A stretch of DNA of 64,000 nucleotides from a virus. Each line of letters starts with the position of its first letter. The stretch's first letter is position 1. The notes under the pieces are model-generated. The model made no database searches, was not told the DNA's origin, and saw only the letters and a program-made list of their open reading frames with translations. The stretch is from IMG/VR virus record IMGVR_UViG_3300001765_000052; one strand, 5' to 3'. Of the stretch, positions 1 through 64,000 are shown one piece after another. The position numbers and the translations under genes are program-made.

Positions 1-76
1 CTATAGCGGCTATTAGTGTTCTGTGTAAAGGCCTACCTATTTATACACCAAACTTATATCTTAGAGTGGAGTAAAA

Positions 77-1135
77 ATGAATACATTAAGTAATTTAATA
101 AATGACAGAAAACGGACTAGATTAGGTAGAGGAAAATATATTAATAGTTTAGATGCCGTAGTAATAGATGGTGAAGAAGTATTTCTTAAATCTGGTGTAA
201 CAACTGATTATAGTAATTATCCATTAGTTGCAAATACTAATCCAGCTGGAATCTCATGGACTCAGAGAGTATTACCTGTGAATACTGGTTGGATATCTGT
301 TACTTTTGGTAATGGAGTGTTTGTAGCTGTAGCTAATGGTAGTATTGCTGCTACTAGTTCTGATGGTATTACATGGGCACAGAGAGTATTACCTGTGAGT
401 ACTACTTGGCAATCTGTTACTTATGGAAATGGAGTGTTTGTAGCTGTAGGTTATAGTAGTGCTATAGCTGCTACTAGTACTGATGGTATTACTTGGACTC
501 AGAGAGTATTGCCTGTATATGCTAATTGGCAATCTGTTACTTATGGTAATGGAGTGTTTGTAGCTGTGACTTATAATAGTACTATAGCTGCTACTAGTAC
601 TGATGGCATTACTTGGACTCAGAGAGTATTACCTGCGAGTACTGTTTGGTACTCTGTTACTTATGGTAATGGTGTATTTGTAGCTATAGCTCAAAATAGT
701 TCTATAGCGGCTACTAGTGCTGACGGTATTACGTGGACTCAGAGAGCATTACCTGTGAGTACTGATTGGTGGTCTGTTACTTATGGTAATGGTGTATTTG
801 TAGCTATAGCTATTAGTAGTTCTATAGCTGCTACTAGTCCCGATGGTATTACTTGGACTCAGAGAGTATTACCTGTGAGTGCTATTTGGAGATCTGTTAC
901 TTATGGTAATGGAGTGTTTGTAGCTGTAGCTCAAAATAGCACTATAGCTGCTATTAGTCCCGATGGTATTACATGGACACAAAGAGTATTACCTGTGAGC
1001 ACTAATTGGTGGTCTGTTACTTATGGGAATGGGGTGTTTGTAGCTGTAGCTAATAGTAGTTCTATAGCGGCTACTAATGTTCCAAATATAGGTTCTTTAA
1101 CATATACACCTGGTTTGTATTTTAGAGTGGCTTAA
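77..1135 (+). CDS. Putative tail/receptor-binding protein with seven ~40-aa repeats (likely beta-propeller)
   Basis: Seven copies of WTQRVLPV..W.SVTYGNGVFVAV...S.IAATS.DGIT with an Asp-box-like S.DG.TW motif; located among tail accessory genes. Confidence 0.65.
   Translation: MNTLSNLINDRKRTRLGRGKYINSLDAVVIDGEEVFLKSGVTTDYSNYPLVANTNPAGISWTQRVLPVNTGWISVTFGNGVFVAVANGSIAATSSDGITWAQRVLPVSTTWQSVTYGNGVFVAVGYSSAIAATSTDGITWTQRVLPVYANWQSVTYGNGVFVAVTYNSTIAATSTDGITWTQRVLPASTVWYSVTYGNGVFVAIAQNSSIAATSADGITWTQRALPVSTDWWSVTYGNGVFVAIAISSSIAATSPDGITWTQRVLPVSAIWRSVTYGNGVFVAVAQNSTIAAISPDGITWTQRVLPVSTNWWSVTYGNGVFVAVANSSSIAATNVPNIGSLTYTPGLYFRVA
258..1075 (+). repeat. ~120-bp tandem coding repeat, 7 units
   Basis: tggactcagagagtattacctg recurs at ~120-bp spacing (first unit 117 bp). 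Confidence 0.9.
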
Positions 1136-1142
1136 TTTTATT

Positions 1143-1180
1143 ATATTATCACACGCGGCATTAACTGCGTGTGATAATAT
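1143..1180. terminator. Intergenic hairpin
   Basis: atattatcacacgcgg / ctgcgtgtgataatat inverted repeat after the stop codon. Confidence 0.6.
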
Positions 1181-1204
1181 GATTAAATATACAAAGGGTA
1201 TTTT

Positions 1205-1852
1205 ATGGCTAAAACAAAATTAAACATTAATCAATTGCACGCTATAGGCGTGGACGGTATAGCAACAGATGATGAATTAAATGAAGCACTGTTATATCAT
1301 AAAAGTGATATAAATGCACACTCTCAATATTTAACCGACGGAGATGTTTATTCTAGATCTTCAGGGGTGCCGTGGGCTGATATTACTGATGTTCCAAGTA
1401 TACTTCCTGTCCTATCATTAGCTATACAAGTACCGGCTATGTCAGGCACATCAATTATACCGTTTGACAATACCTCTCCGTTAATAACTGAAGGTACGTT
1501 AATAGCAACAGCTAATTGCACACCTTATAGTGTTAATAGTAAATTAATAATTCAAGGCTCTTTACAAGTAAATTGCGGTACAGGAAATAGAAATCTTATA
1601 ATATCTTTATTTAAAAATACAGTATGCATTGGTGCGGTTGTTCTGAATTTTGTCTCATCTACAAGACCGACAGTATTTCCATTTGTATTTACTGATTTAT
1701 TAATGGGTAAAACTGATTTTGGCAATACTGTCAGTTATACGCTTAGATTTGGTGTAGCTGTAAGGGCAACATGGTACATTAATAAAATGGTTACTGCTGC
1801 TTTAAATGGTTTAATGGTTAGTAATAGTATTGTATTTTCGGAGTACGTATAA
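1205..1852 (+). CDS. Hypothetical virion/tail-associated protein
   Basis: 215-aa ORF; H...NAHSQY motif common in tail-fibre N-termini; beta-rich C-terminus. Confidence 0.45.
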   Translation: MAKTKLNINQLHAIGVDGIATDDELNEALLYHKSDINAHSQYLTDGDVYSRSSGVPWADITDVPSILPVLSLAIQVPAMSGTSIIPFDNTSPLITEGTLIATANCTPYSVNSKLIIQGSLQVNCGTGNRNLIISLFKNTVCIGAVVLNFVSSTRPTVFPFVFTDLLMGKTDFGNTVSYTLRFGVAVRATWYINKMVTAALNGLMVSNSIVFSEYV

Positions 1853-2298
1853 TGACATATATTGAAGCAATTGGTTTAGGTTTTCCTAGTGTGCAGTGCC
1901 ATGCACTAGGTGATTTATATGAAGATTTAGTATATGATTCTGGAACTGCTATACCAGATAAAAATACTTTAGATCAATGGATTACTGCTAACCCTAGTTT
2001 GTGTTCTGATTCTAAAATTACAGTACTGGCATTTAGAAATAGGTTTACAAGAATTGAAAAAATTACTATGGATTTCGCATCTATAGATAATGTAGCTAAT
2101 ACAATACAACAGAGACAATTAGCAGCTGCTATTAGAGTAGATATTAAAGATAGTGACAATGCTACATATATTGATTTGCTTAGACCTGAGACTAGGACAG
2201 GTGTACAAACTTTAGAAACATATGGTTTAATTGCTGCGGGTAGAGCTACTATTATTTTAGATACGCCAATTACACCAATTGAAAGGTATTATGGATGA
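1852..2298 (+). CDS. Hypothetical tail-fibre accessory protein
   Basis: Coupled to the previous ORF; ITVLAFRNRFT..EK motif resembles phage tail accessory proteins. Confidence 0.4.
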   Translation: MTYIEAIGLGFPSVQCHALGDLYEDLVYDSGTAIPDKNTLDQWITANPSLCSDSKITVLAFRNRFTRIEKITMDFASIDNVANTIQQRQLAAAIRVDIKDSDNATYIDLLRPETRTGVQTLETYGLIAAGRATIILDTPITPIERYYG

Positions 2299-2912
2299 AG
2301 ATATTATCTTACTTAAAAGAAAAAATAGTATTGACTATAGGCAAGATAGAGTGGAAAACTAATAAAGTAATTCCAGATACTGAACTAATAAAAATACATA
2401 ATTTATTAGAAGATAATTATTGTATTATCTTAACTAGGAGATCTAATCATCTATCTACTTTTTTTGTTGGTTTAGCTGATTTCTTATTAACATGTAAATG
2501 GGGTTATTGGTCTCATGTATTAATGAATTTAGAAGACGAACTAAAATCAGTAGATGATTTTAGATTAGTTGAAGCTACTGGAACTGGTGTACATTATACT
2601 CCTTTCGAGAAAGTATTTAATGTTCAATCTGTTGCAATATTAAAACCAAAAACATTAGATTTAGAAAAATGGACAAGTTTAGTAGATGTAGTTAAATTAC
2701 AAATTGGTAAACCGTACGATACAATGTTTAATATTAAGGATTCATCTAAACTTAGTTGCATTGAATTAATACGTGTGGTTTTACAACATGAACCAAATTA
2801 CTATGAAGATTTCAAAAATTTTGAAAAGTTAATTCATAGATACAAGAACATTTCACCGCAAATGTTATTTAATTGTGGTGATTTTGATATAGTGTATCTA
2901 TTAAAAGTTTAG
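2295..2912 (+). CDS. Permuted NlpC/P60 (YiiX/YebB-like) papain-fold enzyme
   Basis: WSHV His precedes GKPYD and LSCIEL Cys, the permuted catalytic order. Confidence 0.65.
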   Translation: MKILSYLKEKIVLTIGKIEWKTNKVIPDTELIKIHNLLEDNYCIILTRRSNHLSTFFVGLADFLLTCKWGYWSHVLMNLEDELKSVDDFRLVEATGTGVHYTPFEKVFNVQSVAILKPKTLDLEKWTSLVDVVKLQIGKPYDTMFNIKDSSKLSCIELIRVVLQHEPNYYEDFKNFEKLIHRYKNISPQMLFNCGDFDIVYLLKV

Positions 2913-2950
2913 TCATAATACTCACTACTAAAAAGTAGTGAGTATTATGA
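2913..2950. terminator. Hairpin between convergent genes
   Basis: 17-bp perfect stem tcataatactcactact / agtagtgagtattatga. Confidence 0.7.
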
Positions 2951-2966
2951 TTTACTATATTTTCAT

Positions 2967-3362
2967 TTATGCTTGTGTTAACGTAATAGGGAAAGTACTT
3001 AAATAATGTACCCCATTGTAATCTACATCAATAATTGCTGTATCGCTTGCGCCTAGTGCACTAGAATCCCAATTAAATGAAAATGTATATTCTATATGAT
3101 TCGTAGAATTATTACCAAAAATTACATCTTCACCATAGAATCCCGGTATACTAACTTGATCAATATAAGGCGACATAGTTCCATCAATAATATTTCTACC
3201 ATATAAATCAAAATTATTTCCTGGTGTATGTTTATACGTCCAAGCCATATATGTAACTGTAGAATTATCTGGTATACCAGATGTTTCTATTGTTACTGTT
3301 AATACGTCATTAGGTAAAGTAGTTGTTTTACTTGGAATAATACTAATAATTGTTGGAACTAT
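2967..3362 (-). CDS. C-terminal extension (-1 frame) of the 3359-3880 gene
   Basis: The 93-aa ORF frame is open upstream to 3362 (IVPTIISIIPSKTTTLPNDVLTVTIETSGIPDNSTVTY), abutting the AAA AAA TAG end of the upstream ORF. Confidence 0.55.
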   Translation of the reverse strand: MVPTIISIIPSKTTTLPNDVLTVTIETSGIPDNSTVTYMAWTYKHTPGNNFDLYGRNIIDGTMSPYIDQVSIPGFYGEDVIFGNNSTNHIEYTFSFNWDSSALGASDTAIIDVDYNGVHYLSTFPITLTQA

Positions 3363-3880
3363 TTTTTCTGAATTGTTACTAATTTATCAATAATAGGTAA
3401 TGCATTATTATCATTTGACCAGGCTCTAAACCAAAAATATTCTACTTCTGCTGTAGATGTCCTAGGCATCATTGCAGTTTCAATACTAGCATAATTATCA
3501 ATTATTTTAACAGCCGAACCACTACTAATAGTAAAATCGTTATTAGAACTGGGTTGATAACTATTAGCATCTGTTTCTGATATATTAGTTATAAACCAAT
3601 TTATTGTTGCCCCATCGTCTATATCAGTTGTACTTATTTCAAATATAACTGGTGTAATTAAATCAACATCGTTAACGAGTAAATCTCTAGGTGACCAATA
3701 TTTTACAGTTTCCCATCCTGATGTCTTTATGTTACCTGGATAATTACTAGTATATTGATATACATCTTCATCTAAAAATACTAATGCATCTTTAATAGCT
3801 ACCATGTCATTAATACGTAAATCGGGTGATGTAGCTCCAGGAATTGGATATCCTAAATTTGCTGAGGTTGTAACTGGCAT
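3359..3880 (-). CDS. Paralog 3 of small tail-fibre-like family
   Basis: N-terminus MPVTTSANLGYPIPG...D..AIKDALVFLD shared with two neighbours. Confidence 0.6.
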   Translation of the reverse strand: MPVTTSANLGYPIPGATSPDLRINDMVAIKDALVFLDEDVYQYTSNYPGNIKTSGWETVKYWSPRDLLVNDVDLITPVIFEISTTDIDDGATINWFITNISETDANSYQPSSNNDFTISSGSAVKIIDNYASIETAMMPRTSTAEVEYFWFRAWSNDNNALPIIDKLVTIQKK

Positions 3881-3897
3881 AATAAATCCTTTTTAAT

Positions 3898-4416
3898 TTA
3901 AATTTGATAATATAATTCGTATTCGACAGTAAACCAATCTATATTAATTTCTACACCATTAGAAATTGCTACAGAAACATCAAAATAACAAACTGGGTCA
4001 CTGTTTGATAAATGCGTAACTGATATATTAGCTACCCCTTTATTATCAGATATTACTGCATCTGAACTATTAACAACATAAGCTACTTGAGTAGCAATTG
4101 ATTGATGAAGTTTAGTATTTGGACTAGTTATACTCCATTGTAATGGGGTACCATCTGGAACATTTACAGTGCGCACAATAAGAATTAAATTATTTGATAT
4201 AGATGTACTTAAATTCATTCTAGTATCAACATCGCATTCAATTCTAAGTATTTTAGCTACTGAAAAAGGGACTACATTATTTTCAATGTAAGTACCTACT
4301 ACATTATCTAAAAAAACTAATGCGTCTTGTATTGCAATTAAATCTTCGTGACGATTATCGCCTTCTATGGATCCAGGAATTTGATATCCTAAGTTTAATG
4401 AGGTTGTAACTGGCAT
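3898..4416 (-). CDS. Paralog 2 of small tail-fibre-like family
   Basis: MPVTTSLNLGYQIPG...AIQDALVFLD; Ig-like VRTVNVPDGTPLQWSI unit. Confidence 0.6.
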   Translation of the reverse strand: MPVTTSLNLGYQIPGSIEGDNRHEDLIAIQDALVFLDNVVGTYIENNVVPFSVAKILRIECDVDTRMNLSTSISNNLILIVRTVNVPDGTPLQWSITSPNTKLHQSIATQVAYVVNSSDAVISDNKGVANISVTHLSNSDPVCYFDVSVAISNGVEINIDWFTVEYELYYQI

Positions 4417-4445
4417 GATAATATCCTTATATTTTAGTAATTAAT

Positions 4446-4922
4446 TTAACTATTTGTAACAATGTTATCAGTGGATATACTACTAGATGATCCATAATTT
4501 TTTACAGTAGCTTTCAATGAAAACAAAAAATAGCCGGGATAATTTCTAGTTGGAGAATATGTAATCTCAAAAACATTATCAGATACCATAGCTAAACCTG
4601 CATTAGACACATAATGATTAGGTCGTGGATTTTCTTCACTATAATATAATTTTAAAACTATATCATCTTTATTAGTTATATTACTTGTATTTATAGTAAA
4701 TACAACGTCATCAATAATATTATAAACCCATTTATCTGCAGTAATACTAATAATCTCTTTAAAAGTAGCCCTTCTAATAGCATCATTTGTTTTAAAAACA
4801 CTCCACCTTTCGTCTAATACTATTAAAGCGTCTTTAATAGCAACTATATCATTCAACCTATTATCTGTAAGCTCTGCTCCAGGTAATGGGTATTGCATAA
4901 TAACCGATTGCGATACTGGCAT
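4446..4922 (-). CDS. Paralog 1 of small tail-fibre-like family
   Basis: Start moved to MPVSQS (4922) by paralog alignment and aaaggtg RBS. Confidence 0.6.
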   Translation of the reverse strand: MPVSQSVIMQYPLPGAELTDNRLNDIVAIKDALIVLDERWSVFKTNDAIRRATFKEIISITADKWVYNIIDDVVFTINTSNITNKDDIVLKLYYSEENPRPNHYVSNAGLAMVSDNVFEITYSPTRNYPGYFLFSLKATVKNYGSSSSISTDNIVTNS

Positions 4923-5016
4923 AACTGCACCTTTAAAAAATATTAACGTTTTACACATATCATGTTTGATATTTTTAGCTTTCTAAGTAAGAAAATTTTA
5001 CAGTTTATATAAAGAT

Positions 5017-7242
5017 TTACCAATATTTTTTACCTGCTAAAGCAATATCACTCAATCCGTCTACAATTAAATTATTTGGGTTATAATTATATCCAATTTT
5101 ATCATAGTAACTTTGACCATAACTTGTTTTAATTGTATTCTTATTTTTACCAATTTTAGCTTCATTAATGATGGCATCTACGGAATAATATTCACCATCC
5201 TCTAGTATAATTTTAGAATCTAAATAACGTAATTCATTTTCTATTTTACTAGCTATTGCAGTATCTTCTTCTTCTTTTAATTTTTCGTATAATTCTTCTA
5301 TACGTGCTCTTATGTTATCTTGCTCGATTTTAAAATAAGCTTGTTCTGGTGCTATATTAATCTTTTGTTTATGTTCAACTAAAATTTGACGAGAATCTAT
5401 GCCATAAAAATTTAAATTTTTTCCCATTGTTAATAACCAATTGCATAACAAATACCCAATTACCAAATCATCGTGACCACCAATATCATGATCAATTCTA
5501 CCATTTCTTATAACCAAACTTGCTATCTGTTCAGTAAGCGCTCTATCTTTAATTTTATCAGCACACCTTCTTGCTGCATTTTGTAATGTAATAGAATATA
5601 ATTCAGCGCGGCTAGTAGCTCCATTTGCACTGGTAGCAAAACCAAAATATTTTTTAGCCCTCACATATAAATCATCTTTTCGTCTTCTTAGTGGTAGATT
5701 TGCTTCCTCGTATATACTTCTTTGTTCTAATGGGTCATTAACAATCCAATTAAATAATCTTTTAAATGGATCAATACCGCGTTGTGGAAGAAATAAAAGT
5801 AAATAATCTATAATTGTCGAACCTGTTGATCTTCTTTCGATGATCATTGTAGAATTTATATATTCGGCTAATATATAAACAAGCCACTGTGAAAAAGTAA
5901 TTAAATTCGTTTCGTTAAATGTACCTATAGCAATCAATGCACCAGTTTCCACATCTTGCATTACAAATGAAATATCGTCCCCACCAGAAGCATCACTGGT
6001 ATCAATTCCAATTACAGTTTTCCTATTTGACATATACTTAGAAATATCTTCTTTTGGTATATACCATCTAAGTATATATCCACCAATAGGATTAACTTGT
6101 TGATACTTTTCACTTTCTATGCATGACGCCATTATTTCTAATATAGAAATAGGTATTGGTGATGTTTGTGTACCACTTGACCACGCACAAAAATAATCTC
6201 TATTTGCATCATCTGGAGATTGATTAGATCGGTCTAATTGTTTCTTTAACCATTCATCTGTTTTACCTAATTGCTTATGGTTGAAAACACCGTATATACG
6301 ATAAGCACCTTTACGAGAATTAGAACAAACCATATGCATTAATTCTTCTTTATTTTTTGCATCAAAAAAATTTTCGCTCCAAACAGCTGACTCTTGTGCA
6401 TAATTATAAACATACTTACCTTCGGGTGTATCTTTTTTACCAGCAGTTGTAGTTAAAATAACACCATACGGTTCATTTAATTCCTCGGCTCTATCACACG
6501 CTGCACCCATTGCTGCTAATAATGCACCCATGGATATATTAATGTTAGGTTGAAAAGGTGATTCATCAATATGTACAATTGGCGTTGTTAATCCTCTACC
6601 AATATTGTACGCTCTTTTAGGTGACGCTTGTGGTACATGTGTAAGATATTTATTACCAAATCTATTAATAGTGAGCGCCTCTGTGTTATTAGCGTCTTCT
6701 CTTGTTTTAAAATTTAAATAAGTTGGTAACTCATCATAAATATTTTTTAATCTATTAATATTGTCGGTTCTAAGAGTATCATCTTTAGTAAGTAAATTAA
6801 TCTGTGTGTTCGTACATAAGAAATTTAAAAGTGCCGTCATAAGTAAATCAGTTGAAAATGATTTACCTGTTTGCCGAGGTTGTATTAATATAAATGTAAT
6901 ATGGTTAAAAAAACTCCACCATAAAGCTATGTTACCTCTATTAGCTTCTACCATAGATGGTTCATTACCTGCAGTCGCTGGCGCTCTTAGAACTTCTCTA
7001 ACTATATACCAAAAATTTGTTCGACATTCTACACCTATCATCATCATTTGCTCTACAGTCAAATCTGGATCATATGGATCTACACCTTGTAGTTTTGGGT
7101 TATGTAAAGATAACATGAATGAATTATTTTCAATTCCCATGTGTTTATATAAAGTAGCTAATCTAACAAAACTTTTATTCTTAGTTTCTGTATCTATAAT
7201 GGAATTAGAATAGTTTAACCAGTCATCTTTAAATAATATCAT
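5017..7242 (-). CDS. terL: Terminase large subunit (phiKZ-type)
   Basis: Walker A PRQTGKS, Walker B VHIDE, coupling motif LTTTAG, nuclease IGIDTS and HDDLVI. Confidence 0.9.
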   Translation of the reverse strand: MILFKDDWLNYSNSIIDTETKNKSFVRLATLYKHMGIENNSFMLSLHNPKLQGVDPYDPDLTVEQMMMIGVECRTNFWYIVREVLRAPATAGNEPSMVEANRGNIALWWSFFNHITFILIQPRQTGKSFSTDLLMTALLNFLCTNTQINLLTKDDTLRTDNINRLKNIYDELPTYLNFKTREDANNTEALTINRFGNKYLTHVPQASPKRAYNIGRGLTTPIVHIDESPFQPNINISMGALLAAMGAACDRAEELNEPYGVILTTTAGKKDTPEGKYVYNYAQESAVWSENFFDAKNKEELMHMVCSNSRKGAYRIYGVFNHKQLGKTDEWLKKQLDRSNQSPDDANRDYFCAWSSGTQTSPIPISILEIMASCIESEKYQQVNPIGGYILRWYIPKEDISKYMSNRKTVIGIDTSDASGGDDISFVMQDVETGALIAIGTFNETNLITFSQWLVYILAEYINSTMIIERRSTGSTIIDYLLLFLPQRGIDPFKRLFNWIVNDPLEQRSIYEEANLPLRRRKDDLYVRAKKYFGFATSANGATSRAELYSITLQNAARRCADKIKDRALTEQIASLVIRNGRIDHDIGGHDDLVIGYLLCNWLLTMGKNLNFYGIDSRQILVEHKQKINIAPEQAYFKIEQDNIRARIEELYEKLKEEEDTAIASKIENELRYLDSKIILEDGEYYSVDAIINEAKIGKNKNTIKTSYGQSYYDKIGYNYNPNNLIVDGLSDIALAGKKYW

Positions 7243-7264
7243 ATATACTTCCTTTTTAAATTAT

Positions 7265-7302
7265 AGAGTACCATTTTGTTAATATTAACAAAATGGTACT
7301 CT
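7265..7302. repeat. 38-bp perfect palindrome upstream of terminase
   Basis: agagtaccattttgttaat|attaacaaaatggtactct. Confidence 0.85.
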
Positions 7303-7322
7303 CCTATGGGCTATATAAATTT

Positions 7323-8357
7323 TTATCCGTGAACAGTACTTGTACCTGAAGTAAACAGTAAATTAGTTTCAACATCTTTTACTTTCCAATTGAAACTACG
7401 TACTTCACCGGGCTCAATTGTTGCAGAAGATGACATTCGTATTATTGCACTATACCTGTCGTTACTAGATGTTTTTAATTGGAAGGGATTTGTTAAAGGT
7501 TTAAAAGTACTATCTGTGCTATTTTCATCGTAATACTCTAAATCGTTAATAGTAAAATTAGTGCTAAGCGGTTCAAAAAATACATTGATATACGGATAAG
7601 AAGGAAGAGTAGACACCGGAAACGGATATACACTAAATTCAATAATAGAGTTACGCGATATCCATGAACTATTAAAACCAGCTTGATAAGTTTTACAATA
7701 ACCACCAGGTGCAACTCCTGTATATTGAATATAAAATGTTTTACTAAAACCTGGAATTGAAATAGTAATTACCTTTTCCCCAGTTGTATTTAAATCACTT
7801 TTTGACCAGATTGTCCACCCGGCGGCCTGACTGCTATAGTTAATCCTAGCATAACCAGAAGTTACATCTATATATGTTGTATCACCTGAAGTTTCCCATC
7901 GTATTTCTGAATTATCTTCATAATTTGCCGTTCTTATTTCAAAATAATTACTCTCACCTTCGTTCATATGGATTTTTTCCATAGTAAAACTTAAGATAGT
8001 AGGTGTTGGGGAAGGTGTAGGTGTTGGGGAAGGTGTAGGTGTTGGGGAAGGTGTAGGTGTTGGGGAAGGTGTAGGTGTGGGTACTTTAAACTCTACTGTA
8101 AAAGTTGTACTAGCTTCACCAAGAGTTACACCTACAGTGTAGGTTCCATTACTTGAATCGTTTGTTATCGTAGGTATTGACCATGTAGCAAGATTATTGC
8201 TAACTAATACATTACCTTTTCTATTTGTGAATGCAATAGTATCAGTAGATCCACTAGTGTCCCATGTAAGCGATGCACCATCGGGATATCCACTTGTTAC
8301 TGCAATACATGATACTGATTCCCCTTCTTTAATGCTAGTTGGTACAGTTATAAACCC
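7323..8357 (-). CDS. C-terminal part of left adhesin, reachable by -1 frameshift
   Basis: The 219-aa ORF frame is open to 8357 (ITVPTSIKEGESVSCIAVTSGYPDG...PTPTPSPT) and continues the repeat pattern of the 558-aa ORF. Confidence 0.7.
   Translation of the reverse strand, partial: GFITVPTSIKEGESVSCIAVTSGYPDGASLTWDTSGSTDTIAFTNRKGNVLVSNNLATWSIPTITNDSSNGTYTVGVTLGEASTTFTVEFKVPTPTPSPTPTPSPTPTPSPTPTPSPTPTILSFTMEKIHMNEGESNYFEIRTANYEDNSEIRWETSGDTTYIDVTSGYARINYSSQAAGWTIWSKSDLNTTGEKVITISIPGFSKTFYIQYTGVAPGGYCKTYQAGFNSSWISRNSIIEFSVYPFPVSTLPSYPYINVFFEPLSTNFTINDLEYYDENSTDSTFKPLTNPFQLKTSSNDRYSAIIRMSSSATIEPGEVRSFNWKVKDVETNLLFTSGTSTVHG
7998..8082 (-). repeat. 18-bp tandem repeat encoding a PTPTPS linker
   Basis: aggtgttggggaaggtgt repeated about four times. 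Confidence 0.85.
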
Positions 8358-10486
8358 ATTACTTTACGCTCTGGTGTTGGTGTATTTGTAGTTTTTGTAT
8401 AATTAATATCAAAAGATGCTGATGCACCACCAGCAATAACACCGACAGTTTTAGTTTCGTCTGTAATATTATTTTTAATAGAAAGTATTGTCCATGTAGC
8501 AGAATTATTATATACTGTTGCATTACCACTAATAAACCTTGAATCTAAAAATGCTGTTGCACCAGTAGTTGACCATGAAATCTCGTCGTTATCCGCATAC
8601 CCACTTGTTGTGGCTACACAAGAAACAGATTCACCTTCCGATATTTTAGTTGGTACAACACTTAAATTGGTAACCGTTGGTGTTACAGATGGTGGTGGTT
8701 CAGATACAGCCGTTTCAGTAATAGTAACCATTTCTGTAACAGCGACAACAACATTTCCTTTAAGTAACGATATTGTAAATGTTTCATTTGGATCAGTAAC
8801 GCTATCGTTTTTAATATCTATATAGAAGATAGCTTGACCAGTGCTCATGTTAAGACCACCAGACATTTTATCTACATCAATACCACCAAATCCTTCACCA
8901 GCAACAATACTCCATGAGTAACCGGTAGCCATCTTTATATTTGTTTTAGCAGTAACAGATAGTTTAGAACCTTCGTTAACAGTATTACGACAAGTTATTG
9001 AGTAATTAGGTTCAGCAGTAGGTTGTAGAGTAGGTGGTAGAGTAGGTGGTAGAGTAGGTGCTGCAGTAATTGTTAGACTACTATCTGTAATTGTAATATT
9101 AGCAGTAGCAGCTACAAATAAGCCATCGTCGTATAAATTAGCGATGAATGATTCAACACCTTCAGTTAAATGATCGAGTAAAATAGTTACAACAAATATA
9201 CCACGATCATCATTAATAACTACAGTGCCAGCTGTGATAGAGACATCGTTTCCGTCTATTGTTCCTGTCAGGTCGTATTCCAGTTCTGTTTCATCTGGTA
9301 CGTTTTTAGTAACTATATTAAATATTGCACTTTGACCTTCATTAACACTAGTGCCTGTAGCACGAATAGAATATGTTTTAAGAGGTGGTTCTGTGGGTGC
9401 CGCAGTAGGTGCTTCGGTAGGTTCTGGGCGTTGTAGAATATTAACATTAGTAGACCCTGCTACTAAATTACCACCTAGATAGACTTTTGCCATGAATACT
9501 TTAACTCTAGCTAAATAATCTACACTTGTATCTATGCTAAATACTCCAGTGTTATTTGTAACAATAACTACACCGGCGGTTGGTGTAAGATTATCACTGG
9601 TGAAACTACCTGCAATAGAATAATTGAATACTGTTTCATCGGGTATATTTGTAGTTGTTATTACAAATACAACAACACCACCTTCTGGTACTTCATCTGC
9701 ATTTGATTTAACTTCATATGTGGCGCCCGGATAAATTGGTGATAAACTAGTATCATTAATAGCGACATTAGCCGATGTAGCTACTAATTCATTACCTAGA
9801 TATAACTTAACCATAAAGGTTTCTGCGCCCTCTGTAGTTGAATCAGCTAACGTATCAACACTAAAGATACCACGGTTATTAATAATTGTGACAGATCCAG
9901 ACATAGGCGTAAGATCTGTATTACTTACATTTCCAGCAGATACATAATTAAATACAGTACCGTTAGTTATATTCTCAGTAATTACTGAATACGTAACGAC
10001 ACCACCTTCGTTAATATTATCCACATTTGAAACTAATGAATAAGTTGGAAGAGTGCTAAGTATCTTAATAGATGTATCGTTAACTGTTATCTTTGTAGTG
10101 GTGGCAACTAATACACCTGAATCATATAACTTTATTATAAAAGATTCAACTCCTTCGGTTATCTTATCTGCAAGTATATCTATGCTAAATAATGCTTTGT
10201 TATTTATTATAGATATAACACCACTAACAGTTGAAACATCGTTACTAATGATAGTACCAGTAGCAGCATAATTAAGTATAGTATAATCTGGTATATTTGT
10301 TGTTACTACACTAAATACAATTACACCACCTTCATCATAACTAGATGCACTAGCTGTAATCGCATATGTTGGTGGAAGTTTTGGTGCAACAGTAGGTGCT
10401 GTACTACTATCTGTAATAGTGATAACTTGTGATGTAGCTAAAGGTGTACCTAATATTTCATATAGACTAATTGTAAAAGATTCTAA
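8348..10486 (-). CDS. Left Ig/Calx-beta-like repeat adhesin, main body
   Basis: The 558-aa ORF frame is open upstream to ~10486; ~100-aa units NEG..V.F.V.T.N...D..TEG.ETF; paralog of 52923-58109. Confidence 0.7.
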   Translation of the reverse strand, partial: LESFTISLYEILGTPLATSQVITITDSSTAPTVAPKLPPTYAITASASSYDEGGVIVFSVVTTNIPDYTILNYAATGTIISNDVSTVSGVISIINNKALFSIDILADKITEGVESFIIKLYDSGVLVATTTKITVNDTSIKILSTLPTYSLVSNVDNINEGGVVTYSVITENITNGTVFNYVSAGNVSNTDLTPMSGSVTIINNRGIFSVDTLADSTTEGAETFMVKLYLGNELVATSANVAINDTSLSPIYPGATYEVKSNADEVPEGGVVVFVITTTNIPDETVFNYSIAGSFTSDNLTPTAGVVIVTNNTGVFSIDTSVDYLARVKVFMAKVYLGGNLVAGSTNVNILQRPEPTEAPTAAPTEPPLKTYSIRATGTSVNEGQSAIFNIVTKNVPDETELEYDLTGTIDGNDVSITAGTVVINDDRGIFVVTILLDHLTEGVESFIANLYDDGLFVAATANITITDSSLTITAAPTLPPTLPPTLQPTAEPNYSITCRNTVNEGSKLSVTAKTNIKMATGYSWSIVAGEGFGGIDVDKMSGGLNMSTGQAIFYIDIKNDSVTDPNETFTISLLKGNVVVAVTEMVTITETAVSEPPPSVTPTVTNLSVVPTKISEGESVSCVATTSGYADNDEISWSTTGATAFLDSRFISGNATVYNNSATWTILSIKNNITDETKTVGVIAGGASASFDINYTKTTNTPTPERKVMGL

Positions 10487-10529
10487 ATTCTGTAAGCATA
10501 TCTTCTAATAAAGATAAAGTAAAAACAGC
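10397..10529 (-). repeat. Left arm of inverted repeat (identical to 52831-52952 except two indels)
   Basis: Manual alignment of the reverse complement. Confidence 0.9.
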
Positions 10530-10877
10530 AGTATTATTTACTATTTTTATTTCACCTACTGATACAGCTGTAAAATCTATAATATTCGCTATACTTCCTG
10601 AAGTTAGCATCCATTTAATAATTTTATTATCCCGTACATTTACCGTATTTATTGTAAATGTAACTTTATCCTTCTCTGTAGTTGTAGTCACATCAGAAGT
10701 TATATTGTATATCGGTTCTTTTCGTCCTTTACCATATGCATTAGATAAAGATATTCTACCTATAGGGATATTAATTAAATCCCTAGGTAATATATCATTT
10801 AAAGTTATTGTGCCACTATGAATCAATTCATTATTAATATCGTTTAATGAGATTGGTCCGGAATATTGAAGAGTCAT
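10467..10877 (-). pseudogene. 5' part of left adhesin, frameshifted by a 2-bp deletion
   Basis: MTLQYSGPISLNDIN...ISLSNAYGK; reads GAA TTT AGA where the paralog reads GAA GGT TTA GAA. Confidence 0.7.
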
Positions 10878-10932
10878 TTTTCTTTGTCCTTTTTTTAGCT
10901 ATATCATGTTTATTTGAATTTCAAAATTAAAT

Positions 10933-10972
10933 AAATGTATCATTTTCCTAATGTTAGGAAAATGATACATTT
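10933..10972. terminator. Long intergenic hairpin
   Basis: 19-bp stem aaatgtatcattttcctaa / ttaggaaaatgatacattt. Confidence 0.65.
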
Positions 10973-10986
10973 TTCTAAGTAAAGAT

Positions 10987-12216
10987 TTAACGACCAATAT
11001 AATGATTTTTGCAAAATGCACGTAAAACTATATAAAGCATAAAACCAGTTCTAACTGAAGCTACAACTGAATCATTTTTTGACTTTGTAGCAATTCTTAC
11101 TAACTTCTCGCATAGACTTCTTACTTTAATAAGCCTCTCGTCTACTGATCTTGAACTCATGTATGATCCTCTTAATTTACTAATTAAGCCAACTAAGTCA
11201 CCTTTCTCTCGAACAAGGTTTTTATTATCTGATATATAATCAAATGCATGTTCCATAATTAGATCAATAGCTTCTTCTGCAATATTATCATTTAAATGAC
11301 GATAATTATCACTACACCATGATAACGATTGATATAATAATTTAGGCGGCATTGTATCAATAGCATTTGCAATAACATCTAATAATTCTTGTCGAATAAA
11401 AGAATTTTTATCTGTTACAATAGATCTAATATAACGTGTATAAACAGTTATATTTTTTGTCTTGTCTTTCAGAATCATTTCACCATCTGTTTCAACTAAA
11501 GAATTTTTGCTATTTATTCTTCCACCTTGTTCGTTAATTTTCAGATGCAATCCAAAGATATTTTTAATCATATCTTTAATACGACCTTGAACATCATTGA
11601 GTAATTGAACTACTCTATAATCGTCATCAAGATTTTTAATTGTACTGGCCCAAATTGAGTTCTGTGATATAACTTCACCAGCTCGATAATTCATAGCCGC
11701 ACCCCAGCTCCCTTGTTGTTTAAGAACATATTTATTATTTAATTGCGCATATGTAGCAGCTGCTACTTCACGATCAGCTGGATATTTAAAAAATCTAAAC
11801 AAAATAGACGTTAAGAATTTATATTGTAAATATAAACAAATTCTTAATTTACCCTCATTGCGATCCGATTCATCTAAGAGTTTGGTATTATCAAATGCAT
11901 GCATGATCCATACACATGATAAATTAAATACATCACTTGAGATAAAACGAGTTTTATCTATATCAACTAAATCATGTAACCTATCTTCTAAAACATGATC
12001 GTCTACTAGTAATATTTCATTGAATAATCTATCTCTGTCGTCATCTGTAAATCTAACAACTTGTACTCCTGTAAGAGACCCACCGAAAAATTCAATATGT
12101 TCTTGCTTTTTATTAACAAATCTAGCTTCGAGCATTGATATTTTTTTTAAGAATAATCTGTCTATATTTACATGTGAGCACTCTTCTTCAAATATTTTTT
12201 TGATTGATTGTTCCAT
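10987..12216 (-). CDS. Conserved phiKZ-like virion structural protein
   Basis: FFGGSLTGVQVVRFT and FFKYPAD..A.ATY motifs recalled from phiKZ-related phages; position near phuZ. Confidence 0.5.
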   Translation of the reverse strand: MEQSIKKIFEEECSHVNIDRLFLKKISMLEARFVNKKQEHIEFFGGSLTGVQVVRFTDDDRDRLFNEILLVDDHVLEDRLHDLVDIDKTRFISSDVFNLSCVWIMHAFDNTKLLDESDRNEGKLRICLYLQYKFLTSILFRFFKYPADREVAAATYAQLNNKYVLKQQGSWGAAMNYRAGEVISQNSIWASTIKNLDDDYRVVQLLNDVQGRIKDMIKNIFGLHLKINEQGGRINSKNSLVETDGEMILKDKTKNITVYTRYIRSIVTDKNSFIRQELLDVIANAIDTMPPKLLYQSLSWCSDNYRHLNDNIAEEAIDLIMEHAFDYISDNKNLVREKGDLVGLISKLRGSYMSSRSVDERLIKVRSLCEKLVRIATKSKNDSVVASVRTGFMLYIVLRAFCKNHYIGR

Positions 12217-12219
12217 AAT

Positions 12220-12930
12220 TTATTCGGAACCTTTAACATTAATTTGATAAACATCATTTTGTTTAACAATAACTACACATGGTACATCTTTACCTTTAAC
12301 ACCAGTCTCATTTGTAAATTTATGGACTTTATTACCGATAGTAAATTTTACTTTTTTACCACTAATGGTTCCGGCATATTTACCGTCTAGTATCTTATTA
12401 GATGCTACATATGCTTCTAAACTAGTATATATAGGTATACCATTTTCAGTAGCAACTGACATGACTTTAATTGCAAATGGGTTAACATCTAACGAATCGT
12501 CATTAGTTGGCATTTCAATTGGGTATACAGGAGAATTGGTTGCATCGGCTTCTAAAATAATAGCAGAATTTTCTTTTTCGGAATCTGTCATTTGACCAAT
12601 GGCATCAGTGACTTCTACTACAGTAGATAAACCTACATCGCTTTGTTTAACACCATATAACATACCTACTTCTTGACCAGAGTCAGCTAACTGTCCTCTA
12701 GTATCATTAGCTGCTACCCAGAGGCTTTTAGACATTATGGCATCATTAGCTTGTGTTTCTAATGAAATCCCTGTTTCATCATTAACATCTTTTTTGTAAA
12801 TTTCATTAAGTGCTTGTGTATATTGAAAACTTAATGGTCCGTCAGCAATCATATTGTTTCCGGAAGTAATCTCAATAATAGAATCGAGGTATGGGTTTTT
12901 TTGTATAGATAATAAACTTATATTTCTCAT
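12220..12930 (-). CDS. Hypothetical protein
   Basis: ORF with aaaaggaa RBS before MRNISLL. Confidence 0.55.
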   Translation of the reverse strand: MRNISLLSIQKNPYLDSIIEITSGNNMIADGPLSFQYTQALNEIYKKDVNDETGISLETQANDAIMSKSLWVAANDTRGQLADSGQEVGMLYGVKQSDVGLSTVVEVTDAIGQMTDSEKENSAIILEADATNSPVYPIEMPTNDDSLDVNPFAIKVMSVATENGIPIYTSLEAYVASNKILDGKYAGTISGKKVKFTIGNKVHKFTNETGVKGKDVPCVVIVKQNDVYQINVKGSE

Positions 12931-12943
12931 TTTAAATTCCTTT

Positions 12944-13777
12944 TTAACGATGGCCAGATATAGCAAGCTTTAAGTAGCGCCTGTATGAATCCGTATCGTT
13001 TTGGAACAATACTGCTTCAAATTTTTCTTTCAGGTAATCTTCATAATTTTGCTCTGCATCTGAATAGCCTTCAAGTATTGTTTTAAAAATACCTAAAGTT
13101 TGGCCACCTTGTAACTCAGCTGCATCAACTTGTATAATCAATTCATTATAGATATATGCTTTGACAGCAAATTCTACAAGTTTTGCAAATGCAGGATAAC
13201 TTCTTGGTTGTATATGGTTTAGATTTTCGTCATTCGCAAGAATGCATCGAAGGTAACCGTTTCCAGGGATACTAATAACATCCTTGACCATTATGGTATT
13301 TTCAGATATTAACTGAACATTTGCTGAGGATGTAACCGGTATTTTATCCATAGCAGCTATCATGCCCACTGCAGCGCCCATAATAGCGGAATTTTCTCCA
13401 GAAGTATATTGGCCATTACCACCTACTGAGCTAGTAGATGCGTAAGACGAAACTAAACTTTGACTTAAAAAAGCCAGATGAAGTACAGAATTAATACTCC
13501 TATTCTGTGTCCGGCTTTTAGGTATATGTATTACAGTTGTATAATCATTTGGTTTATCATACGGTAAACCTTCAAGTGGTATTAACGCTTGCGTTCCGCC
13601 TACTAGATTACAATCAACTAACACCCTACCTCTAATAACATTAACTAAAATCTGTTCATCTATATTAGTTTTAACAGTCGTTCTCCAATCACTATAACGG
13701 TTAACAAATGTCTTCTCTAATATAGCTTTTGGTATACGATGCTTGATTTGATCAAGCGCATAATTTATAGCTGACAT
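12944..13777 (-). CDS. Conserved phiKZ-like hypothetical protein
   Basis: 277-aa ORF, MSAINYALDQIKHRIP N-terminus; divergent from the phuZ operon. Confidence 0.5.
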   Translation of the reverse strand: MSAINYALDQIKHRIPKAILEKTFVNRYSDWRTTVKTNIDEQILVNVIRGRVLVDCNLVGGTQALIPLEGLPYDKPNDYTTVIHIPKSRTQNRSINSVLHLAFLSQSLVSSYASTSSVGGNGQYTSGENSAIMGAAVGMIAAMDKIPVTSSANVQLISENTIMVKDVISIPGNGYLRCILANDENLNHIQPRSYPAFAKLVEFAVKAYIYNELIIQVDAAELQGGQTLGIFKTILEGYSDAEQNYEDYLKEKFEAVLFQNDTDSYRRYLKLAISGHR

Positions 13778-13808
13778 ATTGCGCTTTCTTAATTTAAGTA
13801 TTTTATAA

Positions 13809-13827
13809 TCACATATTACTAATTTGG
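13809..13827 (+). promoter_or_regulatory. Early (virion RNAP) promoter-like motif
   Basis: tcacatattactaatttgg, variant of the TATATTAC motif repeated at 22888, 33487 and 38236. Confidence 0.65.
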
Positions 13828-13868
13828 TATCTCATACATATCATTTCATAAACTACCTCTGTAAATAT

Positions 13869-14303
13869 ATGATGCATACAAATACTATTTCTGATACAAT
13901 ATTAGACATTCCGCCACCTTTTACACCAACAGGATTTTATTGTGAAAAAGGGTGGAAATCTGTATCTAAAAAAGATATAGAACATTTATTTGAAATCTTA
14001 GAAGGAGATTTATACACTTTATTTATACTAGAAAAACTTTACGATTCTAAAGAATTATATTTTTCGGCAAAATTTAAAGACACTTTAGATCGTCTAAGTG
14101 TCGATATTGAAATCTTTAAAAAGACAAATATTTATACACCTAACCTTACATTAAAAAATATAAAAACTGAATTATTTTATAATGATAAAACTTGGTTTAT
14201 ATTCGACATAAAATCAATGTCATTTGTAATGTTATCTGATGATCATCAACTCTTGATTGATGAAAGTATGCCATTATTAACATATACGGTCAATCAATTT
14301 TAA
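13869..14303 (+). CDS. Hypothetical protein
   Basis: ORF between the promoter and phuZ; start uncertain. Confidence 0.5.
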   Translation: MMHTNTISDTILDIPPPFTPTGFYCEKGWKSVSKKDIEHLFEILEGDLYTLFILEKLYDSKELYFSAKFKDTLDRLSVDIEIFKKTNIYTPNLTLKNIKTELFYNDKTWFIFDIKSMSFVMLSDDHQLLIDESMPLLTYTVNQF

Positions 14304-14322
14304 CTTAAAAAGGAAATTAAAA

Positions 14323-15345
14323 ATGCACAATTTATCAAATGAATATAGTGATGTCAAAGTTCGTGTTTACTCAGCCGGTGGCGGCGGTATCAACATTCTA
14401 TCAGAATTATGGCAAACTAGAATTGAACCCACACATGGGTTTGCTAGTATTTTACCATGCTATATTGATACCAGTGTTAGCAATTTTGGAAATAAAAAAA
14501 TTCTAGAAGAAGACGCATATGTTTTTGAAGGTATTGATGGTTCAGGTAAAGTCCGAGCTACTAACTATGATGATATCAATAAAAATATAAAAGCTATACT
14601 AGTAAAATTTAAACCTACATTATTTAATATTGTAATTCATACAGGTAGTGGTGGTAGTGGTTCCATTATAGCGCCTATGATTGTCTCAGAACTAAAAGCT
14701 CGCGGGCATCAAGTTGTTGTATTTATGTTAGGTTCAACTGACACTAGAATTGAAATTGAAAATACAATTAAGACGTTAAAGTCTTATGAATCAATTGCTG
14801 AAAAACGCAATAACCCAGTAGTAGTTAGCTATGTTGAGAATAGTAAAAAACAACCTAGGGTTGTTATTAATCAACGTATAAAACGAATGGTTTGTCATCT
14901 ATTAGGATTACTGTCTGGACAGAATGATGAGCTTGATACTGCTGACCTAAAAAATTGGTTAGAGTATACAAAGATAACACAATCGCCTGCTCGACTAGCC
15001 TCGCTTAATTTTGCAGCAACTGCTACAGAGTTAAACGAAGTTGGTACTATTGTATCATTAGCTACACTAGCAACACAGGAAATGGATACATCTATTGAAG
15101 CTACACCCGCTTATCAATGTGTTGGCTATGTTCCATCAGTGTGGAAGACCGGTACACCAAATAGTTTAAGTATTATTGGTGATGAACCATTGCATTTTAC
15201 AATAAGTGATGACTATATTGCATCTGATTCAGGACGACTTATCAAACTATTAAAAGAATTAGATGATGTATTTAATTCTCGTAATACAAGAGAGTCAATA
15301 ATTGATAAAAATGATAATAGGACAGACACAGGGGTCATTCTTTAA
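14323..15345 (+). CDS. phuZ: Phage tubulin PhuZ
   Basis: AGGGGINI, YIDTS, DGSGK, tubulin signature GSGGSGS, ELDTAD, acidic C-terminal knuckle. Confidence 0.92.
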   Translation: MHNLSNEYSDVKVRVYSAGGGGINILSELWQTRIEPTHGFASILPCYIDTSVSNFGNKKILEEDAYVFEGIDGSGKVRATNYDDINKNIKAILVKFKPTLFNIVIHTGSGGSGSIIAPMIVSELKARGHQVVVFMLGSTDTRIEIENTIKTLKSYESIAEKRNNPVVVSYVENSKKQPRVVINQRIKRMVCHLLGLLSGQNDELDTADLKNWLEYTKITQSPARLASLNFAATATELNEVGTIVSLATLATQEMDTSIEATPAYQCVGYVPSVWKTGTPNSLSIIGDEPLHFTISDDYIASDSGRLIKLLKELDDVFNSRNTRESIIDKNDNRTDTGVIL

Positions 15346-15357
15346 CAAATATTTATT

Positions 15358-15552
15358 ATGATTAAATTTACAAGCTTATTTAAAAAAGTGCCTATTTTAA
15401 CTCTGATGGCAGAAGAGCTACATGAAGCACAGGTAAATTTATTAATATCCCAAACAGGTTTAGAATATTCTAAATCAATGGTGGATTATCACCGAGCCAG
15501 GATTGATAGATTGAAGAAATCAATGGAAGAAGCAACAAAAAAACAAGAGTAA
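15358..15552 (+). CDS. Small hypothetical protein
   Basis: 64-aa ORF directly after phuZ, followed by a hairpin. Confidence 0.45.
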   Translation: MIKFTSLFKKVPILTLMAEELHEAQVNLLISQTGLEYSKSMVDYHRARIDRLKKSMEEATKKQE

Positions 15553-15643
15553 AAATAAATAAAACACCGCTATTATTTGAGTAAAATATGGCGGTGTTTT
15601 ATGCCCCCATTTGTGCGATTTAAACAAACTGGAGTTATTTTTA

Positions 15644-16324
15644 ATGACAAATATATCTGATTTACAAATAGAATCTAGACTAAGATTAGACTTAGAAGAT
15701 ACTGCATGTAGAATTGAATACGAGTTTGCAGATGAATTATTAGCTGCACCTAAAGGGATATATGTAATCAATAAAGTTGCACCAGTAATGGTAGATGGTG
15801 TTGAATATTATACAATTTCAAACAATAAAGGTATTATTAAGAGAACACCTGTACACGATATAAGTAATTTAAAAGAATGTATTTATACGGAAGCTAAAGG
15901 AGATGATAAGATATCTCGTGGGTTTGATCGTATAATTATTCCAAAAGTCTTTATGATGAACAAGGATAAATTTATATCAAATACACCTACTAAACCTTAT
16001 AGGGGTATTAAAATTATGGAAGGTTTAGTGAATCATCAAATAGACAGTTTCTTAAAATATAGAAAATCAAATAAATCTGATGTGTTTGTTATCAAAAATA
16101 ATTTAATTAAATTAAAAAAAGAAAGATGTAATAGAATTATAGATAAAATGATTAACATATACGAGGATATAACAGCTCCAACTATTCGGCAATTTATGGG
16201 TATGCATGATTGGCATTTATATTTTATTAAAATGAGCGAGTGTATAATGCAAATAGAAAAATCAATAGATTATCGTGCATATGAATACATTAAACTCATG
16301 GAGAATAAAGAGTGTATAGATTAA
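15644..16324 (+). CDS. Hypothetical protein
   Basis: ggag RBS before MTNISD; first gene of an overlapping array. Confidence 0.55.
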   Translation: MTNISDLQIESRLRLDLEDTACRIEYEFADELLAAPKGIYVINKVAPVMVDGVEYYTISNNKGIIKRTPVHDISNLKECIYTEAKGDDKISRGFDRIIIPKVFMMNKDKFISNTPTKPYRGIKIMEGLVNHQIDSFLKYRKSNKSDVFVIKNNLIKLKKERCNRIIDKMINIYEDITAPTIRQFMGMHDWHLYFIKMSECIMQIEKSIDYRAYEYIKLMENKECID

Positions 16325-18621
16325 AACATGATGTATATATTTCTCTCTATGATACTTATAGATACATCGAGATAAGTTTACCATCATGCACACGGGAAAA
16401 TGTTACTGAAATATTAGTTTCATTGGTAGATATGTTATTAATGACTGGTATAGATACATCTATTGTGTATCTTGGTTTAATTAATTACTTAGAAAACAAA
16501 AATATAAGTAAAGAACAAATATTAGAAGTGTGCGATAATGCTACAGTTTTTTTATCTAATAAACTAACATTTTTTTTACCGGGTTTAGCTGATGATACTT
16601 ATAATGGAAATTATAAGTATCTTTTGATAAATGCTTTCACTTTAAAAATTACCCTTGATAAAAATGTATAAAGCAATTACAATAAGTTATCTCGAAATAC
16701 TATACTTATTCTATAATCATTTAAAGATACCGCGTACAAATATAGAAAAAGGTTTAAGTGATATACTTATGATTTTAGTTAAATCGTATCTATGCTACGA
16801 TAATAGACCCGAACTTACATCTGAAAATGTATTAATTAGGACACTTGAATATTATGGTTTATATAATTTTGAATCTAGTGAATTTGGGTACAATATAAGC
16901 AATAAAATTATAACTGACACATGGATATATTTACCTGGTTTCAAATCCTACGATGACAGTGATCCAATTCGATTAGAAAATGTATTTTTTATAAACGGGT
17001 TTACATGTTTTGTGAATTTGACTGAACAGCAATATCGAAAATTTACTTTAGACAGGAATGGTTTTTTATGAAAATATTTATGTCATTAGACAAGTTAATA
17101 AATTATCAAGAAGATTTACGTAAACAATTTCCAGATTTATACATTTGCTTACCATGTGGTATCAGTAGCTTAATGGACTGTATATTGCATTTATTTATGT
17201 GTGAAGAAAGATCATTAAGCGCATTTATGGAAGAATGCATTAATGTTATAGATGCGCACATAGCAGACGAATGTGAAAATAATGGTCGATTAGTCGAATA
17301 TGCAAATAACGCAAACGAACAATTGTTTTCATACGAATTTCAATTCTATATCTCATCTCTATGGGATTATGTTTCTAGTCACTTTGAAAGTATATTTCAA
17401 CAAGATAATTTTATAATAACTGATTATGATACACTCGACAAACTAACTAAAGTTCTATTGACGATTGAACTCGATGTACCCGAATACACTGATAATACAA
17501 TTTAATGATCTGGACAAATATATTGATGTATTGAATAATGATCAATGTTTCCCCACTATCGATGTCGATGCATTATTATCAGTAGCATTTGAAATATTTT
17601 TAGTAAATATCAATACAAATATTGACAACATTATAGACCACGTAATGAATTGTGATATATTAAACGACAGAATTGATATAGATGATTCTAGTTATGTAAA
17701 ACTAGAATCAACTGTATATGGTATTTTGACTATAATACAATCTAAACTAAAAGATATATTTACAACAGAAGGTTTTCATTATGAATATATGTGCAAAAGG
17801 AGAAACAATATTGTTTTGCTCAGAAAACATAACTGTCTATAGACCACCTGAAAATTTATATCTCCGATTAGATAGAATACATAAAGGTGTTATTGAGCTA
17901 GAATATGATACTGGTCTAACTATAGCAGATGACGATAGTTTAGATGCAATCACAAACTGTATAATATATAAAGATAATGCTAAATTAGAACTGGAATATC
18001 ATTTCTTAAATTTAGCGAGGTCTTATAAAGAGTATGGTGATTATCCACAGCTGAATGATTTTCTAAACTTCATGGTAAGTTACGGACAGGAACTATTATT
18101 TACAATTGAAAATATTGGATTGTATATAAATGGTATCTTTCCATATGCATATAAATCTAGGCGGTTTAATACACTACATTTTATAAGAAGAGATGTACAG
18201 AACAAAATTATAAAACAGGAGTTAAAATCAGATGGATTGTACATGTGATCCGGATTATTTATTATTGAACACATATGAAATTTATATTACATTCTATAAA
18301 TATGCAAGTAAAATATTTAAGAATGAATTGGATATAATTGAATTAGTGAATCAAGCAATAGATTATGCTACAAATGATATCTATTTGGAATATCCGAAAG
18401 TAGATTATATTGTATTTGATTTATTAAGGCAACGTAGTTTAACCGAGAATGACACACTTTATATAAATATGTTATTCTCAAAACTTTGCCGTAATTTAAT
18501 GGGAGTTCTAAAAGAACTAAATCTACCGCCTATGAGTAGAAATACTTTTAATGATAAAGATGTATACCCTTATTATTTTTATAAAATAATAAATAATCGA
18601 ATAATCCTTAAACATTTTTGA
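16312..18621 (+). CDS. Array of six overlapping small hypothetical genes (16312-16671, 16655-17071, 17068-17505, 17465-17842, 17781-18248, 18232-18621)
   Basis: Contiguous same-strand ORFs of 119-155 aa with similar I/L/Y/F-rich composition. Confidence 0.55.
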
Positions 18622-18631
18622 AAAGATAAAT

Positions 18632-19027
18632 ATGTATTATAATTTAGAGATAAAACAATCTTATGATTTTTCTTTATTAGCTAGTGGAATTCTAGGGCTG
18701 GGTCATAAAAATGCAACAGTTATGGCTATTATGGACTTTGACTCGGCAAAATTAATTCAAGACATAACAACAATACACTCATCAATTTATGGTAGTCTAG
18801 CAACTGGTACACCTAGGAATGCACAGGATTTAACTTATATCAAGATTAAAACATCTGAGGGTGAGGTAAAAGTTATTGCTATGGATTGGTTATCAACTGA
18901 ACCTATCTTAGTAACAGCTAAAACAATTGTAGTAAAAATAAATCAAGTGGCGATAAGTAACATACCCTTAATTAAAGATATATTATTACAGAACGGTTTT
19001 TCTGATATAACAATTAATGTAATTTAA
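18632..19027 (+). CDS. Conserved phiKZ-like hypothetical protein upstream of DNA polymerase
   Basis: 131-aa ORF; position and motifs (YDF...ILG, VIA.DW) recalled from relatives. Confidence 0.5.
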   Translation: MYYNLEIKQSYDFSLLASGILGLGHKNATVMAIMDFDSAKLIQDITTIHSSIYGSLATGTPRNAQDLTYIKIKTSEGEVKVIAMDWLSTEPILVTAKTIVVKINQVAISNIPLIKDILLQNGFSDITINVI

Positions 19028-19332
19028 ATAATGTTGTATATAGTGTGAGCGAATACTTACTTTTACTATTTATTCGCTTTAAGTGTAAAACTTACATAGT
19101 AGTTAAATTTTTTACATCGGTTGAGTTTTTTTCTCCTTTTTAACCACAGTCGATGTATTTAAATTTAATTCACCCAAACATAAATCCAAAATGGTAGTTA
19201 ATAGGGTATGTTTATTTTACATATGTTGTTGTTATGGGAAAAGCATTGGGCCACATAATCCTATTTTGGATTATGTGGCTTTATGCCGTCTTTGATAAAA
19301 AAGATTAGAAGCAAGAATAATTTGCATTAAGA

Positions 19333-21486
19333 ATGGAAAAAAAAATGAAAGACAAATACATTAATCCGTTTGTTAAGAACATAAACGAATATAAAAGAGA
19401 TATCGACATTCTGGGTAATTACATGAAAGAATGTGTAAACTATTTACACATTAGTACAGGTAGGCCAATTATTGAATGCCGAGATTTTGTAAATAAACAA
19501 CTCTCTACTGAAGGAAAATTTCCTTTTACAGATCCACAAGTTGTTTATTTAGATAGAATGACAAATGGTGACCGAGAGAAAAACACAACAACTCTATCTA
19601 AATACATTAAAGAAACTGTAGCAGCAAAAGAATTAATTGCACCTACTTTTACAACATACCTGCATCCAAGTATTAATACATCACTATTAGCGACATACAT
19701 TAGCGAAAATGTAAAAGCACGTAGTGTCGCAAAAAAAGCAATGTTTGCGGCTGAGACTGCGGGCGATATGTTATTAGCCAACATAAAGAAAATTGAACAG
19801 ACTAACAAAAAACTCGCAAATAATTCTGTATCTGGCGCACATGTATCACCTAGTAATCCTTTATATAATTCCACTGCACATTCTACTCTAACTAGTAATT
19901 GTAGAAGTACTGCTGGGTATGGTAATGCAAATAACGAAAAAATGTTAAGTGGTAACCGGCATTATTGGAGTCATGATATTGTTTTAAATAATATTGTATC
20001 TATAATAACACATACAGATTACGAGCAACTTGAAAAAATAGTTACATTGAATAATATACATCTACCATCGGTTAAAGAAACACTAGAATGTATTAAATAT
20101 TCTACATCACTATACTGGTGGGAAGAAAATTACTTTAAGAAAATAGAAACTTTTGTTTCTAAATTAACACCGCTTCAATGTGCTGCTTTTGTTTATACTG
20201 GCGATTTATATCATTTAAAAAAGTACAACGAAAAGTTTATAAGAAATTTTATAAAAACAATATCTTTAAAAATAAAAGGTACTCATCCGGACCCAGATAA
20301 ACAAATAAATGAAACTAGTGAATCTATATTAAATTTAGCACATCAAATTTGTGCTAATGAAACTAAAGGTATTGGTAAAAAATACACAAGCATCAAGGGC
20401 ACTGAAGCTTATCATACTTTAGCTTTAACTGTCCTTAATATAGAAACTATATTAATGCATCATTCAGATTTAATCAAAGTATTCTTTGTAAGTGATAATG
20501 TGCCAGCTAGTATGGCGTATTTTCCGGAAAGTATTAGAAGGAATGTATTAACTGGTGATACAGACTCTACGATTTTTACGGTGCAAGATTGGGTCATTTG
20601 GTATAAAGGTGAAGCTATTTTTGATGATGAAGCAATGGCTGTAGCCGCAGCAGTTGTGTTTTTAGCATCTTCTACAATTGCACATATTTTAGCAATCATG
20701 TCTGCTAATTTCGGTATTGTTAAAGAAAAATTACATCACATTGAAATGAAAAATGAATTTAGTTTTGATGTGTTTGTACCTACTCAACTAGGTAAACATT
20801 ACTTTGCAACTATTGGTTGTCAGGAAGGTAATGTTTTTGCCAAAAGAAAAAATGAAATAAAAGGGGTATATTTAAAATCATCTAACTCCCCAAAAGAGAT
20901 TAACAAAAAAGCAGTTGTAATGATGGAGAGTATTATGCAAACCGTTATTGACGGAAATAAAATATCTATAATTAAATATCTTAAATATGTAGCAGATATT
21001 GAGAGGGAGATTATGGTATCTATCCATAAAGGGGAATTTACATATCTTAAAACAGGTATCATTAAAGACACTGCAAGTTATGCAAACGATGGATCAATGT
21101 CACCATATCAAAATCATCTTTTTTGGCAAGAAGTATTTGGGCCTATTTATGGTTATGTAGAAAACCCACCTTATAGCACAGTAAAAATATCTACTACATT
21201 AGATTCTACATTAAGGTTAAAACAATGGATAGATTCTTTAGAGAATAAAGAATTTGCTCAAAGATTAGAAATATATATAAAACGAAATAAAAAGACATCA
21301 ATAACAACATTAAACATACCTACACAAGTATTAACAAGTGTAGGTATGCCTAAAGAGTTATTGGCTATCATTGATTTAAGAAAAATTGTTACTGACCTAG
21401 GAAAAATCTATTATATCTTGCTTGAGTGCCTTGGATTCTATTCTTATGAAAATAAGAAAAGAATACTAATATCTGATTACTATTAA
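19333..21486 (+). CDS. Family B DNA polymerase, catalytic subunit of the split phiKZ-type enzyme
   Basis: K...NS.SG region III-like motif, TGDTDST motif C, GKHY and EIKGV; no exonuclease domain visible. Confidence 0.85.
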   Translation: MEKKMKDKYINPFVKNINEYKRDIDILGNYMKECVNYLHISTGRPIIECRDFVNKQLSTEGKFPFTDPQVVYLDRMTNGDREKNTTTLSKYIKETVAAKELIAPTFTTYLHPSINTSLLATYISENVKARSVAKKAMFAAETAGDMLLANIKKIEQTNKKLANNSVSGAHVSPSNPLYNSTAHSTLTSNCRSTAGYGNANNEKMLSGNRHYWSHDIVLNNIVSIITHTDYEQLEKIVTLNNIHLPSVKETLECIKYSTSLYWWEENYFKKIETFVSKLTPLQCAAFVYTGDLYHLKKYNEKFIRNFIKTISLKIKGTHPDPDKQINETSESILNLAHQICANETKGIGKKYTSIKGTEAYHTLALTVLNIETILMHHSDLIKVFFVSDNVPASMAYFPESIRRNVLTGDTDSTIFTVQDWVIWYKGEAIFDDEAMAVAAAVVFLASSTIAHILAIMSANFGIVKEKLHHIEMKNEFSFDVFVPTQLGKHYFATIGCQEGNVFAKRKNEIKGVYLKSSNSPKEINKKAVVMMESIMQTVIDGNKISIIKYLKYVADIEREIMVSIHKGEFTYLKTGIIKDTASYANDGSMSPYQNHLFWQEVFGPIYGYVENPPYSTVKISTTLDSTLRLKQWIDSLENKEFAQRLEIYIKRNKKTSITTLNIPTQVLTSVGMPKELLAIIDLRKIVTDLGKIYYILLECLGFYSYENKKRILISDYY

Positions 21487-21532
21487 ATATTGTCAAACAA
21501 AAAAACAACCTGTGCAAGGCTCTGTTTTTTGT

Positions 21533-22630
21533 TTAAAACGCATTTCTTTTTAATGAAGTTAATATATTTTCTATATAACCTTTAGCTTCATTATACAAAT
21601 CATTAGGTAACATTTCACCCATCATGTAATAAGAATTATTCATTCTGAATGATCTTAACATTTGATTAATTTGGCCTTGATTCCTACTTCTTAAATCATC
21701 GCCACAAATATCAAATAAAAAGTTAACTGTTTTTAACCTAGCAGCAATAGTTGACCACTGAACCTGCATTGTTGGTGCTAAATCAGGTAACATTAAATTA
21801 TCATACATGTCTCCATTATAAATAGAAGGTATTTGTCTTAGTACCACATCAAATCTTTTGTTGCATCTGTCTATATTGATAAGTATTTTATCAATAGCAA
21901 TATCCATATATGCTTCATAATCCATCATTGCAAATGAATGGTTTCTATATGTAATATTTTTACCATCATTGAGTTTATAAAATTTATTGTATAGTCTATT
22001 AAATATACATAAATCTAATTGTTTAGATAACATATTCGGTAATACATATCCAGCTATAAACTGCATAATTGTTTTACCCGTTTGTAATCTTCTTTGTTCT
22101 CTCCAAAATGCTCTATATTGAACAGCTAACATAGGCACATTTATTAATATAACTGTTAAGCCTTTTTCTTTTGAATAACTTAACCCGTTTGGTAAATGAA
22201 TATCTAAGTCTGATTTTGGATGTAAAACTGTAGTTACTGCAGATACATTTTTCCAATTTCTATTTACTTCTTCAAAATCAAAAAAATCATCAATTGCAAT
22301 TAAAATTTCTGGATTATCTTCTCCATAAAAAATACCCCTATGAAGAATCCCTTTATAAATAGAAGAAGTCATTTTCATAACCATAGATAAATTTAAACTT
22401 ACCCTATCTACATTTGCATAATATCTTTCTAAATCTAGTGATTTTGGAATTGTTAATGATTGTAATAACCTTACTAAAAAGTGATTACTTTTGACACTTA
22501 AATTAGCTGTCTTATAAAAATTAGTTACTTTATTTACATTGTTCTGAAACCCTGTTTTTATAAAATTCCATTCTGGCGGTGTATTCACTCCAACATCTAA
22601 TTTTGGTGCATTTAAAAATAGTTCAAACAT
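21533..22630 (-). CDS. Conserved phiKZ-like (probably virion) protein
   Basis: Reverse-strand gene between polymerase and chimallin, as in relatives. Confidence 0.5.
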   Translation of the reverse strand: MFELFLNAPKLDVGVNTPPEWNFIKTGFQNNVNKVTNFYKTANLSVKSNHFLVRLLQSLTIPKSLDLERYYANVDRVSLNLSMVMKMTSSIYKGILHRGIFYGEDNPEILIAIDDFFDFEEVNRNWKNVSAVTTVLHPKSDLDIHLPNGLSYSKEKGLTVILINVPMLAVQYRAFWREQRRLQTGKTIMQFIAGYVLPNMLSKQLDLCIFNRLYNKFYKLNDGKNITYRNHSFAMMDYEAYMDIAIDKILINIDRCNKRFDVVLRQIPSIYNGDMYDNLMLPDLAPTMQVQWSTIAARLKTVNFLFDICGDDLRSRNQGQINQMLRSFRMNNSYYMMGEMLPNDLYNEAKGYIENILTSLKRNAF

Positions 22631-22883
22631 TTGACATAATCCGTTTTTAGTATAATGACTGTGCTACATACAATTGTAAAATAGCATACTTAATAAAAAA
22701 ATATTTTAAATGTTCTATTATATAGAAGGTGATTGTACAAATTATCTTCAAACTAAAGACTTCATCGTCTTTAGCAACAGGTACTATATTGTTTTTTAAT
22801 GTCAGTTAAAAAATAACTAACTGATATCATTAATTGCATTACAATGTACTCCAAAATTAGTAATCGTATCCTAAACAAATATG

Positions 22884-22903
22884 ACCATATATTACTAATT
22901 TGG
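22884..22903 (+). promoter_or_regulatory. Early promoter of chimallin
   Basis: catatattactaatttgg containing TATATTAC at 22888-22895. Confidence 0.75.
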
Positions 22904-22971
22904 TTACTGTAAAGTACCCGATAAGTTTGCAAACCTATCTATCAATGTTTTTTAATTAAAAGGAAATTAAA

Positions 22972-24858
22972 ATGGCTATCAATGATCCGTCTAACAATTA
23001 TGTACAACCAATTGTGCAAAATATGCAAAATACTAATCAAAACACTACACAAAATAATAATCAATCAGCACCTGTCCAAACACGGTCAATGTCTTTTTTA
23101 AGAATGGGGACTGTAGGTGGGTTGTCGCGTACACCTACTGCTGAGATTCTACTTAAAGCTATGAACGCTTTAAACGAAGAAGCTAAGCGAATCGTAGAAA
23201 ATCCATGGGAAGTTTCATTGCTCCCTATGGATAATGCCAAGGAAACCAACTTGGCATTCAGTGGTATTATTATTGCTGTTCGTAGAACCGATGCAGTTAA
23301 ATCTGTAGGCGTTTGCTATCATACACTTATCTTGGAAGGTTCTGGGGAACCTCTAACGCCACGCATAGAACATTACGATGGACAACAGATTGAAGTAATT
23401 CGGGCAACTGGTGATGCATTCGATGAGATTTATAAAAAATGTGTACATGACGCGGTTACAAAAGCTTTTCCAGGTGTCATTTGTAATGTGCAGCATACAC
23501 AAGTAGTTCCACGGCATTTTGATTTTGAAAATAAAGATGCTGTACATACATTATTATTAAATGCACAATTACCGTGCTACACGTATCTCGAAACAAGGTC
23601 AGCAGGGTTTACAGATATGAACTTGACTTTGTTTGAACGTGATTCAACATTAGCAGTAAGGATTGGTTTTAACGAACCACAGAAAACAGATTACGCTGGA
23701 CTTCCTGTACGCAACGACATCAATATCACATTGAGCGCTAACTCTAATAATAGGAATAACCAACTATCAGCTGTAAATACACAAGAGCGTAGTGTCAGTA
23801 TTGCAAGCACAGGTGGATACATTGATCCAATCTGGGCTCCGCCTAATAATAATCCTTATAATACAGCGCCTCAACCAAAATTTGCGGCCAGATTCGTTAT
23901 TACAAACATGGAGAATGTAACACAAACAACTGCTGCATCTCAATTACTTGCACTGGTATCAAGTTTGATCCTTAATGAAAACGACAATTGGTACCCATAT
24001 TTTCTACCGCGACCACAAACTGTCAACAGTAAAAGTGGTGTTGATTTACGTGACATTGGTGCAATTAATATCGAAGGTAATTTCCGTAATAACACTGACG
24101 GTTACGATGTATTCGTTGATACCAAAGCTGCTTCATTTACACCGAAGGAACTGTGGCATCTAATTAAATGTACATTTATTCCAGGTATCCATTTCTCACT
24201 TCGTGTTAGCGAATGCGGTGCGGACACATGGTATAATGCACCATTCTTAGCAGCGGCAATGAACGATAAGAATGCTATTGCTTCTATTTTACATGGTGCT
24301 AATGTTTTAACTGGTCAAGTGTTTGGTCAATTCTACGGGACAAATGAATCACCAGTGTTAATTAATAATGAACGTGTGCATCTGGGATATTATACGGGTA
24401 GCGACGGTACGAAACGTGACATCGCTGACATCGATTATCTTGCTGTTATGAATAAGGCAGGTAAAACAGATCCACGTGTTGGTGCAAGATGGACTAATTC
24501 ATTCTTACGAGCATCATTAGAACCATCTTCAATTAACATGTGCCTAGCCGACCGTAAAAAGATGATCGAAGATGTCGTGGGTACAGATGTTACATATACT
24601 GGATTTGCAAGAATTGTTACATTTACAAATAGATTTACTAAAGCACTATCAGATGCTTGTATTCAGGTTGGGTTGGATATTCGTACTATCAATTCCAATA
24701 TGAATGGTACACAGTACATGCAACGTTCAAGCGCTAATTTTGTGAATCAAGTTCAAATGAATCCTAATTCTTCTGGGATTTTTAACCAAGGTTATAATAA
24801 CCAGTTTAATGGATACCAACCACCAAACATTTACCAAGGGGTAAATTCCTGGATGTAA
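22972..24858 (+). CDS. chmA: Chimallin, nuclear shell protein (phiKZ gp54-like)
   Basis: 628 aa, immediately upstream of the nvRNAP beta' gene, early promoter and strong RBS; LRDIGAINIE, HLGYY and RDIADIDYLA motifs. Confidence 0.8.
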   Translation: MAINDPSNNYVQPIVQNMQNTNQNTTQNNNQSAPVQTRSMSFLRMGTVGGLSRTPTAEILLKAMNALNEEAKRIVENPWEVSLLPMDNAKETNLAFSGIIIAVRRTDAVKSVGVCYHTLILEGSGEPLTPRIEHYDGQQIEVIRATGDAFDEIYKKCVHDAVTKAFPGVICNVQHTQVVPRHFDFENKDAVHTLLLNAQLPCYTYLETRSAGFTDMNLTLFERDSTLAVRIGFNEPQKTDYAGLPVRNDINITLSANSNNRNNQLSAVNTQERSVSIASTGGYIDPIWAPPNNNPYNTAPQPKFAARFVITNMENVTQTTAASQLLALVSSLILNENDNWYPYFLPRPQTVNSKSGVDLRDIGAINIEGNFRNNTDGYDVFVDTKAASFTPKELWHLIKCTFIPGIHFSLRVSECGADTWYNAPFLAAAMNDKNAIASILHGANVLTGQVFGQFYGTNESPVLINNERVHLGYYTGSDGTKRDIADIDYLAVMNKAGKTDPRVGARWTNSFLRASLEPSSINMCLADRKKMIEDVVGTDVTYTGFARIVTFTNRFTKALSDACIQVGLDIRTINSNMNGTQYMQRSSANFVNQVQMNPNSSGIFNQGYNNQFNGYQPPNIYQGVNSWM

Positions 24859-24949
24859 TGAGCATATATTAAAATGACAAAACATGTGTTCTAATATTAG
24901 AACACATGTTTTTGTTATTAAAAGATATTTTTTAATAAAGGAAGTTGAA

Positions 24950-26179
24950 ATGGGTGTCTATTTAGCATTGCAAAATAATGACGAAATATTTAATAGATCA
25001 ATAGTAACACCAATTATTATTAACGATCTCAACACTGCCACACAAGCCGATAGAGATTATATTGATAAGCTGATATCAACTAGTTATGAAACTGATATGC
25101 TTAGCAATGAGCCGTCATGTGCATGTGGACAAATCACTGGTGGGTTTGAGTTAAACGTAATTTGCCCAAATTGTAAGACAAGTGTTAAAGAAATATTTGA
25201 TCAAGAATTGCAAACACATGTATGGATGAGAGCCCCTAATGGTGTACGTAAATTTATAAACCCTATGATACTAACACAGTTAAGTGTTAGATTTACAAAA
25301 TCTAAATTTAATTTAATCGAATGGCTTTGTAATACAGATTATCAACCAAATGTTAATAGACCTGATGAATTAGGGCTATTAATTGATTTGGGTGTAAAAA
25401 GAGGATACAATAATTTCATTGATCATTTTGACGAATATATAGATATTTTGTTTTCGCTTAATAGACCAAAGTTAAAAAAAGATATTGAAGAAGATTTACA
25501 AAAACATATCCGAATAAATAGAGATAAGTGTATGAGTTGGCATTTACCATTACCAAACAAATCTTTATTGGTAATAGAAAAAACAGAAGTAGGTATATTT
25601 GTGGATCCGATTGTAGTTGGTGCAATTGATGCAATTAGAACAATGTGTGGAATTGACACAAAACTAATAAATTTTACACAAAAACAAAAAGAAAATCGGG
25701 CAGCAAAAACATTATTTATTCTATGTGAATTTTGTAATGATATTTACCACGATATTTTGTCAAGTAAAAACGGTTTGTTTCGGAAACATATTTTTGGTAG
25801 CAGAAATTATTTTTCAGCGAGGACAGTTATATCGTCTAATACCAAGATACACAAGTACGATGAACTACATATATCTTGGGGTGTAGGTGTCACCATGTTA
25901 AAAATACATTTAACAAATAAGTTATTAAAACTAGGGTGGGTTCCGAATAATATATTTGGTTTACTACAAGAATCTTCGTATAAGTACAATGAATTACTTG
26001 ATAACTTATTCAATGAATTAATCAGAGAAAATCCAGAGGGTGGTATACCAACAGCTTGGGGTAGAAATCCTTCACTTTCTCGTGGATCACTTCAAAAAAT
26101 GAGAATAACAAAAGTTAAAACAGATGTAGATGATCCAACAATCACTATGTCTATATTAGCTGTTAAAGCTTATAATGCT
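24950..26179 (+). CDS. Non-virion RNAP beta' subunit (gp55-like), exon 1
   Basis: Zn finger CACG..CPNC, GLFRKHIFGSR, GRNPSL; ends at YNA, the start of NADFDGD. Confidence 0.9.
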
Positions 26180-27607
26180 TAACGTATAATTAAAACCTTG
26201 AACACATATGTTATGAATAATAAACATAGGTGTTACATGAATAATAGAGTATATAAAACTGATATAAAAGAATGTGAAGAAAAACTAGGTTTTTATTATT
26301 TAAATGAAAATTTAATAATAAATAAAAACTCTGACATATTTGATTTAAATTCAAACGAATTTTGTATTCAAAAAGAAAATGCAATAGGGTATAAGCTTTT
26401 TAATAACAAGTTAGTTCATATTTTAATGTGTGAAACGTTTTTAGTTAAACCCGAATCTGATCATATAGGTAAAGTGTTTGTAAATCACATTAATGGAATT
26501 AAAAATCAAAACCAATTAGATAACCTAGAATGGTGCACGCCTCAATATAATTGTAATCATGCGTATGAGAATGATTTAAGAACAGATAACATACGTGTAT
26601 TAGTTAAAGATTTATTAACAAATGAAATCACAGAATATCGCAGTTTATGGGCTTGTGCTAAAGCAATGAATTTAAATGGTTCACATATTTGGCACTGGAT
26701 TCAACCAAAACAATACGGTATTATAAAATTAGATCATTATTTGTTTATAAAAAAAGGTCAAGATTGGCCTATTGTAAATATAAATAATGCTAATGAATAT
26801 AAAAACGGTGATTCTAAAAAAGTTATATTAATCGATGATTTAAATAAAGTGTATTTATTTAAATCAATGTCCTCAATAAAAGATTACATTGATATTAATA
26901 TTGGTACATTTGCAATTATGAAAAGATTGAGAACAGCTAAAGAAAAAGGATTAGCTTATTGCACAATTGATAATTATAAATTAATGTATTTAAATGATTA
27001 TAAAGATTATAAGTTAGAAAATACGATAACTTTACCACAAAAAAGATTTCGTGGTAATACCGTATCCCCTAGAAAGCAATATAAATTAAATGTTACTGAT
27101 TTAAATACAGGTAATATAAGAATTGTTGAATCTAGCGATACTCTAGCTAAAGAACTTAATATCAGTAGACGTACCTTAATGAATAGAATCTTCCATAAAA
27201 AAGGAAGAATAAATAATTATTATATCGAATACATTCGTTAGTTTTATATACTCTGTTAAAAAAGGAAATAATTATACAAGGCTACTATGTTAGTAATGAC
27301 ATATGTAAAATCCATTGAATTGCTGGGATAACTTGTTAAACTCATTAACTACTACTAATCGAAAGGTGAAGCGAATGTTTGAAAATAATGAGGTAGAGTC
27401 AATCAGCAGCTAAGATCCTAAGGTAGTAAAATCACATATTACTACTATGGATAAAGTTCAACGACTATCCCGTAAGGGAGTAGGGGTTAGTAATCCCGAA
27501 GCAGTGGACCCCTAGTAATAGGGTGAAGATATAGTCTGTTCTATATGGAGACGTATAGCAGGTGTCATAACACACCGGGTTAGATTAACGACCTAACTGG
27601 ACAAAAG
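26180..27607 (+). mobile_element. Group I intron 1 in beta' with an HNH gene in the P1 loop
   Basis: Exon ends in U; gtataat (26184) pairs with attatac, followed by aaggc (27271-27282) giving the U.G splice pair; core motifs aattgctggga, aatcagcagc, gttcaacgacta, aagatatagtct; terminal G. Confidence 0.88.
26198..27241 (+). CDS. Intron-encoded HNH homing endonuclease
   Basis: VNHINGIKNQNQLDNLEWCTPQYNCNHA; C-terminal NUMOD1-like helix-turn-helix units. Confidence 0.88.
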   Translation: MNTYVMNNKHRCYMNNRVYKTDIKECEEKLGFYYLNENLIINKNSDIFDLNSNEFCIQKENAIGYKLFNNKLVHILMCETFLVKPESDHIGKVFVNHINGIKNQNQLDNLEWCTPQYNCNHAYENDLRTDNIRVLVKDLLTNEITEYRSLWACAKAMNLNGSHIWHWIQPKQYGIIKLDHYLFIKKGQDWPIVNINNANEYKNGDSKKVILIDDLNKVYLFKSMSSIKDYIDINIGTFAIMKRLRTAKEKGLAYCTIDNYKLMYLNDYKDYKLENTITLPQKRFRGNTVSPRKQYKLNVTDLNTGNIRIVESSDTLAKELNISRRTLMNRIFHKKGRINNYYIEYIR

Positions 27608-27619
27608 GATTTTGACGGT
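27608..27619 (+). CDS. beta' exon 2: 12-nt micro-exon encoding DFDG
   Basis: gat ttt gac ggt lies between the terminal G of intron 1 and P1 of intron 2; completes NA-DFDG-D. Confidence 0.88.
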
Positions 27620-27935
27620 AAATTTACCTGCCGTGACTAAACTTTCTAATTGCTGGAAACTCTCGTTAGACTAATATACCAAAGCAGATAGCGAAAGCTA
27701 AGATGTGATGAATTCAGGTTTGAAAAATATTAGGTAGAGACAATCAGCCCCTAAGTTCCTCTATGTAGAAATGCAGTGGAAAAAGGCCAACGACTAGAGC
27801 GTAGGCTCGTACACTCAAGTGAGTGGAAACGGAAGTTACTATTAAATATAGTAAAGATATAGTCTGTTCTATATAGAAATATATAGCTGTATTAATTATA
27901 CGGGATAGGATTAACGAACCTATTTGAACACAAAG
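27620..27935 (+). mobile_element. Group I intron 2 in beta', ORF-less, 316 nt
   Basis: P1 acggu/gccgu (27630-27634) with U.G; aattgctggaaactc, aatcagc, caacgactaga, aagatatagtct; ends acacaaag. Confidence 0.88.
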
Positions 27936-28163
27936 GATCAGATGAATATGATTTTAGCAATGGATAATGTAACTAGTAAACAACTTGAAACATTAGCTCC
28001 GCATAAAAACATGTTTAATTTAAATTCACCAAGAACTTTATCAAAAGCAGCTTCATTACCGAAACCAGTAGTGTCGACTATTAGCAACTGGTTAAATTAC
28101 AAGGATGATTATGTAGAGCCGAATGCAGAAGAGTATAATTTTCTACTGGAATTAAGTGTGTAA
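27936..28163 (+). CDS. beta' exon 3
   Basis: Begins DQMNMIL, matching DFDGD.M.; continues LAPHKN. Confidence 0.88.
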   Translation, partial: DQMNMILAMDNVTSKQLETLAPHKNMFNLNSPRTLSKAASLPKPVVSTISNWLNYKDDYVEPNAEEYNFLLELSV

Positions 28164-28172
28164 AGGATATTT

Positions 28173-28808
28173 ATGGAATATGCATTCCCGGTCAATAATT
28201 TTAGCGCAGATAGAGACTTTGATGCGTTTGTGTATCCGGAAACGCATCCGTCGACTTTAAATTACCTCAGAGATAAGTTTGATAACCTTAGCCAAACATT
28301 AACAGAACCTGCTCGTGTATTTATGCAAAAAGGTAGAGATTTATTTGAAAGTTTCAATAGCAGTGAAGCTATGCAGTATGCAAGGAATTTAGCAAATAAA
28401 TTTAATTCATCGAATAATATACAATTTGATAATGTTAAGCTACTGTATGGTTTAAATCAGTTTCAGAATGCAGGATTAGTTTCACAACGATGGATAATGG
28501 CCAATCCTGTTATTCGAGAAATGTATCACAATCAAAAAATAGATGGCTATAGTAATACATATGTGGATGTAGAACCAAACAATATAAAGGATAATCATTA
28601 CGATTACAAATGCGTAATGGATGGAATATTACAGGACACAGATGATGGCGGATACAAAATTGTTAGATATTTTAACGATTTAAAAGAAGGTGATCGTGAA
28701 CTTTCGTTAGATGAAAAAAGCGACATATTGAGATCGTGGAAAAATTTAGAGTATTTAGTTTTGCTATGCAAAGATGACCCAACTGGTCAACCTGGAGATT
28801 ATTTATAA
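28173..28808 (+). CDS. Conserved phiKZ-like hypothetical protein
   Basis: QRWIMANP..R.MY..Q..DGYS..Y and DDPT motifs; synteny. Confidence 0.55.
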   Translation: MEYAFPVNNFSADRDFDAFVYPETHPSTLNYLRDKFDNLSQTLTEPARVFMQKGRDLFESFNSSEAMQYARNLANKFNSSNNIQFDNVKLLYGLNQFQNAGLVSQRWIMANPVIREMYHNQKIDGYSNTYVDVEPNNIKDNHYDYKCVMDGILQDTDDGGYKIVRYFNDLKEGDRELSLDEKSDILRSWKNLEYLVLLCKDDPTGQPGDYL

Positions 28809-28865
28809 TCATGTTAGCAGGAGTAAATCCTGCTAACTATTTAAAAGAAAGTGTATTAATAAAGT

Positions 28866-29270
28866 ATGGTTACTACTTCATTAGCGACTTTATCAACATT
28901 AGGGTTTGTAAAAGACGCTATTACTAAATTTGAATTTTTGATAAGCCATTTCTTTTTGTCTGATTATAATCAGACATATTTGTATTACGGTAATGTCACC
29001 AGTTTACCGCGAATCATAGAAGAAAATGGTAATAACATAGACGGAACTATTTACGATATAAAAGAAAAATTAACTAAATATTTGAACAGGTACTATGATT
29101 CTAGTCAAATTGAAGTTTATTTAAGTGACCCGGCAAGTTTATCAGGTAGTGTATCTATTACAATTAGTGCGATTGTAATAGATAACGGAACACGAAAATC
29201 ATTTACACGTATGCTTCAAGCGTATGATGGAAAAGTTCAAGCAATTACTAAACTTAATAATTATGGATAA
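28866..29270 (+). CDS. Conserved phiKZ-like hypothetical protein
   Basis: 134-aa ORF in the core block. Confidence 0.5.
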   Translation: MVTTSLATLSTLGFVKDAITKFEFLISHFFLSDYNQTYLYYGNVTSLPRIIEENGNNIDGTIYDIKEKLTKYLNRYYDSSQIEVYLSDPASLSGSVSITISAIVIDNGTRKSFTRMLQAYDGKVQAITKLNNYG

Positions 29271-29817
29271 TTCAAAACCTAACCCAATTACGGAAATACA
29301 AAATAAACTCTTTCATGAAAGATTAATTTCTTTAAAGGAAGGATTTCAGGCTATGGAAACTACAGATGTAAGAACCCTACCTGAAATTATGTTTACTACA
29401 TATTTTCTACCATTGTTTAGTGGTGAGACTACTGAAAATTCAAATGAATTAATATCGCAATGGTTTATTATAGCAGGTACTAATTATAGTGCAGTCAACA
29501 TCGTGGATGCAAAAGGTAATTTTGTAATAAAGATACCACCGTTACATGACAGAAATGTATTTTCACCTATATTAAAGCGCAGTGAAGATATTGCTTATGC
29601 TTTCAATGTAGCTAGGGAAAAAGCAAGTTTAAGCCCTAACTTGGCAAAAAATATTATTCAAGAAGAATTGAATAATAGATACGACCATATGGTATCGCAA
29701 GAATTCATTGATTTAAAAAATGAATGGACGAATGTGTTTAAACATTACGGAAAAACCCAAGTTAATAATGTTAAATCAAAAAATGAGCATTCTGATATAG
29801 ATGAATTCGATTATTAA
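29263..29817 (+). CDS. Conserved hypothetical protein
   Basis: LPE..F...FLPLF and VNIVD..G.....IPPL motifs; acidic tail. Confidence 0.5.
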   Translation: MDNSKPNPITEIQNKLFHERLISLKEGFQAMETTDVRTLPEIMFTTYFLPLFSGETTENSNELISQWFIIAGTNYSAVNIVDAKGNFVIKIPPLHDRNVFSPILKRSEDIAYAFNVAREKASLSPNLAKNIIQEELNNRYDHMVSQEFIDLKNEWTNVFKHYGKTQVNNVKSKNEHSDIDEFDY

Positions 29818-30592
29818 ACCACTTAGAGTCTCGGTCGTTTCTGATGTTCATGAAAAAGAAACACTTGAAAGAAGTATACGTTTAAATATCGCCAGAGCAA
29901 TAGTTAGTAAAGATCCTCTAAACAAAGAAAGGATTACATATAATCCTAAAATTAAAGGAGTGTATATTATCTATTTAATTTCTACTGGACATATATACAT
30001 TGGTAGTACAAACGATTTATATAGTAGGCGAAACCAACATATTTTTAAATTAACCAGAGGAATTAGTAGCAATAAAAATTTACAAAAGAGCTATGTTAAT
30101 GTCGACAATATTATATTTATAATATACCCTACTAAAACGAGAGAGTTGGCTTTTAATTTAGAACAGAAGTTTTTAGATTGTTATGTTAATGATCCCAGGC
30201 TACTTAATATAGCAACAGATGCGCGATTAGCAGCTAAAGGGGTTTACCCAAATGAAGAAACTAGAGCAAAATTTAAAGCTGCTATGAAAATAAGAACTAG
30301 TAATCCTGAACATGGTGCCAATATATCTAGACACGTTAAAAAACGTTTTTTAAATCAAAATGAAAAACAAAAACAATCTGATAGAATAAAAAATGCTTGG
30401 GCAAACCCTGTAACTAGGATAAAAATGTTAGCTGCTAATAAACGAAAAGGAAAACCAGTAACTATAGATGATGTTATATATCCCTCTATAATCGATGCAA
30501 GTAAAGTACACCATCTAGATTCTACAATTATTATACGTCGCCTTAGAAGCCTTAAATACCCTTCATGGAGGTATTTAAATGAAACCACTTAG
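29801..30592 (+). CDS. Free-standing GIY-YIG endonuclease fused to a copy of the sbcD 5' end
   Basis: GVYII...HIYIGST..L.SR..QH; N-terminal KPLRVSVVSDVH identical to the next gene. Confidence 0.85.
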   Translation: MNSIIKPLRVSVVSDVHEKETLERSIRLNIARAIVSKDPLNKERITYNPKIKGVYIIYLISTGHIYIGSTNDLYSRRNQHIFKLTRGISSNKNLQKSYVNVDNIIFIIYPTKTRELAFNLEQKFLDCYVNDPRLLNIATDARLAAKGVYPNEETRAKFKAAMKIRTSNPEHGANISRHVKKRFLNQNEKQKQSDRIKNAWANPVTRIKMLAANKRKGKPVTIDDVIYPSIIDASKVHHLDSTIIIRRLRSLKYPSWRYLNETT

Positions 30593-30613
30593 AGTCTCGG
30601 TCGTTTCTGATGT
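29816..30613 (+). repeat. 32-bp direct repeats (29816-29847 and 30582-30613)
   Basis: aaaccacttagagtctcggtcgtttctgatgt occurs twice. Confidence 0.92.
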
Positions 30614-31706
30614 GCACCTCGGGAACAAAAGAAATGACACAAAATTTATTATATCTAATTTAGATAAACATTTCTCATGTGATGAACACTTGTCAACAAT
30701 AGACATGGTTGTAATTGCAGGTGATTTTTATGATGATTTATTATCGTACCCCAGTATTGAAGGTGGATTAATAGATTTGTGGATATCTAAATTTTTAAAA
30801 AAATGTCATAGATATAATATATTAGTCAGAATACTTGAAGGTACACCTAGTCATGATAGACAACAGTCTGAGAGATTCAACATAATAAGCAAAGTACATG
30901 CAGAAGTATCACATTGTTGTCCGGATCTACTGTATGTCAAGTCTCTAAGTATTGAACATATAGATAGATTTGATATAGATGTACTATATGTTCCAGACGA
31001 ATGGAGTCATGACACTAATGATACTTTAGATGAAGTAAAATCTTTACTAAAATCTAAGAACTTAACCCAAGTTGATATTGCTATAATGCATGGTCTATTT
31101 GAATATCAAATGGGTAACGTGATAAAAGATAATGTTAAGCATAATAGTAAAGAATATTTAGCTATTGTAAAAGGATTAATATTTATTGGTCATATACATA
31201 AAAGAACAAATCTTGATAGAATATATGCACAAGGGTCGTTTGATAGGTTAGCATTTGGCGAAGAAGAAGAAAAAGGTTTTCTTACAGCTATTATTAACCA
31301 AGACTACAGTTATGAGATTAAATTTATAGTCAATTATAGTGCACGAGTATTCATGACAATCAAATGTACTAGTGATGATATTGAATTTAATTTAAAGAAA
31401 ATAGATAAATCTGTAAAAAATCTTAGATCTGAATCATTTATACGAGTAGAAGCTAAATATAATAATCCAATTGTAAATAGCTCAGATACTCTAAAGAAAA
31501 GATGGCCGTGTTTACATTGGTCTTTTTTACCTAAAGAAACAACTGATGTAGATAGTACAGTAGTTTTCTCCCAAGACGCTATTTATGAACCTATCGTAAT
31601 AAATAAAGAAACACTGCTGCCATTAGTAATGAATAGAATAAATAAATTCAGTACTGATAGTGATATTTTAAACAGATGTAACTTACACCTAAAGGATTTA
31701 ACTTGA
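30579..31706 (+). CDS. sbcD: SbcD/Mre11-like metallophosphoesterase nuclease
   Basis: SDVHLG, AGDFYD, EGTPSHD, IMHG, GHIH motifs. Confidence 0.85.
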   Translation: MKPLRVSVVSDVHLGNKRNDTKFIISNLDKHFSCDEHLSTIDMVVIAGDFYDDLLSYPSIEGGLIDLWISKFLKKCHRYNILVRILEGTPSHDRQQSERFNIISKVHAEVSHCCPDLLYVKSLSIEHIDRFDIDVLYVPDEWSHDTNDTLDEVKSLLKSKNLTQVDIAIMHGLFEYQMGNVIKDNVKHNSKEYLAIVKGLIFIGHIHKRTNLDRIYAQGSFDRLAFGEEEEKGFLTAIINQDYSYEIKFIVNYSARVFMTIKCTSDDIEFNLKKIDKSVKNLRSESFIRVEAKYNNPIVNSSDTLKKRWPCLHWSFLPKETTDVDSTVVFSQDAIYEPIVINKETLLPLVMNRINKFSTDSDILNRCNLHLKDLT

Positions 31707-32566
31707 ACTATAGTGCAAATGTTTTAGCAGATAGAACAATGTCTGCATATCCTTGCAGTATTGGAACCAGTTTAGCGCTAGAGAGTCTAGCTACTGGTCC
31801 AAATCCAACATATGATCCCGAGCGAATACAACCACCACATGTTGATATAACGCAGTACGATGATGTATGGATCAACATATTTACTTTGTTTAGAAATATT
31901 TTGGGGTCAATTGACAAAAACGGTTTTAGTAAAGTAACGCCTGCTGCAATTAAAGATGTTTTAGAAGAAGAAATTTCTCTCATTAAACAACTGATCCAAG
32001 ATATTTCTTACGGTAAGGTAAAATGTGTATTTTATGTATCCGATTATACTGGATTAGAGCATAAGTACCCGCATGGTAAATTAAGAAATGATACAACAAT
32101 AAAGCAAAAAACATACACAGCTTTATTAGTAAATACTATTAATGGGTTTTTTAAAGACAATGGTAAGACAGAAGATATATTACATTTCAAACTAAAATTA
32201 GAACCACCTGAAAAGAAAAATGTATTAATTATTACTAGTTATGCAATTGATTTATTAAATAGTAAAAAATTTAAAAACTTAGACTTGTTGGAAAGCCACA
32301 CCGGGAAGCTTCTTAGTAAAGCATTATGGTATACCAAATTTTATGAAGGCAAAAATTTAGTTAGGATACCATTCAATCATTATTTTCTACAAATCTTTGG
32401 CGATAAAAGTACTTTTCATCCATGGCCAAAAGCCACAAGAACCGAAATTATTGCTATAGCGGAAAAATATAAATGGACTTATAATACATCAGATGATCGT
32501 GTTAGGTTTGGCATTGAAAATATAAAAGATGGTTATATTGTTTCAATTATAAAGAGTATGATGTAA
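31703..32566 (+). CDS. Conserved phiKZ-like protein (possibly PIN/flap-nuclease-like fold)
   Basis: SIGTSLALE, WINIFTLFRN, LLESHTG..WYTK motifs; synteny after sbcD. Confidence 0.5.
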   Translation: MNYSANVLADRTMSAYPCSIGTSLALESLATGPNPTYDPERIQPPHVDITQYDDVWINIFTLFRNILGSIDKNGFSKVTPAAIKDVLEEEISLIKQLIQDISYGKVKCVFYVSDYTGLEHKYPHGKLRNDTTIKQKTYTALLVNTINGFFKDNGKTEDILHFKLKLEPPEKKNVLIITSYAIDLLNSKKFKNLDLLESHTGKLLSKALWYTKFYEGKNLVRIPFNHYFLQIFGDKSTFHPWPKATRTEIIAIAEKYKWTYNTSDDRVRFGIENIKDGYIVSIIKSMM

Positions 32567-32724
32567 TGAACGATTTAATAAAAGGCTGTAGTGTTTACAA
32601 ATTAATAATCTAAAAGACCCATACACAATATCAATTTTGAAACAAATGATGTAATTTAAAAAATATAAATTACAACAATAAAGTGTAGAATAACACCCTA
32701 ATCTTATTAAAAAAGGAAATTAAA

Positions 32725-33405
32725 ATGTCTGATAAGTTTGAGAAACCAGAGATTAAAAAAACAGCTCTAAATAACATTAAACTGTCTTTATCTGCCCCAT
32801 GTCCGACTGCACCTGGTAAATTTTCATATTTGAGAGTAGAACTCTATAATAATAATCCACGCATTGTTGTGCATAGTAATGATCCAGCGGAAATGTCCAA
32901 AGAAAGAAACTTTGGTAAAATTACGGCAGCAATGGATGCACCTACTTTTTATACATTTTTAGAATTATTAAAAATTGCATATGAATCACAAACTGAAGTA
33001 AAAAATAGAATCATGAATACTAATTTTGATTTTGTTGATGGTAAAAGAAGCAATGAACCAATTCATATTTCAGACACATGGGTAGGTAAAGATAAAGAAG
33101 GATGTGTTTATTTATCTGTTGTATCCAAAAAAGACGATAAACCAATTATTAAATTTATTGTAAATGCACCAGATAAACGGTGGCATAAATTCTTTCACTC
33201 TGATGGAACCCAATATTCGGAAGCGCAAGCGTCTAATTTATACGCTAGGAGTTATTACAATCTTTGGTCAAATCTTGTAGGTAATTTACTTGTCACGGAA
33301 TACGTAGAACCACCACCGTATGTACCTGGGGGCGGTAGCGGAAGTAACTATAGACAAAAACCTAATAATCTAAATAATATTGATACAGAAGACGTTCCGT
33401 TTTAG
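32725..33405 (+). CDS. Conserved protein (gp67-like) with SSB-like acidic tail
   Basis: NNPRIVV motif, G/P linker, C-terminal DTEDVPF. Confidence 0.55.
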   Translation: MSDKFEKPEIKKTALNNIKLSLSAPCPTAPGKFSYLRVELYNNNPRIVVHSNDPAEMSKERNFGKITAAMDAPTFYTFLELLKIAYESQTEVKNRIMNTNFDFVDGKRSNEPIHISDTWVGKDKEGCVYLSVVSKKDDKPIIKFIVNAPDKRWHKFFHSDGTQYSEAQASNLYARSYYNLWSNLVGNLLVTEYVEPPPYVPGGGSGSNYRQKPNNLNNIDTEDVPF

Positions 33406-33417
33406 AATTATACAATA

Positions 33418-33457
33418 ACTAATCAACCTTACTAATTAATAAGTAAGGTTGATTAGT
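33418..33457. terminator. Intergenic hairpin
   Basis: actaatcaaccttact / agtaaggttgattagt. Confidence 0.6.
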
Positions 33458-33482
33458 ATATAAATATACCTAAATTTTAATA

Positions 33483-33500
33483 ATCATATATTACTATTAT
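33483..33500 (+). promoter_or_regulatory. Early promoter-like motif
   Basis: atcatatattacta, TATATTAC at 33487-33494. Confidence 0.7.
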
Positions 33501-33548
33501 GTATGCAATTATTAATAATATACAATTTTTAATTTAAAAAGGAAATTT

Positions 33549-35099
33549 ATGAAAATTGAAATTGTTGAAGGAACAGCTAAAATAAATAGTTTAATATTAA
33601 CTATAACACATGGAGATAATATTTTAAATTGGGATGTAAGTTCTTTTGATAGAAGGGCGTTCTATTCTGGCTACGATGTATTTAAATATATAAATCAATA
33701 TTGGGCACATTTAGATAAATATAAAACAGAAAAGATATTTTCTTTATTTCAGAAAATAATGTTTATATTTGAAGATATATACGATGTCTCTGAATTAATA
33801 TATCAATTAATCCCAGTAGTAAGAGATTTATTTGATGAGCATAAACTGGATGATATAAAACAATGGATGAATTTTCATTCCGATATTACATTCCCATATA
33901 AATTAGATGATATTTATGTAGTGGATTTTAACAAACCAAGTAGTAGAGATAAGACATATTTAAAATCAGATTATATTAATCTGATTACAATGGCTATTAC
34001 TTTGCGTATTATGGTACCAATATGGGGTGAATTTATATATAGGACGAAAAGAGAGACAGGTACAGATTTTAAAGAGTTCTATGCGTTGTATCTATTAGAG
34101 CAAACTTATATAATGAATTCGGAACCAATGGAGAAACTAAAGACATATGTATTAAAACAAATACCTGATGATAGTGATAAACAAGATAAACCAATTAATG
34201 CATCGATATTAAATGGAATTGGTAGTGAAAATTATCCAACTTGGTTATTAGCTAAAGTTTTAATAAATCGGTTGTGTGTAGGTGATGTATCTGGAACTAA
34301 TCCATCTTCATCATTAGTAACTTTTATATGGAACTTTGTTAACCATAAAATAACAAACGTAAATATTGGTTCATACGCAAGTATGATTAAAGCAAAAAAG
34401 TTTGAAAATGATGATGCGCATAATGATCATAATGCTTCTAGACTAGAAGGTTATAAGATCAAAACAGAATTGCCGCTAGGTGATGTAGTTATTCTAGAGG
34501 AATTTATGAATAACCCAATCAAAGTAGCGTTACAATTAAAACCAGATATTGATCTAGAATTATTAAATAATTTTCTATTTGATTCAAAAGCATTATATAA
34601 TGAAAAAATACATCGGCAACAAATAACCCTAACCCAATATGTATTAAAACCTGTTATTTCACCGAGAGGATTAATGCATATAAGCAAAATACAAATTATA
34701 AATGCAATTGCTATAGCCCAAACAGTTTTATGGCAATCTGGACATAAAATAATAGCTAGTTTAATGAGCGCAGTTAATACAAATAACGAAGATGAAACTA
34801 TGTTAAGTGGCATCGATTCTCGCGCTAGAATACCTAGCGATTTAATTGGAGAACTTAATATATATTATCCGTTTTCAAAAATAACAGCAAATAGAAAAAA
34901 AGGTAAGGTAGTCAATACTGTCATAGGTGCAATAGAAGAGATCACTCAGTTATTTGGACAAAGGGATTGGTTACTAACATTACGAGATGAATATATTGTT
35001 GATATCACAGGGAAAGTAAGTATTAGAAGATATAGTTGTCCGCACGATATAAAAGTATTGTTGGCAAAATTAATGTTGGAATTAGTTAAAAGTCGGTAA
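33549..35099 (+). CDS. Non-virion RNAP specificity (sigma-like) subunit, gp68-like
   Basis: 516 aa, TY...DY..L and PIWGEFI motifs; synteny. Confidence 0.65.
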   Translation: MKIEIVEGTAKINSLILTITHGDNILNWDVSSFDRRAFYSGYDVFKYINQYWAHLDKYKTEKIFSLFQKIMFIFEDIYDVSELIYQLIPVVRDLFDEHKLDDIKQWMNFHSDITFPYKLDDIYVVDFNKPSSRDKTYLKSDYINLITMAITLRIMVPIWGEFIYRTKRETGTDFKEFYALYLLEQTYIMNSEPMEKLKTYVLKQIPDDSDKQDKPINASILNGIGSENYPTWLLAKVLINRLCVGDVSGTNPSSSLVTFIWNFVNHKITNVNIGSYASMIKAKKFENDDAHNDHNASRLEGYKIKTELPLGDVVILEEFMNNPIKVALQLKPDIDLELLNNFLFDSKALYNEKIHRQQITLTQYVLKPVISPRGLMHISKIQIINAIAIAQTVLWQSGHKIIASLMSAVNTNNEDETMLSGIDSRARIPSDLIGELNIYYPFSKITANRKKGKVVNTVIGAIEEITQLFGQRDWLLTLRDEYIVDITGKVSIRRYSCPHDIKVLLAKLMLELVKSR

Positions 35100-35110
35100 A
35101 AGGAACACAA

Positions 35111-36580
35111 ATGAATTACACTATGGCATCAATGTACGGAGTCAAATCCATGAGAATAAATAAGTTAATTATTCAAGAGACAGGTACTTATAGTCAGCAA
35201 TGGAAACGTCCATACATAAGCGGATTAAATCCAAAAACATTTAATTCTATTGTAGAAAAATCTTCAAATGCTAAAACTATAACACCTAATATATTAGCTG
35301 GTGTATCTACACAATTTATTCATCCAACTGCTACACCGGAGGGAACATTATTTATTCCAAATGGTTGGCAAGAAAGAAGATTACGCTTCTTTATGGAAGT
35401 GTGCATTGAAGAACAAATGGGTTGTATTGTGACAGAATATATTGTTGGTTATACAGATTACGCGGGTATAGGTAGAATTAACAATAGCATAGACCCAGAG
35501 ATGAGATTCCATATTAATGGAATTAACACAACTAGAAACATGACACATGTTACTGCATTGGGAACACAAACATACCAAAATGCTATTGATTCATCACACG
35601 TATTATCGAATACAAACTATACAAATATTCAAAATAGTGTAAGAACTTACAGCATGCGGCCAGAAGATGTATACATGCAAATGGATGTAGCAGATATTCA
35701 GAAAAATCAAGATTTAGGTGATTTTATAGATGTGCAGAGTTTGATAACAACTGTACCTATTAAATCAAAAAGAACTAATTCTATTGCTCCAGTATATGTT
35801 GCAAATATACTTGATGCTTATATAAAAGCAAAACCATTAGATTTTCATGAATCTAATAGGGGAGATATTCTCCAAACAGCAATAGGGATAAACAGTTCCA
35901 ATTCAGTTTCAGATGATCAATTTATGTCATTTCTTAGAAATAGAAATAATAATAACGGTGATTCTTTTACGTATAATGATTTAATTGCAATAGATCAAAA
36001 TATATTTAATGTTACACAGGTAGTGCAGCTTACACCTATAACAAAAGCAACAGTACATCAAGCAGGGAGTACGTCTGAATGGGGTGCAGCTGATATGGAG
36101 ACAGCTTTTGCTACATGTATCAGTCAATCTTTGCCAGGCTATATGTTAGAATGTTGTTTTAATAAGTTCTTTTTCCGAGCAACCAATAGAGATATAGGTG
36201 GAAAAATAAGTATAGTAATTTCAGAGGCTAAAAGCCTCATGAGTAATGTAGACACTAGTGATTATATTAGAGTAATGGAATTTAAGTTAGAAAATGAATT
36301 ATTTAAGGATTTAACATTTAATAATCAAATGGATTTTGCAATTGATGTTAGATGTGATTTGCTTTTCGAAACTTGGATTAATTTATCAATTAACTCCGGA
36401 CCGTTTACAACATATGTTACACCTAGTTTCTGCGATGCATTAATGTCTCCCGTTATCACTGATAACTATAATAACTGTTTAAGTATTGCATCTGACTTTA
36501 GCAATATAGTTGACACCATCTGTGATAACAAAAACTCGACCCAACAGATGTCTAATAAGAATGGTTTTGGTTTAATTTAA
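35111..36580 (+). CDS. picA: PicA/Imp1-like nuclear import factor (gp69-like)
   Basis: Follows the gp68-like gene; ETGTY..Q..RPY, IPNGW..RRLRF, GYTD, RPEDV, PSFCDAL.SP motifs. Confidence 0.6.
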   Translation: MNYTMASMYGVKSMRINKLIIQETGTYSQQWKRPYISGLNPKTFNSIVEKSSNAKTITPNILAGVSTQFIHPTATPEGTLFIPNGWQERRLRFFMEVCIEEQMGCIVTEYIVGYTDYAGIGRINNSIDPEMRFHINGINTTRNMTHVTALGTQTYQNAIDSSHVLSNTNYTNIQNSVRTYSMRPEDVYMQMDVADIQKNQDLGDFIDVQSLITTVPIKSKRTNSIAPVYVANILDAYIKAKPLDFHESNRGDILQTAIGINSSNSVSDDQFMSFLRNRNNNNGDSFTYNDLIAIDQNIFNVTQVVQLTPITKATVHQAGSTSEWGAADMETAFATCISQSLPGYMLECCFNKFFFRATNRDIGGKISIVISEAKSLMSNVDTSDYIRVMEFKLENELFKDLTFNNQMDFAIDVRCDLLFETWINLSINSGPFTTYVTPSFCDALMSPVITDNYNNCLSIASDFSNIVDTICDNKNSTQQMSNKNGFGLI

Positions 36581-36591
36581 AGGAAAGAAAA

Positions 36592-37815
36592 ATGGATATC
36601 ATTGAATTATATAAAAATATACTATCTGTAGGTGGATTAGTTGTCGATAGTGAGGGTAACGTTTCCGGTTCAGATAAAGGTAGAACTATGCCATTTACAG
36701 TAGATGGTAAAAGATTAGTATTACCAACAAGAGAACATTTAAAAAATCCAGATTGGTCTAATAGAGTTGCATTCCATCCGTTATGTGAAGATATCATGAG
36801 TCCCGAGAGTCCAGTATTGGGAAGATTCCGTAGAGCAATCAACATGCGACTCAATAAAACAATTGGCTTCTTGATGATGGAGCTTTTGGATATTGCACTC
36901 AATACAGAAATGCATGGAAGCTTAACACCTGACCAAGCTAACATGTTAGTCAGTGTAAAAAATGTAGATAAAGATACACTTAAAACACTTACATCAATTG
37001 TTGAAAAAATAATTCGTAATGATGGTGAAAAGTGTTTTGTTCATTTATTTATTAAAAAGGGTGGCACTGTCGGTTTAAAGAAATACAGTAGGGCAACTAT
37101 TGTTACGTTTCCATTCTATAATGAACTAATGAAGAAAGAGAAACAAATCTACGATATAACAGTTAGAACGCGTGATAGGGAAGTTTTTGCTGGTCTACTA
37201 GAATATATCATACCAGATATCGGAACAGATAAGTTTTTTGATACAGGTAGTTTAACAGATATTGCACCATCATTAGATTCATTAATGAGAGCATTAACTA
37301 AAATTGTTAGTAGAACAAATATTGTTGTAAATGATTTTAAAAATATTCTTAAAGATGATACTGATGAATATAATTATAATGGTGAATGGATATCTGCATT
37401 CGATAACTTAGATAATTATGAGAAAGATATCAGAATGATACCAATGCAAACTGGTAACAGTAGTCATCAATCTTCACAAGCTACTGCACCTGTTTATGCA
37501 GTAGCGCCACCACAAATCAATGCCCCACCAGTAACAAACTATCCAATTTTTCAACAAGTACCTAAAGAGGTGGAATTTAAGAAAGATGACCAAACTATTA
37601 CAAATAGAGGAGGCTTAGATTTCGCATCTTTAATTAAATCTAACACTCCACAACAAGGTTATAATACATATCAACCAATGTCGGGACCCATGGCATTAAG
37701 AATTAACCAACAGATGCCTATGCAAAATCAGCAGATGCCTATGTATAATCAACCTATGTATAACCAACAGATGCCTATGCAAAATAGACAATTTGGTGGG
37801 TTTGGTAATATTTAA
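36592..37815 (+). CDS. Conserved protein (gp70-like) with Q/M/P-rich tail
   Basis: GKRLVLPT, FHPLCE, FPFY motifs; QQMPM repeats. Confidence 0.55.
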   Translation: MDIIELYKNILSVGGLVVDSEGNVSGSDKGRTMPFTVDGKRLVLPTREHLKNPDWSNRVAFHPLCEDIMSPESPVLGRFRRAINMRLNKTIGFLMMELLDIALNTEMHGSLTPDQANMLVSVKNVDKDTLKTLTSIVEKIIRNDGEKCFVHLFIKKGGTVGLKKYSRATIVTFPFYNELMKKEKQIYDITVRTRDREVFAGLLEYIIPDIGTDKFFDTGSLTDIAPSLDSLMRALTKIVSRTNIVVNDFKNILKDDTDEYNYNGEWISAFDNLDNYEKDIRMIPMQTGNSSHQSSQATAPVYAVAPPQINAPPVTNYPIFQQVPKEVEFKKDDQTITNRGGLDFASLIKSNTPQQGYNTYQPMSGPMALRINQQMPMQNQQMPMYNQPMYNQQMPMQNRQFGGFGNI

Positions 37816-37823
37816 ATAAAATA

Positions 37824-37859
37824 TTTACTGACACTAAGTTAATACTTAGTGTCAGTAAA
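37824..37859. terminator. Hairpin between convergent genes
   Basis: tttactgacactaagt / acttagtgtcagtaaa. Confidence 0.7.
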
Positions 37860-37872
37860 AATCCATTTATTT

Positions 37873-38214
37873 TTAAAGGTAAATATTTCCAGTGGCTGTA
37901 TAAACACTACGGATTTGTTCTAATTCACCATTATTTGGTATTTGAAGGTATTTTTTACCGGGACCAAATTCAGAATTACAATAATAATTATTAATTCTCA
38001 TTACCAGCCAATGATATTGCGGAGATATATTTAGTTCATTTAAATAACCAAATAAATCACCATTGTAAATATCCGCTTTTTTAGGTTGTATTTCTATAAC
38101 ACGTAAATTTAAATTAGATCTAAAATAATTTAAATGTGATTCTAATACATCCATAAAACCTTTTGTATAAAAAACATCCTCACCATTATCAATGGTTAAC
38201 GAATAAATATCCAT
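37873..38214 (-). CDS. Small LysM/baseplate-wedge-like protein
   Basis: GDLFGYL...YHWLVMRIN...L.IP pattern. Confidence 0.45.
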   Translation of the reverse strand: MDIYSLTIDNGEDVFYTKGFMDVLESHLNYFRSNLNLRVIEIQPKKADIYNGDLFGYLNELNISPQYHWLVMRINNYYCNSEFGPGKKYLQIPNNGELEQIRSVYTATGNIYL

Positions 38215-38231
38215 ATTTTTAAACCTCTATA

Positions 38232-38251
38232 ATCATATATTACTAACTTGG
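38232..38251 (+). promoter_or_regulatory. Early promoter-like motif
   Basis: atcatatattactaacttgg, TATATTAC at 38236-38243. Confidence 0.75.
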
Positions 38252-38292
38252 AACTTTACAATCTTTCACTTTAATAAAAAGGAAATTGAAAA

Positions 38293-39468
38293 ATGTTAGA
38301 TCATAAAATAGAGCCGAATGAATTGCATGCGGATTTAGTATCAAATTGTGCTTTCAATCCATGGCTTCAACACGATTCATCTGGTCGTGTATATATGACA
38401 AGTTCGCATTTAGGACAAATGCTTGTTATAAATGGTTCTACTGAAAGAAAATGCCAAACCGGTATTGAAAATGAATATGGTAAATATACATTCAATGTCA
38501 AAATGCCAGTGGATGGTGAAATTGTCGATATCATTGACCGGTATACACAAACATTAGGTCCAGATAGTATTAACGAAAATCCACAAACTATTGTAGTATA
38601 CGAAGATGTTGCTACTAAAGAACTAGGTATTATAAATCTTGTTAAGTATTGTTCTAATCACCAATACTTTGGTTTCAAATATAAAGGTAAAAGTGGTTTA
38701 GATAAAATACGGATAGGTGCTTTTATAGCCAAAGATACTATATTTTTAGACTCTCCAAACATAAGTGATGATGGTGGATATAAATATGGCATTGAATTAA
38801 ATATGGCATTAATGACACATCCTGCAGCATCAGAAGACGGTGTTTTGATATGTAAAGATGTCTTACCAAAATTAGGTTTTAAGACATATGAAAATAGAGT
38901 AGTAGAGTACGGTAGTAAAAGATTTGCTCTTAATCTTTACGGCGATATAAATAACTATAAACCTTTTCCGGATATTGGGGAATTAGTTAGATCGGATGGT
39001 ATTTTAATGGCGCTTCGAAATTATGAACCAGATATTTTATCCCCTATAGAACAAAGCGTTAAAGACACAATGGAGGTGGATTTTTTATTTGATAGCACTG
39101 TTTATGCAGGTGGTCCGGGCGGAAGAATAGTTGACATTAAAATAGTGCACGATATATCAAAAACAAATTGCGCTGATATCCACATGGATAAACAAGCACA
39201 AAAATACGACCATGCAAATCGTCAGTTTTATACAAAAATTGTTAATGTGTGGCGAAAATTTCACGCTATTAGAGGCGAGTCATTAAGGATGACAGCAGAA
39301 TTTCATAGATTAATAGTGGAAGCTTTATCTGTAACCGGTACGAAGTCAGATGTAAAAGTTAGTAAGCTCTATAGAAAAGCACCTCTAGATGAATACCGAA
39401 TTGAATTTGTTATTCAATATGATATAACACCTGGAATTGGGTATAAGTTAACTGATATTCATGGTGGT
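38293..39468 (+). CDS. Non-virion RNAP beta subunit (gp71/73-like), exon 1
   Basis: HDSSGR..M..SH..Q, TGIE, SEDG; ends GYKLTDIHGG. Confidence 0.88.
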
Positions 39469-41332
39469 TTGGCATTTTTATAAATTGATGAATTTAGGTA
39501 TATAGTATGTGTCAATAAATAAAGGACGCATATGAAATGCCTAATTGAAAATACTTACTTCAAAAGTATTCCAGGAAACACAGAATTATTGATTTCGATC
39601 GAGAAGCGGTTTGTGACTTATGATCTCAAACCTTGTGATATTCACATTGATAGTAATGGATTTGTGAATATAGAGATGTTCGGAATAATAAGGAAAGTAG
39701 ATGTTTCTTGGTTAAAACTAATAGCACATTTTGAAGTAAATTTACCTGAAAAATTCCACGAATATACTTTCCGAATTAACTTCATAAACGCAGGCAAAGG
39801 CATGATTAGGGCAACAATTAATTCGACAATGGTATTTTCAAACCCTATATTAATTCAAAATAAATATAGGATAATACCTAATTTTACGGATTACGCAATC
39901 AGTAAAGAATCAGAATTAATTGATGTTCACTTTTATCGTATTGTGCCTAGGTTTAATCGCGGGTCTTTTAATTACCCTGAAGTTTTTATATATTGTCCAG
40001 ATAAGAATTCATACAAACATATTAAAGTTCACAGATTGGTAGCATTGGCTTGGGTTAAAAATAGAGATTTCTTAACCCAACCAATAGTGAATCATATCGA
40101 CGGTAATAAACAAAATAACCATTACTCTAATTTAGAATGGTGTAGTTCGTCACATAACAGTAAGCACGCGTACACATTAGGATCATATGCAATCAACAAA
40201 CCATGTAAGGTAAAAAATCATCTTACAGGGGAAGTATCGCACTTTGTTTCTTTAATGGACGCTAGTAAATTTATTGGACTAAAACACTATCTCAATTCTA
40301 AAATGTTAAAAAAGGGCGCTAAGCCTAGACTTTTAAATAGATACTACGAAGTAAAAGAAATGTCCGACGACGATGTAAATTGGTATTATGATAAACTTAA
40401 GGCAGCATCTTTAGATGAAGCTTTTAGTTTATTGATAAAAAATGATAAAAACGTAGTCGGCATTTTTCATAGTCTAGAAAAAGCAAAAAACTTTTTTAAT
40501 ATGGAGGATAAAAATCTAAATGTTTTTGAATTAATAAATGCAATTGAAAAATTGCATCCAACATATGTAATTAATTACATTGACAATTATTACTTTGAAC
40601 CAATTGAATGTAAAGATTTAGTAACTGGTGATGTATTCTGCGCAGCTACCTGGGTGGACTTACAAACAATGTTAAAAATTAAAACAGATTTGGCTTCTTA
40701 TAATAAATTAATTAAAACTTTTGGACAAATAAAGTATAAGCAATGGTTATTTCGTTATAAATCAGATGCGCCTTGGGATGTTAACGCAAAAGGTGTTGGT
40801 GTTAGAGGAAACAAAATAACGGCTACAAACACAATGAGTGGTGAAGTAGTTGAATTTGATTCTTTAGTAAATGCCGTCGATTACTTTAATGTAGATGTTA
40901 AAACGATTCTAAGAAGACTTAATAATTCGGAAAAGAAGTACAATGGTTGGGTTTTTCAGGGTGAAACAAATAATCAATTTGCAAAAATAAAAAAGCCTCT
41001 GTCCAAAGGACAGAAATATCCCTTAATTGACGGGAAACCCTTTATAGCCTCATGCACCAACTTATCCTAGGAATAGAGATAAGGGCTGAATTAACTACTC
41101 AGATATGGTAAAAGATATGAGGATTAGGCAATCCGCAGCTGAGCTCCCAGAACGGGAGAGAGTTCAACGACTAACCCCTTACCAGGGTGTAGAGCCAAGT
41201 GGCTCGAAACAGGGAAATTCATTATTAATGAATAAGATATAGTCTGGTCTGTATGGTGACATACAGAAGCTTAGTCGCTCGTGAGAGCCGCTGTAGCTGG
41301 GTGGGCTTAACGAACCTACTTGAACACAAACG
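39469..41332 (+). mobile_element. Group I intron in RNAP beta with HNH gene
   Basis: Exon ends in U; ggu|uu pairs with aagcc (40993-40997); aattgacgggaaa, aatccgcagc, gttcaacgacta, aagatatagtct; splicing gives HGG|KGTI. Confidence 0.85.
39532..41070 (+). CDS. Intron-encoded HNH homing endonuclease
   Basis: VHRLVALAW..IVNHIDGNKQNNHYSNLEWC..HN..HA; several NUMOD1-like units. Confidence 0.88.
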   Translation: MKCLIENTYFKSIPGNTELLISIEKRFVTYDLKPCDIHIDSNGFVNIEMFGIIRKVDVSWLKLIAHFEVNLPEKFHEYTFRINFINAGKGMIRATINSTMVFSNPILIQNKYRIIPNFTDYAISKESELIDVHFYRIVPRFNRGSFNYPEVFIYCPDKNSYKHIKVHRLVALAWVKNRDFLTQPIVNHIDGNKQNNHYSNLEWCSSSHNSKHAYTLGSYAINKPCKVKNHLTGEVSHFVSLMDASKFIGLKHYLNSKMLKKGAKPRLLNRYYEVKEMSDDDVNWYYDKLKAASLDEAFSLLIKNDKNVVGIFHSLEKAKNFFNMEDKNLNVFELINAIEKLHPTYVINYIDNYYFEPIECKDLVTGDVFCAATWVDLQTMLKIKTDLASYNKLIKTFGQIKYKQWLFRYKSDAPWDVNAKGVGVRGNKITATNTMSGEVVEFDSLVNAVDYFNVDVKTILRRLNNSEKKYNGWVFQGETNNQFAKIKKPLSKGQKYPLIDGKPFIASCTNLS

Positions 41333-42265
41333 AAAGGAACTATTTGTCAACTTGCAAGTAGTGAAGAGATGCCAATGGATGCTGATGGTAATCGTGCAGA
41401 TATTGTTATGGATCCTAATTCAACTATATCTCGCATGAATATCGGTAGAGTATATGAGATGTATATTAATGCAGCTAGCAGAGATACACATAAATATATT
41501 TGTCGGTTACTAGGGATACAACCATTTTTAAAACAAAGCGCGGCTAAAAAACATTTAGCTAATATTGATCCAAATATATTTAGTTCTGTATGGATGACGT
41601 TATTGGGTTATTATAAAATAACATCTCCAAATATGTATAACTGGATTATGGAAGGTAAAACAGAATCCCCATTAGATTATCTATCATTTATCATTGAAAA
41701 AGGTATTTACTTATATCTGCCAACGGATAATCAACCAGAATCTACAGACATGGTAATGCAAATTGAAAACAGTGTATATAAACCTACTTGGGGACCCGTT
41801 ACATACACAGGTAATTCCGGAAACAGAGTAACTACAAAAGGTAATGTTCGAGTAGCATCAATGTATTTTATTTTGCTAGAGAAAACTGGTGATGATTGGG
41901 CGGCAGTATCTACTTGTAAGTTATCAAATTTTGGTGTATTAAGTCAATTAACAAAACAAGATAAATATTCTAAGCCAAGTCGATTGCAAGCAGTGCGTGG
42001 TTCAGGTGAAGCTGAAATTAGAATTGATGTATCTTACGTTGGCGAACTTTTTACAGCGGAATTAATAGATAGAAATAACAATCCACGGACACATAAACAT
42101 ATGATTAAAAATTTACTTAGTTCTACTACACCTACAAATGTAGAAAATTTAGTAGATCGAAACATTATAGCATTAGGTGGGTCTAAACCATTAGCGTTGG
42201 CAAAACATATGGCGGCTGTGGGTGGCTTTTCGTTTGAATATAAGAAGTATATGCCTAATTGGTAG
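41333..42265 (+). CDS. Non-virion RNAP beta subunit, exon 2
   Basis: KGTICQ..EEMP.D..G..ADIVMDP.S..SRMNIG, R.SGEAE. Confidence 0.88.
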   Translation, partial: KGTICQLASSEEMPMDADGNRADIVMDPNSTISRMNIGRVYEMYINAASRDTHKYICRLLGIQPFLKQSAAKKHLANIDPNIFSSVWMTLLGYYKITSPNMYNWIMEGKTESPLDYLSFIIEKGIYLYLPTDNQPESTDMVMQIENSVYKPTWGPVTYTGNSGNRVTTKGNVRVASMYFILLEKTGDDWAAVSTCKLSNFGVLSQLTKQDKYSKPSRLQAVRGSGEAEIRIDVSYVGELFTAELIDRNNNPRTHKHMIKNLLSSTTPTNVENLVDRNIIALGGSKPLALAKHMAAVGGFSFEYKKYMPNW

Positions 42266-43170
42266 GGGTTTTAAGGTGGTTATCAGCTCTTATTTTTGAA
42301 AGTTGATAGCCGTATACATGTAATATTTATAAGCTGTTATAAGCTGTTTAAAGAGGTATTTATGAATAAAGAAATTGGAGCATATTTAATAAAAGACAAG
42401 CTTAATAATAAATTTTATACCGGAAGTTCTGGAGATTTAGAGAAAAGAATTGATAGGCATATCAGTGATTTAAAGCATAATGTTCATAAAAATAAAAATT
42501 TACAAGAACAATATAACAGTACACCTGAATTAAAGTTCTATGATAGATTTAATTTTATTAAAATACATGCTGAGAATAAAGAAAAAGCGATAGAATTAGA
42601 ACAGCGTATTTTGGATATTCATAAAGATTCTAGCGTGCTTTATAATATTGCAACAAATGCAAAAGTGAGTTCAAAAGGTGCTGTTAGATCGGAAGAATTT
42701 AGAAACCGTATTTCTGAAATTCATACTGGTTTAAAACGAACACCTGAACAAATTGAAAAAAATCGAATTGGGCACCTTGGTATAAAACAATCTGAAGAAA
42801 CAAAAGAAAAAAGAAGAGTATCAATGATGGGGAAAAATTTAGGTAAAAAACATACACCTGAAGCCATTGAAAAAATATCGATAGCTAGCAGAGGCAGGTG
42901 TTTTTCTGATGAAACTAAAGCTAAAATAAGTGAGGCTAGTTCTAGATATGATTACAATGAAGATTGGGCAAAAAAACATAAAGCGGCTATAGTAGAAAAA
43001 CAAGGTAAAAAACTAATGGTAGACAATGTTTGTTATAATACAATTGGTGAAGCTGCATTAGCTAACGGTTTATCAAACAGTTCAGCCAGAGATAGAGCAA
43101 ATTCTACAACTGGTAGATTTGATAATTGGCTTTTCGTTTGAATATAAGAAGTATATGCCTAATTGGTAGG
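42223..43170 (+). repeat. 44-bp direct repeats (42223-42266 and 43127-43170)
   Basis: tggcttttcgtttgaatataagaagtatatgcctaattggtagg occurs twice. Confidence 0.92.
42362..43141 (+). CDS. Free-standing GIY-YIG endonuclease with NUMOD3 repeats
   Basis: GAYLI..KFYTGSS..L.KR..RH; HTPEAIEKIS/SEETKEK repeats; gaggt RBS. Confidence 0.85.
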   Translation: MNKEIGAYLIKDKLNNKFYTGSSGDLEKRIDRHISDLKHNVHKNKNLQEQYNSTPELKFYDRFNFIKIHAENKEKAIELEQRILDIHKDSSVLYNIATNAKVSSKGAVRSEEFRNRISEIHTGLKRTPEQIEKNRIGHLGIKQSEETKEKRRVSMMGKNLGKKHTPEAIEKISIASRGRCFSDETKAKISEASSRYDYNEDWAKKHKAAIVEKQGKKLMVDNVCYNTIGEAALANGLSNSSARDRANSTTGRFDNWLFV

Positions 43171-43237
43171 AGTTTTATGAGGTATATGTGAGTTTATATT
43201 TAAAGCGATTTAATCGACATTTAAAAAAGGAAAAATA

Positions 43238-45238
43238 ATGTTGACTATTGACGGAAGAAAATTGTTATTGTATACCACTGAAGAATTGTGGGGTAAATTA
43301 CGTGGTAAATTTCATGTAAAATTTGATGATGGTGTTATACTTACTAATTATAAAGAATGTATTTACAGTAGTTACACATGGGACTTTCATAGAAAATATA
43401 TAAACACACCTATGTTATTAAAACATCATGTTAAATATATTATTGGTGACGATTTAGTTAGTAGCGATACACATTTAAAATTAATTGAAAATGTTTTATG
43501 GTCGTGTTTCGATGCATATACAAATATTGAAACAGATAGAGTTGAACTGGTTAATCAATTGGCTAAATTAGCATACGACGTAACCAATCACCTTTACAAT
43601 GAGCTTACCTATAGACTTGAAGAATATGTGACATCTATTGATATTCTGGATTTTCTAGAAGTAACTAATGACCCGCGTGTTAAAAATGTTATTGAGGCAA
43701 TGCAACCAACTCAAGAATCAATTATAAATGTTTATTCTAGTATTAGTAACACTATTAAAGATAAGAATAACTTTATAAATAATTCGCTAGCAAAAGCTGT
43801 TAAATCAAACATTGTTGATATGAATCAAACTCTACAATGTATTGGTCCACGTGGTTTATTGACTGATATCGATTCTAACCAATTTGAAAAACCAATTACT
43901 CGTGGATATGTAAAAGGTATTAGAAGTTTACATGACAGTATGATTCAATCTAGATCAGCTGCAAAATCGATCGCGTTCTCAACAGATACATTACAGAAGA
44001 GTGAATATTTTTCTCGGCGACAACAATTGATTTGTCAAAACGTTAAGAATCTTCATATGGGTGATTGTGGTAGTACAAATTATCTATTATGGACAGTTAG
44101 GGATAATAGATACGATGGTGTTGGTTTAAACAGAGATGGTGATCTTAAAACAATAGCAGGAAAATATTATTTAGATGAAACTAGTAACACATTAAAAATA
44201 GTAAATAAAAATGATGTACATTTAATAGGAAAAACTATTAAATTAAGATCAATAGTAGCTGGATGTATGCATCCAGACCCATACGGTGTATGTGAGGTAT
44301 GTTTTGGAAATATTGCTGAATCAATACCTGCAAAAACTAATTTAGGTCATGCAGCATGTGTATCTATGACTGAGATAATATCTCAAATGGTTTTATCTAT
44401 TAAACATCTAGATAGTAGTGCTGTCATCGAAGGTATCTCATTAAAACCATATGAAAAGAAATATTTAAATGCACCAATAAATGGTAATCTTTATTATTTG
44501 AACGATAGTTTAAAAGGTAAAGATATGCATTTTGAATTTGAGTCGGCTAGTGCGTTAGGTCTTATTGATATTAATTTGGTGGATAATGTTAGAAAACTAA
44601 ATACAACTAGGATATCCGAATTAAGTCATATTGCATTAGTTTTTAATAGCACAACTGGTACAGATATAATACCTATTAAAGTAAGTATAAACAAAAGACT
44701 GGCTAGTATTACACATGAATTACTAGATTATATAAAACATACAGGTTGGTCTATTACTAAAGATAATAAGTACTCTATAGACATGAGTAAATGGGATTTT
44801 AAACTACCTATTTTATCATTACCAATGCAGCATTTTCATATGGGATTACATCAATCAGAAATATCTGATATGCTAGAAGCTACCGTGAAAGATATGACTG
44901 TCAGAGATTGTACAATTGAACCCAGTGCTATGTTGATCAATTTTCATGATTTAGTAAATAGTAGACTATCTATTAATTTAGCAATTTTAGATATTGTAAT
45001 ATATAGTAGTATGGTCGTTTCTGCCACACAAGGGGATTATAGTCTACCTAAGCCGTGGACAACATCTGGATTAGGTGTAATGAGGTTATTACTTAACAAT
45101 AGGAGTGTGGCACCCGTGATGGCTTACGAGAGGCATAAAAATTGCATCATATCTCCTAGTAATTATATCAACACAAATCGTTTTGATCACCCGTTTGATT
45201 CTATTTTAATAGCCGATAAGATTTTTCCAAATCATTAA
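43238..45238 (+). CDS. Non-virion RNAP beta' C-terminal subunit (gp74-like)
   Basis: Q.IGPRG, SRSAAKS bridge helix, SEYFSRR, DCGS, CEVCFG, SQMVLSIKH trigger-loop region. Confidence 0.85.
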   Translation: MLTIDGRKLLLYTTEELWGKLRGKFHVKFDDGVILTNYKECIYSSYTWDFHRKYINTPMLLKHHVKYIIGDDLVSSDTHLKLIENVLWSCFDAYTNIETDRVELVNQLAKLAYDVTNHLYNELTYRLEEYVTSIDILDFLEVTNDPRVKNVIEAMQPTQESIINVYSSISNTIKDKNNFINNSLAKAVKSNIVDMNQTLQCIGPRGLLTDIDSNQFEKPITRGYVKGIRSLHDSMIQSRSAAKSIAFSTDTLQKSEYFSRRQQLICQNVKNLHMGDCGSTNYLLWTVRDNRYDGVGLNRDGDLKTIAGKYYLDETSNTLKIVNKNDVHLIGKTIKLRSIVAGCMHPDPYGVCEVCFGNIAESIPAKTNLGHAACVSMTEIISQMVLSIKHLDSSAVIEGISLKPYEKKYLNAPINGNLYYLNDSLKGKDMHFEFESASALGLIDINLVDNVRKLNTTRISELSHIALVFNSTTGTDIIPIKVSINKRLASITHELLDYIKHTGWSITKDNKYSIDMSKWDFKLPILSLPMQHFHMGLHQSEISDMLEATVKDMTVRDCTIEPSAMLINFHDLVNSRLSINLAILDIVIYSSMVVSATQGDYSLPKPWTTSGLGVMRLLLNNRSVAPVMAYERHKNCIISPSNYINTNRFDHPFDSILIADKIFPNH

Positions 45239-45244
45239 GTAGGG

Positions 45245-45324
45245 TTAGGGATCTTCGGGTCCCTAATTATTATAATAAATATTTATTAAAGAATTAACAT
45301 ACTTAGTGTTAATTCTTTAATAAA
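45245..45324. terminator. Two adjacent hairpins (one with a UUCG tetraloop)
   Basis: ttagggatc ttcg ggtccctaa and tttattaaagaattaaca / tgttaattctttaataaa. Confidence 0.55.
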
Positions 45325-45342
45325 CAAAGAAAGAAATAATAA

Positions 45343-46857
45343 ATGTTAATTACTATATATAGTAGACACTTTAGCGTTGACGAGTTGACAGATAAAACTA
45401 GAAATATTTGTTTGTCTTTTTCTAAAAAATTAATTCACTATGGATTTCAACCAGTCAAAGGCCAAATGGTTAGAACACCATTAAAAGTATTTGCAAGCTC
45501 TAATGAAAATAGAGATTCATTTAGATTTCATATTAATAATTTAAAGGAATTCAAAGAACATGTAATTATTCATAGGTACAGTTTAAATGAAAATGAATTT
45601 ATTATTGAAGATGAATTTGAAGCTGTCAAAGTAGATTTACCTATTAAACCAAATTGGGTATTAAGAGATTACCAAGCGCCTATTGCAGATTGGTTAACAC
45701 TTGATGAACCTAGAAATAAACTTGTTAGCATACAAACAGGTAAAGGAAAAACAGTCACTGCTTTAAACGCTATATCTAGAATAGGTTTAAGATTTGCGGT
45801 TATTATTAAACCTGCTTATACTGAGAAGTGGATAGATGATATTATGAAAACTTATGATATCGATAAGGAGGATATATTAGTTATTGCTGGTAGCGCATCA
45901 TTAATGACATTATTAATGATGGCTAAAGAAAATAAAGTAACTGCAAAAGCAATTATAATTAGCAACACAACTTTTAATAACTGGATAAGAATATATGAAA
46001 AATTTAAAGAAGAAACAATCGATATGGGATATGCTTGTTACCCATATGAATTTTTTAGAACACTTCAAATTGGTGTACGATTAATTGACGAAATACATCA
46101 ACACTACCACGGGTGTTTTAGAACTGATTTATATACACATGTAAAATATACTATTGCTTTGTCTGCTACAATGGTAAGCAATGATTCATTTATAACTAAA
46201 ATGCATTTACTAGCATATCCATTATCGGACAGATATAAAGATATTGGATTAGATAGATATATTAATTCTTATGCAATTCATTTTAGATTTAATAAACCGG
46301 AATTAATAAAAACTACTGAATGGGGTAGTAATAATTATTCTCATAATGCTGTTGAGAAAAGTATTATGAAACATATTCCAACATTAAATAGATACTTGGA
46401 ACTAATTAATTATACTATTGAAATAAGTTATTTAATGCAGGAAAGGAAAAAGAAACGACTATTAATATTTGCATACAGTATAGACATGATAGATAAAATT
46501 GTAATGTATTTACAAAACAAATATAGGTTAGCTGATATTAGAAGGTATGTAGCTGAAGATGATTACTCTAATCTAATAGAAGCTGATATTTGTGTATCTA
46601 CATTGGGTAGTAGTGGAACTGCAGTAGATATACCAGATCTAACTACAGTTATATTAACTACTACAATCAATAGTCTTCAGAGCAATATTCAGTCGTTAGG
46701 TAGATTAAGAAAGTTATCAGATGGCTGCTCAACTAAATTCTTATATTTAGTCTGTGATGATATACCTAAATCACTAGAATATCACTCAGCAAAGAAAAAA
46801 CTACTGGAACAGAGAGCTAAAACTTATACTGAAGTACATTCAGGTAGAGTTATTTAA
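45343..46857 (+). CDS. SF2 DExH helicase (gp75-like)
   Basis: LRDYQ, QTGKGKT, DEIH, LSAT, QSLGRLR. Confidence 0.9.
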   Translation: MLITIYSRHFSVDELTDKTRNICLSFSKKLIHYGFQPVKGQMVRTPLKVFASSNENRDSFRFHINNLKEFKEHVIIHRYSLNENEFIIEDEFEAVKVDLPIKPNWVLRDYQAPIADWLTLDEPRNKLVSIQTGKGKTVTALNAISRIGLRFAVIIKPAYTEKWIDDIMKTYDIDKEDILVIAGSASLMTLLMMAKENKVTAKAIIISNTTFNNWIRIYEKFKEETIDMGYACYPYEFFRTLQIGVRLIDEIHQHYHGCFRTDLYTHVKYTIALSATMVSNDSFITKMHLLAYPLSDRYKDIGLDRYINSYAIHFRFNKPELIKTTEWGSNNYSHNAVEKSIMKHIPTLNRYLELINYTIEISYLMQERKKKRLLIFAYSIDMIDKIVMYLQNKYRLADIRRYVAEDDYSNLIEADICVSTLGSSGTAVDIPDLTTVILTTTINSLQSNIQSLGRLRKLSDGCSTKFLYLVCDDIPKSLEYHSAKKKLLEQRAKTYTEVHSGRVI

Positions 46858-46979
46858 CACAATTAAGGTACAAAATGTTTAACAATGAAAATCTTTTAAT
46901 ATCCCAGATGGTTGTAAAAGATAAGAAATTTCTAAAACATATGTTAAAGACTATCGTTTAAACAAAAAGGAAGATTAAC

Positions 46980-47354
46980 ATGAAGATACATCACAAAGGA
47001 ATACCTGTTATGAATAGACCCATTCAAGTAACTTGCTTGGATGAGTTAATGATAGAAATGTTAATGTGCGCGCCGCCGCCGTATACTGTATATACAAACG
47101 AGTTTGGTTTAAAGAAAGCCAGACTTAATAATGGAGCATATATATACAAATTTATATCTGGAGCGGATTTATGTTGCACAAATGTAAAAAATGAGTATGA
47201 GATATATCATAATGTTTACAACGGTAATGCTGCCGTTGCTGAACTTAAAATGTTAGATTCTTTAAGAATTGCTAAAAAACATTTTAATGAAATGGTGGAA
47301 CTCAACCAAATAATTAAACATTTATCTTTAAAATCCACATTAGTTCCAATTTAA
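46980..47354 (+). CDS. Hypothetical protein
   Basis: 124-aa ORF with aaaaggaag RBS. Confidence 0.5.
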   Translation: MKIHHKGIPVMNRPIQVTCLDELMIEMLMCAPPPYTVYTNEFGLKKARLNNGAYIYKFISGADLCCTNVKNEYEIYHNVYNGNAAVAELKMLDSLRIAKKHFNEMVELNQIIKHLSLKSTLVPI

Positions 47355-47362
47355 AAAAATCG

Positions 47363-47388
47363 TATTCTAGAATTTTTCGGTCATATAT
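47363..47388 (+). promoter_or_regulatory. Early-type promoter, near-identical to 62310-62335
   Basis: tattctagaatttttcggtcatatat, 25/26 identical. Confidence 0.6.
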
Positions 47389-47397
47389 AATTAATGT

Positions 47398-47681
47398 GAA
47401 TATGGGGTAAACCTGAACTATCCTTTGGAAATGAGATGTAACTTTTATCTAAAACTGATTAAAGTGTTTATCAAAACTTCCCTACTGGTCTATCAAGACA
47501 TCCGTATTCTGAATGCTAACTAAAGATCGGGATATCAGTTAGTAAAAATGTTTGCCAGTATTCTAAGCAACATGCTTATAGAAACTGCGCCCCGATATTA
47601 GCCTGAGAAACTTAATACGGGAAAAGACTCTCCTGCAGTACATTCCCCTAAAAAGGAATGTACTGTGGAAGATTTTTTTTT
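47398..47681 (+). ncRNA. Candidate structured small RNA
   Basis: Promoter motif upstream, several hairpins, terminator hairpin plus T-run, no ORF over 30 codons noticed on +. Confidence 0.35.
47631..47681 (+). terminator. Intrinsic terminator
   Basis: cagtacattcc / ggaatgtactg stem followed by T9. Confidence 0.75.
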
Positions 47682-48171
47682 ATTTTTTATTCATTGTATC
47701 TAAAATTTCACTTGTTTTATCATACTCTTTTTGTAACCTATTTGTACAATCTGCCATGATATATGTTGCGATATCGTGAGGTAAATCAAGGTAATCTAAT
47801 AAAGATAAACCATAATGCGAATAGACTTTTCTATCTGCATATAGTTTAATTAATTCATATAGTCTACTTCCATCGCAGATATTTTCTGCGTTATGTAAAG
47901 CTATACTAGATAACGGTCGTTTGAGATTAGGGTCTGAAATACTTTGTTCATATATCTCTTGTGAGATATAATCATGTATACCATTCGAATTCTCATACGC
48001 TTGTTGTAATATAGCTTTACTAGAAACAATATCTGTTTTTTTTACCCCTTCAAGTACTTTAAATAATAAGCAATCTTCTTCAATTTCCAGACCGAAGTCA
48101 GCTTGACTTACATGTACCTCATTTAACGTGCTTCGATCTTTTTCAGGCGTGAAATGAGTAATGTAAAAAAA
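47680..48171 (-). CDS. Start-less reading frame missed by the ORF track; probable -1 frameshift extension of the upstream gene
   Basis: Open ~163 codons (FFYITHFTPEKDRSTLNEVHVSQADFGL...RPLSSIALH...HYGLSLLDYLDLP...MNKK*), first ATG only near the end. Confidence 0.7.
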   Translation of the reverse strand, partial: FFYITHFTPEKDRSTLNEVHVSQADFGLEIEEDCLLFKVLEGVKKTDIVSSKAILQQAYENSNGIHDYISQEIYEQSISDPNLKRPLSSIALHNAENICDGSRLYELIKLYADRKVYSHYGLSLLDYLDLPHDIATYIMADCTNRLQKEYDKTSEILDTMNKK

Positions 48172-49646
48172 GTTTGAATAACATCAATCGGAATTAATTT
48201 AGGATGATGAACATGTTCTTTTGAAGATGTTTGTTCTCCACCGCAATTCGGACATTTGAATGTAGGAATTGCAACTAATGAGATAACAGAATTATCTAAG
48301 TACTCCGCCACCATTTTCATAAAATTTGTTCTAAGTTTATCACTAGCAGTTAGATCATTAAGAACTTCTTCTATTGTATCGATATCATCGTAGACATCGC
48401 CAGCTACTTCAATTGATTCTACAAAATGTGCATATTGGCGCATTGCTGTAGCTTTTGCTTGAGATAGTAAATACTCATCTCGTTTGGCTTCATCTTTAAT
48501 TAAAGATTTACTATAGTTTTCTTCAATTCCGTTTACCCACCTATATCCAGAATCAATATGTTCCACGATCGTAGGTAGTTTAATAATCATGCTTACTGAA
48601 TCAGATAAATCTATTTTCTTTTTTTGTCCACGGATAAAATCATCAGTGTACTTTTTAACACTGTCTACATTCATACTACCACGCTGACGTTTTGTCATGT
48701 GGTTTACTTGGTACTGTGTTAGAGATGATGAATCAGTCCAAAGTAATTTAGATAAATCTAATTTTTCTTTAATAATGTAATTGCATTTCTCTGGATCAGA
48801 AATACAGGGTCTTGTATACTGAAAACCATTAGAATATACACTGCAAGCTAGACCCCAAAATAAAACCGATAAATCAGGTGCTTTAATGTATTTACGAATA
48901 TCGTCGCCTTCTGCAACAGCTAGCGATGACTCGTACATATTCTCTATGCAAAAATCTAATAGCACTTTCGATGCATAAGAAGTATTATTAGAGAATAATA
49001 GACCATAACTAGATCTACCGAGCGAGATTTTTTCAGATGTAATTTGACGATACAATTCTAACAAATCTCCTTCACTAGGTGCTTTAATTCTGATCCAGAA
49101 ACCACTATGCCATAAAGGTATATTAAATATTACACCTAATTTTAAAGCTTGTCTGATGCGTAATCTAGCTCTTTCTCCTGTAAACTTTGTACCATCATTT
49201 GTTTTAAATGATGGAGCACTAGCAGTTAGAACACCTTGAGGTGAAGTTACACCTTGAACAAAATCAGAGTCGTCTCTATCTACAGTCCTATTTAAACCAT
49301 CACCATAGACAACTGTTTCCATACCAGCATTAACTGCACCAATCCACTCTTTACCTTGCTGTGTTTCAGCAAGTCGTGTTCGTGGGATATCTTTGATAAT
49401 TGCTTCTGTTATTTTACCTGTATTTGCTGGTAAAAAAGCTGTTTCATTATCATAACTAAACTCATCTTCTAATTTTTCAGAGTACGGAACTTGGACAATA
49501 AAGTTTTGTTTGGTTTTTAATGGTTCAACTGTAGATGTTTTTTCTTCAGTTATAATTGGTTGTTTTTCAATTAACGGAATTGGTTCTTCTTTTTCGGATA
49601 ACGTAAATGGTGCCGGTGTTTCTTGAATATCTGGAGTGTTGATCAT
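48123..49646 (-). CDS. Conserved phiKZ gp77-like protein, candidate tail/baseplate-hub assembly chaperone
   Basis: IPLWHSGFW, CPNCG near the C-terminus followed by TFF on a T7 run. Confidence 0.55.
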   Translation of the reverse strand: MINTPDIQETPAPFTLSEKEEPIPLIEKQPIITEEKTSTVEPLKTKQNFIVQVPYSEKLEDEFSYDNETAFLPANTGKITEAIIKDIPRTRLAETQQGKEWIGAVNAGMETVVYGDGLNRTVDRDDSDFVQGVTSPQGVLTASAPSFKTNDGTKFTGERARLRIRQALKLGVIFNIPLWHSGFWIRIKAPSEGDLLELYRQITSEKISLGRSSYGLLFSNNTSYASKVLLDFCIENMYESSLAVAEGDDIRKYIKAPDLSVLFWGLACSVYSNGFQYTRPCISDPEKCNYIIKEKLDLSKLLWTDSSSLTQYQVNHMTKRQRGSMNVDSVKKYTDDFIRGQKKKIDLSDSVSMIIKLPTIVEHIDSGYRWVNGIEENYSKSLIKDEAKRDEYLLSQAKATAMRQYAHFVESIEVAGDVYDDIDTIEEVLNDLTASDKLRTNFMKMVAEYLDNSVISLVAIPTFKCPNCGGEQTSSKEHVHHPKLIPIDVIQTFFTLLISRLKKIEAR

Positions 49647-50236
49647 TCTGATGCCTCAGTATTTTGGTTAATTTCTGGTAATGTAACTACATTTGGTTGA
49701 TAAGAATTTTCGCTGATATTAGTTGTTTTAATCTCAACATCAGTAACAACATTTGGGTTCATTAAATTCATTTCATTATCTACTAGTTCATTAATTATCC
49801 CTATTTGTTCTAATATATGTGCCATTGTTGGTATTATATTAGCTTCATAAATCTCTAATGCATCTGCATATTCTCCGTGTATATGCAATAATTCAATATG
49901 TTCATCGGGTGTAACTGTACCTCCTAATTTATCAGAATGCTTAGCATATATAGAAGTTAATCTATCGCTATGCTCAGCTATATCTTTTGTAAGGATTGTA
50001 ATATTATTAGCTAAAGCTATAGGGTCATCAAGTTTTTTTACTTTTGTTTCATCTTTAACAAAATCAACTAGATTATCTCTTAAAGTACCCTCTACTTTTG
50101 CAATAGCTTCTACACATTGTACATAATGATTTCTTGCGTCATCCCAAAAATTGTTTGTTGGTCTATTCAATTCTAGTTCTTTTCTATTTTTATCCAACAC
50201 TCTTTTGTGTATTTTTGATAGTGATTTTGCTGCCAT
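49643..50236 (-). CDS. Hypothetical helical protein
   Basis: 197-aa ORF coupled to the next gene. Confidence 0.55.
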   Translation of the reverse strand: MAAKSLSKIHKRVLDKNRKELELNRPTNNFWDDARNHYVQCVEAIAKVEGTLRDNLVDFVKDETKVKKLDDPIALANNITILTKDIAEHSDRLTSIYAKHSDKLGGTVTPDEHIELLHIHGEYADALEIYEANIIPTMAHILEQIGIINELVDNEMNLMNPNVVTDVEIKTTNISENSYQPNVVTLPEINQNTEASE

Positions 50237-50348
50237 GAAATTCCTAAATAAGAATTAATTTTAAATACGGTTTGACAATGATTTGACAAGCCGACGCATA
50301 TTGGTACAAACAATAGTTATATATGTTTTATTTTTAAATGTGAGATTT

Positions 50349-51194
50349 ATGATCTACGATGAATTAAGAAACTATTTGATATATGTTAGCAGTAGTGAAA
50401 CTGTTGATATATTCGATTCAGCTGTTGTTGTGTTTGAAAAATACTGTGTTCCAAATTACATGGATTTATTTGATGGAACAGTTTCAAATAATAATACACA
50501 CGGACCTGAAACAATTTTAGATTGTTTATATAATGATTTACGTTTAATACTTACATCATTATTAACAATACAAGGAGTAGAATTAAAAGAAGATATTATG
50601 GTATCCCAACTAGTGGATATAGTTAATGCTTTATTTGAATTACCATATTACTTTGATAAAATAATAATTAAAGACATTGTGTCTACGGATGAGCCAGATG
50701 AAATTAAATTTTGTCAACTAATTAGCTTATTAACAAGATATAAAACGGAAGAAATTTTATCATTTTTATCTCATATAGATGAAACTTTCATAGATAATTT
50801 TAAACAACAAATTAAACTCATTGAAGATACTTCTACAACAATTGATATTAAAGATCATATTGGAATGTATGCTAAGTACAAAGAACTCGTATTACGTAAA
50901 GAAAATAGTTACTGTGATAAATTTTTTATACGAATTCAAACAATCGGATTACCGTATGAAGATTATATTAATCAGTATATGATAGATAAAAAAGAATATT
51001 TGCACGACTCAAGTGCTGCTTATATTGAAACAGTAGCAAAAGATTTAATGGGTTTAACTATATTGTCAAGTGATGGATTAGGTAACCCGCTAATGACAAT
51101 TAGGAAATATCTAGGTAATATATATACAGATATTAACATATCCACAAAAGTTGATATTGCTGTATCAAAAATACTTTTCAAATTTACTGGATAA
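50349..51194 (+). CDS. Conserved hypothetical protein
   Basis: Long ORF, probable start MIYDEL. Confidence 0.5.
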   Translation: MIYDELRNYLIYVSSSETVDIFDSAVVVFEKYCVPNYMDLFDGTVSNNNTHGPETILDCLYNDLRLILTSLLTIQGVELKEDIMVSQLVDIVNALFELPYYFDKIIIKDIVSTDEPDEIKFCQLISLLTRYKTEEILSFLSHIDETFIDNFKQQIKLIEDTSTTIDIKDHIGMYAKYKELVLRKENSYCDKFFIRIQTIGLPYEDYINQYMIDKKEYLHDSSAAYIETVAKDLMGLTILSSDGLGNPLMTIRKYLGNIYTDINISTKVDIAVSKILFKFTG

Positions 51195-51199
51195 AATAA

Positions 51200-51847
51200 A
51201 TGAGAAAAACTATATTTCAATATGCAGAAGAATCTTTAGAAGAATCACCTAAAGTATTAGAAGAAAACAATAAACCTACAGGTGTAGCTTTTAATGAAAA
51301 AGAGTATGTTTTTTATGCAAGAATGACCGATGATACTATATTAGATAAAGCACAAAGTTTTACAATACAAGAACAATGGGAAATAAAAATACCTAAAAGT
51401 AATGAAAACGCAAAATCAGGCAGAATCCGAATTAGGCGTATTGATGATAAAGGTACAGTGAGTTTTGTATTAACCACAAAAATAAAACTAGATATTGGCG
51501 AACAAGAAGTTGAATTAACAGCTAGTGAAGATGCTTTTAAACAATTCAAACTTTTAGCCAGTAGCGGAATGCATAAGAAAAGATATATATTTCCAATTGA
51601 AAACACTGATCTTAAATGGGAAATTGATGTATTCTTTTTGTCAGATATGAAAATGTCAGATTATGTTAAAATAGATTTAGAGGTAAAAGATAATTTAAAT
51701 AAAATACCGCCATTACCACCAGGGTTTACAGATATTATTTACAATCAAAAAAGTAAATTAACTGAAGCGGAAAAGAAAAAAATTCAGGGTTTATATGATG
51801 CTATTTTTCGAAAGAAGAATGAGTATCTTGAACAGTCGTCAATTTAA
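51200..51847 (+). CDS. CYTH / triphosphate tunnel metalloenzyme domain protein
   Basis: EKE, RIRIR, LTTK, EVE, KKRY, WEIDVF, DLEV motifs in CYTH order. Confidence 0.7.
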   Translation: MRKTIFQYAEESLEESPKVLEENNKPTGVAFNEKEYVFYARMTDDTILDKAQSFTIQEQWEIKIPKSNENAKSGRIRIRRIDDKGTVSFVLTTKIKLDIGEQEVELTASEDAFKQFKLLASSGMHKKRYIFPIENTDLKWEIDVFFLSDMKMSDYVKIDLEVKDNLNKIPPLPPGFTDIIYNQKSKLTEAEKKKIQGLYDAIFRKKNEYLEQSSI

Positions 51848-51868
51848 TTTTTATTGGAGTTTATATAA

Positions 51869-52453
51869 ATGAGTAATCTTATTAGATCTAGAAATCGTCT
51901 ACCATTTGATTTTCAAGATGGATTAAAAGTAGCCGGTGTGGATATTTCGCAATTAATAGCACAACTTATTGAGATTAGTCCTAGCCGAGTGATTCTTAAC
52001 AATACCAATATTGTTAATGGTTTAGGTTATACACCGGTTAATAAAGCTGGTGATACAATGTCAGGTAGTTTGACAATCAATGGCAATCTTATCGCAACTG
52101 GAGATGTAACGGCATATTCAGACGAAAAACTAAAAAATGATTGGAAAAATTTACCCGATGATTTTTTACTAAAACTAAGCAATGTAAAATCAGGTACATA
52201 CAACAGAATAGATACTAATACAAGACAAGCCGGTGTATCTGCTCAAAGTTTAAAAGAAGTGCTACCGGAGTGTGTTGTTGGAAATGATACTTTATCGGTT
52301 TCATATGGTCCGGCGGCATTGGTATCTACTATTGCATTAGCGAAAAAATGTATAGATTTAGAAAATCGATTAATACAAAGTAATAGCAATATGGATATAC
52401 TTTTAGACATGGTTAAGGATATGCATGTCAGGTTAAATGCAATTTCAGATTAA
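51869..52453 (+). CDS. Short tail fibre with peptidase S74 intramolecular chaperone
   Basis: LGYTPVNKAGDTMSG, GDVTAY|SDEKLK autocleavage motif, GVSAQ..VLPE.V, C-terminal coiled coil. Confidence 0.8.
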   Translation: MSNLIRSRNRLPFDFQDGLKVAGVDISQLIAQLIEISPSRVILNNTNIVNGLGYTPVNKAGDTMSGSLTINGNLIATGDVTAYSDEKLKNDWKNLPDDFLLKLSNVKSGTYNRIDTNTRQAGVSAQSLKEVLPECVVGNDTLSVSYGPAALVSTIALAKKCIDLENRLIQSNSNMDILLDMVKDMHVRLNAISD

Positions 52454-52482
52454 TGGGATTAATAAAAAAAAAAGGATAAAAA

Positions 52483-52923
52483 ATGACTCTACAGTATACG
52501 GGACCAATCTCATTAAATGACATTAATGTTGAGTTGGTTCTCAATGGTTTAATACGATTGAGTGGGACTCCATGTAGAGATCTACTCGATGTCCCAATAG
52601 GAACTATATCTTTATCTAATGCATACGGAAAAAGCAGAAGAACATCTACATATAGATTAAATGCAAATGCAAATACTGTAACGGAAAGGGACGTAATAAC
52701 ATTTACTGTTATTACGACCAATGTCCCGAATTATACATTACTACACTGGATGCTTACACCTAACAGTGTAGCAAACAGTGTAGATTTTACAGGTATACCA
52801 ATCGGTGATGTAAGAATAGTGAATAACAGAGCTGTTTTTACTTTATCTTTATTAGAAGATATGCTTACAGAAGGTTTAGAATCTTTTACAATTAGTCTAT
52901 ATGAAATATTAGGTACACCTTAG
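52483..52923 (+). pseudogene. 5' part of right adhesin, truncated by a 13-bp deletion
   Basis: MTLQYTGPISLNDIN..ISLSNAYGKS; cct tag where the paralog has cct tta gct aca tca caa. Confidence 0.7.
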
Positions 52924-52952
52924 TTATCACTATTACAGATAGTAGTACAGCA
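52831..52952 (+). repeat. Right arm of inverted repeat (pairs with 10397-10529)
   Basis: Manual alignment. Confidence 0.9.
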
Positions 52953-55900
52953 GAAGTTCTTGCTCCACCACCACAAGCTACGTATTTAATTACTGCTAGT
53001 GCATCTAGTGTAGATGAGGGTAGTGTAATTGTATTTAGTGTAGTAACAACACATGTAGAAGATGGGACTCTCCTCAATTACACTGCTACTGGTACTATAA
53101 ATTCAAGTGATGTTTCATCAGTTAGTGGAGTAATATCTATAGTAAATAACAAAGCATTATTTAGCATAGATACATTTGCAGATATAACAACTGAGGGTTC
53201 TGAAACATTTATGTTAAAACTATATTTGGGTGGTGAATTAGTAGCCACTACTTCTAATATAGTTATCAACGATACATCTACAAAAATAATTAGCACACTT
53301 CCAACATATTCAGTTGTAGCAAATACATCTAATGTTAATGAAGGTGGCGTTGTTACATTTAGTGTAATTACTGAGAATATATTAAATGGAACTACATTTA
53401 ATTACTTAGTTGTGGGTAATGCAAATAATACAGATCTTACACCTATGTCCGGATCTGTTATTGTGATTAATAACAGGGGTGTATTTAGTGTTGATACATT
53501 GGCAGATAATCTAACTGAAGGTGCAGAAACCTTTATGGTTAAGTTATACATGGGTACTCAATTAGTAGCCACATCAGCTAATGTCACTATTAATGATAGT
53601 AGCTTATCACCTGAATATCTAGGCGCAGTTTACACTGTTATGGCTAGTGTTACAAACGTAGATGAAGGTGGCGTCGTATTGTTTTACGTCGTTACTAGAA
53701 ATATCCCAGATGGCACTGTTTTCAACTATGGTGTATCAGGTAGTTTTCAAGATGTGGATCTATCGCCCACTGCAGGTGTAATTACAGTTAACAATAATCG
53801 CGGTGTGTTTAGTGTTGACACAAATGTAGATTATTTAGCAGGTCTGAAAATATTCATGGCTAAATTGTATTTAGGTGGTGAATTAGTAGCAGGATCAGCA
53901 AATGTTAATATTATCCAACAGCCAGTCCCGACAGCAGCACCTACTGATGAACCTACTGAAGCACCCGCTAAGAATTATGGAATTAGAGCTAATGTCACAA
54001 GTGTCAATGAAGGGCAAAATGTTATTTTCTATGTGACTACAAAATATGTTACAGATGATACAGTCCTACATTACGATTTAACTGGAACAATAGATAACTT
54101 AGATGTATCAATTACAGCTGGTGACGTAACTATAATTAATAATAAAGGTTTATTTACAGTAGCAATAATTTTAGATCTTAAGACAGAGGGTTTGGAATCA
54201 TTTATAGGTAACCTATACGTAGATAATGCACTCGTTGCAGCAACAGCTAATATTACAATTAATGATAATAGTGTAACATATACAGATCCTCCTACTGATG
54301 CACCTACTGATGCACCTACTGATGCACCTACTGATACACCTTATTATTTAATAGATTGTAATAACGCAGTACAAGAGGGTTCACAATTAACCGTAACATT
54401 TACGACTAATGTAAATGATCCAACAGCAGTTTACATGTGGGAAATAGTACCAAGTAATGGCTTATCTCCATTAGATTTAAATAAATCGACTGGGCAAGTA
54501 TTATTTTCGTCTGGCCAATTTATTACAAACATAGGTGCTACAGCTGACGATGGTGTTGATCCAGATGAAACATTTATAATTTCATTAAAGAAGAATGGCA
54601 TTATTATTATTACTAGTAGTGTGATTACAGTAACAGAGAAAACAGTGAATAAAGTAGTTACTAAATTAACTATTGATCCAACAAATGATATAAATGAAGG
54701 TGAAAGCTTTACTTGTAATGCAGAAACTACTGGTTATGCAGATGGTACTACGTTGTCTTGGAATATTACATATGGAGGCGAGTTTGTTGATGGTGCTAAG
54801 ACCGGGGATGAAACTATAAATAATAACGCAGCTTCATGGACTATACAAACAAAGAGCGATGATATTACTTCTGGTAAAAAACAAATATCTATAAAATGCG
54901 GTACTATTACTACAAAAACATATGTCTTATATACAACTCCAGTAGTTGTACCTACTGTAATAGATCTAATTATTAGACCTACATCAATATCAGAAGGCGG
55001 TAGAGTTACATGTGAAGCAACAACCATTGGTTATGTTAATGGTTCTAAATTAAGTTGGACAATATCAGGCGATACAAGTTTTATTGCAGCAGGATATAGT
55101 AGTGGTAATGAAAATGTATATAATGATTCAGCAACATGGGAGATTGAAGCAACAACCGATACTACTACGAGTGGAACTAAATCGGTCACAGTGAATGCTG
55201 GTGGTATTACAAATGGTTCTTCGGCATCTTTTTCTATTCAATATACCGCAACTGCTCCGCCTCCAGATGCACCACAGTGGGAACTAACTCCAAACGATAC
55301 AGTTATAGATGAAGGCGGTACAGCTAATTACGTATTCAAAACAAAAACAGGATCAAGTTCAGGTGCTGGTGTTGGTTATTCATGGCTTCTTACAGGTCAA
55401 ACTAGTTCTGGAAATAGTACAGATATATTTGGTAGTTCTTTTGGCACTAATCTTACTTACACAGGATCAAATGCTATTATTTCTATAAAAGCTACCGAAG
55501 ACATGAAAACGGAAAGTCAGGAAACATTTATATTAACCGTTACACCAGCTATAGGTAATGTATGTCAAGCAGGTCTTATTATTACAGATACTAGTACAGC
55601 AGCACCACCAAGTCCAACAGTACCACAATGGACATTAACGCCAGATAATGTTGATATAAATGAAGGTCAAAGTGCTGTATTTACACTCTCTACTAGTGCA
55701 GGATCCGGCTCAGGTGAAGGTGTACAATATACTATTGAACTTAGTGGCGTATCAAATACTTCTGATTTAGATGGTTCGATTGTAACTATGAAAAACTACT
55801 CCGGCCCATCAGATACAATTACAATACCGATTAAAGCAGATATGTTAACAGAGGGCAATGAATATTTTATGCTCACCGTTAGACCCGCAGTAGGTAATAC

Positions 55901-58109
55901 AGTCACATCTTCAATCAATATCAAAGATACCAGTACAGCAGCACCAGCAGCACTTACTTGGTCACTAACTCCATCTCAATCATCTGTAGACGAAGGTTCA
56001 GATGCAGCATTTCAATTTGGAAAAATATCAGGAGATAGCACTGGTGTAACTTACACATGGGCTGTTACTGGTGTAAGTGCTAGTGATATCACAAACGGAT
56101 TATTAGCATCGAGTACACCTATAACGTTTACTAATAACGTTGTTATTATAATACCAATCAAATCGGATGTTACAACTGAAGGTGCTGAAACGTTAACCCT
56201 AACTGTTACTCCATCTAGAGGTAATCCGGTATCAGCATCGGTTACAATTAATGATACTAGTAGAAGCAGCGGAACTCCCCCACCATCATACACTGAAACT
56301 TTAATTTTAACTCAAGCATTGACTAAAACTAGCGCAGTAACAACTGATAAGGTAGGAATTATATTAACAATAAATGGACAGATAGATTCTAATACAGGGT
56401 TAACTACTTCAAGTAGTCGGTGGTATCGACTACTTGTTAAAAACACAGCTAAATTTGGCAGTCCAATAGTTGATGATTGGGCAATCTCATTGGCCAATGG
56501 TATACAATATACATCCTATCCGCCTTATAGTTTTAGTATCAATGACGCTACAGCTACAAATGGTGGGCCAGGTCGATATTCTATTGAAATAAGAAAAGCA
56601 GCACCAACTGGGACATTAGGTGACCAAGTCGGAATTACCCAATACCTCGATGTTTCAGCTGGTGCAGAAACAGCTGTGCTTACAATATCAGGTCCTTCAA
56701 CAGTTACAGCCGGAAATCAAATTACATTCAAAGGAAGATCTACAAAAACAATGTCCGCTAGATGGGGGATATCCTACGTGACAGTTGGAGGTGGTAATTC
56801 TATATTTACACCTAACGAGGGTACCATATCACTTGTAGCAGGTGTAGATCAAACGTTTTCATCGACATTGTCCAGTAGTGCCGGTAATGGAATTGCTTGT
56901 AATGGTACATTGGAATCTGCCGATGCTAATATAACAGCTACTAAGGTATACACACCCTTCACAACTGTAGCTAGTGGTGGTGGTACAATTACATATAACA
57001 TTCAAGTATCTTCAACGAATATTGCAGAAGGCGAACCATTAACTATTGTAGTAACATCTAATGATACTAGTGGTTCTGCATATGGAGCATACGCTATGCC
57101 GGTGAGTAGTAATATAACAATGGAAGATTTTGGGACTAGTCCAACTACACCATTTTCATCACCTATTGGTACATATAAAACTCTCGTTAATGGAAGTATT
57201 ACTGATACTATTTATATAGTTAAAGACAATAAAACCGAAGGTCCAGAGTCATTTGTGATAGCTCTTATAAAACAAGGATCAGCGACTGTACTCAAAACTA
57301 GTGACACAATTACTATCAGAGATACTAGTCTAGATACCCCTGTTAATAATACATATGAAATATTAGTAAACAACAGTACTTCTGATATAACTGTCGATGA
57401 ATTAGACGTTGCAAATATAACAATTAAAGTAAATAGTAATGATACAACTGGTCGATCATTTGGGATAGGTGTATACAATGTTGTTGGTAATGTAACTGTC
57501 AATGATTTATTACTGCCAGGTGCTGGCACTGGTAGTCAATTTAGTGGCGGTAGCTTTACATGTACAATAGGTATTAGAGCAGACGCGGTCACTGAACCCG
57601 CTGTTGAATCGTTCAGGCCATGTATCTACCTTATGAGTAACCCTAGTGTTAATATGACTTTAGTTCGAACTGCACCTAAAATCACTATTAATGATACTAG
57701 TAAATCAGCTGGGTTAGGTACTTTTACAGTAGGTTTAAATGGATCTAGTAGTAATACAGTGACTGTAGATGCAGATATGAATTTTGTATTGGATATATAC
57801 CCATCTGGCCACACTCCCGGTAGTGTAATTCAAATAGTAATGGCTAACTCTACTTTAGGTTATACTCATGACTTAGAAGTACGTACTGGTGCAGACAGAG
57901 CTTTAGGTAACGGTGGTGTTACTGTATTCAATGTTACATTGGGAAGTGGAACACATCAAACTGTTACTCTATATGCAAGTGGAACTGGAGCTGCAGGGTT
58001 TAATGGATTCACATTTAAATTACAACTGCAGAATCCTTCTAACGGAGCGGCTCTGGCAACATCAAATTGGGTAATTGTAAATCCACCTAACGGTAATAGT
58101 GGCGTTTAA
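52923..58109 (+). CDS. Right giant Ig/Calx-beta-like repeat adhesin, main body
   Basis: The 1632-aa ORF frame is open 96 further codons upstream; many EG..F...D..TEG.E.F..I.DTS units with P/T linkers. Confidence 0.75.
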   Translation, partial: VITITDSSTAEVLAPPPQATYLITASASSVDEGSVIVFSVVTTHVEDGTLLNYTATGTINSSDVSSVSGVISIVNNKALFSIDTFADITTEGSETFMLKLYLGGELVATTSNIVINDTSTKIISTLPTYSVVANTSNVNEGGVVTFSVITENILNGTTFNYLVVGNANNTDLTPMSGSVIVINNRGVFSVDTLADNLTEGAETFMVKLYMGTQLVATSANVTINDSSLSPEYLGAVYTVMASVTNVDEGGVVLFYVVTRNIPDGTVFNYGVSGSFQDVDLSPTAGVITVNNNRGVFSVDTNVDYLAGLKIFMAKLYLGGELVAGSANVNIIQQPVPTAAPTDEPTEAPAKNYGIRANVTSVNEGQNVIFYVTTKYVTDDTVLHYDLTGTIDNLDVSITAGDVTIINNKGLFTVAIILDLKTEGLESFIGNLYVDNALVAATANITINDNSVTYTDPPTDAPTDAPTDAPTDTPYYLIDCNNAVQEGSQLTVTFTTNVNDPTAVYMWEIVPSNGLSPLDLNKSTGQVLFSSGQFITNIGATADDGVDPDETFIISLKKNGIIIITSSVITVTEKTVNKVVTKLTIDPTNDINEGESFTCNAETTGYADGTTLSWNITYGGEFVDGAKTGDETINNNAASWTIQTKSDDITSGKKQISIKCGTITTKTYVLYTTPVVVPTVIDLIIRPTSISEGGRVTCEATTIGYVNGSKLSWTISGDTSFIAAGYSSGNENVYNDSATWEIEATTDTTTSGTKSVTVNAGGITNGSSASFSIQYTATAPPPDAPQWELTPNDTVIDEGGTANYVFKTKTGSSSGAGVGYSWLLTGQTSSGNSTDIFGSSFGTNLTYTGSNAIISIKATEDMKTESQETFILTVTPAIGNVCQAGLIITDTSTAAPPSPTVPQWTLTPDNVDINEGQSAVFTLSTSAGSGSGEGVQYTIELSGVSNTSDLDGSIVTMKNYSGPSDTITIPIKADMLTEGNEYFMLTVRPAVGNTVTSSINIKDTSTAAPAALTWSLTPSQSSVDEGSDAAFQFGKISGDSTGVTYTWAVTGVSASDITNGLLASSTPITFTNNVVIIIPIKSDVTTEGAETLTLTVTPSRGNPVSASVTINDTSRSSGTPPPSYTETLILTQALTKTSAVTTDKVGIILTINGQIDSNTGLTTSSSRWYRLLVKNTAKFGSPIVDDWAISLANGIQYTSYPPYSFSINDATATNGGPGRYSIEIRKAAPTGTLGDQVGITQYLDVSAGAETAVLTISGPSTVTAGNQITFKGRSTKTMSARWGISYVTVGGGNSIFTPNEGTISLVAGVDQTFSSTLSSSAGNGIACNGTLESADANITATKVYTPFTTVASGGGTITYNIQVSSTNIAEGEPLTIVVTSNDTSGSAYGAYAMPVSSNITMEDFGTSPTTPFSSPIGTYKTLVNGSITDTIYIVKDNKTEGPESFVIALIKQGSATVLKTSDTITIRDTSLDTPVNNTYEILVNNSTSDITVDELDVANITIKVNSNDTTGRSFGIGVYNVVGNVTVNDLLLPGAGTGSQFSGGSFTCTIGIRADAVTEPAVESFRPCIYLMSNPSVNMTLVRTAPKITINDTSKSAGLGTFTVGLNGSSSNTVTVDADMNFVLDIYPSGHTPGSVIQIVMANSTLGYTHDLEVRTGADRALGNGGVTVFNVTLGSGTHQTVTLYASGTGAAGFNGFTFKLQLQNPSNGAALATSNWVIVNPPNGNSGV

Positions 58110-58131
58110 AACTAAATAGAAAGATTTTTTT

Positions 58132-58719
58132 ATGAAATATAAATTCACATGGGAAATAAAAGAAATAAACCAAACATTGGGTAATTTCTTTGTAGAATAT
58201 ACTCGACTCGATACAAATAAAAAATATTTGCGAGAGTTAGCAATACCGCCGAGTAATGTAATACTTCAGACATATATTGAAAATAGCTCAATTATTCATA
58301 TGTGGGATATGGAAGTGATTCCAATTCTAGATGAGAGTAATATTGGTTTAACAGGAAACAATACAATCTTTTCTAACCTCAGTATTGCTAAAGAATCTAA
58401 GAAATTAGATATTGCTAGATTGCGTTACAATAAAGAAATTGGCGGGATAGAATTAAATGGCTCTGGTATTTCGACTACACGCGAGTCGCAATCACTAATT
58501 AATTCAGCATTCACTAGTTTAGCAAATAATATTTTAACTGAAGTTGACTTTAAAACTACATCAGGGAAATTTGTTAAATTAGGGTTACCTGAAATAACAG
58601 TTATCGCCACAGCTGTTGCTTCACATGTTCAGTCATGTTTTACACAAGAGAAAACACTTAATGAGCAGGTGGACAATGCTACCACAACTGAAGAGTTAGA
58701 TTTAATTATTTTTCAATAA
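58132..58719 (+). CDS. DUF4376-like tail accessory protein
   Basis: RY.KE.GGI..G..I.T.RESQ, FKT..G.F..L, HVQSCF..E. Confidence 0.65.
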   Translation: MKYKFTWEIKEINQTLGNFFVEYTRLDTNKKYLRELAIPPSNVILQTYIENSSIIHMWDMEVIPILDESNIGLTGNNTIFSNLSIAKESKKLDIARLRYNKEIGGIELNGSGISTTRESQSLINSAFTSLANNILTEVDFKTTSGKFVKLGLPEITVIATAVASHVQSCFTQEKTLNEQVDNATTTEELDLIIFQ

Positions 58720-58732
58720 GTAAGTTTTAATC

Positions 58733-58773
58733 ATAAATACACCACTAGATTAAAACTCTAGTGGTGTATTTAT
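58733..58773. terminator. Intergenic hairpin
   Basis: ataaatacaccactaga / tctagtggtgtatttat. Confidence 0.6.
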
Positions 58774-58827
58774 ATTAATATTTATATTACACTTGTTATG
58801 ATGAAGATTAATAAAGGGTTTAAATTT

Positions 58828-59397
58828 ATGCTAGAATTACCAAACGATTCTATAAATACAGTTAATATAATTGGTATTGATCCTGGTACAGTACACTTAG
58901 GTGTCTCTGTTATATCAATAGACGCGGAAACAAGAGAAATCAGTGGCAGTATTGCTTTTACTATAGATGCGTCTAAGTTAAATAAAAATAGTAGTTGGTT
59001 AATTGATACATATGGAGATAGATTTTCTAGAATAGACTTTTTAACAACTGAGTTATTAGATATATTTATATCGTATAATCCATTAATTATTTGTGCCGAA
59101 TCTCCATTTTTTGGACTCCGTCATCCTAGTGCATTTCAAGCATTGACGGAAGTAATATGTGCAATTAGAAATACGGTGTATAAATTCGATCCGTGGAGAA
59201 CATTAAGATTAGTTTCACCATCAGAAGTTAAGCAAGCAGTTTTTGCAAAAGGTAATGCAACTAAGATAACAGTGAAAGATAGTATACGTGAATTATTAAC
59301 AGAACTTAAATATACAGGAAATATACCATTTGATTCATTAGATGAACATAGCATCGATGCATTAGCTATAGGGTACTATGTTTATAAAAACCTATAG
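58828..59397 (+). CDS. ruvC: RuvC-like Holliday junction resolvase
   Basis: IGIDPGT..LG, AESPF, PSEVKQAV..GNATK, HSIDALAIG. Confidence 0.88.
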   Translation: MLELPNDSINTVNIIGIDPGTVHLGVSVISIDAETREISGSIAFTIDASKLNKNSSWLIDTYGDRFSRIDFLTTELLDIFISYNPLIICAESPFFGLRHPSAFQALTEVICAIRNTVYKFDPWRTLRLVSPSEVKQAVFAKGNATKITVKDSIRELLTELKYTGNIPFDSLDEHSIDALAIGYYVYKNL

Positions 59398-59444
59398 CTA
59401 GTGATAATATGTGCATTTAAAGTTTTTATTCAAAAGGTATTAAT

Positions 59445-59879
59445 ATGTTTTTCTTATCTAGGTTATTTTTTACTCTAAACAAAATAAAAGGGTTTTTATT
59501 TATTCTAATTTCGTGTCTTCTTGTTTATTTTGCATACTCATATATAACTAACTATATTAATCAATCCAACTTAAACAAAATAGAAGTTAGTAAAAAAGAA
59601 GATAAAATAAATAACTTAGAAAAAGAACTTAATAAGAATAGTGCATCAGGTATAGTTAGTATTAATGCAGTTACTGAAAATGCACGAGAAAAAATAATTT
59701 ATAAGGATAAAATTATAGAAAAAAAAGTATATGTCAAGGAAAAATTAAATTATATAAACCAATCAAATATTACTAACGATGAAAAAATAAATCAAAAGAG
59801 CGCTGTATATATAGATAATTTATATGCAACGTATTGTTCCACAGATGTAGATGCTTGTAACGAAACAAAAGGAAGTTAA
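59445..59879 (+). CDS. Inner-membrane spanin (Rz-like)
   Basis: N-terminal TM helix, coiled coil, C-terminal Cys pair; precedes a lipoprotein. Confidence 0.65.
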   Translation: MFFLSRLFFTLNKIKGFLFILISCLLVYFAYSYITNYINQSNLNKIEVSKKEDKINNLEKELNKNSASGIVSINAVTENAREKIIYKDKIIEKKVYVKEKLNYINQSNITNDEKINQKSAVYIDNLYATYCSTDVDACNETKGS

Positions 59880-60191
59880 ATGAAATATCTTTTAATTATT
59901 TTAAGTTGTGTTTTTATGCTTGGATGCGCAACTAAAGAAGTAGTCAAAATACAATATGCTGATAAATATGTTTATGTGGAACCACCAGAAGCATTAATGG
60001 TAAATTGTCAAGTAGATAAACCACCCAGTAAGGAAAAATATTTAGCAGTACCTGTTGAAGAAAGAGAAAGAATGCTGTACGAATATTCAAATATACTATT
60101 GATGAGTCTAGGCATTTGTAATATACAATTTAAAGAACTGCGTGCATGGAATCTTAAACAGAAAAAAATTTATTCGCCGGATAAACCATGA
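59880..60191 (+). CDS. Outer-membrane spanin (Rz1-like) lipoprotein
   Basis: Signal peptide with MLGC lipobox; PP..L...C...PP and LGICN. Confidence 0.75.
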   Translation: MKYLLIILSCVFMLGCATKEVVKIQYADKYVYVEPPEALMVNCQVDKPPSKEKYLAVPVEERERMLYEYSNILLMSLGICNIQFKELRAWNLKQKKIYSPDKP

Positions 60192-61495
60192 ATAAGAAAG
60201 ATTTATTTATAAAAGCGATGAAAGCTAAATGCTACGAACGTTTAGCTTGGAGTATGGCTGCTTTTTGTATCGTTCGAGAAAACGAAGAAGAATACAAGAA
60301 AGAGCCCTACCCTTATAGATTAGTACAAACACCAGTTGGTTTTTTCTTTTGTGATCCAGAATCAGGTAATACTTTAACAAAAATCGATGATTTTGTAGCA
60401 GGTGAACCACTTTATAAACCAAAAGATAGATTAGATATTACACCTGACGATATACCTAACTTAACCCAAAACATAAATACAAGTTATGGTAATTTACTTG
60501 TAAATTGGATTACTTTGGTAAATTCTTTTGGTAAAAAAATACCGTATCAAGAAGGTCTATTTTCTATATCTAAAATAGAAAAGATGATAGTTAATTCTAT
60601 TGAAGCTACACCTGATAATATTGCTGACAAAAAAGATGATGTAGTATATATTGACGAGTATGTAAAATTTGGAAATTCTGTTTTCTTTTTAACTGGGTTT
60701 TCTCAGATATGTATTTGGACTGCAACTGAAAAATCATTAGTACCACCTCCAGGATTAAATGAATATAAAGAAAAATTGTTAGCGGAAAATGCAGGTCAAT
60801 TAAATAAAGCTAGTGTGATTGCAAAAATAGATTCACAATTAATGGATTTTGATAAAGAATATCTTAAAGGCGATCCAGTTAATAATTTTCTGATATCTGG
60901 TAAATCTAGAAGCACTAGAAAAAAACTCTATTTAATGCATGGCGCGGAAGTAGATCCAAATGGAAATGGTATTGATGTTCAATTGATAAAGAATTCATTG
61001 GATGAAGGTTGGGATTTAAATGCATTTCCAGCTATGAATAATTCACTTAGAATGGCTTCATTTAATCGCGGTCAAGAAACTGCACTAGGTGGTGTTGCAG
61101 TAAAATGGTTACTTAGAGCATCTACCAATTTAAATGTAACAGAAGATGACTGTGGTAGTAAAATAGGAAAAGTTTTAACTGTAGATGATAATAATAAAAA
61201 AGACTTAATTGGTTTTAATGTTATTATGAATGAAGGTAGTAAAACAGTTGTGGACGAAGCCGATGCATCTTCTTATCTAGGTAAAAAGATCATGGTGAGA
61301 TCTCCTATGTATTGTAAATTACCGTTAACTGATCTATGTAAGGTTTGCGTAGGTAAACGCTTATCTTTAAATTCAAATGGTTTAAGTACTGCTGTTAGTG
61401 AATATGGCAGTTCATTTTTGTTAATATATTTGAAGGCGGCTCATGGGAGAACACTATCATTAGCTAAAATGGATTATAAAACAGCAATAAATTAA
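60188..61495 (+). CDS. Virion RNAP beta' fragment (gp80-like)
   Basis: NSL.EGW, R..SF.RG.ET..GG, EDDCGS, RSPMYC..LCKVC.G, LKAAHG. Confidence 0.8.
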   Translation: MNKKDLFIKAMKAKCYERLAWSMAAFCIVRENEEEYKKEPYPYRLVQTPVGFFFCDPESGNTLTKIDDFVAGEPLYKPKDRLDITPDDIPNLTQNINTSYGNLLVNWITLVNSFGKKIPYQEGLFSISKIEKMIVNSIEATPDNIADKKDDVVYIDEYVKFGNSVFFLTGFSQICIWTATEKSLVPPPGLNEYKEKLLAENAGQLNKASVIAKIDSQLMDFDKEYLKGDPVNNFLISGKSRSTRKKLYLMHGAEVDPNGNGIDVQLIKNSLDEGWDLNAFPAMNNSLRMASFNRGQETALGGVAVKWLLRASTNLNVTEDDCGSKIGKVLTVDDNNKKDLIGFNVIMNEGSKTVVDEADASSYLGKKIMVRSPMYCKLPLTDLCKVCVGKRLSLNSNGLSTAVSEYGSSFLLIYLKAAHGRTLSLAKMDYKTAIN

Positions 61496-61564
61496 AAATA
61501 GTTCAACATAGTCTGAGTGCTAATTAGCGCTATATCTTTTAATATTAATTTAGGAAATTAAAAA

Positions 61565-62263
61565 ATGTCTCTTCCCAATGAAAAGCCAGTACAAGCTAAA
61601 CCACCCATCATTTTAAAAACAGAACCAACAGCTATTATTGCACCTGTTGTTAATCCTGTACTAGAACCTATTATTGAGCCAACTACATCTGGTACAGTGG
61701 TGGCAAAATCTAATGTACCTGTAGGTACAGTATCTACACAAGAAGAAATAAAAGCAGTTATCGAAGAAAAGAAATTGCACGCTGGTGGTTTAATGTTAAC
61801 TAAAGAAGTTTCTTCTTTAATTGATAGAATAGCCGCCACTAAAAATCAAGTAGCAATTAACAACATCGAAGAAGTTAAAGCATATATGCTAGCTATGGCA
61901 CCTGGTCGCACTATGACTCAAGAAGATGGTAGCCGCAATCAAGTTACTTTCTTTAGAACTATTCGCTCTATTATTGAATTTACTGGTGCAGAATTTCAAT
62001 TGAGTTTTGTAACTTTATTGCGCTTATTCGATGAATTTAAAGATGATGTATTCCATGAACGTTATGTGTTTCGTTTTATGGATCACGTTGCTCTTCCACA
62101 AGAAGAGCGCTGGGCATATGAGCGCATTGTTAACTTACTTAAGATTGCTGCACCTGTTCAAGGTAGAAAAGAAGCTTTACGTCAAGTTAATTTTCAAAAG
62201 ACTTTACAACATTCCTTTAGCGACGAAGGTAGAAGAAAAGTATTATCATTCTTTAATGTTTAA
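61565..62263 (+). CDS. Hypothetical protein
   Basis: 232-aa ORF with RBS; P-rich N-terminus. Confidence 0.55.
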   Translation: MSLPNEKPVQAKPPIILKTEPTAIIAPVVNPVLEPIIEPTTSGTVVAKSNVPVGTVSTQEEIKAVIEEKKLHAGGLMLTKEVSSLIDRIAATKNQVAINNIEEVKAYMLAMAPGRTMTQEDGSRNQVTFFRTIRSIIEFTGAEFQLSFVTLLRLFDEFKDDVFHERYVFRFMDHVALPQEERWAYERIVNLLKIAAPVQGRKEALRQVNFQKTLQHSFSDEGRRKVLSFFNV

Positions 62264-62309
62264 TTAGAATACCTACTATCGTTTTCCTAACTATAGGAAA
62301 ACGATAGTA

Positions 62310-62345
62310 TATTCTAGAATTTTTCAGTCATATATCACTAAATTG
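62310..62345 (+). promoter_or_regulatory. Early-type promoter
   Basis: tattctagaatttttcagtcatatatcacta (TATATCAC variant) directly after hairpin 62274-62309. Confidence 0.6.
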
Positions 62346-62399
62346 AATTAGAAACAGTAATGTCTTACTGTAGGGTTCGTATCTTTGAAAGGATATATC

Positions 62400-62741
62400 A
62401 TGTCGATAGTCAAATTTCTCGCCTCTGCGTTTAGTTTCAATATGCTTACAAGCATGGACGCCACGGTGAAAACCACTGTGTTGAATGCGCAAAGAGCGCG
62501 CGGATATCTTCTTGACTTTCCTGGTTATGTGTCAGCTATTGGACATGCAAGCTCAGTGGGGCTCTTCGGAGCCCTCCTGGGAATGGATGTCACACCTCCA
62601 GAAGGGCGCATGACTGTCAAAGTTGGGGTCGGGGAAGCAATTATTGTTGGGCAATATTCTGGACCCCGGTTAGAAGTGGGAGTAACTACTCTCCCTGAAG
62701 GAGCTACAATTATATGGCTTCTGGTAGAAATTATTGATTGA
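62400..62741 (+). CDS. acrIII-1: DUF1874 (STIV B116-like) protein, AcrIII-1-type cA4 ring nuclease
   Basis: FLASAFSFNML, SAIGH (catalytic His), R, RLEVG match the recalled SIRV1 gp29 pattern LANAFSINML / SIGH / NR / RLEEG; 113 aa. Confidence 0.8.
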   Translation: MSIVKFLASAFSFNMLTSMDATVKTTVLNAQRARGYLLDFPGYVSAIGHASSVGLFGALLGMDVTPPEGRMTVKVGVGEAIIVGQYSGPRLEVGVTTLPEGATIIWLLVEIID

Positions 62742-62762
62742 TTGATCCTTTGGGGTTAATCA

Positions 62763-62790
62763 AAAGAAAACCCTCCGGGTTTTCTTTTTT
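62763..62790 (+). terminator. Intrinsic terminator
   Basis: aagaaaaccc tcc gggttttctt followed by Ts. Confidence 0.7.
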
Positions 62791-62823
62791 GTTTAAATTG
62801 TATGCATTAATTAATAAAACAAT

Positions 62824-63471
62824 ATGAAAATTGGAATATTTACACCTACATATAACAGACCTGATTTCATTCGTAACCTAGTATTACAAATAAATAATCA
62901 GATATTAAAACCTAGTATTTTAGTAATACATCAAAATGGACAGGTCGAAAATTATAAGTGGGTTATTAAAGACATTAAAGCACAATTTGAAATAAAATGG
63001 ATTCATACTAATGTAACACTACCTCAAGACAAATGGTATTCTATTCCATTACAACATTTAGTAAATGTGGATTGTGAGTATTATTTCTGGTGTGATCACG
63101 ATGACATCTATTTTAATGACCATATAGCAGAAGGTATTAGTACCCTTATGTCGGGGTACGATTATACTATAAATAGCCATACTGGTTTATTACTGCTTAA
63201 GAAAGCAGGTTACACTTTTGATCCAAATATGCGATTTAAATCACATGAAGAAAATGGACATTCAAGTTCAATGTGTTTTAATAAAAAGTTTGCAATAGAA
63301 TTACTGAGTGACTTATATAACAATAATAGTAAAATAAATTCAGATGTAGTAGTGAGTCAGATAACAAAGAAAAAATTTAGACATTTATTAAAAAATACAG
63401 ACAAACATCCTACGACTGTTTATGTGTGTCATTCACATACTGTAACGTCTAGTCATTTACTTAAAGAATAA
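62824..63471 (+). CDS. GT2-like (GT-A fold) glycosyltransferase
   Basis: IFTPTYNRP, FWCDHDD (DxD). Confidence 0.8.
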   Translation: MKIGIFTPTYNRPDFIRNLVLQINNQILKPSILVIHQNGQVENYKWVIKDIKAQFEIKWIHTNVTLPQDKWYSIPLQHLVNVDCEYYFWCDHDDIYFNDHIAEGISTLMSGYDYTINSHTGLLLLKKAGYTFDPNMRFKSHEENGHSSSMCFNKKFAIELLSDLYNNNSKINSDVVVSQITKKKFRHLLKNTDKHPTTVYVCHSHTVTSSHLLKE

Positions 63472-63473
63472 AT

Positions 63474-64000
63474 ATGAAAATAGGAGTAATTACACCTACT
63501 AGATGTAGACCACATTTGATTAGACATACTGTTTTACAGATGCAAAATCAATTTATAAAACCAGATGTAATGGCTATACATCAAAATGGATTACTTGATA
63601 ACTACGAGTGGGCAGTATTTGACTTAAAAACGGATTTTGAAATAAAATGGTTACATACTGAAGAGAATATATGTACCAGTAAAGCTTATCAAATACCTTT
63701 AGAATATTTGATAGATCAAGATTGCACTCATTATTTTTGGGTAGACGATGATGATATATATTTCAATACACACATTAAAGAAAGCATCTGTATATTAAAT
63801 GCAGGGTTTGATTTTACAGTTAATAAATACAGCCATTTATTAAAAGTATATTCGCACAAATTTAGTTTATCCAAGTCAGTGGAATTTATTGCACATGGAC
63901 CTGGTGGTCAATGTAGCAGTATGAGTTTTAATAGAAGATTTGCAATAGAGTTATTAAGTGACTTTAAGAAATACGGACATTTAAACAGTATTGCTGATGT
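63474..64000 (+). CDS. Second GT2-like glycosyltransferase, truncated by the window end
   Basis: Translated manually: MKIGVITPTRCRP...IHQNG...FWVDDDD; paralog of the previous gene. Confidence 0.8.
   Translation, partial: MKIGVITPTRCRPHLIRHTVLQMQNQFIKPDVMAIHQNGLLDNYEWAVFDLKTDFEIKWLHTEENICTSKAYQIPLEYLIDQDCTHYFWVDDDDIYFNTHIKESICILNAGFDFTVNKYSHLLKVYSHKFSLSKSVEFIAHGPGGQCSSMSFNRRFAIELLSDFKKYGHLNSIAD

Follow-up and report, generated by a model that had tools for sequence, protein, structure and literature searches.

The nvRNAP beta'-N gene of the phage studied here is cut twice within the codons of NADFDGD, the Mg-binding motif, leaving an exon of only 12 nt between two group I introns. The locus raises the question of how two ribozymes so close together can both be removed from one message, and how such a pair persists and moves. 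In the window, the whole stretch of 64,000 nt from the IMG/VR virus record IMGVR_UViG_3300001765_000052, the most probable answer (about 85%) is that two separate td-like mobile group I introns lie 12 nt apart, each removing itself, and that the pair forms a composite homing element.

Gene context and exon structure

The phage is classed as a chimallivirus by its predicted chimallin gene, and the order of the chimallin and nvRNAP genes matches that of phiKZ gp54-gp55. The nvRNAP beta'-N gene, the homologue of phiKZ gp55, adjoins the chimallin gene downstream and consists of three exons and two introns. The features are as follows, a caret marking an insertion point.

22972..24858, + strand: chimallin (phage nucleus shell) gene; Pfam PF25677, E 3e-34
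24950..26179, + strand: exon 1 of nvRNAP beta'-N; PHROG 2987 E 2e-129, profile positions 1-417
26180..27607 (1428 nt), + strand: intron 1, group I, inserted at NA^DFDG, with an HNH gene inside
26177..26199, + strand: 5' strand of P1 and its extension, intron 1; GCU^U 26177-26180, GUAUAAUUA 26184-26192, CCUU 26196-26199
26237..27241, + strand: predicted homing-endonuclease gene of HNH/NUMOD1 type, 334 aa, within the P1 loop of intron 1; PHROG 59 E 7e-23
27262..27282, + strand: 3' strand of the P1 extension and internal guide sequence, intron 1; AAGG, UAAUUAUAC 27269-27277, AGGC 27279-27282
27608..27619, + strand: micro-exon GATTTTGACGGT, coding for DFDG of NADFDGD
27620..27935 (316 nt), + strand: intron 2, group I without an ORF, inserted at DFDG^D
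27936..28163, + strand: exon 3, 75 aa and stop; PHROG 2987 profile positions 422-476

The longest reading frame of exon 1 begins at 24884; homologues begin with MGVYLAL, which corresponds to 24950. Exon 1 ends in ...AVKAYNA, its last codon, GCT, ending at 26179, and matches approximately 300 jumbo phages by tblastn, as well as the relatives L003 and L004. Exon 3 opens with GATCAGATG at 27936 (DQM), continues as DQMNMILAMDNV... and was aligned with the C-termini of L003 and FLC9 gp381. On the RNAP subunit profile PHROG 2987 the two exons leave a gap of exactly four positions, which is DFDG.

Sequences that lack the introns define the joins, and thus both intron borders are fixed unambiguously. 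Relative L003 (70% identical) has an uninterrupted gene with the NADFDGD motif unbroken. A contig from another metagenome (run X4) joins 26179 to 27936 through the 12 letters GATTTTGATGGT, which match the micro-exon at 11 of 12 positions, and its exon 1 part has no mismatch in 104 nt; this allele is a single 157-nt contig of depth 3.9, from a run whose status as DNA is a guess. The site without introns reads AAAGCTTATAATGCTGATTTTGATGGTGATCAG. Contigs from two samples that span 27292-27747 and 27297-28700 show zero differences from the window, so the twin-intron layout is not an artefact of assembly.

Two group I ribozymes

Both introns exceed the gathering score of 50 for Rfam RF00028. Intron 1 matches at 27263-27558 over the full model, positions 1-253 (83.1 bits, E 1e-19), and compensatory changes occur in 22 of 84 predicted pairs among three orthologues. 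It opens with an in-frame TAA codon and closes with omega G, G27607. The P7-P9 region is approximately 72% identical to the T-even td introns. P7.1 and P7.2 (UCCC-GUAA-GGGA, GGGGUU..UCCC) are present and both covary in L157 and L004. By these predicted extra helices between P7 and P3', intron 1 is placed in subgroup IA as a td-like intron. L004 and L157 share the GGCUACUAU element with intron 1, along with a P2 hairpin that covaries.

The U.G pair of intron 1 is U26179.G27280, within GCUU/AGGC. A P1 of only 3-4 bp had been considered for this intron and was dropped, since cofolding gave a 9-bp extension that closes P1 across the 1.07-kb endonuclease gene. Cofolding of the 5' strand with 27262-27282 yields -14.5 kcal/mol for P1 and this clamp, a value reached by 1 of 500 shuffles. 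ATAATTA, first taken for a direct repeat left by ORF insertion, proved by the same cofolding to be one arm of an inverted repeat of 9 bp that lengthens P1. In the window, intron 1 has a marginal P10 (-1.0 kcal/mol), and its guide pairs with only three exon bases.

Intron 2 matches the full RF00028 model at 27572-27886 (76.2 bits, E 1e-17), and 36 of 60 pairs carry compensatory changes among eight site-2 introns. Its predicted P1 hairpin pairs 27615-27620 with 27629-27634 (ACGGU.A/U.GCCGU), the U.G pair being U27619.G27630 within ACGGU/GCCGU, and its last nucleotide is omega G, G27935. The site-2 guides vary among relatives (GCUGUC, GCCGUC), with pairing kept. Self-splicing of both introns is an activity that we infer from these features.

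The gene within intron 1 has AGGTG 4 nt ahead of its ATG. Its protein matches PHROG 959 (E 4e-14) besides PHROG 59; in Pfam, NUMOD1 scores above its cut-off (E 2e-7) and HNH_3, at 20.1, stays below its cut-off of 24.8 (E 5e-4), with the motif VNHINGIKNQNQLDNLEW...NCNHA visible. The HNH motif and the NUMOD/HTH tail identify the putative product as an I-HmuI-like HNH homing endonuclease. A sequence search of the PDB returned no solved relative.

An earlier note, made from the letters of the window, had assembled NADFDGD from three exons, and all of its coordinates hold. It was also right in reading an HNH frame in intron 1 and in taking both introns for genuine group I introns, each with a U.G pair in P1; the covariance model it had proposed as a check for intron 2 accepts that intron.

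Recurrence and relation to known systems

The earlier note also called for a survey of homologues, and the twin introns indeed recur. L004/L160 and L157/L161, two related phages, share the NA^DFDG^D pair with the window, and three contigs that are more distant, L020, L069 and L102, have it as well. A metagenome scan with a clade-specific pattern returned only L160, which is the L004 sequence, and L161, which is the L157 sequence. Contig L031, which resembles Goslar, has a site-1 intron and an intron after DFDGDA; it was dropped as a 12-nt case, as comparison with Goslar gives an 18-nt exon, DFDGDA. The loci of L031, L069, L102 and Goslar have no RF00028 match at the gathering threshold and were assigned by reading core motifs and splice borders.

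Among themselves, site-1 introns show 78-84% identity and site-2 introns 74-76%, whereas intron 1 of the window is only 70-72% identical to its intron 2. Identity within a site thus exceeds identity between the two introns, which argues for two site-specific lineages, and recent duplication of one intron was rejected for the clade of the window by the same identity matrix. In L031 the two introns resemble each other (75%) more than any other intron, and recent duplication is possible there.

Close relatives, of which few genomes are available, carry both introns or neither. The endonuclease gene is in intron 1 in the window, in intron 2 in L004, in neither intron in L157, and absent in L020. 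Introns at site 2 only are common, indicating that the site-2 intron can also move or persist alone. Introns at site 1 only may exist in IMG/VR: among the matches listed for the pattern TAACGA..GGAYTTYGAYGG, most were due to chance, and after a GATATAGTC core filter only twin loci were left among them.

The earlier note had correctly named an intron in the same gene of phiKZ as a precedent, and two are found in KTN4/phiKZ, after HRN^ and at N^ADFDGD. HNH-bearing introns in phiKZ gp55, the nvRNAP beta'-N gene, are attributed to Mesyanzhinov 2002 and Ceyssens 2014 by PMC10914365 and PMC11512511, and mature phiKZ gp55 contains 417-DFDGD-421 (PMC8287921). In phiKZ, ONT-cappable-seq found no splicing (PMC10914365). 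The gene, its place after chimallin and the intron family are the same as in the window. In its P1 loop the second KTN4/phiKZ intron has a gene for a 334-aa HNH protein homologous to that of the window (27% identity over the full length, E 2e-19). However, the phiKZ introns are approximately 110 nt apart and ADFDGD stays with the downstream exon, whereas insertion at NA^D and G^D in the window isolates four codons.

Two cultured chimalliviruses likewise have this gene cut twice within the motif, at different insertion points. In Pseudomonas phage vB_Pae3705-KEN49 (PP456877) the split is N^ADFDGD^Q, the exon is 18 nt long and Rfam gives three matches. Escherichia phage Goslar (NC_048170) is split as NADF^DGDA^M, with an exon of approximately 13 nt as read from the sequence. 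Neither record annotates the exon structure, and no paper describing the motif-splitting introns of KEN49 or Goslar was found.

Short exons between group I introns have precedents in Twort orf142 and in mitochondrial micro-exons. In Staphylococcus phage Twort, introns 2 and 3 of orf142 flank an exon of 23 nt (Landthaler and Shub 1999, as summarised in PMC10136302). As in the window, a phage gene has tandem group I introns of subgroup IA2 with a very short exon between them. The two Twort introns closely resemble each other and exon skipping occurs, whereas those of the window have different guides and hardly a helix in common, and the exon of the window is 12 nt and holds catalytic residues. 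Placozoan mitochondrial cox1 has a 1-nt micro-exon between group I introns (PMC5436844). As in the window, two independent introns flank an exon shorter than a normal P1/P10 partner that encodes an essential residue. However, cox1 is organellar and without a homing context, whereas the window is viral, with a bacterial host, an endonuclease and presence/absence polymorphism.

Splicing of the twin introns

In the favored reading, two separate T4-td-like mobile introns would have settled in the most conserved codons of the gene, at NA^DFDG and DFDG^D, each folding alone and excising itself. The intron 1 guide AGGC would reach GCU^U over the 1.07-kb endonuclease gene by means of the clamp helix, and the intron 2 P1 hairpin would use the last five bases of the micro-exon locally. 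In favor of this reading, the guides of L020 and L102 are canonical, a 6-bp P10 with GAUUUU standing beside a 7-bp P1. Double splicing would yield ...YNA-DFDG-DQM..., a complete subunit of 489 aa. The layout, the conserved ribozymes, the joined exons and their recurrence are observed in sequences; the independence and the order of the two reactions, like joint mobility, are what we infer.

It is possible, but unlikely, that splicing is ordered and interdependent, the ribozymes competing for the 12-nt exon such that one finishes before the other folds. The P10 of intron 1 and the P1 of intron 2 would abut directly with no linker, and two ribozyme cores docked on 12 contiguous nt could clash sterically. 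However, the pairings do not support the view of the earlier note that the two ribozymes necessarily share the 12 nt. They use adjacent halves: the 3' half, ACGGU (27615-27619), serves intron 2, and the 5' half, GAUUUU (27608-27613), serves the P10 of intron 1 where there is one. Since different bases are paired, no base-pairing conflict forces an order. Moreover, neither exon join alters the guide pairing of the other intron, and the intron 1 P10 is nearly absent in the window.

Regulated exon skipping, in which exon 1 is joined to exon 3 and a full-length subunit without DFDG poisons the polymerase, is highly improbable. As the earlier note had correctly calculated, with both introns in phase 0 and a 12-nt exon of four codons, skipping would delete DFDG in frame; PMC10136302 gives Twort orf142 and engineered tandem Tetrahymena introns as precedents for skipping. 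However, the guides differ (AGGC with GCU^U, GCCGU with ACGGU) and neither fits the exon of the other, while P3, P5, P6, P7.1, P7.2, P8, P9.1 and P9.2 differ in sequence between the two introns. Such differences in helices and guides favored exon inclusion in the engineering study (PMC10136302). That the locus is decaying, one intron no longer splicing and the gene a pseudogene, is barely credible. P4/P6 of intron 2 depart from the family consensus (CAGCCCC versus CAGCAGC), but the partner strand has changed to match (GGCC versus GUUC) and P6 is kept. Furthermore, nvRNAP is essential in the chimallivirus family, and both exons and ribozyme helices are conserved in relatives.

Mobility and significance

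The 12-bp micro-exon is too short as a recombination arm, so the pair would act, as DNA, like a single composite homing element driven by one HNH nuclease, here from intron 1. The co-conversion suggested in the earlier note fits the both-or-neither distribution in close relatives and the placement of the endonuclease in intron 1, intron 2 or neither. A wider proposal, held tentatively at slightly less than even odds, is that one endonuclease in either intron necessarily mobilizes both. The eight codons around NADFDGD, with at least six insertion points, would be an arena for competing introns of co-infecting nucleus-forming phages, and 12 nt would be as short as such an exon can be in practice, with 6 nt needed for P10 of the upstream intron and 6 nt for P1 of the downstream one. 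Intron competition between co-infecting nucleus-forming phages has been shown for PhiPA3 gp210 (PMC11620839).

The locus shows how densely selfish introns can pack into one active site: the universal Mg-binding loop of multisubunit RNA polymerase sits on an exon barely recognizable by two ribozymes. Gene callers overlook the micro-exon, and public phage records therefore list such subunits as truncated proteins or as hypothetical ones. In nucleus-forming phages transcription is apart from translation, and splicing in T4 depends on ribosomes; given this separation, splicing in nucleus-forming phages cannot rely on ribosomes. The arrangement offers a naturally occurring case for asking how exon skipping is avoided by tandem ribozymes, whether an intron without an ORF can hitch-hike obligatorily on the endonuclease of its neighbor, and how introns of co-infecting nucleus-forming phages compete. 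KEN49 and Goslar are cultured and have an equivalent layout, which makes the arrangement testable.

Architecture of the interrupted polymerase gene

The window, which originates from a microbial-mat metagenome, encodes chimallin, which makes up the shell of the phage nucleus, indicating that its source is a phiKZ-like nucleus-forming giant phage. The gene after chimallin is homologous to phiKZ gp55, which supplies the N-terminal part of beta' in the non-virion RNA polymerase (nvRNAP; PHROG 2987, E 2e-129). It matches approximately 300 jumbo phages by tblastn, the best being Burkholderia phage FLC9 (46%). The features of this region are:

22972-24858, chimallin gene, upstream of the gp55 homologue (Pfam PF25677, E 3e-34)
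26180-27607, intron 1 (site 1, NA|DFDG)
26237-27241, HNH gene of 334 codons, within the predicted P1 loop of intron 1
27608-27619, micro-exon (DFDG)
27620-27935, intron 2 (site 2, DFDG|D)
27936 onward, exon 3

The exon 1 frame runs to ...AVKAYNA and stops immediately at 26180-26182, and a 75-codon frame opening with DQMNMILAMDNV picks up again at 27936. The 1756 bases between the two frames contain GATTTTGACGGT at 27608-27619. Intron 1 itself opens with this in-frame stop, TAA, so that unspliced RNA would yield a subunit cut off exactly before the catalytic aspartates.

At the level of sequence, the exon joins are fixed by four independent lines. Exon 1 covers positions 1-417 of the PHROG profile and exon 3 positions 422-476, leaving four positions between them. 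The gene is uninterrupted in the related IMG/VR contig L003 (protein 70% identical; ...KAYNADFDGDQMNIIL...) and likewise in FLC9 gp381. A 157-nt contig from X4, a freshwater metagenome run, passes from exon 1 (104 nt, 0 mismatches) through GATTTTGATGGT into exon 3, connecting 26179 to 27936 via 12 letters, 11 of which equal the micro-exon. Since the one difference is a synonymous base, this contig stems from another strain with neither intron; the allele is represented by one contig of low depth, and its run is taken as DNA by guess, and were the run RNA, the contig would be a spliced message. Finally, all four borders are unshiftable given the flanking bases. An assembly artefact is ruled out by contigs from two samples, which cover 27292-27747 and 27297-28700 with 0 differences.

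Both intervening sequences are td-like group I introns

Rfam RF00028 matches intron 1 at 27263-27558 (83.1 bits) and intron 2 at 27572-27886 (76.2 bits), in each case covering the full model (gathering score 50). Alignment shows the two to be homologous to each other, to two gp55 introns of phiKZ/KTN4 and to a third intron in the window. P7-P9 of both are approximately 72% identical to T-even td introns, and both carry P7.1 and P7.2, which places them in the td-like subgroup IA. Among site-1 introns of three orthologues (the window and the related contigs L157 and L004), 22 of 84 predicted pairs have changed on both strands yet still pair; among eight site-2 introns the figure is 36 of 60. Selection on RNA structure is thus visible in both. 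The single oddity of intron 2, CAGCCCC versus CAGCAGC in the family, is offset on the partner strand by GGCC versus GUUC.

The third group I intron of the window (39484-41331; Rfam match 40944-41266, 72 bits) splits the nvRNAP beta gene between ...TDIHGG (exon end near 39483) and KGTICQLASSEEMPMDADGN. Its 512-aa HNH gene (ORF 39532-41070) lies ahead of the ribozyme core, an ORF-first arrangement like that of intron 1.

The predicted P1 of intron 2 is a local hairpin, ACGGU|A (27615-27620) with U-GCCGU (27629-27634), including the U27619.G27630 pair; relatives have the guide GCUGUC or GCCGUC, with pairing retained. Intron 1 pairs only GCU of the exon with its guide, GGC (27280-27282). When its 5' end was cofolded with sequence 3' of the endonuclease gene, the predicted P1 (-14.5 kcal/mol, matched by 1 of 500 shuffles) comprised GCUU/AGGC, a small internal loop, a perfect 9-bp helix (26184-26192 with 27269-27277) and then CCUU/AAGG. 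Such a clamp would place the HNH gene in the P1 loop, with the guide reaching the splice site over 1.07 kb. Similarly, the phiKZ N|A intron has its guide, GUUGGG, directly 3' of the stop codon of its HNH gene, whose 334-aa product is a full-length homologue of the intron 1 HNH protein (27% identity, E 2e-19).

Use of the micro-exon by the two ribozymes

An earlier note proposed that both ribozymes must use the same 12 nt and that splicing may consequently be ordered. Instead, the micro-exon appears to be split into two adjoining halves. In the more distant contigs L020 and L102, the upstream intron has a canonical guide in which six bases, AAGAUU or AAAAUU, pair as P10 with the first half of the micro-exon, GAUUUU, and seven P1 bases directly adjoin. 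The remaining half, GACGGU or GAUGGU, forms P1 with the downstream intron. P10 of intron 1 in the window is marginal (-1.0 kcal/mol). No base-pairing conflict would impose an order of splicing; steric interference between the two cores, which would dock on abutting helices, is possible.

The same note's frame arithmetic holds, the 12-nt micro-exon being four codons long and the two introns both phase 0. Skipping of the micro-exon, which it raised, is possible but unsupported. There are real precedents: in Twort orf142, two IA2 introns that closely resemble each other flank a 23-nt exon that is skipped, and a 24-nt exon is skipped in engineered tandem Tetrahymena introns (PMC10136302). However, the guides of introns 1 and 2 read different exon ends, and P3, P5, P6, P7.1, P7.2, P8, P9.1 and P9.2 are unlike in sequence, differences of the kind that favoured exon inclusion in the engineered-tandem study (PMC10136302).

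Distribution and mobility

Besides the window, L004 (same sequence as L160), L157 (same as L161), L020, L069 and L102 carry the NA|DFDG|D pair around a 12-nt exon. In L031 a site-1 intron is followed by another after DFDGDA, so that the exon between them is 18 nt long. A site-2 intron alone, with NADFDG intact upstream, is present in at least 10 IMG/VR contigs, often with an HNH gene behind the core; no locus with a site-1 intron alone was found among the matches listed.

Within the window's clade, site-1 introns are 78-84% mutually identical and site-2 introns 74-76%, whereas within a single phage the two introns share only about 70% identity. This indicates two site-specific lineages, passed on or transferred together. 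Recent duplication of one intron in this clade is ruled out by the same identities.

Among close relatives, L004 and L157 contain both introns, and L003 and the X4 allele contain neither. The window has its endonuclease gene in intron 1 and L004 in intron 2, and both introns of L157 and of L020 are without one. At 12 bp, the exon is too short to act as a homology arm. Together these observations fit a composite element, in which both introns may be carried by one nuclease. Such an element would be a stronger form of the earlier note's suggestion that intron 2 may spread by co-conversion with the intron 1 nuclease.

Additional insertions were observed in the gene. On the reverse strand of L161, an insertion at 5028-6568 with a 434-aa ORF follows ...NPSLVRG and precedes the twin introns; this gene would then have four exons. 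L004 (7116-7470) and phiKZ/KTN4 (L002 3049-4286) share an intron site after ...GRN / ...HRN, approximately 110 nt upstream of the motif, that is absent from the window. In L102 and L069 (reverse strand), the second intervening sequence after the micro-exon is without the AATTGCTGG and GATATAGTC motifs and had no Rfam match. The exon that follows is apparently just GATAAAAAGCCTTACAGATAA (DKKPYR, stop), and the subunit would finish six residues past the motif.

Related arrangements in cultured phages

In GenBank, the N|A intron occurs in phiKZ, KTN4, SL2 and others, and the D|Q intron in PA7, Brmt, W10-2, fnug, OMKO1 and PS119XW. Only Pseudomonas phage vB_Pae3705-KEN49 (PP456877; L159) has both, and between them lies:

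L159 4591-4608, 18-nt exon GCTGATTTTGACGGAGAT (ADFDGD)

The KEN49 gp55 gene (2761-4996) contains three introns (Rfam 89, 76 and 76 bits), the third with the P1 pairing GGAGAU/GUCUCC. A premature TAA stop replaces the GAA of KTN4 at codon 18 of the HNH gene in its N|A intron, and the record annotates only hypothetical proteins in the gp55 region. Escherichia phage Goslar (NC_048170, 3750-5565) reads as NADF|DGDA|M, cut inside the Phe codon and again after DGDA; the exon, CGACGGTGACGCT, would be about 13 nt, flanked by an HNH-bearing and an ORF-less intron. RefSeq annotates one Intron_gpI there, and the gene had no Rfam match at the gathering threshold. Pooling all cases, a stretch of eight codons holds six insertion points: N|A, NA|D, one inside the F codon, G|D, D|Q and A|M.

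That phiKZ gp55 contains introns is already documented (PMC10914365, PMC11512511), and a cryo-EM structure was made with spliced gp55 protein (PMC8287921). Group I introns are also known to flank short exons, of 23 nt in Twort, 34 nt in Coxiella and down to 1 nt in mitochondria (PMC10136302, PMC5436844). A literature search found no paper on an RNA polymerase catalytic motif borne by a micro-exon. A catalytic motif on a micro-exon introduces no new principle, but it is a solid, neat and testable finding.

Follow-up and report, generated by a model that had tools for sequence, protein, structure and literature searches.

Cyclic tetra-adenylate (cA4) is the product of the Cas10 cyclase of type III CRISPR systems. 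Proteins of the AcrIII-1, or DUF1874, family act on this molecule. Bacillus subtilis YddF and SIRV1 gp29 cleave cA4 in vitro, and the DUF1874 protein of phage THSA-485A abrogated cA4-based, but not cA6-based, type III immunity. Cleavage of cA4 to A2>P or a block of cA4-dependent immunity has been shown only for these three proteins. The preprint that defined AcrIII-1 identified H47 of SIRV1 gp29 as the absolutely conserved general acid, with a loss of more than 2500-fold in the H47A form, and side-chain contacts to cA4 were assigned to N8, S11, N13, H47, S49, T50, R66, Q81 and R85 (10.1101/778746). Another family member, SIRV2 gp37, had no anti-CRISPR function in the native archaeal virus infection, where a different role was found; the failure was attributed to its late expression (10.1101/2023.01.10.523387).

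Nucleus-forming jumbo phages are reached by type III CRISPR via their mRNA (10.1101/2022.06.20.496707). Type III is the one CRISPR class shown to reach these phages, because it senses the mRNA that they export. The Serratia type III system that stops jumbo phages uses cA3 and NucC. The early promoters of these phages are AT-rich motifs near -10 that are visible bioinformatically and are read by the virion RNA polymerase (vRNAP), whereas no comparable consensus marks the middle and late ones (PMC7598289). We searched the literature and found no report of a type III counter-measure carried by a nucleus-forming jumbo phage; in full text, no paper linked jumbo or nucleus-forming phages to DUF1874 or to ring nucleases, generic remarks aside.

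In this study, we analyzed a DUF1874 gene in an uncultured virus, IMG/VR record IMGVR_UViG_3300001765_000052. The stretch analyzed, 64,000 nucleotides in length, is referred to as the window. We employed comparative genomics and structure prediction to examine the gene product, its regulatory surroundings, its distribution and its origin, and we weighed alternative functions for it.

Results

A chimallin-encoding phage

The phage is uncultured and known from metagenomes, and one gene in particular places it:

22972-24858, + strand: chimallin, the phage nuclear shell protein (phrog_4795, E 9e-86; Pfam PF25677, 118.6 bits against a cut-off of 27)

The phage is classed as nucleus-forming because the window encodes chimallin, which bears out the context proposed in the earlier note. 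The window also carries split multisubunit RNA polymerase (RNAP) genes (phrog_3015, E 5.5e-184, 43238-45238; phrog_2962, E 3e-131, 60188-61495). In the RNAP beta' piece, Burkholderia phage FLC9 and Ralstonia phages RP12 and RP31 come closest among cultured phages, with only 42-45% identity. At the nucleotide level, a megablast search with window positions 60000-64000 gave no match among 50,697 deposited phages, and a tRNA gene search on this phage found none.

A near-identical phage, L001, was present in a second metagenome (99.87% identity over 9.9 kb), and its ring-nuclease gene is identical. Three of the five differences between the two adjoin this gene: a 6-nt leader indel and an ATTG repeat unit at the stop codon, both non-coding, and a frameshift in the second of two glycosyltransferase-like paralogues. 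These tandem paralogues (62824-63471 and 63474-63998, the latter running off the window) resemble family-2 glycosyltransferases, both with weak matches below the cut-off; in L001, a 1-nt indel at window position 63733 cuts the second gene to 92 aa.

Three group I introns were detected with Rfam (72-83 bits against a gathering score of 50) at window positions 27263-27558, 27572-27886 and 40944-41266. The first two are nearly adjacent, 13 nt apart, and one of the three lies beside an HNH endonuclease ORF (39532-41070).

Organization of the DUF1874 gene

The interval 62310-62790 contains one ORF, located on the + strand and extending from an ATG at 62400 to a stop codon at 62739-62741. Its 113-aa product is designated P0001. 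The gene and the elements around it are as follows:

62274-62309, + strand: perfect 16-bp terminator-like hairpin (16-nt arms 100% complementary, 4-nt loop) at the 5' edge of the cassette, just 3' of the upstream 232-aa gene
62310-62348, + strand: promoter-like module composed of the palindrome ATTCTAGAAT, a spacer, the core TCATATATCACTA and then AATTGAAT, recognized by a repeat motif and by conservation in relatives
62389-62393, + strand: Shine-Dalgarno sequence AAGGA, 6 nt 5' of the ATG, read from sequence
62400-62741, + strand: P0001, DUF1874/AcrIII-1-family protein (Pfam, PHROG, phmmer, profile and structure matches)
62762-62795, + strand: intrinsic-terminator-like hairpin with a 12-bp stem and a 3-nt loop (62762-62788), followed by a T run

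The only alternative start is a TTG five codons 5' of the ATG. Orthologues start where the ATG at 62400 aligns, and AAAGG also precedes the start codon in the two syntenic phage contigs described below, L004 and L007.

The GC content of the ORF is 0.478, compared with 0.314 for the window and about 0.27-0.36 for neighboring genes. Its GC3 is 0.407; 876 control pieces of 113 codons from 22 other genes gave 0.188 +/- 0.042 with a maximum of 0.336. The phage's own codon usage predicts a GC of 0.387 and a GC3 of 0.205 for P0001, so the anomaly exceeds the effect of amino acid composition. The earlier note had described a gene visibly richer in GC than its neighbors, with its own ribosome-binding site and terminator, and these features are indeed present.

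Family membership and predicted fold

When P0001 was searched against Pfam-A, the match to PF08960 (STIV_B116-like, i.e., DUF1874) reached 19.9 bits (E 8.5e-4) and so fell short of the gathering score, which is 26. The protein database, in which assignments are precomputed, lists PF08960.17 for P0001 and for 43 of 43 nearer relatives. P0001 also matched phrog_5063 (E 1e-9), and single-sequence phmmer against PDB sequences recovered SIRV1 gp29 (2x4i and 6scf, the latter being its H47A form), STIV B116 and AFV3-109 with E values of 5e-4 to 0.02. Among 1.8 billion representative sequences, 1325 matched P0001 at E <= 1e-3. A profile built from 64 relatives matched four solved viral proteins, SIRV1 gp29, AFV3-109 and B116 among them, with E values from 9e-17 (SIRV1 gp29) to 2e-14.

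Structure prediction gave a similar result. The AF2 model of P0001 had a pLDDT of 95.3 and a pTM of 0.87, and in a Foldseek search of the PDB the top 12 matches were all DUF1874 structures (TM 0.70-0.78). The top matches included 6scf (AcrIII-1), 2j85, 2x4i, 2j6b and the Csx1-Crn2 structures 8y7f/8y7g (TM 0.68-0.78, probability 1.0). The best structural match in BFVD was the DUF1874 protein of THSA-485A (TM 0.80/0.88). Taken together, the profile, the fold and the database listing make it virtually certain that P0001 belongs to the AcrIII-1/DUF1874 family, as the earlier note had proposed, with the single Pfam-A score lying under its threshold.

The BFVD search additionally returned weak matches to the AcrIII-1 fold in several 130-165-aa proteins of the cultured Erwinia jumbo phages vB_EamM_Kwan and phiEaH2 (TM 0.5-0.65, 8-17% identity). 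The Kwan and phiEaH2 genomes had no match to the DUF1874 profile or to phrog_4795. We therefore did not count these proteins as family members or these phages as chimallin carriers.

Catalytic and cA4-contact residues

In the phmmer alignment to 2x4i, the nine residues of SIRV1 gp29 that contact cA4 correspond to S9, S12, N14, H49, S51, S52, R70, Q85 and R90 of P0001. H49 aligns with the general acid. Among the other eight positions, six are identical, the change of T50 to S52 is conservative, and the change of N8 to S9 is the sole clear substitution; with H49 counted, eight of the nine positions are thus kept as identical or conservative residues.

In an alignment of 64 relatives, H49, Q85 and R90 never vary and R70 hardly does. 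This agrees with the earlier description of a 113-aa gene with DUF1874 motifs and the catalytic His of a GH pair. When ten proteins were aligned, taken from chimallin-encoding contigs and from the syntenic L004 and L007, S12, H49, R70, Q85 and R90 were also identical throughout. We consider H49 the putative catalytic residue of P0001. At some conserved positions, P0001 is at the same time the most deviant protein of its clade: S replaces N, the residue of at least 90% of relatives, at position 9, S replaces T at position 52, and RLPEG has become RLEVG.

A promoter-like module upstream of the gene

The core TCATATATCACTA differs by one mismatch from a 13-nt motif, TCAyATATTACTA, that is repeated in the window. 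Allowing 0-1 mismatches, this motif occurs at 8 sites, compared with 0.9 expected and a maximum of 3 in 20 dinucleotide-preserving shuffles. All 8 sites share the + strand, and most are located 45-75 nt 5' of start codons, including that of chimallin, ahead of which this class-1 promoter motif is found at 22885. The exceptions are one site within a group I intron (the copy at 27432, inside the first of the two nearly adjacent introns) and two within an ORF.

The module ahead of the P0001 gene forms a distinct sub-class, in which the palindrome ATTCTAGAAT is added to the class-1 motif. The extended module, i.e., ATTCTAGAAT and the core, is conserved in related phages: it lies ahead of DUF1874 in both L004 and L007, and in L006 it precedes a different small gene. 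It occurs a second time in the window:

47363-47401, + strand: second copy of the promoter-like module, ahead of an ORF-less unit ending in a terminator

The P0001 gene therefore carries a regulatory module that is conserved and that resembles the presumed early promoter, as a sub-class of its own. The early-type promoter of the earlier note is plausible: a one-mismatch variant of a conserved upstream motif is present, but it belongs to the sub-class with the added palindrome, and its early timing is only presumed.

The ORF-less unit that follows the second copy is about 290 nt long (window 47363-47700) and closes with a strong terminator hairpin of 14 bp. Its predicted folding surpasses that of shuffled sequences (z -4.15), and a search against Rfam gave no family above threshold. 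We regard this unit as a candidate phage non-coding RNA.

Distribution among chimallin-encoding phages

IMG/VR scans with the RNAP beta' piece or with P0001 alone found no relatives; the 64-sequence alignment was the only query that reached this database, and it identified 115 contigs encoding relatives. Of 19 large DUF1874-carrying records tested, 7 also encode chimallin (L012, L014, L021, L035, L048, L057 and L090). Their DUF1874 proteins are 32-45% identical to P0001 (tblastn) and conserve the H, R, Q and R residues. The genes flanking the window's copy had no match within 10 kb of DUF1874 in the first six of these contigs. In L090 (GCA_028687755.1, JAQTZL010000009.1; 87.7 kb), which derives from a 'Candidatus Nanopelagicales' MAG, chimallin lies 7 kb from DUF1874; the contig is apparently that of a jumbo phage placed in a bacterial bin.

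The chimallin-contig proteins included in a tree of 90 DUF1874 proteins were scattered. This tree, based on 120 columns, is poorly resolved, and its well-supported branches force at least two origins. P0001 is nearest to the L004 and L007 proteins by path and identity, although the tree does not prove them sisters.

The opposite search started from chimallin. We sampled 22 chimallin-bearing IMG/VR records with a three-sequence chimallin alignment (a six-sequence alignment was too divergent to scan with), and DUF1874 was present in 2 of them, and in 1 of the 7 that are at least 90% complete. In tblastn searches with three queries against the 50,697 deposited phages, DUF1874 was found in no chimallivirus; 306 of these records match the jumbo-phage RNAP beta' piece. 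The DUF1874 profile likewise had no match in FLC9 and RP12, even at E <= 1. The gene is thus dispensable for the nucleus-forming lifestyle, given its presence in 2 of 22 records and the lack of a match in deposited chimalliviruses.

The earlier note had suggested that the pairing of such a gene with a phage nucleus is undescribed. We likewise found no paper that describes chimallin together with DUF1874, but the window is not unique in this regard, since seven other chimallin-encoding contigs carry the gene. What we report is a known enzyme family in a chimallin-phage setting for which no describing paper was found.

Origin and allelic variation of the locus

The best two homologues of P0001 among the 1.8 billion representatives, P0002 (54% identity) and P0003 (55%), are encoded by the low-GC phage contigs L004 and L007. 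The window, L004 and L007 share a gene order, which comprises a LysC-like gene, the RNAP beta' piece, a 249-aa protein, small ORFs and DUF1874; L004 adds a muramidase. The flanking proteins of L004 are 63%, 55% and 55% identical to those of the window. Because its own identity of 54-55% compares with 55-63% for the flanks, the ring nuclease has diverged in step with its neighbors. Synteny around the RNAP gene is not conserved with the cultured phages FLC9 and RP12, so these give no empty-site comparison.

L004 and L007 are near-identical to each other, with flanks that are 97-98.5% identical and a dS of 0.05-0.09 in flanking genes. Their DUF1874 ORFs, in contrast, differ with a dS of 1.06 and a dN of 0.10. 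The corresponding dN/dS of about 0.09 indicates that the two alleles are under purifying selection. Identity between the ORFs is 60-78% in the first three quarters and then 100% from the conserved C-terminal motif on, for about 300 nt. Since identity jumps from 60-78% to 100% within the ORF while the flanks stay at 97-98.5%, we interpret this mosaic as an allele replaced through recombination. The locus behaves as a swappable cassette, in that near-identical sister phages have very different alleles.

Directly 3' of DUF1874, both contigs have about 450 nt without an ORF (L004, 8337-8783; L007, 6288-6741), and the first ~290 nt of this stretch are 100% identical between them. We considered this stretch as a homologue of the ORF-less unit at window positions 47400-47690 and rejected it, as the alignment showed no convincing similarity.

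The GC excess is also not confined to the window. The DUF1874 orthologues of L004 and L007 have a GC of 0.46-0.47 and GC3 values of 0.37 and 0.45, against about 0.30 for their flanks. We surveyed 28 non-redundant viral loci whose flanks have a GC below 0.45; in 26 of them, DUF1874 was GC-richer than its flanks (mean +0.08). Within the window, chimallin has a GC3 of 0.279 where 0.197 is expected, the highest among the 22 reference genes, a hint that codon bias may follow expression in this AT-rich phage. A high expression level is expected for chimallin, and selection on codons for expression could thus account for the GC excess.

These data bear on the age of the locus. The earlier note took the gene as a recently acquired cassette; on this reading, it would be a one-off foreign import into this particular phage that could be dated by its high GC. 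Its codon usage is indeed strongly atypical, with a GC3 of 0.407 against a predicted 0.205 and above 876 of 876 control pieces; the gene has its own promoter and terminator; and its distribution is sporadic, with carriers scattered in the tree. However, orthologues occupy the same locus in L004 and L007, they have diverged from P0001 as much as the flanks have, and they show the same GC3 excess. With an excess that is family-wide and with codon selection as an alternative, high GC provides no date for a recent import. We therefore give recent import little probability. Probably, this phage clade has long carried the gene as an accessory cassette that undergoes recombination.

Discussion

Proposed function of P0001 and alternatives

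We favor, as the probable function of P0001, that of an active AcrIII-1 ring nuclease that acts in the cytoplasm and blunts host type III CRISPR signaling; the enzyme activity, early expression and host target are features that we infer. The separate transcription unit would supply P0001 in the cytoplasm, where the protein would form the homodimer of the family, bind cA4 at the dimer interface and cut it to linear di-adenylate with H49 as the general acid. The cA4 would be the second messenger that a host type III complex makes on recognizing phage mRNA exported from the chimallin shell. Its removal by P0001 would keep cA4-dependent effectors, such as Csx1, Csm6 and Can-type nucleases, switched off. 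The parts of this proposal differ in strength. P0001 likely has cA4 nuclease activity, and it is somewhat more likely than not to play a real anti-type III role in infection. Shell and ring nuclease together would then provide two-layer protection. P0001 would be of no help against cA3/NucC systems of the Serratia type or against cA6 systems, because AcrIII-1 is specific for cA4. The promoter sub-class matters as well, because SIRV2 gp37, which failed as an anti-CRISPR protein, is expressed late.

An alternative is that the ring-nuclease fold was kept while the main role is something other than anti-CRISPR, either inhibition of a host protein, as for SIRV2 gp37 with a lysine methyltransferase, or nucleic acid binding, as first proposed for B116 and AFV3-109. 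The study in the native system, which saw no Acr activity of SIRV2 gp37 and a second function, is in line with such a role, as are the annotation of several deposited homologues as 'DNA binding protein' and the unusual substitutions in P0001 at N9 and in the RLPEG loop. We nevertheless consider this role unlikely, as the catalytic and main cA4-contact residues are all kept in the ten proteins from chimallin-encoding contigs and syntenic relatives, the methyltransferase partner is restricted to Crenarchaeota, and the bacterial members YddF and the THSA-485A protein are active on cA4 or against cA4 immunity. P0001 could also be an active cA4 nuclease aimed elsewhere, at stand-alone CARF/SAVED effectors or co-infecting elements, or could serve as a Crn2-like regulator of a phage-borne system. 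Members of this family do serve as the cellular regulator Crn2, Csx1-Crn2 fusions included, fused forms of 511 and 523 aa occur among the relatives, and the portion of the phage genome that was read is the window. Against this possibility, which we regard as quite improbable, cA4 is known as a Cas10 product, and no CRISPR or CARF gene adjoins DUF1874 in the window, L001, L004 or L007. The function that best fits these data is thus the degradation of cA4 made by a host type III system.

Significance

The recurrence of an intact AcrIII-1-type gene in several uncultured chimallin lineages, set against its lack of a match in deposited chimalliviruses, suggests that type III signaling truly exerts selection on these phages in nature, and P0001 is a directly testable candidate counter-measure. 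Since jumbo phages are often presented as CRISPR-resistant, this has a bearing on phage-therapy thinking.

In our view, cassette swapping is the most interesting addition beyond a known enzyme in a fitting setting. We tentatively propose that natural nucleus-forming phages may be under type III CRISPR pressure and may answer it with swappable single-gene ring-nuclease cassettes, in which a conserved promoter module would lie at the 5' side, the highly conserved C-terminal coding motif would serve as the 3' recombination site, and phages would exchange alleles without moving the flanks.

Comparison with known systems

Among deposited phages, the closest homologue of P0001 is the DUF1874 protein of the Thermoanaerobacterium phage THSA-485A (Tsac_2833; 35% identity over nearly the full length, E 2e-14). 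Both proteins are small, stand-alone members of DUF1874 from tailed bacteriophages. They share the NAFS, GHA, NR/GR and QxxGxRL motifs, and P0001 differs in having S for N at position 9 and RLEVG for RLPEG. THSA-485A itself is a 42-kb temperate-type phage of a thermophilic Firmicute and not a chimallin-encoding jumbo phage.

SIRV1 gp29 (6SCF, 2X4I) and STIV B116 (2J85) resemble P0001 in fold (TM 0.70-0.78) and in the catalytic His, but they are archaeal virus proteins with 21-26% identity to P0001 and another loop after the conserved Arg. Crn2 and Csx1-Crn2 of Marinitoga (8Y6Z, 8Y7F, 8Y7G) have the same DUF1874 domain and the same chemistry, which for P0001 is a prediction. Crn2 is a cellular, CRISPR-linked regulator that is often fused to Csx1, whereas P0001 is viral, stand-alone and without CRISPR neighbors. 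The closest parallels in setting are the seven other contigs, L012 to L090, that, like the window, pair chimallin with an intact DUF1874 gene.
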